64,000 nucleotides of DNA, from contig LBRU01000004.1 in the NCBI GenBank assembly GCA_000991575.1, forward strand, positions 8,909 to 72,908, written 5' to 3'. Source of the stretch: a candidate division TM6 bacterium GW2011_GWE2_36_25. GTDB lineage: Bacteria > Babelota > Babeliae > Babelales > UBA12409. Of this stretch, positions 1 to 64,000 are shown in pieces. Position 1 is the first letter of the stretch. Each line of letters begins with the position of its first letter. The position numbers were made by a program, and so were the translations under genes. A model generated the notes under the pieces. That model ran no database searches. It saw only the letters and a list, made by a program, of their open reading frames with translations, and was not told where the DNA came from.

Positions 1-509
1 GTTGTCCTGGAAAAGGTGTTACTGTTTTTAGTGTAAATAACATGCTTGTTGGTGTTGTGAGTTTGCAAGGGCGCGTTTTTTTTAGAGAGTTAACTGATTG
101 TCCATTTAGAACCATGCAAACCATTCTTTCTTATTTACGCCCACAAACAAATATTATTATCGTTGATTTTCACGCTGAGGCAACGGCGGAAAAGCAAGGC
201 TTGGCATTTTTCCTTGATGGCAAAGTAACAGCTGTTTTAGGAACTCATTCCCATGTTCAAACAGCTGATGAACGTATTTTGCCTGGAGGCACCGCTTTTA
301 TTTCTGATATTGGTATGGTTGGGGCATTAAATTCAATGATTGGATTTAAAAAGGAAAGCGCATTACGTGCAATGATGACGCAAATGCCGCATCGCTTTGA
401 AGTTGAAGATGAAGGGCCATTTGTTTTAGGTGGTGTGGTTTTGACGATCGACACAGAAACAGGGATGGCGAAAAAAATTGAGCGAATAAGGTTTGTTGCA
501 GATTTGTAA
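1..509 (+). CDS. ymdB: YmdB-type metallophosphoesterase (2',3'-cyclic-nucleotide phosphodiesterase family), 5'-truncated by the window edge
   Basis: Frame 3 is open from nt 3; CPGKGVTVFSVNN precedes the first Met of the listed ORF. The C-terminal half matches B. subtilis YmdB by eye: VDFHAEATAEK, GTHSHVQTADERILPGGTAFISDIGMVG, KIERI. Confidence 0.85.
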   Translation, partial: CPGKGVTVFSVNNMLVGVVSLQGRVFFRELTDCPFRTMQTILSYLRPQTNIIIVDFHAEATAEKQGLAFFLDGKVTAVLGTHSHVQTADERILPGGTAFISDIGMVGALNSMIGFKKESALRAMMTQMPHRFEVEDEGPFVLGGVVLTIDTETGMAKKIERIRFVADL

Positions 510-521
510 AGGTCTTTAAAG

Positions 522-1394
522 GTGTTTTTGTTATTACTTCTTTATTTATTGATCTCTTTTTCTTTTATTTTAAACAAAGAGTCACTTTCCTTTGCTCAGC
601 CGTTTTTTTTAGTTGGATTACGGCTTATCATTGCAGGATCCCTCCTTCTAATTTATTATAAATTCTTTCGCAAACAGCAGATCAACATAAAAAAGAAAGA
701 CTATTGGCTTTTTGCATTGGTAGCTTTGGCTGGTGCGTTTATTACAAATAGCTTTGATCTTTGGGCACTGCAATATATTTATACGGCAAAAGTCTCTTTG
801 ATTTATATGTTGTCACCATTTTTTGGAGCAGCCATATCATATATTTTTTTTAAAGAAAAACTTTCTCGCGCAAAATTTTTAGGGCTTCTTATCGGTTTAT
901 CAGGATTAATCATTTTATTAACAGGAAAAAATGGATCAGCTTATAATTTTTCATTAGCGGATATAGCGGTAGTTATTGCATCCTTAACTACCGTTGTTGG
1001 ATGGTCGGCAATGAAGGTGCTCGTTGATCGTCGATCATATAGTCCTATCTTAGTAAATGGAATTTCACTTTCTATTGGTGGGATATTTTCTATGATTGCA
1101 TCTATTATCGTTGAAGGATGGTACCCTTTGCCTGTGACAAATATCTTATATTGCTTGACCTTTGTTATAGCCGCTGCATTGGTTGCACATATTATTGCAT
1201 ATAATTTATATGCATACTTATTAAAACGATATACAATTGTATTTATGACATTTTCAAGTTTAAGTACGCCTCTTTTTACGGCAGTATTAAGTTATTTTTT
1301 ACTTGGTGAAAAAGTTTCTCATACATTCTTCATTTCGCTGATCTTGATCTTTGTTGGCATGTTTTTCTTTTATAAAGACGAATTAAAGGGTTGA
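522..1394 (+). CDS. EamA/DMT-superfamily transporter (10-TM, two EamA halves)
   Basis: 290 aa and highly hydrophobic. Paralogous to the next gene, with shared motifs (WALQYIYTAKVSLI, LLKRYT). GTG start at 522. Confidence 0.75.
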   Translation: MFLLLLLYLLISFSFILNKESLSFAQPFFLVGLRLIIAGSLLLIYYKFFRKQQINIKKKDYWLFALVALAGAFITNSFDLWALQYIYTAKVSLIYMLSPFFGAAISYIFFKEKLSRAKFLGLLIGLSGLIILLTGKNGSAYNFSLADIAVVIASLTTVVGWSAMKVLVDRRSYSPILVNGISLSIGGIFSMIASIIVEGWYPLPVTNILYCLTFVIAAALVAHIIAYNLYAYLLKRYTIVFMTFSSLSTPLFTAVLSYFLLGEKVSHTFFISLILIFVGMFFFYKDELKG

Positions 1395-1398
1395 AAAT

Positions 1399-2295
1399 AT
1401 GGTGTTGTTAATTTTAATGTATGCATTGTTTGGCTTAACATTTATTTTTGGTTCAACTGCAATGCAGAATGCTTCGCCCATTTTTTTTATTGCGCTGCGC
1501 ATGCTTATCTCTGGCGGCATAATGCTTTCTTATTTAAAATTTCGACGACAGTCTTTTAAGATTAATCGTTCTGATGTGAAACTCTTTTTTCTTTTGGCAT
1601 TGGTGCACATTTTAATTCCTTATGTTGGTGAATTTTGGGCATTGCAATATCTTACTGCTGCAAAAGTATCACTTATTTGGAGTTTGTCACCGTTTATTAC
1701 GGCCGTTTTTGCTTGGTTTATGTTTAAAGAGCGCATGACCGTTTTAAAATTTGTTGGTATGGCGATTGGTTTTCTTGGATTTATTCCGATTGTTATGCAT
1801 GAAGGAGCTAAGGAACAGGCGTTAACGTCACTTTTTCATGTTTCAACAGCAGACATTGCTTTAGTTATTGCCGTGATTTCAGCCGCTTTTGCATGGAGCA
1901 CCTTTAAAAAATTGCTTCATCGAGGGTATCGAGCATTAGTGATTAATGGATGGGCAATGTTGATTGGTGGTGGTTACTCATTAATATTATCGCCATTTTT
2001 TGAACCGTGGCATCCTTTTCCGGTAAAAAATTGGCCGATAACCATTGTCTGTTTATTTGCATTGGTATTGATTGGTGGTGTGATTTGTTACAATCTTTAC
2101 GGTTTTTTGCTTAAACGATATACCGTTACACTTCTCTCTTTTGCCGGTGGCGTTGTTCCATTTTTTACCGCTTTTTTTCAATGGATTATTTTACATCAAA
2201 AAGTAAGTTTTCCCTTTATTTTAAGCGTCATAATTATTTCTGTAGGTCTTTATATTTTTTATACTGAAGAACTGCGCCAGGGATATATAAAGTAA
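1399..2295 (+). CDS. EamA/DMT-superfamily transporter (tandem paralogue)
   Basis: 298 aa polytopic membrane protein. Motifs FWALQYLTAAKVSLIWSLSP and LLKRYTVT are shared with the upstream gene. A 4-nt gap separates the two genes. Confidence 0.75.
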   Translation: MVLLILMYALFGLTFIFGSTAMQNASPIFFIALRMLISGGIMLSYLKFRRQSFKINRSDVKLFFLLALVHILIPYVGEFWALQYLTAAKVSLIWSLSPFITAVFAWFMFKERMTVLKFVGMAIGFLGFIPIVMHEGAKEQALTSLFHVSTADIALVIAVISAAFAWSTFKKLLHRGYRALVINGWAMLIGGGYSLILSPFFEPWHPFPVKNWPITIVCLFALVLIGGVICYNLYGFLLKRYTVTLLSFAGGVVPFFTAFFQWIILHQKVSFPFILSVIIISVGLYIFYTEELRQGYIK

Positions 2296-2362
2296 TGTAC
2301 TTTTAGAGACAGTAAATTTTAAAAATTCCGTGAAAATAAAATAGCTTTTTAATCAATAGTTG

Positions 2363-3058
2363 TTATTTTAGATTACCGTTTTTTATGAGCTTGTTTTTTA
2401 TATTTTCAAAGTAATTGTAATATTCGCGCGGATCAGGATTTTCCAATAATTCGTCAGGACACCCTTCGATTGGAAGTAATTGAGGCGTCTTATTTCCCTG
2501 TACGCAGTAATAACCGATCGGAATTATTTTTTGCGAGTTACAATCGACTATTTTGATTTTATTATTGATACATTCATATCCGGCAGGCAATTGAGTTTGA
2601 TCATTGCAATGTGCATCATGTAAGTTTTTAACATCAAGAAAAATGGCACCTTTGAAATTGGCATTTTCAAAATGTGCATTTTTAACATTCGTTCTGCAAT
2701 AGTCACTACCACTACTTTGTGTATAACGCAAATCGGTATTTTCTAAGTTTGCACGCGACAGATAGAGGCCATTTAAGCTTGCATATCTTAAATCACTTCC
2801 CCCTAAATTCACACCTCTCAAATCGCTTCCATTTAAATTAGAGAAGGCAAAGTGAGAATTAGTTAAATTGGTTCCGTAGACGGCTTTTAAAAATGGTAGA
2901 TTAAATTCTTTTATTATACCCTCTTTCATATTAAGTTTGCTGAGATCACAATATTCACAATTTTTGGATGAAAGGGCTTGATAAAGATGATCAGGATTAT
3001 AGGTAAACAACAAAGATTTTGTAAATAAAATGCTCACGAATATAAATATTTTATTCAT
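2363..3058 (-). CDS. secreted pentapeptide-repeat protein
   Basis: N-terminal signal peptide (MNKIFIFVSILFTKSLLF). Runs of A(D/N)LxX pentapeptides (SNLNGSDLRGVNLGGSDLRYASLNGLYLSRANLENTDLRY). Cys-containing caps (CEYCDLS; C-terminal Cys-rich tail). Confidence 0.8.
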   Translation of the reverse strand: MNKIFIFVSILFTKSLLFTYNPDHLYQALSSKNCEYCDLSKLNMKEGIIKEFNLPFLKAVYGTNLTNSHFAFSNLNGSDLRGVNLGGSDLRYASLNGLYLSRANLENTDLRYTQSSGSDYCRTNVKNAHFENANFKGAIFLDVKNLHDAHCNDQTQLPAGYECINNKIKIVDCNSQKIIPIGYYCVQGNKTPQLLPIEGCPDELLENPDPREYYNYFENIKNKLIKNGNLK

Positions 3059-3609
3059 TATTCTTCCTGTTTTCTTACCTTGTTTTTTTCACATATATAT
3101 CCTTTGGGCAACTGTGTTTTATTGTTACATAAGGTATATTCCAGACGAGTTCCATTAAATATTGCTTCTCGTAGGTCAGCATCTGAAAGGTCCGCTTGCA
3201 TTAAATTGGTATTGGTAAAATCGGCAGTTACTAATTTAGTTCCGTAAAAGAAGGCTCCCATAAAGTTTGCATTAGTGAAATTTGATCCACTCGCATCAGC
3301 ACCACGTAAATTAGCTCCTTCTCCCGAAGCATTAGAAAAATTTGTTCCTGAAAGCCACGTGTCGACAAGTAATGTATTTTGTAATGATGAGCTAGACAAA
3401 TCTGCTCCCGTGATATCAGATCCTAAAAGGTTAGAGAAATTAAACTGCGATTCATTAAGTTTATAACCAGACAAATCAGTATGTGGACTAGCCCAAAAGC
3501 TTAAGTCGCACCTCAGGCACTCTTTGTTTTTCTTAAGATTAGCAACACTTTCATCAAGGAATGCTTGTAATGTCGTAATACTAAGTAATAAGAGTATTTT
3601 CGTTATCAT
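3058..3609 (-). CDS. secreted pentapeptide-repeat protein (paralogue)
   Basis: Start is probably Met9 (nt 3609), preceded by GGGGGTGAG. Signal peptide MITKILLLLSITTLQA. Repeats include SNLLGSDITGADLSSSSLQNTLL and ANLRGADASGSNFTNANF. Its stop shares 1 nt with the downstream start. Confidence 0.8.
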   Translation of the reverse strand: MITKILLLLSITTLQAFLDESVANLKKNKECLRCDLSFWASPHTDLSGYKLNESQFNFSNLLGSDITGADLSSSSLQNTLLVDTWLSGTNFSNASGEGANLRGADASGSNFTNANFMGAFFYGTKLVTADFTNTNLMQADLSDADLREAIFNGTRLEYTLCNNKTQLPKGYICEKNKVRKQEE

Positions 3610-3903
3610 TCTCACCCCCAACTTTAATTCCATTTAATCATATTTGAATTTTACGCTCAAAATCAATGTTTTAATTTTTTTAAGGGTTCAAAATCTATCG
3701 GGGAAGGCCTTTTATGAAGCAAGCCTTTGGCGCATAACGTCGAAGCTTTTCTTTTAGCTCTCTCCTTAAAATTTTTTCTCATTATTATCACCCACCATTT
3801 AATCGTCTCGTTCAATCAGTTTTTCCAGGAAGAAAAGACATAAAAAGACCTTTTTAAGAAAATTTGTTAAGCTTAATAAAAATATTTTTAACTGAGTTTT
3901 AAA

Positions 3904-5319
3904 ATGAATAAGTTATCAAATATAGAAAAAGATTTTGCGCAATGGTATCAAGATGTTATTTATGCAGCTGAATTAGTTGATGAGACGTCAGTGCGAGGAT
4001 GTTACGTTATTCGTCCTTACGCATGGAAAATGTGGGAGCTTATCCAAGCTTATTTAGATGCGCGCATTAAGGAAACAGGTCATCAAAATGCAGCATTTCC
4101 GTTGTTAATTCCTGAATCATTTATTAAGCGTGAAGCAGAGCACGTTGAAGGCTTTTCTCCGGAATTAGCAGTTGTTACGATGGCAGGGGGTAAAAAATTA
4201 GAGGAACCACTCGTTATTCGCCCAACATCTGAAACGACTATTCATCATTCTTTTTCTCGATGGATTAAATCATGGCGTGACTTACCTCTTAAAATAAATC
4301 AGTGGGCAAATGTTGTTCGGTGGGAAATGCGTTCGCGTCCATTCTTGAGAACAACTGAATTTTTTTGGCAAGAGGGGCATACTGCTCATGAGACTAAGCA
4401 AGAAGCAGAAACTGAAGTTCAATTGATGCTCAATGAATATGTCTCATTTATTCAAGGACAATTAGCAATACCTGTTATCATTGGCCAAAAAACAGAAGTG
4501 GAAAAGTTTGCTGGTGCGGAAAAAACTTATGCAGTTGAAGCTATCATGCCTGATGGTAAATCACTTCAGATGTGTACTTCACATTTATTGTCACAAAATT
4601 TTGCAAAAGCTTTTAATATTACCTTTCAAGATCGTGGAAAAACCCAATCATATCCATATTTGACCAGTTGGGGAATTACAACACGAGTAATTGGTGCGAC
4701 AATTATGGTTCATGGTGATCAAAAAGGGCTTATTATTCCACCCGCAATTGCACCAATACAGGTTGTCGTTGTACCAATTTATAAAAATGATGATGAAAAA
4801 GATGCGGTACAAGCTCACTATGATTTTATTAAGACGGCACTTGCAGATTTTCGTATCTCATTTGATGAGGATATGAGTAAAACTCCGGGTGCTAAATTTT
4901 ATCATTGGGAATTGCGTGGAGTTCCCATTCGCTTAGAAATTGGCAAACGTGACGCCGACAAAGAACAAGTGGTTTTAGTCAATCGATTAACGGGTGAAAA
5001 AAACATTGTTCCATTTGATAAATTATCGACAACCGTAAAAATGTTATTAGAAAAACTTCAAAAAGATCTATATCAACGAGCTCATGAAAAAATGGACAAA
5101 TTGGTCTTTGTAGGCGAGAAACTCTCTGAATTTGGACCAAAGATGGCTGATGAAGCGGGTGCTTATATTACCGGATGGTGTGGTGATCCTGCCTGTGAAC
5201 AGGAATTAAAAAAATATAAAGCATTTACCCGATGCCTTCTAGAAACACATAAGCTTTCACAATGCATGTGTTGTGGTAAATCAAGTAAACGTGATGTTTT
5301 AGTTGCCAAGTCTTATTAA
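3904..5319 (+). CDS. proS: prolyl-tRNA synthetase (archaeal/eukaryote-like short type without insertion editing domain)
   Basis: FAQWYQDVI...AELVD...VRGCYVIRPYAWKMWE; class II motifs (RPTSET, FLRTTEFFWQEGHTAH). C-terminal Cys-rich domain ending in Tyr. Confidence 0.92.
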   Translation: MNKLSNIEKDFAQWYQDVIYAAELVDETSVRGCYVIRPYAWKMWELIQAYLDARIKETGHQNAAFPLLIPESFIKREAEHVEGFSPELAVVTMAGGKKLEEPLVIRPTSETTIHHSFSRWIKSWRDLPLKINQWANVVRWEMRSRPFLRTTEFFWQEGHTAHETKQEAETEVQLMLNEYVSFIQGQLAIPVIIGQKTEVEKFAGAEKTYAVEAIMPDGKSLQMCTSHLLSQNFAKAFNITFQDRGKTQSYPYLTSWGITTRVIGATIMVHGDQKGLIIPPAIAPIQVVVVPIYKNDDEKDAVQAHYDFIKTALADFRISFDEDMSKTPGAKFYHWELRGVPIRLEIGKRDADKEQVVLVNRLTGEKNIVPFDKLSTTVKMLLEKLQKDLYQRAHEKMDKLVFVGEKLSEFGPKMADEAGAYITGWCGDPACEQELKKYKAFTRCLLETHKLSQCMCCGKSSKRDVLVAKSY

Positions 5320-5326
5320 ATTTTAA

Positions 5327-5357
5327 GGAGGCGATGTTCTCGCCCCCCTGTTTTTTT
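5327..5357 (+). terminator. rho-independent terminator after proS
   Basis: GGAGGCGA / TCGCCCCC stem (one mismatch) followed by a T7 run, 8 nt after the proS stop. Confidence 0.6.
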
Positions 5358-5479
5358 ACGTCCCAAGCTTAATAATTATTTAAGTAGTGGGTTTATTGCA
5401 AGAGTTTTATATAAATTTTTATGGCAGCTAAGTTTTCAGGAGAAACTATTCTTTTTCAAAGGATTAGGAAAAAACGAGC

Positions 5480-6523
5480 TTATTCATAAGAAAATAAAGG
5501 TATTTTTTTGCATTGTGCAAGAGAATGTGCTGTTTCTCCGTCGCAATTTTCAATCGTTAGATCGACGTCTAAAGTTAAAAGATAATGTACGGTTGCTCGC
5601 TTTTTTGCAAGAAGTGCTCGCATGATAGGAGTATTACCATAAACATCAATTGCATCTTTTTGAGCTCCCTGTTCGATCAAAGATTTTACTAAGGGTATAT
5701 TACCTTGAGTTACTGCTTGAAACAATTGTGTATTCAACTGGCTTACTTTTAACAGATAAAGAGATATCTTGTGAAAGGCAATAGATTTTTGTGCCGCAGA
5801 ATAAGCTTTTGGTGTTATGCGATAAACTTTATCATCAATGGCAACAAGATTGTTTTCAAAGAAATAGGCCGTTCTTCTTTTATGCCGCGACGTTGTATAG
5901 TCTTCAAGCTCTTTTACAGATATTTCCTTATATGGTTGATCAAAATAAGCAATTTTCTCTTCTAAACGAAATTCATCACTTAAAAATTCTCCAAAAAGGT
6001 GATCATCTTGCGATGAGCCTCCGGGAAAATCTTTTTCTTCAAGTAATGTTCGAGGAAAACCAAAACACTCAGCTTTTTTTAATTTTTCATAGCTATATTC
6101 TTCGGCCAGCATGCGCGCAGTTTTTCCGTGTATATTTCGAGTATGAAGATGTGCACCCCTTTGAAGAATAATTTTCACCGCATCTAAGTTTTTTCCCATA
6201 ACAGCATACATCAGAGCAGTTTCTCCATCGTCATTTTGCATAGTTTTATCCGCACCGTGTTTCATGAGTTCCTCAATGAAATACGGGTTGTTCGCAAATG
6301 CAGCAACCATTAAAGGTGTGATGCCATATTTACCCGCTTGATTAACATCAGCATCTTCTTCAAGTAATTTTTGAAAAAGTTCTGCATCTTCAATGATAAT
6401 CGCATCTATAAGTTGTGTTATCTCATTTTCATCACATGCTTTTTGAGAAGATTCTTCCATGCAAAACAGAGCGCCAAAGAAGAAAAAAAAGAGTGTTAGA
6501 TGAAAGAATTTTAATATTTTCAT
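5480..6523 (-). CDS. secreted ankyrin-repeat protein
   Basis: Signal peptide (LTLFFFFFGALFC). ANK units (GITPLMVAAFANNPYFIEELMKHGADKTMQNDDGETALMYAV; C-terminal GNTPIMRALLAKKRATVHYLL) flank a non-ANK middle region. Confidence 0.85.
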   Translation of the reverse strand: MKILKFFHLTLFFFFFGALFCMEESSQKACDENEITQLIDAIIIEDAELFQKLLEEDADVNQAGKYGITPLMVAAFANNPYFIEELMKHGADKTMQNDDGETALMYAVMGKNLDAVKIILQRGAHLHTRNIHGKTARMLAEEYSYEKLKKAECFGFPRTLLEEKDFPGGSSQDDHLFGEFLSDEFRLEEKIAYFDQPYKEISVKELEDYTTSRHKRRTAYFFENNLVAIDDKVYRITPKAYSAAQKSIAFHKISLYLLKVSQLNTQLFQAVTQGNIPLVKSLIEQGAQKDAIDVYGNTPIMRALLAKKRATVHYLLTLDVDLTIENCDGETAHSLAQCKKIPLFSYE

Positions 6524-6700
6524 ATCTATCCTAAAATGTCTCGGCTTGAATCAAACAAAAAGCCATCATGGAAATATGTCCCATTTGTAATTATGGCAGA
6601 AAGTTGAAAAATTGTCAAAAAAGATACGGTGATAGAAAATCTTTACATTGTAAAAATATGCTTATTTTTGGTATGCTCTTCAAAAATAGGTAGTGTCGTA

Positions 6701-7612
6701 ATGCATATTGAAAAGGCTGTCGCTGAATTTCGTTTGTGGATGATGACCCAAAAAAGAGCGTCGCGAAATACCGTTGATTCCTATATGAACGATTTAAAAC
6801 AGCTCGTATTATATTTTAGCAATAAGTCTTTGCATGATCTTTCTTATTTTAATAAATTTTTTTTCAGCACCTATTTAACATTCCTCAAGAGAGATATTCA
6901 GCTCTCTAATCGTTCAATAGCACGAAAAATAGCCGCAATTCGGTGTTTTCTTCTTTTTGTCAATGAATATCTTGGCGAATCTTTTGACCTTGATTTTTTA
7001 GTTGCACCTAAACAAGCGCATACGATACCGCAGGTGGTGAGTCAGGAAAATTTACAAAAGCTACGCGAGTTTTTGGAAGGGGACGTAACGAAAGAGGGAA
7101 GGCGAGGCAGATTGTTTTTTTATTTGTTATATGGAGTGGGTATGCGCGTAAGTGAGCTAGCGCAACTTACGTTATCCGACGTTTTCAAGGATCAATTCAT
7201 TGTTAAATTAAAGGGTAAGGGTGCAAAAGAGCGTCTGGTTCCCATAACTTTTAATTTAATGCACATAATTGACGATTATCTTGAAAACACTCGACCATTA
7301 TTCCTTCATTTTAAAAAAGGTGTCCTTGATTCAGAATTTCTTTTTCCGGTGATTTTTAAAAGCAAAGTTCAGCACGTCAATCGCCAAACCGTCTGGGCCT
7401 TTTTAAGTAGATTAGGAAAAATGTTTGACCTTAAACTTGCGCCACATAAATTACGTCATTCAATGGCAACACATCTATTATATAATGGAGCAGATTTGCG
7501 CTCATTACAAGTTATTCTTGGTCATGAACATTTAACAACGACGCAAATCTACACACATGTTGATAAAAAACAATTGCGTGAAACCTATAATAAAAAACAT
7601 CTTCGCCGCTGA
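6701..7612 (+). CDS. tyrosine recombinase, XerC/XerD family
   Basis: Catalytic R..HxxR..H..Y pattern: GMRVSEL, HKLRHSMATHLL, LGHEHLTTTQIYTHV. The start is most likely Met25 of the listed ORF (MHIEKAVAEF). Confidence 0.85.
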   Translation: MHIEKAVAEFRLWMMTQKRASRNTVDSYMNDLKQLVLYFSNKSLHDLSYFNKFFFSTYLTFLKRDIQLSNRSIARKIAAIRCFLLFVNEYLGESFDLDFLVAPKQAHTIPQVVSQENLQKLREFLEGDVTKEGRRGRLFFYLLYGVGMRVSELAQLTLSDVFKDQFIVKLKGKGAKERLVPITFNLMHIIDDYLENTRPLFLHFKKGVLDSEFLFPVIFKSKVQHVNRQTVWAFLSRLGKMFDLKLAPHKLRHSMATHLLYNGADLRSLQVILGHEHLTTTQIYTHVDKKQLRETYNKKHLRR

Positions 7613-7681
7613 AGGGAATCTTTTGAAGGATTCATGTTCATATGTTATGATTAACTTAATAATAATTTTTAAACATTGGCG

Positions 7682-8815
7682 ATGAAAATGGATCAAAATA
7701 GTTTTGTTGTTGAACAAAAAAAACTTTCTACGATTCTTGGCTCTATGCAAGCAATTTGCGCTAAAAGGACAACTCTTGATACAACGTCCTCAATCTTATT
7801 TCAAGCAGGACATAATGAGCTCGTACTCAAAAGCACCGACCTTGAGTTAAGCTTGCAATATAGTTGTGTGTTAGATGAAGATTCCACCATAGAAAATATC
7901 CAATTTTTAGTTCCTGGTCGACGCGTCTTTGAATTAACAAAAGAACTTGAAGGTGCTATTAATATTAATGTAAAAGATAATCAAATCGCGCTCAAATCTG
8001 GCAATGCAAGTCTTTCTTTAAACATTAAAGATGCACAAGAATTTCCACCATTCCCCGAGCGTATTGAAAATTTAATGGAAATAAAAACCGATGACTTGCT
8101 TTTTATGCTCGAAAAAGTCTCTTTTTTAATTCCACAGAACAATGCAAATCCAGCGCTTAATGGTCTATTAATAGAGATTGATAAACAGGGCATTAAAATG
8201 ACAGCTACCGATGGACACTGTTTATCGCAAGTGCAAATGGACTCTTATAAATTAGATGCTTCAAAAAAGTGGCTATTACCTCGTAGAGCAATCCTTGAAT
8301 TAAAAAAGATTATTGATACAAGCAATGATACAAAAATTTTTATCGGCATTTGTGGAAATCAATTAGTTTTTTCTGGTGAATCGTTTAATTTGTTCAGCAA
8401 GCTTCTCGTTGATGCATTTCCCGAGTACCAACAAATTTTAAACAGAGAAAACTTTATTGAGCGAGCAGTTCCAAAAGCTGATTTAATAAAAGCATTGAGA
8501 CGTTCTGCGTGCTTGCTTTCCGGACAATTTATTGCAACAGAATTTAATTTTGATAATGAAAAATTAGAAGTTGCTTTGCATAACAAAGAAGTTGGTAAAT
8601 TAAAAGAGACTTTAGCATTAACAAAGTCAAATACTGATAAGCTTGATATCCGATTTTATGCACCCTATCTATTGAGTGGCATTCAGGTACTTCCGGGTGA
8701 AACAGTCGGTTTCTGGTTACAAAACAATTCAAGACCAATTATTTTTGAAGCAGAAGAAAAAAAATGTCAGATGATTTTTTTGGTAATGCCTGTTTCACCA
8801 ATAAGTAATGACTAG
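7682..8815 (+). CDS. dnaN: DNA polymerase III beta sliding clamp
   Basis: Three-domain length (~377 aa). Typical N-terminus (L..L......I..K.T.......L) and MTATDGHCLS (ATDGHRL-like). Directly followed by recF. The start is ambiguous (TTG 7676, ATG 7682 or ATG 7688). Confidence 0.9.
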   Translation: MKMDQNSFVVEQKKLSTILGSMQAICAKRTTLDTTSSILFQAGHNELVLKSTDLELSLQYSCVLDEDSTIENIQFLVPGRRVFELTKELEGAININVKDNQIALKSGNASLSLNIKDAQEFPPFPERIENLMEIKTDDLLFMLEKVSFLIPQNNANPALNGLLIEIDKQGIKMTATDGHCLSQVQMDSYKLDASKKWLLPRRAILELKKIIDTSNDTKIFIGICGNQLVFSGESFNLFSKLLVDAFPEYQQILNRENFIERAVPKADLIKALRRSACLLSGQFIATEFNFDNEKLEVALHNKEVGKLKETLALTKSNTDKLDIRFYAPYLLSGIQVLPGETVGFWLQNNSRPIIFEAEEKKCQMIFLVMPVSPISND

Positions 8816-9900
8816 TGGCACACATTCAATCACTTGATATAAAAAATTTTCGGTGCTTTGATCATTTAAGCCTTACATTTGAAACGCCAATCGTTTTAAT
8901 TAAAGGCGAAAATGGAACGGGTAAAACGGCACTTCTCGAAGCACTCTATTTTTTATGTTACTTGCGTTCATTTAAAACGTATGCGCCACGGGAACTCATT
9001 CGTTTTAACCAAGATGGTTTTTTTATTCGCACCCATTTCATATTTGAAAATACCGAAACAGACCTTATTGAATTACAAGTCGGCGTAACACAACAGAAGA
9101 AATTAATAAAACTTAATAATAAACCTGCAAAAACATTTAACGATCTTTTAAGTTGCTTGCGTGTAGTCTCTTTAACTGAAAATGATTTACAGATTATTCA
9201 AGGAAGCCCTGAAGCGCGACGTTCATTTATTGATAATTATATATTTTTACAAGAACCAACATTTTCCCAAGAAATGAGAACTTATCGAGCAACACTTAAC
9301 CAACGAAATGCGCTTTTACAAAGAAAAATGCTCGATAATGATTTATACAAAATTTTAACCAAAAAATTGTGGACTTTATCAGATCGAATACAAAGACTGA
9401 GGACTGATTATTTAAAAAATCTCGAGACCGAAATTCAATTAATTCAATCTGAAAGTTTTTCAGAGCACTCTATAGATCTTGCTTACTTTTGCAAGAGACC
9501 ATTAAAAGAGAACTTTGAAAGTTTTTACCATTTTTATACTACGTTGCAAATAGAGGAAATTAAATATCAACGCTCATTATTTGGTATTCATTTGGATGAT
9601 TTATCAATACAGTTCCGAAAAAAAAGTGCGCGTGTTTATGCATCCAGAGGGCAACAAAAGCTTATAGCACTCTTTTTAAAAATTGCCCAGATAAAAGGCT
9701 TGATAAAAAAAGAGGGCCTCAGTATATTGTTATTGGATGACTTTATGACTGATTTTGATGAAGAGCGCATAAAGCAGGTTCTTCCGCTGCTTTTATCCTT
9801 GAAATGCCTTCTTTTCTTTACGTGTGCACAGAAAAAATCGTTCCTTGAAGAAGAATTAAACAAATATGGCGCTCAGATCGTCATATTGGAGAGGAAATAG
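8815..9900 (+). CDS. recF: DNA replication/repair protein RecF
   Basis: LDIKNFRCF...GENGTGKTALLEALYFL (Walker A); ABC signature region SRGQQKL; Walker B LLLDDF. The GTG start overlaps the dnaN stop by 1 nt. Confidence 0.9.
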   Translation: MAHIQSLDIKNFRCFDHLSLTFETPIVLIKGENGTGKTALLEALYFLCYLRSFKTYAPRELIRFNQDGFFIRTHFIFENTETDLIELQVGVTQQKKLIKLNNKPAKTFNDLLSCLRVVSLTENDLQIIQGSPEARRSFIDNYIFLQEPTFSQEMRTYRATLNQRNALLQRKMLDNDLYKILTKKLWTLSDRIQRLRTDYLKNLETEIQLIQSESFSEHSIDLAYFCKRPLKENFESFYHFYTTLQIEEIKYQRSLFGIHLDDLSIQFRKKSARVYASRGQQKLIALFLKIAQIKGLIKKEGLSILLLDDFMTDFDEERIKQVLPLLLSLKCLLFFTCAQKKSFLEEELNKYGAQIVILERK

Positions 9901-9948
9901 TTGCATCGCGCACATAGAAGAATATTAAATTTTCTAAAACTTTACTGC

Positions 9949-9977
9949 TTGACATTTTTGGTTTTTTGTCATAATAT
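9949..9977 (+). promoter_or_regulatory. sigma70-like promoter (TTGACA, 17 nt, TAATAT)
   Basis: Perfect -35 TTGACA at 9949-9954. After a 17-nt spacer, TAATAT lies at 9972-9977; overlapping CATAAT and TATAAT are alternatives. It sits in the recF-downstream intergenic region. Confidence 0.5.
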
Positions 9978-9983
9978 AATGAG

Positions 9984-10078
9984 TGAATCGAGTAAATTCG
10001 GTTCGTATATCTAGGCTTCATTACTACTCTCCTTTTTTCCATCGCATTGACTTTCTTGGTCAATGCGATGGTTTTTTT
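9984..10078 (+). ncRNA. candidate small RNA (unknown family), ~95 nt from promoter to terminator
   Basis: Bracketed by the promoter above and a perfect 13-bp terminator hairpin. It has an internal 7-bp hairpin (GAATCGA/TCGGTTC with one GU). No plausible ORF or RBS lies inside. The TSS position is estimated. Confidence 0.35.
10039..10078 (+). terminator. rho-independent terminator
   Basis: CCATCGCATTGAC (10039-10051) pairs perfectly with GTCAATGCGATGG (10059-10071). The loop is 7 nt and a T7 run follows. Confidence 0.8.
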
Positions 10079-10131
10079 AAAAAAGATTGAAAAAAATGGC
10101 CACTTTTTTTATGATCAATAAAAAGGATATT

Positions 10132-10518
10132 ATGAAAAAGGTCGTTTTTTTTTCTCTCATCTTCTCGATTAACCTTTATGGAGGAGATATTCAGTCAGTT
10201 CTGCAGGAGGTAAAGCAACATTCTGGAAACTCTACTACTGCAGCCTTTGAAAAGGCCCTGGGCCAACCAGGCGAAAAATCAGAAAAAAGCATTTTCTCTG
10301 GAGATATAAATCTTTTCAAAGATTCAGCCCTAAAAAGCGAAATGGCATCTTTTTCAGGAAAAGCTTCTGAAGAAAAAGATGCTGCATCGCAACCAACTAC
10401 TCAACAACAAATAGACGGAAAAGAAGCCGCCATTCAATTTTGGAAAGAAGAATCGAAAAAACCTCAGCCAAAAGAAAGCAGCGGCATGGTTGATGATGAA
10501 TTTGTAATTTTTGGCTAA
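10132..10518 (+). CDS. hypothetical secreted protein
   Basis: Best start is ATG 10132, preceded by AAGGA. Signal peptide MKKVVFFSLIFSINLYG. The mature part is acidic and low-complexity. Confidence 0.55.
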   Translation: MKKVVFFSLIFSINLYGGDIQSVLQEVKQHSGNSTTAAFEKALGQPGEKSEKSIFSGDINLFKDSALKSEMASFSGKASEEKDAASQPTTQQQIDGKEAAIQFWKEESKKPQPKESSGMVDDEFVIFG

Positions 10519-10571
10519 AAACATAAGTAAATTACATAATATACATTATGCGCCAAGATTAACGCACGGTT

Positions 10572-11201
10572 TTACAGGGTCAAATAATATAACAATAACA
10601 ATGACCTACTACTTATAGCAACAATAATACCTAAGTCCACAATTAAGGGTAATGACCAAATTGCCAGAGCCCATCTTTTTTTTCCTAGCCGATATAAACG
10701 ATAGGAAGCAATCAACATGCCAATTTCAAGAATCCAAAATATACAAGAGGCGTAAAACCCTAATCCAAAACCAGCTATATATCCAAACCCTAAAAATCCT
10801 CCTATTAAAAGCACCGGCTCCTTCAGAATATTCATGATTAAAAGCACCGGATCCAGAAGATCCAGAATGTTCATGCGGAAAAATAAATCTTTATAACCTG
10901 TTATCACTGTTATTATCAGAAAAAGTGTAACTAGAAGAGAAATAATAAATAATGAATTAAAAAACAACCGCGCTCCCCTTCTGTCATTTAAATAATACAA
11001 GCAGAGAGCAGTTCCAAAAAATCTAAAAACCAAATAAGAAAAAAACGCAAGAAACGGAACGACAATAATCCCAAAATTACCCATTCCTCGATCATAAGGC
11101 GTAACAAAAATAAAAATAACCAAAACTACTGCTGCTATTGCTAACAAAATTAAAAAAGAATTAAAAAATGTTTTCATTATATCTACAAAAGATTGCTTCA
11201 T
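10572..11201 (-). CDS. hypothetical polytopic membrane protein
   Basis: 209 aa with about 6 hydrophobic helices. No recognisable motif. Confidence 0.55.
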   Translation of the reverse strand: MKQSFVDIMKTFFNSFLILLAIAAVVLVIFIFVTPYDRGMGNFGIIVVPFLAFFSYLVFRFFGTALCLYYLNDRRGARLFFNSLFIISLLVTLFLIITVITGYKDLFFRMNILDLLDPVLLIMNILKEPVLLIGGFLGFGYIAGFGLGFYASCIFWILEIGMLIASYRLYRLGKKRWALAIWSLPLIVDLGIIVAISSRSLLLLYYLTL

Positions 11202-11261
11202 GATATCCCTTTTTTTACTTTATTTTCACACAATAAAAACGAGAAAAATAATCTTAACCAT

Positions 11262-11735
11262 TTAAGCACTAATAAATACTACCGGAATTTTTTGATCAAT
11301 ATTAAACTCAATCAGTTGGTCTAAGAAGATATGTATAAGGGTGTGTGAAACTTGATATTTAGGATAAATTATCCAAATAAAATCATAATCAAACTCTTCG
11401 ACAAAAAATTGATTAATGCCCTCTCTAAGTGCCTTATCATCTTCATAATGAGCAAAAAGCTCATAAAGATTCATACCCTGATTGTATTTACAACCGGCTC
11501 TATCAATGTACCCAATGGTGTGATAACATTTTAACAAATCAATGAACAAATTTATTGTTTTGCGCCCTTCTTTTATCGTAGAAAACGAAATATAATGAAG
11601 TCCGGGAGTTAAAAAAAGGTCGCATAAAGATAAAACATCTTCTTCATCCAACTCATGCGTATAGGTTCGCTTCTGAGCAAGCGCGATTGATGGATGAATG
11701 CGATCCAGACGCTCTTGAGCATGAAGCCTTTCCAT
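11262..11735 (-). CDS. hypothetical protein
   Basis: 157-aa ORF with no motif I recognise. Its codon usage looks like that of its neighbours. Confidence 0.5.
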   Translation of the reverse strand: MERLHAQERLDRIHPSIALAQKRTYTHELDEEDVLSLCDLFLTPGLHYISFSTIKEGRKTINLFIDLLKCYHTIGYIDRAGCKYNQGMNLYELFAHYEDDKALREGINQFFVEEFDYDFIWIIYPKYQVSHTLIHIFLDQLIEFNIDQKIPVVFISA

Positions 11736-11965
11736 AGCTATTTCCTAATTTAAGTAATTTGATTTCAAACTTTTTAAAAATTTTTTGTTTTAAAATTTAG
11801 CTCATATTACAATTTTTAAAATCAACATTGTTATCTTATTAATTTATAAAAAAAATGCAATAGCGGCGAAATTCAAGCATATCGCAAAAAACGACTTGAA
11901 AAGCAGATTTCTATTTCACTCGCTCTATAATACTAACATTTTTTAATTCGTTTGCAGGAATAATT

Positions 11966-12073
11966 CCTCGAAGCTTGCTTCGTAATCATTATATTCGCTC
12001 ATATCCTTCAACTTTGCTCAGGATGTAGCAAGTCGAACCATACGAGCGTTATCCCTCGTAGCTTGCTGCGAGG
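11966..12073. repeat. REP-like GC-rich palindromic element (family member)
   Basis: Contains CCTTCAACTTTGCTCAGGATG, GTCGAACCATACGAGCG and the hairpin CCTCGTAG-CTTG-CTGCGAGG. These modules recur at 12.7, 21.2-21.6, 35.4 and 56.0 kb. The element overlaps the last 8 codons of ruvC. Confidence 0.7.
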
Positions 12074-12543
12074 TTCTTAATTTGCCATGCAGCACACAAA
12101 GAAATGGCAACAGCATCAGTAACGTCATCGCGTTTGAAAATTGGCAATCGAGGAAACATTTTATGAACCATCCCAGAAACCTGATCTTTGCTCGCCCCTC
12201 CAAATCCTGTTATCGCCAACTTAACTTCTCTTGGTGTAAATTCTAAAATTTTTAATTTGTGTTTTTGTGCTAAAAAATATAAAATGCCACGCAAATATCC
12301 TAATTTCAAAAAATTCTGGGCATTCTTGCCTAAAAACGGCGTCTCAAGTGAAATGTCGGTCACTTCGTATTTGTTTATTATATGCTCGAAATTTTCGCAG
12401 AATTCAAAAACGCGCTCTGGCAAAGGCTTTTGACTGCTTAACCTTAAAAAATCACAGGTAATTAAATAAATTGATGATTTTTCACGCTTAAGAATCGAAT
12501 AACCGCTAAACCGAGTTCCGGGGTCCACTCCTAAAATAATCAT
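12049..12543 (-). CDS. ruvC: Holliday junction resolvase RuvC
   Basis: MIILGVDPGTRFSGYSIL (catalytic Asp), LETPFLGKNAQNFLKLGYLRG, and DVTDAVAISLC near the C-terminus. The true start is Met49 of the listed ORF (ATG at 12543). Confidence 0.9.
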   Translation of the reverse strand: MIILGVDPGTRFSGYSILKREKSSIYLITCDFLRLSSQKPLPERVFEFCENFEHIINKYEVTDISLETPFLGKNAQNFLKLGYLRGILYFLAQKHKLKILEFTPREVKLAITGFGGASKDQVSGMVHKMFPRLPIFKRDDVTDAVAISLCAAWQIKNLAASYEG

Positions 12544-12662
12544 TACGTCCTTTTTTATTTTTATATGAATAGTTACAATTATACCGCAATTAAATACCGA
12601 GATACATATCGAACGCTCTTTGTTAAACCTTCCTTGTAATTTCAAAAAAATAGAAGACTTTG

Positions 12663-12829
12663 TTGTGCGTTCGGTGAGACCCTTCAAGACACTCGCTATG
12701 CTCGTTCCTCAGGGCGAACGCGTTAGGTAATATTGTAAGAATGAAGAATGCGTTCGCCCTGAGCGAAGTCGAAGGGTTTTATCGAACGCGAGAAGTAAAA
12801 ATTATCTTAAAATAAGGATATCAACAATT
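12663..12829. repeat. REP-like palindromic element pair (large hairpin) plus a 47-nt flank shared with 21.5 kb
   Basis: CCTCAGGGCGAACGC (12707-12721) is the inverted complement of GCGTTCGCCCTGAGC (12750-12764). Region 12741-12829 is a near-identical inverted copy of 21215-21277 and 21510-21558. Confidence 0.8.
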
Positions 12830-13471
12830 AGGAATATTTTTAAATACTTTTACCGTTTGAACAAAATAGCGATTCTTGAAGTCATCGATTAATTTTTTAT
12901 GTTCAGCAAGTTGTTGTGCTTTGTACTGATTTTGCGTCAATGAACGACGCAAATAAGAAAATGCCATATATTCAACGTAAGAAAGATGTGTGCCTGAATG
13001 AGAAAAACTTTTCAACTGATTTTGCAGATCTTTAACCAAACCATTGGGAAATGCATTAAATGGCAACGTACAAATAATATAATCATATTTAATTGTTGGA
13101 ACAAACTTAAGAACATCAACACAATGAATATAAACATGAGGATATTGTTCCCGAGGAAAAAGCTTTCTCAATTTGACACAATATTCAGGATTAATCTCAA
13201 TAACATCAACCCGATCATTTTTATTTAAATAATGATTACAAATAACTTTTGTTACAGATCCCATTCCTGCACCAACTTCAATTATCTGTTTGGGCCCCTG
13301 ATGGTTCTTTGCATAACGCATCAATTCATGTCCCACGCTCTCTGAACATTCAAAAACTGCGCCGACTTGCGTTGGATTTTTAAGTGCTTCCCACGCAAAT
13401 TTCAACGGAGATGATGAAAGCATGCAAAAAATAGAACAATTGAGCGCAATAAAAATAATATTTTTTTTCAT
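12821..13471 (-). CDS. class I SAM-dependent methyltransferase (phospholipid N-methyltransferase/COG3963-like) with hydrophobic N-terminus
   Basis: Motif I IIEVGAGMGSVTKVI; the acidic post-I residue (VDVIEIN); PTQVGAVFECSESVG upstream, as in COG3963 proteins. N-terminal signal-like segment. Confidence 0.6.
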   Translation of the reverse strand: MKKNIIFIALNCSIFCMLSSSPLKFAWEALKNPTQVGAVFECSESVGHELMRYAKNHQGPKQIIEVGAGMGSVTKVICNHYLNKNDRVDVIEINPEYCVKLRKLFPREQYPHVYIHCVDVLKFVPTIKYDYIICTLPFNAFPNGLVKDLQNQLKSFSHSGTHLSYVEYMAFSYLRRSLTQNQYKAQQLAEHKKLIDDFKNRYFVQTVKVFKNIPNC

Positions 13472-13505
13472 GACAGCTTTTTAAACCTTTATAAAAACAT
13501 AAAAT

Positions 13506-14870
13506 TTAATAATCAAAATCTCCATTTTCAAACTTGGTAAGCTCTCGTTCAAAATTAAGAAAAACAGTTCCGGTCGGACCGTTTCGCTGCTTGCCAATAA
13601 TAAGTTCAGCCAATCCTGGATTTTCCGTTTCGGGATTATAAATGATATCACGATACAGAAACATAATAACATCAGCATCTTGTTCCAATGCGCCCGATTC
13701 ACGCAAATCTGACATCATTGGACGTTTGTCAACACGTCCCTCAACCGCACGTGAAAGCTGCGATAGTGCCAAAATAGGAACGCCAAGTTCCTTTGCAAGA
13801 GCTTTTAATGAACGAGAAATCTCAGAAACTTCCTGATGCCGATTTTCATGCCATTTTGTTGAGTGCAATAATTGCAAGTAATCGATTACAAAGAGGTCCA
13901 CATTATGCTCAGCTTTTATTTTTCGCGCTCTGGTACGCAAATCAACAATACTTATTCCAGCTGAATCATCAATAAAAAGTTTCAATTCGGCAAGACGCGC
14001 AGCAGCATTAGTTAACTCAACCCATTCTTCAGAACTTATTGTCGCATTACGAATTTTTTGGTGAGGAATTCCCGCCTCTGAAGACAAAATACGCAAAATA
14101 AGTTGTTCAGCGGGCATCTCAAGCGAAAAAAGACCAACAGAAAAATTTTCAAGAGCACTATTAAGACCAATATTGAGCGCCAAAGACGTCTTTCCCATTG
14201 AAGGACGAGCAGCAAGAATAATAAGATCACCCTTTTGCAGCCCCGATGACATGGTATCAAGTTGCGTAAATCCAGTTGGAATGCCCGTAATTCCCTTACT
14301 GTGACTCTTTACATCTGATAAATGTTTAAATGTTCTCTTAAGCCAAATATCAAGTTGCACAAAACTCTGAGAAGATCGCTTTTGAGAAACTTCAAAAATA
14401 ATCTTTTCCGCTTGGTCAATAACTGCAAAAATATCATCATCTTTTTGTTCAAAACAATGCTGAATAATTGATGTAGCAGAAGAGATCAATTCTCTCAAAA
14501 TTGCTTTTTCCTTAATTATTTTTGCATGTTGCTCAACAAGCCCAATTTCAGGAATCTCTTCTTGTAAAGAAACTAAATAGAGTGCTCCGCCAATAGAGTC
14601 CAATAACATTCTTTTGGAGAGCTCGTCTTGCAGTGTTACCAAATCTATACGCTTCATTGAACTTACAAGATGAGTCATTACTTCAAAAATGGCCTTATTA
14701 GCTGGATGATAAAAATCTTCAGCACGAAGTATTTCTGCTGCTTGCATGTATGTTTGATCATTAAGGAGAACAGCCCCCAAAACAGCACGCTCTGCGTCTA
14801 AATTTGCAGGTAAATTCTTACCCAAAAACGTACGTTCTGTAGAACTTTCGCGAGCGCTCATTCTTTGCAT
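13506..14870 (-). CDS. dnaB: replicative DNA helicase DnaB
   Basis: AERAVLGAVLL; Walker A ARPSMGKTSLALN; Walker B FVIDYLQLL; SQLSRAVE; LRESGALEQDADVIMFLYRD. Confidence 0.95.
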   Translation of the reverse strand: MQRMSARESSTERTFLGKNLPANLDAERAVLGAVLLNDQTYMQAAEILRAEDFYHPANKAIFEVMTHLVSSMKRIDLVTLQDELSKRMLLDSIGGALYLVSLQEEIPEIGLVEQHAKIIKEKAILRELISSATSIIQHCFEQKDDDIFAVIDQAEKIIFEVSQKRSSQSFVQLDIWLKRTFKHLSDVKSHSKGITGIPTGFTQLDTMSSGLQKGDLIILAARPSMGKTSLALNIGLNSALENFSVGLFSLEMPAEQLILRILSSEAGIPHQKIRNATISSEEWVELTNAAARLAELKLFIDDSAGISIVDLRTRARKIKAEHNVDLFVIDYLQLLHSTKWHENRHQEVSEISRSLKALAKELGVPILALSQLSRAVEGRVDKRPMMSDLRESGALEQDADVIMFLYRDIIYNPETENPGLAELIIGKQRNGPTGTVFLNFERELTKFENGDFDY

Positions 14871-14898
14871 CTGGACTTCAATATCACTACTTTTTATA

Positions 14899-15342
14899 TT
14901 ATTCGGCTACTATTTTTATATTGAGCGTTGGTTTTAAGTTATTTGATAACTTGATAACAACTTCATAACTACCACGTTCTTTAATAGATTTATCAAAAAT
15001 GACTTGGCTTTTTGAGATTTTAATACCTTCATTAGTCAATAAATCAACAATTTCTTGTGGACTTAACGCACCATAAAGTTTACCATCATCGTGCATTTTT
15101 CTTTTGAGGGTAAATTTAAGATTTCCAATCTTTTCTGCAAGCATTGAAGTTTTGCTTTCTAAAGCTTTCTTACGATTTTCAACTTCCGTGATGTGTTTTG
15201 AAAGGACAGCTTCATTTGCTGGTGTAACTTCCACTCCTAAACCACGTGGCAAGAGGAAATTTTTAGCATACCCATCTTTAACTTTTAAGATTTCACCAGC
15301 AAAGCCAACTTTTTCGATATCTTTAAGTAAATATATTTTCAT
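14899..15342 (-). CDS. rplI: 50S ribosomal protein L9
   Basis: MKIYLLKDIEKVGFAGEILKVKDGYAKNFLLPRGLG is the canonical L9 N-terminus. The conserved rplI-dnaB arrangement is present. Confidence 0.93.
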   Translation of the reverse strand: MKIYLLKDIEKVGFAGEILKVKDGYAKNFLLPRGLGVEVTPANEAVLSKHITEVENRKKALESKTSMLAEKIGNLKFTLKRKMHDDGKLYGALSPQEIVDLLTNEGIKISKSQVIFDKSIKERGSYEVVIKLSNNLKPTLNIKIVAE

Positions 15343-15492
15343 GAAAACCCCTGTGATTTTATAACGAATAGATTGTTAACTAGTATAAGCTAAAAGAAAT
15401 CTCTTGAAAACTCTAAAAGTCTTGTTTTTTTTATAAACTTGTTAGAAGTTAAATAAAGAAGTCAAAAAAAAACAAAATGAAAGGAGTAAATA

Positions 15493-16086
15493 GTGAGAAG
15501 TATTTATTTAAATATTTTTTTACTAATTTTTTGTATCGATGCGCGAGAATTTACGCTCGCCGAACAACTTTCGGAAGCTGAAAAAAAAGTATTAGAAGAT
15601 AAGATTGCCGTTTCGCAAAATGGGATGTTGTTTTCATCTCTTGAAGTCTTAAATTTAGGTGATCAGAATGATCCAAATGGTTTTTATAAATTTTGGGACC
15701 AGTTATATCAAGATGCACAAAGTAAAAAACTCAAAAAAAGCGATCCTCGCAAAGATGCATTGAAGTCTTTAGCTATTATTGCAACTAATTTAAATGAGTT
15801 AGCAAGATTATGGTCTGGCGCATTATATGGCGTTGGTATTTTAACTCAAAAAGATGTTGAAACACTTCTACAAACAATTAATGCTTATGATGCTCAATTA
15901 GAAAGTCTTACAACCTCAACATTAGGAGATCAAAAGTTTAAAGAAAAATTACAAAAAAAATTAGATCATATAAAAGCACGCTTTCCAAAAAAAGTTGACG
16001 CTGGTTGGAATAAACTCAAAAATATTGGAGCCTCATTTGGCCAAGCATTTGTAAGAGTTGGAAGAGGTCTTTTGTGTATTGATTAA
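15493..16086 (+). CDS. hypothetical secreted protein (paralogue of the next gene)
   Basis: GTG start after AAGGAG. Signal peptide present. Shares a LxxLAxxWxGxL core and a Gly-rich C-terminus ending in Cys with ORF 16112. Confidence 0.6.
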   Translation: MRSIYLNIFLLIFCIDAREFTLAEQLSEAEKKVLEDKIAVSQNGMLFSSLEVLNLGDQNDPNGFYKFWDQLYQDAQSKKLKKSDPRKDALKSLAIIATNLNELARLWSGALYGVGILTQKDVETLLQTINAYDAQLESLTTSTLGDQKFKEKLQKKLDHIKARFPKKVDAGWNKLKNIGASFGQAFVRVGRGLLCID

Positions 16087-16111
16087 TAATTTAAGGTAAA
16101 AGAGTTAAAAA

Positions 16112-17002
16112 ATGATTAAAAAATTATTATTCTTTTGTGGTTTCTCATTACTATATGCAGCTCAAGGTCCATATGCTGAAACTCCTTCCACTGGTCCATA
16201 TACAACTGAAGCTCCTGCTACGATTCCATATGCTGAAGCTCCCTCTACTGGTCCATATACAACGGCAGCTGCTGTTTCTTTTCCTGACGAAGAAGATTTC
16301 CAAAAAACGGTCGTTTCAACATCTTTAGACGTGATGGCATTAGGCGAATCTGATGCCGCCGAGGGTGGCATTGAAAGTGCTTATTGGAAACCTTACTGGA
16401 AGGCTGTCAATGAACTTTCCTCTAAAAGTGAACGTCGACTAGCTGCTTTACAAGCACTTATGGTAAGTACAAACAATCTTCAAGATTTAGCAGAATATTG
16501 GGCTGGATTGTTATTAAATATGGGAGCATTTGGCCCAGTTGCTGAAAAAAGAAAAGAGCTTATAGATTTGATAAACAAAAAAGACTTATTTGAAAAAACA
16601 TTACAAGAAGGTGCCTCATTAGATACATTATTAGAAGAAATTTTCAAAGATGAAGAACTTACTGAAGCTGAAAGCAAACAATTGCACAATGCAACAGTAG
16701 ATGAAGTTCTTAAAAAACTTGCTGAAAAAGATCCGATTGTAAAATTAATTCTTTATCGACGCTACTTGCAAGTATTCGAAGATATTCTTCAAGATTTATT
16801 TGAAAAAGAAAAAAATAAGATAGAAAATAAAAAGTGGTTTCAAAATTGGCAAGAGTTAAAACAAGGCAACCTAAAAGATTTTCAAAGCGGCTGGCAAAAA
16901 TTCAAAAAAGGATTGTTTAAATCTCTAAATGTTGTTGGAAAAGGATTTGCAGCAATTGGTAATGCTATTGGAGCTATTTATACAGCAATTGTTTGTAGCT
17001 AA
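16112..17002 (+). CDS. hypothetical secreted protein with an N-terminal 19-aa tandem repeat
   Basis: Signal peptide present. GPYAETPSTGPYTTEAPAT / IPYAEAPSTGPYTTAAAVS (2 x 57 nt, about 16166-16279). The core is paralogous to ORF 15493. Confidence 0.6.
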   Translation: MIKKLLFFCGFSLLYAAQGPYAETPSTGPYTTEAPATIPYAEAPSTGPYTTAAAVSFPDEEDFQKTVVSTSLDVMALGESDAAEGGIESAYWKPYWKAVNELSSKSERRLAALQALMVSTNNLQDLAEYWAGLLLNMGAFGPVAEKRKELIDLINKKDLFEKTLQEGASLDTLLEEIFKDEELTEAESKQLHNATVDEVLKKLAEKDPIVKLILYRRYLQVFEDILQDLFEKEKNKIENKKWFQNWQELKQGNLKDFQSGWQKFKKGLFKSLNVVGKGFAAIGNAIGAIYTAIVCS

Positions 17003-17010
17003 AAAAGCTT

Positions 17011-17069
17011 ATGAGTCGTAAAAAAGGCAACGTGTCAATAATTGACACGTTGCCTTTTTTACGACTCAT
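17011..17069. terminator. bidirectional rho-independent terminator (59-nt perfect palindrome)
   Basis: ATGAGTCGTAAAAAAGGCAACGTGTCAAT | ATTGACACGTTGCCTTTTTTACGACTCAT. The GC core stem is flanked by A6 and T6. It lies between convergent genes. Confidence 0.85.
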
Positions 17070-17114
17070 TTATCAAAAGTTCACTATAATTATGAAAGCA
17101 TACTACCTTTGATT

Positions 17115-17525
17115 TTACAGCGTTAACCTTTTTAAAATATCAAGCATGTTTTTGTAGTAAACTGGTATGTTTTCTAATATATTTAAAGAAATTTCTTCAC
17201 GATAAATATGAGATGTTAGATTTCGAGCATTAAGAGCTTGCTCTAAAAATTTAAATTCATCTGTTGTAATAATATTATTAGTAACCGCTTCCTTCAAAAT
17301 TCCTTTCGGAGAAGAAATATGCAGATCTATTTTTTCATGTTCGGTTAAATATAATTTGATAAATTTCCAAAAATTATCAATCGTATATTCAAATCTTTTG
17401 ATAACCGAATCTTTTAAAGATTTTTCGTACGCAGGAATAGCATTTTCCTTCAACAGCTCTAAGCTTTCTTTAACAGTCTCTAAACATCTGAATAACGTCG
17501 CTCTTTTGCGTTTTAACTCTTCCAT
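17115..17525 (-). CDS. hepT: HEPN-superfamily toxin, HI0074/NTase-substrate-binding (HepT-like)
   Basis: IKRFEYTIDNFWKFIKLYL plus the Rx4HxY motif (RNLTSHIY). 136 aa. Overlaps the upstream MNT gene by 13 nt. Confidence 0.8.
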   Translation of the reverse strand: MEELKRKRATLFRCLETVKESLELLKENAIPAYEKSLKDSVIKRFEYTIDNFWKFIKLYLTEHEKIDLHISSPKGILKEAVTNNIITTDEFKFLEQALNARNLTSHIYREEISLNILENIPVYYKNMLDILKRLTL

Positions 17526-17815
17526 ATAATTCGATCTTTCAATATTTGATTGCGCATATCTTCGGATACGGTCGCCATATCTACAACATCAAACTTAAAA
17601 GGTATACTTGATGCATCAAGTATATCTTTAATTTCAGCAATTCTATTGTAGTCAATTTTACCATTTCCCTCTAAAGCAATATCGATATCTGACCAACTTT
17701 TTGACTCCCTACGAGCAAATGAACCATAGAGATAAATTTTAACTTCTGGTAAAACTGCACTAATTAATCCTATTATTTTTTCTTTATCAGTTACCTCTAT
17801 TCGCTTCTTTTCCAC
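17513..17815 (-). CDS. mntA: minimal nucleotidyltransferase antitoxin (MNT, HI0073-like)
   Basis: LYGSFARRESKSWSDIDIAL fits the GSx10-11(D/E)xD NTase motif. 100 aa. Translationally coupled to hepT. Confidence 0.8.
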   Translation of the reverse strand: MEKKRIEVTDKEKIIGLISAVLPEVKIYLYGSFARRESKSWSDIDIALEGNGKIDYNRIAEIKDILDASSIPFKFDVVDMATVSEDMRNQILKDRIIWKS

Positions 17816-17843
17816 AAAAAGCCTCCGACCTTAAAAAACCTGT

Positions 17844-18269
17844 TTATCTGCATCTCCATTTATCAATATAGAAAACTTTTCCTTCTTTTACGAGAATGCA
17901 GGAGGCAATCCCTTCGTCCGTATCATGCTTAATTTCAGCGATAATACCAATCCGTTGTTCCTCATTACTTTCAATAACATGCGTTTTTATTTGACCATCA
18001 TAATCTATCCCATTTATATTTCCCCACCGAACAAATTTTTCGACCGTTTCATTTTGTTGATAGTATGAGTCAAACGATAAAACAACGTTATTAACAGTAT
18101 GATTCAGCAGACCCTCGAGAAGATATTTTCTTTGGTAATACTGATATTGATATTGTGCAACATGATAACATTTTACTGCTTGATATAAAATTACGGTCCC
18201 TACAATTAATGAAGAACTTACCAACAAGAATAGAACGAGTAAAATGTAACCGCTTCTTTTCTGCTTCAT
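17844..18269 (-). CDS. putative minor pseudopilin (GspK/PilX-like, lacks Glu5)
   Basis: N-terminus MKQKRSG|YILLVLFLLVSS. A 4-nt ATGA overlap with the upstream pseudopilin gene. Assignment rests on position and the N-terminal helix only. Confidence 0.45.
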   Translation of the reverse strand: MKQKRSGYILLVLFLLVSSSLIVGTVILYQAVKCYHVAQYQYQYYQRKYLLEGLLNHTVNNVVLSFDSYYQQNETVEKFVRWGNINGIDYDGQIKTHVIESNEEQRIGIIAEIKHDTDEGIASCILVKEGKVFYIDKWRCR

Positions 18270-18772
18270 AGGTTTCGATTTCTTAGTTTTATGGATGTCT
18301 GTATCAAGCGGCCATTATGCGTCAATGAAATGGTGATACAGTCAATAAATTCGCTGTTACTTTTTACCTGGAATAAAAAATCCGCAATATTCTCAAGGAC
18401 AACTGATTTATCTTTGGTTAACTGTGCGTTTTTTGTGTAAAAATGTGTGCGCTTCAAATTATGTTTTTTCTCATTAAATTGCCATGCCAGCGAACTTTCA
18501 TCGGATAAATAAAAATGAATATGGTAAGGCGAAATATTTTTGTAAGTACTTTTTTCACGCGGCGCCCCATCAAGATCAGTTCTCAATACCTGTAGCGCCG
18601 TATAACACAGACAATTGGATTGCCCTTTTGTTTCCAACGTACGAAAAAATGAACAAAATCGATAATTTAAATCAAAGGCAAAAACTATCAGCATTACGCT
18701 TAAGGCAATAGATAGCATTACCTCTAAAAGAGAAAATCCCCCTTGCTCATTAATCACCACGAATGCCCTCAA
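18266..18772 (-). CDS. prepilin-type N-terminal cleavage/methylation domain protein (minor pseudopilin, GspJ/PulJ-like)
   Basis: NEQGG|FSLLEVMLSIALSVML is the classic G/FxLLE prepilin peptidase site followed by a hydrophobic helix. Confidence 0.75.
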   Translation of the reverse strand: MRAFVVINEQGGFSLLEVMLSIALSVMLIVFAFDLNYRFCSFFRTLETKGQSNCLCYTALQVLRTDLDGAPREKSTYKNISPYHIHFYLSDESSLAWQFNEKKHNLKRTHFYTKNAQLTKDKSVVLENIADFLFQVKSNSEFIDCITISLTHNGRLIQTSIKLRNRNL

Positions 18773-19091
18773 TCAAACACGTTACCAAAACGATCTCTTC
18801 ACGTTTACCACTAAAATCCCACGATACAATTGATCGATAAAATGGAATATTCTTTTTACCAGAAGAACGTTCCACACGAATTTCATAAGGATGCGTTACA
18901 TAATGCGAAACTCCCCGCTGTTCTAAAGCAATGACAGCTTGATTTGCCGCTTCAGACAACAAGCGAGCCTTTAAGGTATAATAAGAAACCTGAGAAACCA
19001 AGCCGCCAACCATTAAGAACCCAAGAAGCAAAATCGCTATTCCTGTAATAATTTCTAACAGACAAAAGCCTTTATTTTTTAATGAATTCAT
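18750..19091 (-). CDS. prepilin-type N-terminal cleavage/methylation domain protein (minor pseudopilin, GspI-like size)
   Basis: NKG|FCLLEIITGIAILLLGF. 113 aa. First gene of a three-gene overlapping operon. Confidence 0.75.
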   Translation of the reverse strand: MNSLKNKGFCLLEIITGIAILLLGFLMVGGLVSQVSYYTLKARLLSEAANQAVIALEQRGVSHYVTHPYEIRVERSSGKKNIPFYRSIVSWDFSGKREEIVLVTCLIEGIRGD

Positions 19092-19148
19092 GTTATCATT
19101 ACAATAAGAAATTAATTTACTTCCTGTTATACCATATCGGAGGAAAAA

Positions 19149-21155
19149 ATGAAAAAATTTATGCGTTTTTTGTTAATTTTACCTATTATGACTCTTTTTA
19201 TACCAAGCCATATCTTGAGTGACATGGCCTCCCCCTTCCCTGTAAGCGGAGAAAAACCGGTACGCGAAGATGACATTAGGGAAGTGCTTCATTCTGATGA
19301 ATTCAAACAGATGCTTGAAGAATTTGCTCCAGGATCTTCAGCTTCACTTAATTTAACCCCAGAAGAAGAAGAGGAAATCATTCGCCAGACACAAGCTTTT
19401 ACTGAAAAGCTTGAAGGAATGACAGAAGAAGAGCAACAACAAGAAGTTGAAAAAATGCTCCGTCAATTACCATCACCTCAACAAATGCAACAACAAGAAC
19501 CACCGGCACCCAAAAAAGAGACCCCCCCCGCTGTAGCAAAGGCTGAACCAAAGGCAGCTCCTAAAAGCGAAAAGATTGTTATCGATACAAGTGATACAAA
19601 AAAATTAATGGGGAAATTGGTCAAGGCACTTGAAGACATTGAACTCAAGTTTGAAAGTATGCCGCGCGTATCAAAAGAATCTTTTCTCGAACAAAAATGG
19701 GCAGAGGTCAAGGAAGAGTTACCTATGACTGTCTCTCTTTTAAAGAGAATTGAAAAAAAGTCTGATCTTCTTGAAAAATTAGCCTCACAAGAATTTTCGC
19801 TGTTGAGATCACAACTGAAAGATTTATATCAAGAATTGCAACCTCAACGAAAAAAACTTGCCATTCCCGATACCGCTAAATTGAAAAATCTAAACGACGA
19901 AGATCTATCACGCGCTGAACCTGTTACTAAAGCAGAAAAAGCCACATCAAAAAAAGCAACCGAAGCTATTATAAAAATATTAAGTCGTTCAATTCAAAGT
20001 ATTAATTATGGTAACAAAAAGTTGCTTGAAAAATATGCTCCTGAAGAATTAAAAAAAATAAATGAAGAATTTAAAAGTAAACCAAAGGCACAACCATATA
20101 CTCCAACAAAATCTTATGGCCGAGATGCAGGTTATGCCCCATACTATGGGGGATCATACGGAAGACCTTCTTCAGGATATCGTACGCCATCCTCCTCTTC
20201 TTACGGTGATCGACAAGCAGGAATGCCATATGATTCTTCAAAAGGTGCACCGGGCGACCGCGCGACCAGTAAAGCTGAAAAGCCAGGGGCTGCTACCGAA
20301 AAAGACAAAGCAGAAAAAGGTTTAAAAGGTGCCGCTGGTGAAAAAAACAAAAAAGATAAGAAAAAAGATAAAGATAAAGTCAATCCAGTGCAAAAAGCTC
20401 TCACCAATATTCAAGATCACGTTAAAAACCTTGAAGAAAGAGTTTCAATAGCATTTACGGAAGAACAAATACAACAAACAATGCAGAATTTCGCCGATCT
20501 CGATCTTGTTGAAGATCATGATGCTATAAATGATGTACGCTTTGCGCTTTTAGAAATCAACCCATTAATCACCAAGCTCAGTGGCGCAATCAATAAGTTT
20601 GACGAGGCAATTAAAAAAGAAAATGCCGAAATTAAAGATAAAAATAAAAAATTGATCAAAGAGCTTATTGATCGTCAAAATAAATTAAACACACTCGTAA
20701 AAATAGCAGAAACATTTACAAAACCAGAAGCTGTACAACTATTTGCCAATTCAGGAGAAAAAACAACGGTTATAACGTTGTTTAACGATTTCCTCAAAGG
20801 ATATCAAGATATTATTGATAAGTTAAAGACTTTTGAGGCACTTCAACAATCACTTACTGAATATAATCAAAAAGCTAATAAATTCATCAGCGAAAAAAAT
20901 CTTGTCAGCATCTTAACTGATGGAACTGCGCAACAATTGAGTAGCACTAACTTCAAAAAAGATCTTGCAGATTCTTTGAAACTGTTGAAAGAATATCAAC
21001 AGAATATGAAAAAACTTGAAGATCGTTATGGAAAAGAAAAAGCGCAAGAGATCAGTGGTGCAGCAAAAAACTTAGTTGATTTGCTTGGAAATGAAAATAT
21101 TCCAGCTGAAGTGCAACCAGAAGCAAAAATACTTAAAAAATCATTTCAACCTTAA
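19149..21155 (+). CDS. hypothetical large secreted protein, coiled-coil and low-complexity (Lys/Glu-rich, Ser/Tyr/Gly-rich patch)
   Basis: Signal peptide present. EEEE and QQQ tracts, a SYGRDAGYAPYYGGSYGRPSSGYRTPSSSSYG patch, a KKDKKKDKDK tract, and long heptad-like regions. Confidence 0.6.
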   Translation: MKKFMRFLLILPIMTLFIPSHILSDMASPFPVSGEKPVREDDIREVLHSDEFKQMLEEFAPGSSASLNLTPEEEEEIIRQTQAFTEKLEGMTEEEQQQEVEKMLRQLPSPQQMQQQEPPAPKKETPPAVAKAEPKAAPKSEKIVIDTSDTKKLMGKLVKALEDIELKFESMPRVSKESFLEQKWAEVKEELPMTVSLLKRIEKKSDLLEKLASQEFSLLRSQLKDLYQELQPQRKKLAIPDTAKLKNLNDEDLSRAEPVTKAEKATSKKATEAIIKILSRSIQSINYGNKKLLEKYAPEELKKINEEFKSKPKAQPYTPTKSYGRDAGYAPYYGGSYGRPSSGYRTPSSSSYGDRQAGMPYDSSKGAPGDRATSKAEKPGAATEKDKAEKGLKGAAGEKNKKDKKKDKDKVNPVQKALTNIQDHVKNLEERVSIAFTEEQIQQTMQNFADLDLVEDHDAINDVRFALLEINPLITKLSGAINKFDEAIKKENAEIKDKNKKLIKELIDRQNKLNTLVKIAETFTKPEAVQLFANSGEKTTVITLFNDFLKGYQDIIDKLKTFEALQQSLTEYNQKANKFISEKNLVSILTDGTAQQLSSTNFKKDLADSLKLLKEYQQNMKKLEDRYGKEKAQEISGAAKNLVDLLGNENIPAEVQPEAKILKKSFQP

Positions 21156-21214
21156 ACATCTCAAGAATAAATTCAAAAGGCTTTAACCTCTTACAATTAT
21201 CTATATTTTGAGAT

Positions 21215-21640
21215 AGTTTTTACTTCTTGCGTTCGATAAAACCCTTCGACTTCGCTCAGGGCGAACGCATTCTTCATTTATCTAATCAAACGCGCTCGCA
21301 ATGAGCAAACCAACCCATACGAGCGTTCGCACTCTTCAACTTGAATATTGGCGGACTAATTGGCTCATCATTATAATCTTTACTTCTCGCGTTCGCCCTG
21401 AGGGAGCCATGTATGGCGATTCGAAGGGTTTTATCGAACGCACTTATTTCATAAAAATATTCCGCCGATATATGTACATCACTTGAAAATAAGTTAACGC
21501 GAGTTCGATAATTGTTGATATCCTTATTTTAAGATAATCTTTACTTCTCGCGTTCGCCCTGAGGAAGCCATGTATGGAGATTCGAAGGGTTTTGTCGAAC
21601 GCACTTATTTCATAAAAATATTCCGTCCACAACATAATCC
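21215..21640. repeat. cluster of REP-like palindromic elements, including two ~92-nt direct repeats
   Basis: Direct repeats at 21373-21464 and 21534-21625 differ by about 3 substitutions by eye. Modules GCGTTCGCCCTGAG...CGAAGGGTTTTATCGAACGC and CCATACGAGCG are present. The cluster fills the convergent intergenic region between ORF 19149 and ileS. Confidence 0.85.
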
Positions 21641-21716
21641 GAAAAATCCGAGTCAAAAATAATCTTCGAAGTTAAAGAAAAGTAATTTTCATAAGATGGC
21701 TTGACGTCGTTGAAAA

Positions 21717-24629
21717 TTACTTTTCTACTATCTTATAACAGCGGCGACAAAGATTATCTCTCTCGGGAGCTGTATCATATTGCCAACAACGAGGACATTT
21801 TTCTCCTTGTGCGCGCTCAACATCAACCTTTAATCCATTATCGTCACCGCGAAGACCAGATGGCTGCATTAAAACCTGTGAAACAATAAAAAACTCACGC
21901 AAGAAATCCATTAAGGATTGTCCAGACTTTTCAATTCTTTCAAAAAGTGGCTGCAACTCTTTTAACAATTCTCCCTCAAAAGATATGAGTATGCGAGACT
22001 CAAGTGAGTGCTTAATTACGCCCTGCTCACGTTGTTTTTCAATCGCTTTTAAAACAGCACTACGAACATCAAAAAGTTTTTGCCATTGGACATCCCACTG
22101 GTAAAACATTTTATCCAAATCAAACGCTCTTCTATTATCAAGCGGCAACCCCGATTGATCTATCATAAAATGTTCTTTTAATTCGGATCGGTCGACCATT
22201 ATGCGCCAAATATTCTGAACTTCTGCAAATTTTTGTAAATGAATCGATTCTTTTTTATTCCGTTGATAATAATCAGATATTTGTTCAGCAACAAAGGAAA
22301 AAATGGGAGCCATTAATTTAGTCATCGCATCTAAAATATGCCAGCAAACTGTCTGGGCTGATCGACGTGCATGACCATCAGCTTTTTCCACGTATAAACG
22401 ATCTTTAATTATATCAAGATACAATGAACTTAATTCGGTTGTGCAATAATCAGTTAAACGATGGAATATCGCCGTAAAATCAGATTTTTCATAAGCTTTG
22501 CGCACATCCTGATTTAAAAAGTAGAGAGAGCGTAACGCATATTGATCGATAGATAACAATTTTTCTAAAGCTACCGCATCTTTATCAATATTAAAATCAT
22601 AAAGATTAGATAATAAAAATCGTGCCGTATTACGAACTTTTCGATACACCTCTTGAACATTCTTCAATAAAGCATCAGAAACAATCGCATCATCAGTATA
22701 ATCGATACTTGAAACCCACAGACGCAAAATATCGGTACCAAATTGATTGATAATATCAATTGGTGCAACAACATTACCAATTGACTTGGACATTTTTTCG
22801 CCCGTCTCATCAGCGGTATAACCATGCGTTAAAATCGTCTTGGTAGACGGTTCCCCTTCTATCGCCATACTGGTCAATAATGACGCCTGAAACCACCCAC
22901 GAGCCTGGTCGCGCCCTTCTAAATACATGTTCGCCGGATACGCAAGCGCTTTATTCTGCTTCAACACCGCAAAATGACTTACCCCTGCGTCAAACCACAC
23001 ATCCAAAATGTCGGTTTCTTTTCTCAAATGAGAACTTCCACACGAAGGACACTTCACGTTATGCGACTGCATTAATTGCTCAATCGACACCTCGCGCCAA
23101 TAGACAATGCCATGTTCTGCAACCTTGCTTGCAATCGCATCAATCAAATCTTTTTTCAAATATGCGACATCGCATTGCTCGCAAATGAGCGCAGGAATTG
23201 GCGCCCCACACACACGTTGACGAGAAATGCACCATTCAAGTCTGCTTTCAATTGCCGCACGCAAATGATTTGCACTCTGTTTTGGTAAAAAATTAACATG
23301 CTCAAGCGCTTTAATCGTTTTATCCTGTAACTGTTCGTTACGTAAATCTAAAAACCATTGCTTTGTCGCACGGAAAATAAGGCCATTGCGACACCGCCAA
23401 CAATGGGGATATGGATGGCGAATGGAACCTTTATAAAACAACCACCCTTGCTCTTCTAATTTTTTTAATACAGCCCATTGTCCATCTGTTACCAAAACTC
23501 CCGTTAAATCAGCTGGTGTTATGGTTTGATCATATTTTCCGTCAGATGTCAGGGGTGAATAAATTTCAAGACTATTTTTTAACGCAAGTTCATAATCTTC
23601 AGGACCACATCCGGGCGCTGTGTGAACACATGCGGTGCCCTCATCAAGCGCAACATGTTCATCAAATATAATAGGGACAGATAAACCAGTGAGAGGCTGC
23701 TCAACCGACGCACCCTTTAGTTGATCGCTATTAATTTCTAAAAGAACCTTACATTCTTTTCCAGTATCTTTGGCAACTTTTTCAAGTAACGTTTTTGCCA
23801 AAATAACAAAGATTCCTTCTGCATCAGCAATGACATATGATGTTGCAGGTCTTAACGTCACGGCACGATTCAACGGAAGTGTCCACGGCGTCGTTGTCCA
23901 GATTAAAAGATGTACTTTTTTATCTTTTAATTCAGGAGCAAACTTCGCAACATATTCCGTATGTAATGGAAATAAAACATAAACTGACGGATCTTTACGT
24001 TCTTTATATTCAATTTCAGCAGAAGCTAATGACGTCTGACACGATGCACACCATGGAACTGTTTTAAATTTTCGTTCAATAAAATTCTTTTCAACTAAAA
24101 TACCGAGTGCTTTTAAGATTGACGATTCATATCCATAATCCATCGTCAAATAAGGATGAGCCCAATTCATCACAACGCCAAGCTGTTTAAACTGATCCCG
24201 CTGAATATCAATCCACTTATACGCATATTCGCGACATTTTTTAATTAACTCAACAGGAGAAAGTCCCGGATGCTCTTTAGAAACATTACGCTCAATTGGC
24301 AACCCATGACAATCCCACCCTGGTGTTACCGGAACCTGCTTGCCACTCATACGCTGAGATTTCGTTACAAAATCTTTCAAAATCTTGTTGTAAGCAGTCC
24401 CTAAATGAATGGGCCCATTTGCATAGGGTGGCCCATCATGCAAAATATATTTTTCTGCACCTTTGTGCGCTAAAAACGCCTTTTCGTAGAGCTTTTCTTC
24501 TTCCCAACGTTTAAGCATTTCAGGATCAAGCTCTTTTGCATTTGCCCGAATAGGAAAATCAGTCTTTGGTAAATTTAATGTATCTTTAAATGAAACTTTT
24601 TGCGTCTCTTTTTTATCTTCAACTGCCAT
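21717..24629 (-). CDS. ileS: isoleucyl-tRNA synthetase
   Basis: PPYANGPIHLGTAYNK (HIGH region), KMSKSIGNVV (KMSKS), and a C-terminal zinc finger CPRCW...CRRC. 970 aa. Confidence 0.96.
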   Translation of the reverse strand: MAVEDKKETQKVSFKDTLNLPKTDFPIRANAKELDPEMLKRWEEEKLYEKAFLAHKGAEKYILHDGPPYANGPIHLGTAYNKILKDFVTKSQRMSGKQVPVTPGWDCHGLPIERNVSKEHPGLSPVELIKKCREYAYKWIDIQRDQFKQLGVVMNWAHPYLTMDYGYESSILKALGILVEKNFIERKFKTVPWCASCQTSLASAEIEYKERKDPSVYVLFPLHTEYVAKFAPELKDKKVHLLIWTTTPWTLPLNRAVTLRPATSYVIADAEGIFVILAKTLLEKVAKDTGKECKVLLEINSDQLKGASVEQPLTGLSVPIIFDEHVALDEGTACVHTAPGCGPEDYELALKNSLEIYSPLTSDGKYDQTITPADLTGVLVTDGQWAVLKKLEEQGWLFYKGSIRHPYPHCWRCRNGLIFRATKQWFLDLRNEQLQDKTIKALEHVNFLPKQSANHLRAAIESRLEWCISRQRVCGAPIPALICEQCDVAYLKKDLIDAIASKVAEHGIVYWREVSIEQLMQSHNVKCPSCGSSHLRKETDILDVWFDAGVSHFAVLKQNKALAYPANMYLEGRDQARGWFQASLLTSMAIEGEPSTKTILTHGYTADETGEKMSKSIGNVVAPIDIINQFGTDILRLWVSSIDYTDDAIVSDALLKNVQEVYRKVRNTARFLLSNLYDFNIDKDAVALEKLLSIDQYALRSLYFLNQDVRKAYEKSDFTAIFHRLTDYCTTELSSLYLDIIKDRLYVEKADGHARRSAQTVCWHILDAMTKLMAPIFSFVAEQISDYYQRNKKESIHLQKFAEVQNIWRIMVDRSELKEHFMIDQSGLPLDNRRAFDLDKMFYQWDVQWQKLFDVRSAVLKAIEKQREQGVIKHSLESRILISFEGELLKELQPLFERIEKSGQSLMDFLREFFIVSQVLMQPSGLRGDDNGLKVDVERAQGEKCPRCWQYDTAPERDNLCRRCYKIVEK

Positions 24630-24738
24630 AGCAGATCACCTTTTCAAAAATCTTATCTTCTATAAAAAAGTATACTACATTGAGCGTTTTTTCCCAACCA
24701 AGCTTCAAAATATTTTTAAAAAACAATACACCTTCACC

Positions 24739-24766
24739 TTGACAAATATTTCAAATTGGATATAAT
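24739..24766 (+). promoter_or_regulatory. near-consensus sigma70 promoter (TTGACA, 16 nt, TATAAT)
   Basis: TTGACA at 24739-24744 and TATAAT at 24761-24766, 26 nt upstream of ATG 24792. AGGA lies in between. Confidence 0.6.
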
Positions 24767-24791
24767 AAAATACGTGAATTAAAGGAATAAT

Positions 24792-25727
24792 ATGAAAAGA
24801 ATATTGTGGATATTTTTCATAACAACATTCTCGCTACCATTTTCAGTATTGGGAATGTCGCCAAGTATTTCCCATTTTATCTACGCAATTAAAGAGTCCA
24901 TTTGGAAACCCTGCATAGATAAGACATTCGAATTAAGTAAACATGATTCACGCCATCTTTCACTGGAACATTCCTTAACAAGCAGAGATGCATTTTCATC
25001 TTTAACTTCTTATTGTGAACATATAAAACGTTTAAAAATCTATGAAATTGAGAGCTTAATTAAGTCAACAGGAATAACTTTGCTAAATTATAAAGCAGGC
25101 ATAAATGAATCTCTAGAAAAAATACTTACCCAAATCAAACCAATAGGTCTCTGGACAAATCCAACAATTGCTCCACCTTACCTATTACGTATTATATTTC
25201 AAGCACTAAAAATTTTAAAAATAAAAAAACCAGATCTCCCAATGGGTTTAATAGTCATGACTGGTGACTGTGATTCACGCATAGCTCGCGGAATCTTTAG
25301 TTGGAAAATAATTAGTGAAGATACCGTCAAATATGCCCTATTATTCATTTTAATTAATAATATGATCTTACGGAACTCATTTAGTTCTCCAAAAAAAACC
25401 TGTTTTCATGAAGTAACTCACTTGGGACAACTTATACACCAGCTTAAAGAAAAAAAATTGATACCAACAATCAACCTAAAATATATGCATGATGAAACAG
25501 AAGCAGATACCGAGGCATTTTTAAATTTAAACTGTTATACTTGCGCTTGTGAAGCAACACAATATCTTTGGGAAGAATCTGAACATTATCTCACACGTTC
25601 TAAAGCAGAAAAAATTTTATTAACCATGGACCATGATCAACTTTGTCCTTACCATCAAGGACGCCTCGAAGGCATTCCTCATGAAACTCTTCTTGAAGAA
25701 ATTGGCAATGGCACACGAGGTATCTAA
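24792..25727 (+). CDS. hypothetical secreted protein with an HExxH motif (possible gluzincin-like metallopeptidase)
   Basis: Signal peptide present. CFHEVTHLGQ is followed about 25 aa later by HDETEAD. No other recognisable similarity. Confidence 0.5.
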   Translation: MKRILWIFFITTFSLPFSVLGMSPSISHFIYAIKESIWKPCIDKTFELSKHDSRHLSLEHSLTSRDAFSSLTSYCEHIKRLKIYEIESLIKSTGITLLNYKAGINESLEKILTQIKPIGLWTNPTIAPPYLLRIIFQALKILKIKKPDLPMGLIVMTGDCDSRIARGIFSWKIISEDTVKYALLFILINNMILRNSFSSPKKTCFHEVTHLGQLIHQLKEKKLIPTINLKYMHDETEADTEAFLNLNCYTCACEATQYLWEESEHYLTRSKAEKILLTMDHDQLCPYHQGRLEGIPHETLLEEIGNGTRGI

Positions 25728-25874
25728 AATCTTAAAACCACAAAAAAGATTTTTGAAGTTGAAATAAATGAAACTGGAATCGTAATGCCATGGGAAGATC
25801 AAGATAAAAGCATCTTTTTATTCTAAACGCAAATGCAACGTTTTCCCCAATCACCTAAAATATTTATGTATTAA

Positions 25875-26984
25875 TTATAATGTCGATTCACGTACAATGC
25901 GCCAGATAATACCGAGCATGGCAATATTACACAATAATGCCGAATTACCATAACTGATAAAGGGAAGACCAATTCCTTTAGTTGGAAAAAGTCCAACCGC
26001 CACTGCCATATTAATTATTGCTTGAATTGTTGTTAACAAAACAAATCCTTGAATAACATAACGCCCGAAAACGGATGAAACATGCCAACTCAGTTGCAAA
26101 CCCTTATACAAAATAAAAATATACAAACTGATTACAATAAAAACCCCTATAAAACCAGTCTCCTCGGCGATAATTGAAAAAATGAAATCAGTATGTTGCA
26201 TGGGCAAATAAAAAAACTTTTGACGTGAACACGAAACACCAATACCCCAAAGACCACCGGAACCAATTGCTATTAAAGATTGAATCACCTGAAACCCGGC
26301 TCCCTGCGGATCTCGCCAGGGATCTAAAAATGTTAATATCCGCTTAACGCGATACGGCTCGAGATAAATTAATAGTGCACCAACAGGAACCGCCATCAAA
26401 CATAGCCATAAAACATATTTCCAATCAGGATATGCGATAAAAAAAAGACCTAATACCGTTGCCCCTAATGTGACGGTTAAACCAAAATCTGGTTGTTTTA
26501 ATAAAATTAAACTGGCTAAAGCTAAAACAAACAAAATAGGAATATATCGACGATACGGTTTTCGCACCAAATCTTCTTTGCGCGACAACAAAAAAGCAAC
26601 ATATAAAATCAGAGACCATTTCAACAGTTCACTCGGCTGAAAAATAAAGCCACCAAGATTAAGCCACCGGCTTGATCCATGAATGCGATATGCAAAAGAA
26701 CCGATCAAAGTTAAAAAAGTTATTCCGAGAGAACCGAAAAAAAAGAGCGGCGACAAACAATACGTCAATCGCAATGGTATTAACGCAAGAACAAATGCCG
26801 CTATCAGGCCTAATCCAAAACCAACAAATTGTTTTTTTACAAAATATGCTGCATCATGCACAAATTCTAATGCATAAACAGAACTTGAAGAATAGATAAA
26901 GATAAAACCAATAATAATTAAACAGCCAATTGCACCAAATAATAATTTAAGATTACGATGAAGTTTATAATAAGAAGCAAGCAC
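25875..26984 (-). CDS. ftsW: SEDS-family peptidoglycan glycosyltransferase (FtsW/RodA); FtsW suggested by murD linkage
   Basis: 10-TM protein with SEDS motifs (QPSELLK, LLKQPDFG, PMQHTDFIFSIIAEETGFIG, GLPFISYGNSA). GTG start after AAGGAG. Confidence 0.85.
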   Translation of the reverse strand: MLASYYKLHRNLKLLFGAIGCLIIIGFIFIYSSSSVYALEFVHDAAYFVKKQFVGFGLGLIAAFVLALIPLRLTYCLSPLFFFGSLGITFLTLIGSFAYRIHGSSRWLNLGGFIFQPSELLKWSLILYVAFLLSRKEDLVRKPYRRYIPILFVLALASLILLKQPDFGLTVTLGATVLGLFFIAYPDWKYVLWLCLMAVPVGALLIYLEPYRVKRILTFLDPWRDPQGAGFQVIQSLIAIGSGGLWGIGVSCSRQKFFYLPMQHTDFIFSIIAEETGFIGVFIVISLYIFILYKGLQLSWHVSSVFGRYVIQGFVLLTTIQAIINMAVAVGLFPTKGIGLPFISYGNSALLCNIAMLGIIWRIVRESTL

Positions 26985-27058
26985 AAACTTCTCCTTTTTC
27001 TCTCACGACTCCATTAACCGTACTACACGCAATAAGCAAAAGTCAAAGTTACATTTAA

Positions 27059-28165
27059 TTATCTCGTTGGCAAATAAAATTGAAGTCCTTCAACGGTTCT
27101 TTTTCCATCGCGAAGAGATCTTATTACCGTCGGTGTTAATCCCAAATCTTGTAAAAAGTGTTCAGCATCACGCTCTGCTTTTGAACCTTCACCAGCAGCA
27201 ACGCCCGCCTGACGATACACATTATCTGCGACATCGCCAGCAGCAAATACACCAGGAACAGACGTTTTTTGAGAACGACCAAGCAATGTAATGGTTCCAT
27301 CTTTTTCTAATGCAATCTTTCCTTCAAAAATCTGCGTCCGTGGCAAATGTCCAATGGCAAGAAAAATACCATCGATCGAACGTTGTTCCACTTTCCCCGT
27401 CAACTTATCATAAACATCAACCGCGCAAACGCCCATATCATTACCGTAAATACGCACTAAATCTTTACCATATTCAACTGATGCATTTTTGAGGTCTTTT
27501 AATTTAGCTTGCATTGCAGCAGAAGCACGCATTTCGCTTCGACGAACAATTTGGGTAATTTTTTTTGCATACGGAGAAAGCTGTATAACTTGTTCAATCG
27601 CACTATCACCACCACCAATAACCATAACTTCTCGATCTTCATATAAAGGAGCATCACAAACCGCACAGGCACTTACACCTTGACCCCAATATTGCTTTTC
27701 CCCTTCAGTTCCCAATTTTCGCGGTTCTGAGCCAGTTGCAATAATAACGGTTAATGCTTTAACTTCAGTACCCTCTACCGTTTGCACTTTAAAAGGCCAT
27801 GTATTCACATCAACTTCTTTAACAGTCTCTGGACATATATGAGCCCCAGCGCCCGCTGCCTGTTTGCGCTGACTCTCCATAATCTCAATACCCTTGGCTC
27901 TTTTAATGCCGGGCCAATTTTCAACATATCCTGTTTCAGTTAATTGCCCACCTGGCAATGGACCTTCAAATACCAGAACATCCATTCCCGCACGTGCCCC
28001 ATACGTAGCAGCGGCACAACCAGCAGGACCAGATCCCAGGACAACCATTGAAACAACATTATGTTGCCCACGCAGATTATTTAAATGATATTTTTCACCA
28101 TCAAGAATAGTATGTGATGCACACAATGAAAAAGCACCGCATAACAGCAACCACACTTTGCTCAT
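27059..28165 (-). CDS. trxB: thioredoxin reductase-like flavoprotein with a signal-peptide-like N-terminal extension
   Basis: VVLGSGPAGCAAATYGARAG (FAD), CAVCDAP (redox CxxC), GGGDSAIEQ (NADPH), GVFAAGDV. The extra N-terminus is MSKVWLLLCGAFSLCASH. The start lies 1 nt after the murD stop. Confidence 0.85.
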   Translation of the reverse strand: MSKVWLLLCGAFSLCASHTILDGEKYHLNNLRGQHNVVSMVVLGSGPAGCAAATYGARAGMDVLVFEGPLPGGQLTETGYVENWPGIKRAKGIEIMESQRKQAAGAGAHICPETVKEVDVNTWPFKVQTVEGTEVKALTVIIATGSEPRKLGTEGEKQYWGQGVSACAVCDAPLYEDREVMVIGGGDSAIEQVIQLSPYAKKITQIVRRSEMRASAAMQAKLKDLKNASVEYGKDLVRIYGNDMGVCAVDVYDKLTGKVEQRSIDGIFLAIGHLPRTQIFEGKIALEKDGTITLLGRSQKTSVPGVFAAGDVADNVYRQAGVAAGEGSKAERDAEHFLQDLGLTPTVIRSLRDGKRTVEGLQFYLPTR

Positions 28166-28166
28166 A

Positions 28167-46155: not shown

Positions 46156-47184
46156 ATGAAGCACTATATAAAAATTTTATTTTTTACACCACCTTTAATC
46201 ACTCTCTACGCAGGAAGAAACATCCATCGTTATCATCGCAAAGATATGCCTCGCATAACAGTCTGGAGCAGTGAAGACAAGACAAAATTTAAACTTGCCG
46301 ATTACAACTTAAGACCAATACCACTATTACACGTTTTTGATAAAAAACACTTTGAAGAAAACCTTATTCCCAAAGACGACATTGTATATCGCAATAGCAA
46401 TAAAAAAATCTCTTACCAAAAAATGAACGCCCTTATTAAAAATTTATTAGATGAAATTGATAAAAAAAACAAAGAATATACTGATTTCAAAATTCTCAAG
46501 GGAAGTGGGTTTGTCAGACATAAAAAATGTGGTCTTTTAGTTCTCAAATTTAAAGATCATCCATTCATTTTAAAATTATTTATCGAACCACCCTACAGTT
46601 TTGTTAATCCCTATGACAAAGGCTTTGAAGTCACCAATTTCTTTATCGCCGGAGGCGCATTACGACACTCACTCGGTTTCACCCGCATAAAGACATTAAA
46701 TTATGTACAACAGTACATCGACCAAAATCCAAAATGGAAAGACCATATCGCATTACCACGCAAATGGTTCTGGTTGCCCGAAAAACCGGTGTGGCTTTAC
46801 GTAAAAACTCATAATCTTGGCCAAAAGAAAAAGAATCTCATTACAATGCCTTCCACTTATGGCGTCCTTGCTGATGAACTGATTAAAGATTCGTCAAAAT
46901 CAACAGATTATTATGAGCTCATGGGGCTTTCGCAAGATCTGGAACATCGCATCGACCCTCATACAAAAAATTTTTTTATCGAAAAAGGAACAGGAAAAGT
47001 TGCTTTGATAGATACAGAACTCTTTCCGGTAATTTTCGGATTCAATGAAAAAATTAAACCTCATAATAGTCATGTACAATGGTACACGTATTTGGCGGGA
47101 AAATATCTCAAAGAAAAAGCCTGTACGTTTCATTATGAACGACGAGAGCGCCAATATAATATAAAACATTATTATGTTGATTGA
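46156..47184 (+). CDS. hypothetical protein with a protein-kinase-like motif series
   Basis: ILKGSGF (Gly-rich loop), LLVLKFK (beta3 Lys), RIDPHTKNFF (D-x4-N catalytic loop), ALIDTE (metal-binding Asp). N-terminal hydrophobic segment. Confidence 0.5.
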   Translation: MKHYIKILFFTPPLITLYAGRNIHRYHRKDMPRITVWSSEDKTKFKLADYNLRPIPLLHVFDKKHFEENLIPKDDIVYRNSNKKISYQKMNALIKNLLDEIDKKNKEYTDFKILKGSGFVRHKKCGLLVLKFKDHPFILKLFIEPPYSFVNPYDKGFEVTNFFIAGGALRHSLGFTRIKTLNYVQQYIDQNPKWKDHIALPRKWFWLPEKPVWLYVKTHNLGQKKKNLITMPSTYGVLADELIKDSSKSTDYYELMGLSQDLEHRIDPHTKNFFIEKGTGKVALIDTELFPVIFGFNEKIKPHNSHVQWYTYLAGKYLKEKACTFHYERRERQYNIKHYYVD

Positions 47185-48533
47185 AGGCTATTCTCAAGCT
47201 TCTCTAACACACTTTTTATAGACTCATTCGTATCTTGCACTTTTTGAATTTTACCAATTGCATGCGCAACGGTCGTATGATCTTTGCGTTTTAAAAATTG
47301 ACCAATATCTTGAAGCGATTTATCTGTTAATCGCTTCATCAAATACATTGCTATTTGACGAGCCAAGGCTATTTCTTTGCTCCTCAACTTTGATCTCAAT
47401 TCGGTCAACGTAAATGAATAATATTTTCCCACTGCCTCAGCAATCGATTCGAGTGTACATGATCTACACGCAATGCTTACGGGTGAATGGTTTAAAACTT
47501 TTTTAACAAGATCTAATGACACCGGTTGATTTGTAAGCGATGCAAATGCAAAGACACGAATAAGAGCACCTTCCAATTCTCGAATACTTGCTACTGATTG
47601 CGCAGCAATAAAATGAGCAACTTCATCAGAAATCGGCTCATGTGATAATTCCGCTTTCCTTTTTAAAATAGCAACCTTCTCCTCAATAGTCGGTTTTTGT
47701 ATATCAGTAACAAGGCCCCATCCCAAACGAGAACGCAACCGCTCAGGAATTCCTTTCATCTCAGTAGGATAAACATCACTGGATAAAACAATCTGCTTGG
47801 AAGATTCATATAACGTATTAAAAATATGAAAAAACGCTTCTTGCGTCTGATCTTTATGTGCAATAAATTGGATATCATCAATTAAAAGCACATCTACCGT
47901 TCTGTATTTTTCTTTAAAAAGATCAATTTTGTCAAAACGAATCGCATGAATAAACTCATTTACAAAACGATCGGCGGGCTGATATAAAACCGATAATTTT
48001 TTATATTCTTCTTTTATGGCATTACCAATGGCATGGAGTAAATGAGTCTTGCCTAAGCCAGAGCCCCCGTAAACAAATAAAGGATTATAAACTAATCCCG
48101 GTTTTTTAGTAACCGCATAAGCAGCAGCATATGACAATGAATTACTTGGACCAACCACAAATGTATCAAAGAGATAGGTTTTATTAATTGATATTTTTTT
48201 AGCTTTAACCTGTGGCACAGAAGATGATTCTTCTTGAGGAGCTAATCGCGCAGGAACAACGGTGCAACTTACCTGTTCCTCATGATCGATAAAGGTAACT
48301 TCCAAAGAATCAACTGCAAAAAGGCGCCCCAGATGCTCATAAAAAAGATGAAGATAATTATTGCGAACCCATTCACGAACAAAATGATTTGGCGCCTTAA
48401 GATATACGATACAATTGCAGGAGTCCCACCGTTCAATCGAAACAGCTTTTAACCATGTTTCAACAACACGGCTTCCTTCTTCTTGTTTCACAATATCCAA
48501 AAAATTTTGCCAAATTTGATTTATTGCAGCCAT
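47172..48533 (-). CDS. dnaA: chromosomal replication initiator DnaA
   Basis: GGSGLGKTHLLHAIGN (Walker A), LLIDDIQFI (Walker B), SDVYP (sensor region), and the C-terminal DNA-binding helix KRKDHTTVAHAI. Confidence 0.96.
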   Translation of the reverse strand: MAAINQIWQNFLDIVKQEEGSRVVETWLKAVSIERWDSCNCIVYLKAPNHFVREWVRNNYLHLFYEHLGRLFAVDSLEVTFIDHEEQVSCTVVPARLAPQEESSSVPQVKAKKISINKTYLFDTFVVGPSNSLSYAAAYAVTKKPGLVYNPLFVYGGSGLGKTHLLHAIGNAIKEEYKKLSVLYQPADRFVNEFIHAIRFDKIDLFKEKYRTVDVLLIDDIQFIAHKDQTQEAFFHIFNTLYESSKQIVLSSDVYPTEMKGIPERLRSRLGWGLVTDIQKPTIEEKVAILKRKAELSHEPISDEVAHFIAAQSVASIRELEGALIRVFAFASLTNQPVSLDLVKKVLNHSPVSIACRSCTLESIAEAVGKYYSFTLTELRSKLRSKEIALARQIAMYLMKRLTDKSLQDIGQFLKRKDHTTVAHAIGKIQKVQDTNESIKSVLEKLENSLQST

Positions 48534-48618
48534 TCATCCATCATTGAACTTTTTTTTATCTAGTTTAAGCTTAAGAACTATAAAAAGTAATACTTTTCAG
48601 TACTTAGAAGTATATCAA

Positions 48619-49356
48619 ATGAAAAAGGAATTTGTATTTTTACTTATACTCGGTGGCTGTGGCGGTTCACTTCATAAAAAAAAGCAACTTGCCGCAAACC
48701 ATTATCGTCAAGCATCTTTAGAAATTAGAAATTATCAGAATGAAAATAACGTTAATGCACTTCATAAAGCACTCAATGAAGTCGACAAAGCATTAGAAAC
48801 CCATCCAACAGCACAAAGCCGGGGGCTCAAAGGAACGATTCTTCTACAACTTGGCGTCATTAATCAAAATCGAGATTATATAAAAGATAGCCTCCCTTAT
48901 TTTGAATGGATTATTAAAGATAAAAATACAACAAAAGCACGTAAAGCTGATGCAAAAAATAATTATGCCACCGTACTGTACCAATTAGGAAAAAATGAAG
49001 AAGCGCTCAAGCTGTGGGATGAACTCACAAAAAATCCAAATTACATTAGTCCTGAAGTTGCATTCTTTAATTTAGGATATGCTGAATTAAATGAAGCACT
49101 GCGAGCAGCTCATCAAGAACCTAAAAGATCGCAATCAACCATCAACAAGCATCTCGAACAAGCCGCAACCTATTTCAGACAAGCACTCGCCATTTCTCAT
49201 GAATACATCGATGCCATCTTCTTTTTGGCGCGTACCCAGATTAGCCTCAATCAACTTGAAGACGCGCGCAATTCATTGCTCACCATCTTAACCATTAACC
49301 CCGACCATGAAATAACTAAAGAGTGGTTGAAACGCGTTGAACAAAATATAAAATAA
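48619..49356 (+). CDS. TPR-repeat lipoprotein
   Basis: Start at Met26 of the listed ORF. MKKEFVFLLILGGC|GG lipobox. TPR-like A/Y/L periodicity (NNYATVLYQLGKNEEALKLWDE..). Confidence 0.65.
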   Translation: MKKEFVFLLILGGCGGSLHKKKQLAANHYRQASLEIRNYQNENNVNALHKALNEVDKALETHPTAQSRGLKGTILLQLGVINQNRDYIKDSLPYFEWIIKDKNTTKARKADAKNNYATVLYQLGKNEEALKLWDELTKNPNYISPEVAFFNLGYAELNEALRAAHQEPKRSQSTINKHLEQAATYFRQALAISHEYIDAIFFLARTQISLNQLEDARNSLLTILTINPDHEITKEWLKRVEQNIK

Positions 49357-49431
49357 TAAAAATTTTTCCATCTCTTGCTTTTTAAGGCCCCCAGAAAATA
49401 AATTTATAATAGAAATAGTGGGGGTCTTTCT

Positions 49432-50649
49432 ATGTTCAAAAATATTAATTTTTTAGTTATTTCACTCTTTTTTTATACCAATGCATTTAAGCTTGGGCTC
49501 GAAAATATTTCTCCGCACTTAAAAAATAGACTTATTAAACAAAAAAAACGAATTGGTTTAGTAACTAATCAAACAGGTATTGATCAAGCCGGAAGAAGAA
49601 ATATTGATCGACTGCTCAATGAAGGATTTAACCTTGTGTCGATATTTGTACCCGAACATGGTTTAACGGGTAGTGCAAAAAATGGAGAGGCCATTGACAA
49701 CGGTTTTGATCACAGCACTCGATTACCCATTATTAGTCTGTATAAAGGAGAAACAAGAAAAAATACGTGTTCTCCTGAAAATATTAAAAATATTGATATT
49801 TTCATGTTTGACATTCAAGATTCTGGCATGCGCCATTATACCTACATATCAACCCTGTTTAAGGTACTTGAACGAGCAGCAGAATACAACAAAGAAGTTA
49901 TTGTGCTTGATCGGCCAAACCCATTAGGCAGCATCATGGAAGGCCCACTTGTAGAACCAGATCAAAAATCATTTATTTCAATCGCGCCAATTCCCGTACG
50001 TCATGGTATGACTATTGGAGAACTTGCACAGTATTTTAATCGATTTAATGTAGCTAAACCGACACAACTAACGGTTGTTCCTATGCAAGGTTATCAACGC
50101 ACGAAAGGTATCGATACCTTACCAGCAATGCTTTCGTCAGGATTACGCACAAAACAAGGATGCTATGCATACAGCTTCTTGGGTCTTTTAGGTGAAATTA
50201 GACCATTTTTTATTGGCTTAAAAACTGATAAACCATTTGAGGTACTCATGATATCAAATAAACACAATATACCACTTGATTATTGGCATAAACTAAAAAT
50301 TTTATTTAAAAAATTTCATGTCGATAGCAAACTTACCAAATTGCAACATACCCCTAATCAAAAATGGTATACCGGTCTCGCACTTAACATTGAAGACATC
50401 AATCAAGTACATGCATTTGAACTTTTTCTTAAAATTTTGCAATTGTCTCAAAAATACAATCTTGATTTAAAATTCGCTCCGACCTTCAACTTGGCTACCG
50501 GAACAGATAAAGTTAGAAAATTTTTAGATCGACAATATTCAAAAGATAATTTAAAGACATTTATCAACAACAATCTTAAGGATTTCAATCGTCAAGCACA
50601 AAGCTGTTATATCTATTCACCTACACCTCAAATAACATTGTTAAAATAA
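49432..50649 (+). CDS. DUF1343 / NamZ-like exo-beta-N-acetylmuramidase
   Basis: GLVTNQTGID, FVPEHGL.G, ISLY, DIFMFDIQDSGMRHYTYISTL, LDRPNPLG and PIPVRHGMTIGELA are hallmark DUF1343 blocks. Confidence 0.8.
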   Translation: MFKNINFLVISLFFYTNAFKLGLENISPHLKNRLIKQKKRIGLVTNQTGIDQAGRRNIDRLLNEGFNLVSIFVPEHGLTGSAKNGEAIDNGFDHSTRLPIISLYKGETRKNTCSPENIKNIDIFMFDIQDSGMRHYTYISTLFKVLERAAEYNKEVIVLDRPNPLGSIMEGPLVEPDQKSFISIAPIPVRHGMTIGELAQYFNRFNVAKPTQLTVVPMQGYQRTKGIDTLPAMLSSGLRTKQGCYAYSFLGLLGEIRPFFIGLKTDKPFEVLMISNKHNIPLDYWHKLKILFKKFHVDSKLTKLQHTPNQKWYTGLALNIEDINQVHAFELFLKILQLSQKYNLDLKFAPTFNLATGTDKVRKFLDRQYSKDNLKTFINNNLKDFNRQAQSCYIYSPTPQITLLK

Positions 50650-50675
50650 CTTGAATTTTACTAAATAGCTTAAGA

Positions 50676-51707
50676 TTAATCTCGAGGCTCAATTACATAT
50701 GCAAGACGTCCTGAATTTTCCCAAGCTTTTAAAAATTCATTGATATCATAGGCATGCAAAACATCTTTGGAAGAAGAAAAAGCGGGATCAAAGCAAATAA
50801 CTTTTTTATGGCTATTATCCCACCCAGCAACAACCAACAGATGTCCCTCGCTATAAGTTTTTCCTTCAGGCATCGTCTTTAAGGGTCCACGTACACTTAC
50901 AACAACCGGAAGACGTTTTTTTAAATAATCATATAATTCAGCAAATTGATTAAAACGAGTTACAGAAAAATAAAAACGCCCTCTACACCGATCAAACGCA
51001 TGTGCCACATTAAAGGGCCAGCTCCCATACGTTTCTAAACCATAATCATATACATCTTCAGCAAAAGACTCTGGAGCCTCATACTTTCCGTTCAAATATG
51101 AAACAACCATACTTAACGACGCTGGCGAACAAATACGATTACGCTCTCGATGCTGCGCTTCCATCTGTGAAATAGCTGGCATATGTTTAATCGCAATAGA
51201 TGGCAAAGAAAAATTTAAATCATTGCCACGCTCAGAAACAAATGATGGATAATGTACTGCAGCAAAAGAAAGTCTATAAACCAAATCTAAAGAAGCGCCG
51301 CCAAAACCTTCAACTTTAACACGACACTTGTCAGCTACATGTCCCTTTGGCATTTGCCAGCGCACATAAAAAAAAGATGGATCATTTTCAATGCTTTGTT
51401 CAAAAGAACGCTGAACACCCTTTCCCCATTCAGCAATACGCGCCCAATTACTCCATCGCTGCGTGGTTGCATCATACACTTGCATAGAAAACAGGTACTT
51501 CCCTTCAAGAGGACGCACAACATTCCACGAAAATAAAATTTGCGTTGCAAGCGACGATAATTCTTTTTTTACAATGACAGAATTGCGATAACGCATTAAA
51601 GATCTTTGCGCATCATTAAATGTTACAAAAGAAAGGGCTGACCATTGCTCTGCAAAACAACAATGAGCCATGAGAAACAAAATTGTAAATCGCACAAAAC
51701 CCTTCAT
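50676..51707 (-). CDS. secreted C39-like (papain-fold) cysteine peptidase domain protein
   Basis: Signal peptide present. ICSPASLSMVVSYLNG (nucleophile Cys context) and EGHLLVVAGWD (His). Confidence 0.6.
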   Translation of the reverse strand: MKGFVRFTILFLMAHCCFAEQWSALSFVTFNDAQRSLMRYRNSVIVKKELSSLATQILFSWNVVRPLEGKYLFSMQVYDATTQRWSNWARIAEWGKGVQRSFEQSIENDPSFFYVRWQMPKGHVADKCRVKVEGFGGASLDLVYRLSFAAVHYPSFVSERGNDLNFSLPSIAIKHMPAISQMEAQHRERNRICSPASLSMVVSYLNGKYEAPESFAEDVYDYGLETYGSWPFNVAHAFDRCRGRFYFSVTRFNQFAELYDYLKKRLPVVVSVRGPLKTMPEGKTYSEGHLLVVAGWDNSHKKVICFDPAFSSSKDVLHAYDINEFLKAWENSGRLAYVIEPRD

Positions 51708-51873
51708 GATCTCTCTCCTCTATTCTCTATAAAATATTATCAAACTTTAATTATTTAATTAAATAATTTTTAGAAAATTGCCAAACAATATACTGAGTAA
51801 CGTAAATATCTCGACAAATAAGAGAGCTATAGATCATACTTAATAACAAAACAATATTGAAAAGGAGCTTTTC

Positions 51874-53046
51874 ATGAATAGCCGTCTTTTTCTTATTCTT
51901 TTTTGCGTAGTCAGCAAACTTATTGCACAAAAAGCTGTTTGTTCTGTCCCGGTAGCAGACTTGGTAGGCGAACCACTTTCAGAAAATTTTTATAAACATC
52001 TGCCAATTAATGGTGATGATCAAGCCGTGAAAAGAATTGGTCAACTTTTATTTAATGAAATTGTAGAAATAATTGATGAAAATGAAAAAGAGGCACACAT
52101 ACAAGTTTTGAATCATTTTTATTGCACCTACACCGACAAACAACCGCGAACGGAATATTGGACTCTTAAAAAAAACCTCACACCCATCTCAGAAATAGAA
52201 GATCTTAATGTTTTATCTCAACCTCTATCGTATAAACAAAAAAACAATCAACCTGCACACCTTATCACACTACAAAAACCATTTTTTGATTATAAAAATC
52301 ATCGTCTTTATTCGGCAGGTACACGTTTTTTATGTTCACCCTCTGGTGAAGATAATAATAATGATAATTCTTATTATTATGTCTACACGCTTTCACCTCA
52401 ATTTAAAAAAACAACGATCAAAATTCCTCGGAACATCTGTATTACCTTTAAGCACTCACCAGACGAACAGATACGGCTCTTTATTGAAACGCTTCGCAAA
52501 TTAGCGAGTTGTTCTCAAGGAAAAATTCCATATGTGCTGGGGGGCATGAGCTATGCCCGAGAATACAAAAAGGGCTGCATTGAAAAAACAATAAATATTG
52601 GCGATCAAAAGACGCATATTTTTCAAACAAAAGAACATATCCAAGGACCACACACCGGCTTTGACTGCGCAGGACTCATCTTTCGCGCTGCTCAGATTGC
52701 CGGATTACCATTTTATACAAAAAACACTTCTGCGATGAAACATCATCTGCGGCCGCTGAAAAGCGATGAAGAAATCGAAAATGGAGATATTATTTTTATT
52801 CCAGGACACGTAATTGCCATTGTCGACAAAGAAAACAACCGAGTCGTTGAAGCACGAACACAATCACATGGTTATGGTTTTGTTCATGAAATAGATTTAA
52901 ATTTACTTTTTAAAGAAATTGAAAGCTTTGACGATCTCAGAAAATTTCATTTTTCAAAAGAAAAAGCTTCTCGCCTTGATCGAAACGGACAAATAATTGC
53001 GCACAAACCAATAACTATTTTAAAAATAAAATCTATTTTTGAATAA
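51874..53046 (+). CDS. NlpC/P60-family peptidoglycan endopeptidase with an N-terminal SH3b-like region
   Basis: Signal peptide present. GFDCAGLIFRAAQIAG (catalytic Cys), GDIIFIPGHVIAIV (His). Confidence 0.8.
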   Translation: MNSRLFLILFCVVSKLIAQKAVCSVPVADLVGEPLSENFYKHLPINGDDQAVKRIGQLLFNEIVEIIDENEKEAHIQVLNHFYCTYTDKQPRTEYWTLKKNLTPISEIEDLNVLSQPLSYKQKNNQPAHLITLQKPFFDYKNHRLYSAGTRFLCSPSGEDNNNDNSYYYVYTLSPQFKKTTIKIPRNICITFKHSPDEQIRLFIETLRKLASCSQGKIPYVLGGMSYAREYKKGCIEKTINIGDQKTHIFQTKEHIQGPHTGFDCAGLIFRAAQIAGLPFYTKNTSAMKHHLRPLKSDEEIENGDIIFIPGHVIAIVDKENNRVVEARTQSHGYGFVHEIDLNLLFKEIESFDDLRKFHFSKEKASRLDRNGQIIAHKPITILKIKSIFE

Positions 53047-53096
53047 CAACGACCTCTAACGATGAGAGTAAATTTAACTAAAAAGCAATAATAATT

Positions 53097-54791
53097 TTAT
53101 TTACGTCTAAATTTGGGCTTGCTTTTCTGCCAACTTCTCTTTTCGCCCCTGCCGCTTCTATCCCTTCTATCACGACGTCCGCCAGCAAAGTCACGCGAAC
53201 CACCAGAACGATCAAAGGTATCTTCTACTATATAAATTCGAGGATTACCTTTTGCGATCGATTTTTTGGTCATTGCCTGCATGCATTCTTGAATTCGGCT
53301 TTGAGGTACTGAGATAAATGTTTTCCTGTTAATAACGCGTACTTTTGAAATATCTTGCGGCTGCAAATTACATGTCACATAGAGATAATCACGAACCGCA
53401 TCTTCATCAAACCCGTCATCACGTCCAACTTCTAAACAAATTTCTTGTGGTTTATTTGTCATTTCATAACTAACAGATGCTAATTTTTCATTAATAATAT
53501 CTTTGAAAAATTTATCTTCTAAAGCAATAAGTAATGCATGACGAATTTCTTCTGCAGAAAAAGTATCAATTACCGTATTTAATGCTTGATGAACAGCGGA
53601 AAGCTTTTTATCTGGAGCTTTCGATTGCTCAACAAAATCTGAAACGGCACCCATTTTTGCATTGATAACTGTTTCAATTGATGGAATCGGTATTTCTTGC
53701 AACTTAGTTTTAGCTGCTCTTTCAAGTCGCTGAATGCGATAACGTTCTGAAGGCGCAAGGAAAACAATTGCAATACCTTCTTTGCCCGCTCTACCTGTTC
53801 GTCCAATACGATGAATATAATTTTCATGTTCTTCAGGTATTGAAAAATTTATCACATGGGTAAGATCTGAAACATCGATACCACGTGCAGCAACATCAGT
53901 AGCAACTAAAATATTGAAATCTTTGTTTTTAAAACCTTTAATAATTTGATTGCGCAATGCTTGAGACATGTCCCCATGTAAACAATTAGCTTTAAAACCA
54001 CGACTTACCAATTGCTCCATAACCTCGTTAGTCAAAATTTTCGTTTGACAAAAAATGATCCCATAAAAATCGGGCGAAGATTCTATAAATCGAGCTGTCG
54101 CAGCCATGCGATTTTTTCGCTGAACAACACAAAAATATTGTTTTACTTGTGGACTCAGTGAAGCTTTTTTTTCTGCCGCAATTACGGCAACATTATTCAT
54201 GTGAGAATTAATCAGCTGCTTAATTCCAGGACGCACAGTCGCTGAAAAAAGCCAAATAAGCCGTTCTTTAGGTGCGCAATGTAAAATACCGTCAATTTCC
54301 TCTTTAAATCCCATATCAAGCATAATGTCTGCTTCATCAAGAACAAGCACCTTAAGATTTTTGAGAGACAATGTTTTTCTACGCAAATGATCATTTAAAC
54401 GCCCGGGAGTTCCCACTATAATCTGTGCACCACGTTTAATATTAGAAATTTGTTGATTAATAGGCATACCGCCATACACTGGCTCAATAACAATACTTGT
54501 ACCACGTGAAACATCTTTTAAATGTTCATAAATCTGTAAAACAAGTTCTCGTGTTGGAGCAACAATAAGAGCTTGAACATTTTTACTTGCGGGATCAACA
54601 AGATGAAGTAACGGAATACCAAACGCAATCGTTTTACCCGTACCTGTTTGTGCTTGTGCATGTATATCGCGCGGCGTACTAATAAGAAACGGTATAACTT
54701 TTTCTTGAATTTCAGTTGGCTCAGTAAAACCAAGTGAATCAAGTGATTTTTGAATTTCGGGAAGAAGCGGAAAATCGGTAAATTTTTTCAT
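53097..54791 (-). CDS. DEAD-box ATP-dependent RNA helicase (DeaD/CsdA-like) with a DbpA-type RNA-binding domain and an RG-rich tail
   Basis: Q-motif FTEPTEIQ; AQTGTGKT, DEAD (LVLDEADIM), SAT, HRIGRTGRAG. C-terminus GGSRDFAGGRRDRRDRSGRG. Start at Met7. Confidence 0.92.
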   Translation of the reverse strand: MKKFTDFPLLPEIQKSLDSLGFTEPTEIQEKVIPFLISTPRDIHAQAQTGTGKTIAFGIPLLHLVDPASKNVQALIVAPTRELVLQIYEHLKDVSRGTSIVIEPVYGGMPINQQISNIKRGAQIIVGTPGRLNDHLRRKTLSLKNLKVLVLDEADIMLDMGFKEEIDGILHCAPKERLIWLFSATVRPGIKQLINSHMNNVAVIAAEKKASLSPQVKQYFCVVQRKNRMAATARFIESSPDFYGIIFCQTKILTNEVMEQLVSRGFKANCLHGDMSQALRNQIIKGFKNKDFNILVATDVAARGIDVSDLTHVINFSIPEEHENYIHRIGRTGRAGKEGIAIVFLAPSERYRIQRLERAAKTKLQEIPIPSIETVINAKMGAVSDFVEQSKAPDKKLSAVHQALNTVIDTFSAEEIRHALLIALEDKFFKDIINEKLASVSYEMTNKPQEICLEVGRDDGFDEDAVRDYLYVTCNLQPQDISKVRVINRKTFISVPQSRIQECMQAMTKKSIAKGNPRIYIVEDTFDRSGGSRDFAGGRRDRRDRSGRGEKRSWQKSKPKFRRK

Positions 54792-55045
54792 AAAAAATTT
54801 TTCTCTCAATTAATAAATTTACATTATCACGAATAATGAGCTTTTTTGAAGATGTTTGTAAAAAAAAGAAAACTCATGTATTGGAAATAGCTTTATCTTC
54901 TATAAAAAGAATACGAATTAATTACAAAAAGACTTGCAACCTGACCATCCGAATCTGATAAGAGCATAGGCAACGTCCCATACAATACTATTTTACCTTA
55001 TTTTTGCCCAAAAGAGAAATTTGCATGAAAAACAAGGATATTTTA

Positions 55046-55933
55046 CTATATTCCGCACCTTCGCGCACAAGATCGAATTTTATGCCCAAAATAACGCAGA
55101 AAGTTCATCCGGCTCGTACATTTTAAACGATCCTGCAAGATATCAACAACATCCCAATGATCATACATTTTTGCCAAATCCAACGCAGAAAGGCCGCGCG
55201 CTGTTTTTATATTTAAATCGATAAGTGGAGATGTTAATAATCGTTTAACAACAACGGCATAACCATTTATTGCTGCCCATATAAGTACTGTATAACCAAA
55301 TACATCTTTTATGTTTGGATTGGCTCCGTGATCCAACAACAAGCCAACAATCTCTTCATGTTGATGATCAATAGCTAACCTCAATGCAGTATATCCATAA
55401 AGTTCTTCCTTCATGTCTAAATCGAGATCCTCCCGAGCTAACAATAAACGAACGATCTGACGATCACCGTTCATTGCGGCTACCATCAGCGCAGAATAAC
55501 CACCCATATCTTGCATATTAACTGATACATCCGGAAAAACTAATAACTCATTAATGCAAACCATATTTCTTGTGCGAACAGCATGCAAAAACAATAATTC
55601 TTGCGCGCGCGAACGCAATTCACTAAAATCATGTGATCGTCGAAACGAAAGAAACGCCTCCCATTCTCTAAAATTCGCAATTTGCGCTTCGCATAATGGA
55701 CACGTTACTCCAATACCTTTTTGTTGCAACCATTTAATAAAACACTCTCGACAATACGGATGTGAACACTTGAAGAAAATTTCTTTTTTCACTGTTTGAT
55801 CAATTTGTTGCACAGAAAACTCATCAGCAAAACATCGCAAACACATGGGACATATCTCAGACTCAATCTCCATAGAATTTAAAAAGGAAATTGATAGAAA
55901 AAACACGAGCTTCACAACTGTTTTTAACATCAA
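55046..55933 (-). CDS. RING-finger (C3HC4) plus ankyrin-repeat protein with a signal-like N-terminus
   Basis: C28-x2-C31-x24-C56-x-H58-x2-C61-x2-C64-x13-C78-x2-C81, followed by at least 4 ANK units (GYSALMVAAMNGDRQIVRLLL.., GYTVLIWAAINGYAVVVKRLL). Confidence 0.85.
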   Translation of the reverse strand: MMLKTVVKLVFFLSISFLNSMEIESEICPMCLRCFADEFSVQQIDQTVKKEIFFKCSHPYCRECFIKWLQQKGIGVTCPLCEAQIANFREWEAFLSFRRSHDFSELRSRAQELLFLHAVRTRNMVCINELLVFPDVSVNMQDMGGYSALMVAAMNGDRQIVRLLLAREDLDLDMKEELYGYTALRLAIDHQHEEIVGLLLDHGANPNIKDVFGYTVLIWAAINGYAVVVKRLLTSPLIDLNIKTARGLSALDLAKMYDHWDVVDILQDRLKCTSRMNFLRYFGHKIRSCARRCGI

Positions 55934-56034
55934 TTTCCTTTTTAAAATTATTATAACTAAATCTAAGAATTTTTAGAAAGTACGAGCATAAAAAACTTCT
56001 ATTCGATTAAGCTGAACATTAACCCGATCCAACT

Positions 56035-64000: not shown

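Follow-up and report, generated by a model that had tools for sequence, protein, structure and literature searches.

Within the window, i.e., the whole 64 kb stretch of DNA that was analyzed, the open reading frame originally predicted at 55046..55933 on the minus strand is present and holds the complete coding sequence of a leader-RING-ankyrin protein (55046..55930(-), 294 amino acids plus the stop codon). The ATG at 55930 is the start chosen by the gene callers in independent assemblies, with an earlier TTG located one codon upstream, and a Shine-Dalgarno-like AAGGAAA (55934..55940(-)) can be read from the sequence 3–5 nt 5′ of this ATG. A promoter scan gave matches that were not above the shuffled expectation. 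Herein residue numbers are counted from the ATG; those of the original prediction are higher by one. The protein is annotated at NCBI as hypothetical (KKP95534.1, KKQ03242.1, HBR70329.1, and HCU00874.1).

That these domains belong to a bacterial protein, as had been proposed, is borne out by the surroundings of the gene, which lies on a genuine Dependentiae/TM6 chromosome as judged from tRNAs, housekeeping genes and synteny. Its neighbors are a tRNA gene, a gene for a 193-aa protein of unknown function, and DUF6790, NUDIX and DEAD-box helicase genes; also near the RING-ankyrin gene are dnaA, two tRNA-Arg genes, and the gene for GlyRS. An identical protein is encoded on 13 contigs (from NCBI, JGI, ENA, and Logan; up to 124 kb), named as candidate division TM6 or Candidatus Dependentiae, and both the GC and GC3 of the gene are typical for the window. 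We nevertheless considered whether the gene could be an artefact, either a mis-binned or chimeric eukaryotic or viral gene or a chance pattern of cysteines, given that the domain types are typically eukaryotic and that a 29%-identical RING-H2-ankyrin protein (P0003) resides on a contig of non-bacterial appearance. Against this stand the recurrence of the identical protein in independent assemblies, the synteny kept in an ortholog with 78% identity, the Shine-Dalgarno sequence, the absence of introns, the tRNA and housekeeping flanks, the matching GC, and a chance expectation for the RING pattern of about zero (see below), so that an artefactual origin is scarcely credible and has effectively been refuted already.

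The syntenic ortholog (P0002) retains all eight zinc ligands. Measured against it, dN/dS was 0.21 overall, 0.20 in the RING, and 0.125 in the ankyrin domain, with higher values of 0.41 for residues 87–135 and 0.36 for the C-terminal tail. No relatives of the ortholog alignment were retrieved from the GTDB species representatives, JGI metagenomes, or IMG/VR; either the RING-ankyrin family is very narrow (limited, within the collections searched, to the source species and a single ortholog) or the search patterns were too specific.

The RING finger was delimited by Pfam, profile, pattern, and model to residues 27–80 (55691..55852(-)). The C3HC4 spacing claimed for it in the original prediction holds in full, with all eight ligands in place (C27-x2-C30-x24-C55-x-H57-x2-C60-x2-C63-x13-C77-x2-C80, i.e., spacings of 2/24/1/2/2/13/2) and in agreement with the RING-HC consensus C-x2-C-x(9-39)-C-x(1-3)-H-x(2-3)-C-x2-C-x(4-48)-C-x2-C. 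A RING regular expression applied to the six frames of the window returned a single match, at exactly the coordinates that had been predicted, and shuffled window ORF residues gave 0 matches in 300 shuffles. Two Pfam models had been singled out beforehand, with divided results: zf-C3HC4 (PF00097) was matched above its gathering threshold of 21 bits (score 25.8 bits at E 9.9e-6, over model positions 1–40 of 40), while zf-RING_2 stayed just under its own cut-off, as did zf-C3HC4_2. None of the other zinc-finger classes in Pfam reached its cut-off. With a profile of the RING family, 184 sequences of solved RING E3s were recovered, including RNF4 (1.4e-23), TRIM32, and BRCA1, the last of which was also matched in a single-sequence search (1e-4). 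Across an alignment of 15 related RINGs, the eight ligands together with Trp67 and Pro78 are invariant. The predicted E2-contact positions (C1+2, C6+4, and C7+1) correspond to Met29, Trp67, and Pro78, and align with their equivalents in RNF4 and BRCA1.

Structure prediction, which had been put forward as a check of the domain, pointed in the same direction. A RING-only AlphaFold model (pLDDT 72) places strands at residues 49–51 and 58–60 and a helix at 61–71, and this beta-beta-alpha core is of the type expected for a cross-brace fold. All of the best 50 Foldseek matches of this model in the PDB were RING or U-box E3s, many of them solved with E2s, at an rmsd of 1.7–2.7 Å over ~60 residues; the confidence of the model is moderate and the E-values are weak (6e-3 and above), the latter because the RING domain is small. 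A U-box identity was rejected, as the eight Cys/His ligands are present and zf-RING_UBOX reached 15.8 bits, short of its cut-off of 25.2, and so was a prokaryote-specific RING (Prok-RING_4, PF14447; score 12.6 bits, cut-off 27). On its sequence and modeled fold, the domain is confirmed as a canonical RING-HC, neither U-box nor prokaryote-specific RING.

One position departs from what is usual in active RING E3s. The linchpin, which follows the last cysteine and as a cationic residue stabilizes the closed E2~Ub conformation, is Glu81 in the window protein and Gln in the ortholog, in place of the Arg found in RNF4 and in most of the related RINGs or the Lys found in BRCA1. The linchpin serves to activate E2~Ub and is usually Arg or Lys; substitutions range in effect from a minor loss to abolished activity, Glu lowers activity in the RINGs tested, and XIAP Y485E performs worse than the wild type (PMC12326332). 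A cationic residue here is no strict requirement, as active E3s such as XIAP (Tyr) and Doa10 (His) do without Arg at this position (PMC12326332). With Glu81 in place of Arg, the ligase activity is probably low, E2-restricted, or dependent on another element, and high intrinsic activity should not be assumed. The same residue lends itself to a different reading, in which the RING would dock a host E2 without activating transfer and would act as a trap or dominant-negative, either sequestering the E2 or blocking the partner bound by the ankyrin repeats. The combination of a non-cationic linchpin with intact E2-contact residues, and the loss of activity that linchpin changes can cause, would fit such a role. 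We think it improbable, given the several active RING E3s that lack an Arg linchpin, the stronger constraint on the ankyrin domain than on the RING (as expected of a substrate adaptor), and the lack of a precedent in the literature searched.

Downstream of the RING, residues 81–115 (55586..55690(-)) comprise a helix (87–97) and a low-confidence linker that may include an N-terminal capping repeat, as indicated by AlphaFold secondary structure and pLDDT. The ankyrin-repeat domain then extends over residues 116–270 (55121..55585(-)), as supported by Pfam, pLDDT, and Foldseek. At least four repeats had been predicted to follow the RING, and this count was matched, with four confident repeats and one weak capping repeat. 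Tandem 33-residue helix-turn-helix units were found both by Pfam and in the predicted fold. In Pfam, Ank_2 scored 85 bits and Ank 80 bits, Ank, Ank_3, Ank_4, and Ank_5 were all over their cut-offs, and the spans were 116–209 for Ank_2, 178–209 for Ank, and 198–253 for Ank_5. The AlphaFold model contains four helix pairs (residues 143–270, pLDDT 94–98), preceded by a poorly modeled possible capping repeat at ~103–140. Foldseek related the domain, at E 1e-8, to DARPins and to the ankyrin domains of KANK proteins (KANK3), and in full-length fold searches the ankyrin repeats dominated the matches. BLAST revealed no clear donor for the ankyrin repeats, only generic matches of 35–45% to many ankyrin proteins, among them a paralog in the window. 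The protein ends in a basic C-terminal helix and tail (residues 271–294, 55049..55120(-); model helix 259–292) with the terminal residues RRCGI, and the KIRS..RRCGI portion of this tail is retained in the ortholog despite divergence. Prenylation at a CaaX box was rejected, as the Cys of RRCGI sits at −3 and not at −4.

At the opposite end, the hydrophobic leader that had been noticed before the RING, MLKTVVKLVFFLSISFLNS, is present and translated. It covers residues 1–19 (55874..55930(-)), is putatively of Sec type by hydrophobicity, and consists of an n-region (MLKTVVK) and an h-region (LVFFLSISFL) followed by Leu at −3 and Ser at −1, with a predicted cleavage of ..LNS|ME that would give a mature protein of 275 aa. 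The first RING Cys follows seven residues after the leader. When the DNA was compared with the ortholog locus (L002), three indels of 8–13 nt were found upstream of a conserved GGAAATTGATG, whereas the 57 nt of the leader contained none, which indicates that the leader is coding. The alternative that translation starts at Met20 and that the leader is spurious was rejected on the same grounds, as the conserved Shine-Dalgarno/ATG block is followed by the indel-free leader. The junction of the leader with [G/A/S/C]-M-E recurs in 6 ORFs of the window and is common to the four window ankyrin proteins checked (the RING-ankyrin protein included); the window's set of leader-Met-Glu proteins includes four ankyrin proteins and a Krueppel-type C2H2 finger protein.

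In Chromulinavorax, signal peptides are found on 78% of the ankyrin proteins (PMC6561590). The TM6 core genome includes a type II secretion system, for which gspD is present twice, and the only secretion genes listed for TM6 are those of the type II system and of type IV pilus components (PMC4776705). A pseudopilin-like gene is located at 18266..18772 of the window. The -3 Leu and the short h-region would also allow the leader to be an uncleaved membrane anchor. This opens an explanation outside the ubiquitin system, in which the leader acts as an uncleaved anchor or periplasmic signal and the protein is a zinc-stabilized RING-ankyrin scaffold at the surface or in the periplasm, where it may bind host structures from outside without any E2. 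Periplasmic ankyrin proteins with signal peptides occur in many unrelated bacteria, and we know of no type III or IV injection systems in Dependentiae. A secreted E3 would in addition need to bring a Cys-rich zinc domain through the periplasm without mis-oxidation, which is a point against that model. We attach little credence to an envelope role all the same, because the three E2-contact positions match those of eukaryotic E3s exactly and do not vary among the relatives, a conservation difficult to account for if no E2 is bound, and because other ubiquitin-system mimics are encoded in the lineage (PMC4378268).

The original prediction regarded the host-ubiquitin manipulation as horizontally acquired; this part was not sustained, as we found neither a close eukaryotic donor nor a compositional sign of recent transfer in GC or GC3. 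Among 1.84 billion representatives, no more than 24 proteins matched the RING with E ≤ 1e-3. Leaving the ortholog aside, the best of them was not eukaryotic but another RING protein with a signal peptide, encoded on a bacterial contig, and the best identity to any eukaryotic RING was about 25–45% over 30–50 residues. A search with the RING alignment returned only small proteins (≤142 aa), most of them without a name; those that had one were all eukaryotic and gave no information on bacterial relatives. Besides the ortholog, the closest RINGs (E 3e-9 to 3e-4) are those of P0135, P0138, P0149, and an ORF at 4296..5378 of L007. These proteins resemble the RING-ankyrin protein in having an N-terminal signal peptide (putative in the latter) and in being encoded on bacterial contigs, and their RINGs share with that of the window the motif C-x2-C-[FIL]-x2-W-x3-K-G-x3-[TS]-C-P-x-C. 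They differ from it in that the RING lies at the C-terminus (in one or two copies), preceded by an unrelated helical domain, ankyrin repeats are lacking, and most have an Arg linchpin. No housekeeping genes common to the window and the contigs of P0135 and P0149 were found by tblastn. Scanning for this secreted-RING family gave one match, in a “Proteobacteria” MAG, and a metagenome scan with the family gave ten weak RING-only matches.

Bacteria also possess ubiquitin-like conjugation systems of their own, and the protein could in principle belong to an E1/E2/JAB/RING operon that modifies bacterial or phage proteins, as operons with RING-like E3s exist (PMC10557695; PMC11601596). Such a membership is very improbable: no E1, E2, JAB, or ubiquitin-like gene was found among the neighbors in the window and on two syntenic contigs, the Prok-RING_4 score is under its cut-off, and the signal peptide and ankyrin repeats suit an exported effector. 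Separately, assignment to a defence system was rejected, with PADLOC giving only generic ankyrin and helicase matches.

Manipulation of host ubiquitin, as advanced in the original prediction, is in our view the most reasonable reading of what appears, from sequence and model, to be a canonical RING-HC combined with ankyrin repeats and a leader in a bacterial genome. We consider it rather probable that an intracellular Dependentiae (TM6) bacterium secretes the protein as an effector, which functions as a single-chain RING-type E3 on host proteins. Translation would begin at the ATG at 55930 with the 19-residue Sec-type leader, which would direct export across the inner membrane with cleavage at about S19|M20. 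Exit from the cell would most plausibly proceed via the type II secretion system, or via vesicles, as the literature on the lineage suggests. In the host cytosol, residues 27–80 would bind a pair of zinc ions as a cross-brace RING-HC, which, by homology and model, may dock host E2~ubiquitin via Met29, Trp67, and Pro78, while the four to five ankyrin repeats (116–270) would grip a host protein and thereby lead to its ubiquitination. Bench studies of bacterial E3 mimics have, to our knowledge, dealt with U-box-like, NEL, HECT-like, and SidC-type proteins and F-box adaptors, and as a bacterial effector we know of the genuine zinc RING-HC only from predictions, with none characterized in the literature searched. 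More tentatively, and with considerable doubt, we suggest that the protein could be the first canonical zinc RING-HC E3 bacterial effector to use a Sec/type II route and not injection, that it could belong to a lineage-specific leader-[G/A/S/C]-Met-Glu effector set, and that the Glu linchpin could be tuned to a protist E2. Dependentiae are a widespread, almost uncultured parasitic phylum, and the RING-ankyrin protein could show whether they rewire protist ubiquitination via Sec-exported proteins. Its ankyrin repeats could reveal which host protein is selected, and the common leader-ME junction could serve as a rule for listing effectors in Dependentiae genomes.

Compared with eukaryotic RING-HC E3s (BRCA1, RNF4, and TRIM32), the window protein has the same ligand set, spacing, E2-contact residues, and model fold, but it is bacterial, carries a putative Sec-type leader, has a Glu linchpin and not Arg or Lys, and lacks the N-terminal-side flanking helices for BRCA1- or TRIM-type dimerization. 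AnkB of Legionella pneumophila (PMC2790608) likewise joins ankyrin repeats to a ubiquitin-ligase module, which in AnkB was acquired from eukaryotes. However, AnkB combines an F-box, ankyrin repeats and CaaX, serves as an adaptor of the host SCF, is injected by Dot/Icm, and is farnesylated, whereas the window protein has its own RING that would bind the E2 directly, a putative Sec leader, and the RRCGI end; an AnkB-type F-box-ankyrin-CaaX effector was rejected, with neither an F-box match in Pfam nor a CaaX. Among giant viruses, a Feldmannia species virus protein (B5LWJ8, “putative ubiquitin ligase/ankyrin repeat protein”) and a Tupanvirus U-box protein are of similar size, also pair an E3 finger with ankyrin repeats, and align structurally over the full length (321 and 332 columns), but lack a leader and show 14–20% identity and a high rmsd, the latter because the relative orientation of the domains is not fixed.

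NEX1b of the Parachlamydiaceae (Domman et al. 2014, PMC4209131) likewise comes from an amoeba-associated bacterium, with an N-terminal E3 domain followed by repeats that presumably bind the substrate and, as here, known only from sequence. It differs in phylum and in its repeats, which follow a RING/U-box and are leucine-rich in place of ankyrin, and its family is massively expanded, compared (by description only) with one copy in the 64 kb window and one ortholog. Within the same phylum, Babela massiliensis has a RING protein predicted to be an E3 component (Pagnier et al. 2015, PMC4378268), which we liken to the window protein by description only; this bacterium also encodes an F-box protein and deubiquitinases, from which exploitation of host ubiquitin was inferred (PMC4378268). 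The rarity implied by the original prediction was overstated, as RING or RING/U-box proteins have been reported earlier in Babela massiliensis (PMC4378268), in the Parachlamydiaceae as NEX1b (PMC4209131), and in Cardinium (PMC3486910). The RING-ankyrin protein is a good new example alongside similar bacterial proteins that had already been noted from their sequences.

The ORF for which a fusion of a RING finger to ankyrin repeats had been predicted is present at 55046..55933(-), together with the hydrophobic leader and the ankyrin repeats ascribed to it. The earlier count began at a TTG; gene callers in independent assemblies start one codon later, at an ATG (55930) that follows AAGGAAA, giving a 294-aa protein (hereafter RING-ANK) whose residues we number from this ATG (i.e., the earlier numbers minus one). 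The RING spacing, likewise as predicted, reads C27-x2-C30-x24-C55-x-H57-x2-C60-x2-C63-x13-C77-x2-C80 at exactly 55691..55852(-), which is the single match to the RING regular expression across six frames of the window, and no match arose in 300 shuffles of the residues of the window ORFs. The Pfam model zf-C3HC4 (PF00097) matches above its curated cut-off (25.8 bits vs 21) over all of its 40 positions; the other Pfam RING models score slightly under their own cut-offs, and the prokaryote-specific Prok-RING_4 far under. In an alignment of the RING and its 14 closest RING segments, only the eight ligands, Trp67 and Pro78 are invariant across all 15 sequences, and the profile of this alignment matched 184 distinct solved RING E3 sequences, with RNF4 (1.4e-23), RING1B/BMI1, TRIM32, the EHV-1 RING and BRCA1 as the best matches (the single sequence also matches BRCA1, E 1e-4). 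An AlphaFold model of the RING, of moderate confidence (pLDDT 72), has two short strands and a helix directly after C60-C63. Each of its best 50 Foldseek matches in the PDB is an E3 domain of RING or U-box type, among them TRIM32, TRIM21, APC11, RNF125, TRAF6, RNF165 and BRCA1, many with an rmsd of 1.7-2.7 A over about 60 residues, and with E-values that are weak (6e-3 and above) because the domain is so small. By every sequence and fold criterion testable here, the domain belongs to the RING-HC family; a U-box, a prokaryote-specific RING and an AnkB-type F-box protein were considered, and none fits.

The RING-HC sequence and its predicted fold are directly supported, as are the intact ligands and E2-contact residues, the latter being canonical at Met29 (C1+2), Trp67 (C6+4) and Pro78 (C7+1), positions which we take to be E2-contact sites from known c-Cbl and RNF4 complexes. 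The linchpin, i.e., the residue after the last zinc-ligand Cys, is non-canonical: whereas it is Arg in RNF4, Lys in BRCA1 and Arg in most aligned relatives, RING-ANK has Glu81 and its 78% identical ortholog Gln, neither of them cationic. Linchpin substitutions have effects from minor loss up to abolished activity, and XIAP Y485E performs worse than wild type (Nakasone et al. 2025, PMC12326332). Glu at the linchpin points to activity that is weak or confined to certain E2s, or else to E2 binding with no catalysis; RING-ANK as an E2 trap, to which the same residue could point, is an unlikely reading in our judgement, and we favour a secreted E3 ligase with moderate confidence.

The leader spans residues 1-19: its n-region contains Lys, its hydrophobic core is 10 residues long, and Ser occupies position -1, ahead of Met20. 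AT-rich DNA ahead of a gene, when translated, can look like a hydrophobic peptide, and Met20 was considered as the true start behind a spurious leader. A DNA alignment of this locus and that of the ortholog refuted this: identity is low and three indels (8-13 nt) occur upstream of the shared GGAAATTGATG, and no indel is seen from the ATG on, which directly supports translation of the leader. Six of the 57 window ORFs have a hydrophobic leader that runs straight into [G/A/S/C]-Met-Glu (5480..6523(-), 32143..32700(+), 39965..43585(-), 55046..55930(-), 58760..60190(-) and 60274..60714(-); four ankyrin proteins, one with C2H2 fingers and one other), against about 0.1 expected from the remaining protein sequence, 16,533 residues of the window ORFs that hold the tripeptide a single time. 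Unrelated bacterial ankyrin proteins matched in the homology search lack this junction, which may be a cleavage/export signature specific to effectors of this lineage, or else an alternative start within the ORF. In Chromulinavorax, 78% of ankyrin proteins carry signal peptides (Deeg et al., PMC6561590), and the TM6 core has been reported to hold type IV pilus genes and a type II secretion system with two gspD copies (Yeoh et al., PMC4776705), with which two adjoining small ORFs at 17844..18772(-) with pseudopilin-like N-termini (GFSLLEVML; N_methyl 20.8 bits vs cut-off 21.2) are consistent. Given the leader, the Chromulinavorax signal peptides, the gspD core and the pseudopilin-like gene, export by Sec and then by type II secretion or vesicles appears most likely. 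A protein with this leader could instead act as an envelope scaffold unrelated to ubiquitin, a role we regard as improbable beside a RING with intact E2-contact residues.

Other window products also carry leaders. The 185-aa product of 32143..32700(+) has, besides the leader junction, a KRRK stretch and a pair of C2H2 fingers with a Krueppel-type linker between them (HMGERPFKC; zf-C2H2 23.4, slightly under the cut-off of 25.2); it resembles a secreted DNA-binding protein of eukaryotic style and is a candidate nucleomodulin. At 39965..43585(-) lies a 1206-aa ankyrin protein with a leader (Ank_2 335 bits over eight stretches). The 343-aa product of 50676..51707(-), in which a leader is joined by a Peptidase_C39_2 domain and a marginal Kelch motif, is possibly another exported host-interaction protein.

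RING-ANK is a 'hypothetical protein' in NCBI (KKP95534.1, KKQ03242.1, HBR70329.1, HCU00874.1) and is present on 13 contigs of up to 124 kb. A tRNA-Arg(CCT) (56128..56204(-)) lies directly upstream, 2 kb from a tRNA-Arg(TCG) (58154..58230(-)), both on the strand of the RING-ANK gene; the other neighbours encode NUDIX, DUF6790, a DbpA-type DEAD-box helicase, GlyRS, HtrA and TlyA, and dnaA (47172..48533(-)) is 7 kb away, which probably places the window close to the replication origin. Gene order (NUDIX, DUF6790, a 193-aa ORF, RING-ANK, helicase) is kept on the ortholog's Logan contig. The 193-aa ORF (56264..56845(-)), which carries a leader and sits directly upstream of the tRNA and RING-ANK, is syntenic in both related contigs; it matches no Pfam family, its sole PADLOC match is weak (to 'mad2'), and its VETGTFRGD is reminiscent of SAM-methyltransferase motif I. 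Bacterial neighbours, the 13 contigs, typical composition (GC 0.38 and GC3 0.32, within about one standard deviation of the 57 window ORFs; window GC 35.7%) and the syntenic ortholog exclude contamination or chimerism for practical purposes and directly support a place on the chromosome of a bacterium from the parasitic phylum Dependentiae (TM6). An artefact, or a bacterial ubiquitin-like system, jointly retains a very small probability.

Relatives were sought by HMMER with residues 20-105 among 1.84 billion representative proteins, which gave only 24 matches at E<=1e-3, the ortholog first and P0135 next (3e-9). P0135, P0138 and P0149 belong to a separate family, each combining a classical signal peptide and an uncharacterised helical domain with one or two RINGs at the C-terminus; the contigs of P0135 (L006 6392..7399) and P0149 (L004 8001..8771) are bacterial and low in GC, and share a conserved locus of KsgA, LOG, the RING protein, GT4, an AMP-binding enzyme and ferredoxin. 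Together with P0246 (L007 4296..5378; next to a gene with a SET domain, in a 'Proteobacteria'-labelled MAG) and P0155, members of this family carry one to three RING-like zinc-finger motifs each, of which one or two are canonical C3HC4 RINGs in P0135, P0138, P0149 and P0246, and the three in P0155 are degenerate. Eukaryotic matches begin at 4e-7 and are short. P0003, a 475-aa RING-H2-ankyrin protein with 29% identity and the same domain order, whose best match in the window is the 39965..43585(-) product, is on a contig of 51% GC that does not look bacterial. Searches of GTDB representatives, JGI metagenomes and IMG/VR gave no close relative. In BFVD, proteins from Feldmannia species virus and Tupanvirus have the same layout, and the architecture accordingly looks eukaryotic or viral in style. 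As for the proposed horizontal acquisition, no donor or transfer time can be named from these data, and the lack of compositional deviation argues against a recent transfer.

The full-length AlphaFold model (pLDDT 78) directly supports a well-folded ankyrin domain of four helix pairs (residues 143-270, pLDDT 94-98), followed by a long basic C-terminal helix; residues 100-140, of low model confidence and in part covered by Pfam Ank_2 (from residue 116), may form a capping repeat. The C-terminal RRCGI (55049..55063(-)) and the preceding KIRS are kept in the ortholog while the surrounding tail diverges; a CaaX box is ruled out by the Cys at -3. In a JGI variant (P0159, 310 aa) the C-terminus is different and longer, probably through a frameshift. 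Against the ortholog, dN/dS (Nei-Gojobori) is 0.21 overall (RING 0.20, ankyrin 0.125, linker 0.41, leader 0.32, tail 0.36), i.e., the gene is under purifying selection.

Acting as a secreted E3 ligase, RING-ANK would lose its leader upon export and arrive in the host cytosol, where the RING would bind zinc and recruit an E2, and the ankyrin repeats would capture a substrate for ubiquitin transfer. Our literature search returned no described bacterial RING-ankyrin fusion, no Dependentiae study of one and no biochemically characterised canonical zinc RING effector from bacteria. Predicted bacterial RING proteins targeting host ubiquitination are already known, i.e., in Babela massiliensis of the same phylum (PMC4378268), in the Parachlamydiaceae NEX1b family (RING/U-box with LRR; PMC4209131) and in Cardinium (PMC3486910), and RING-ANK adds another.
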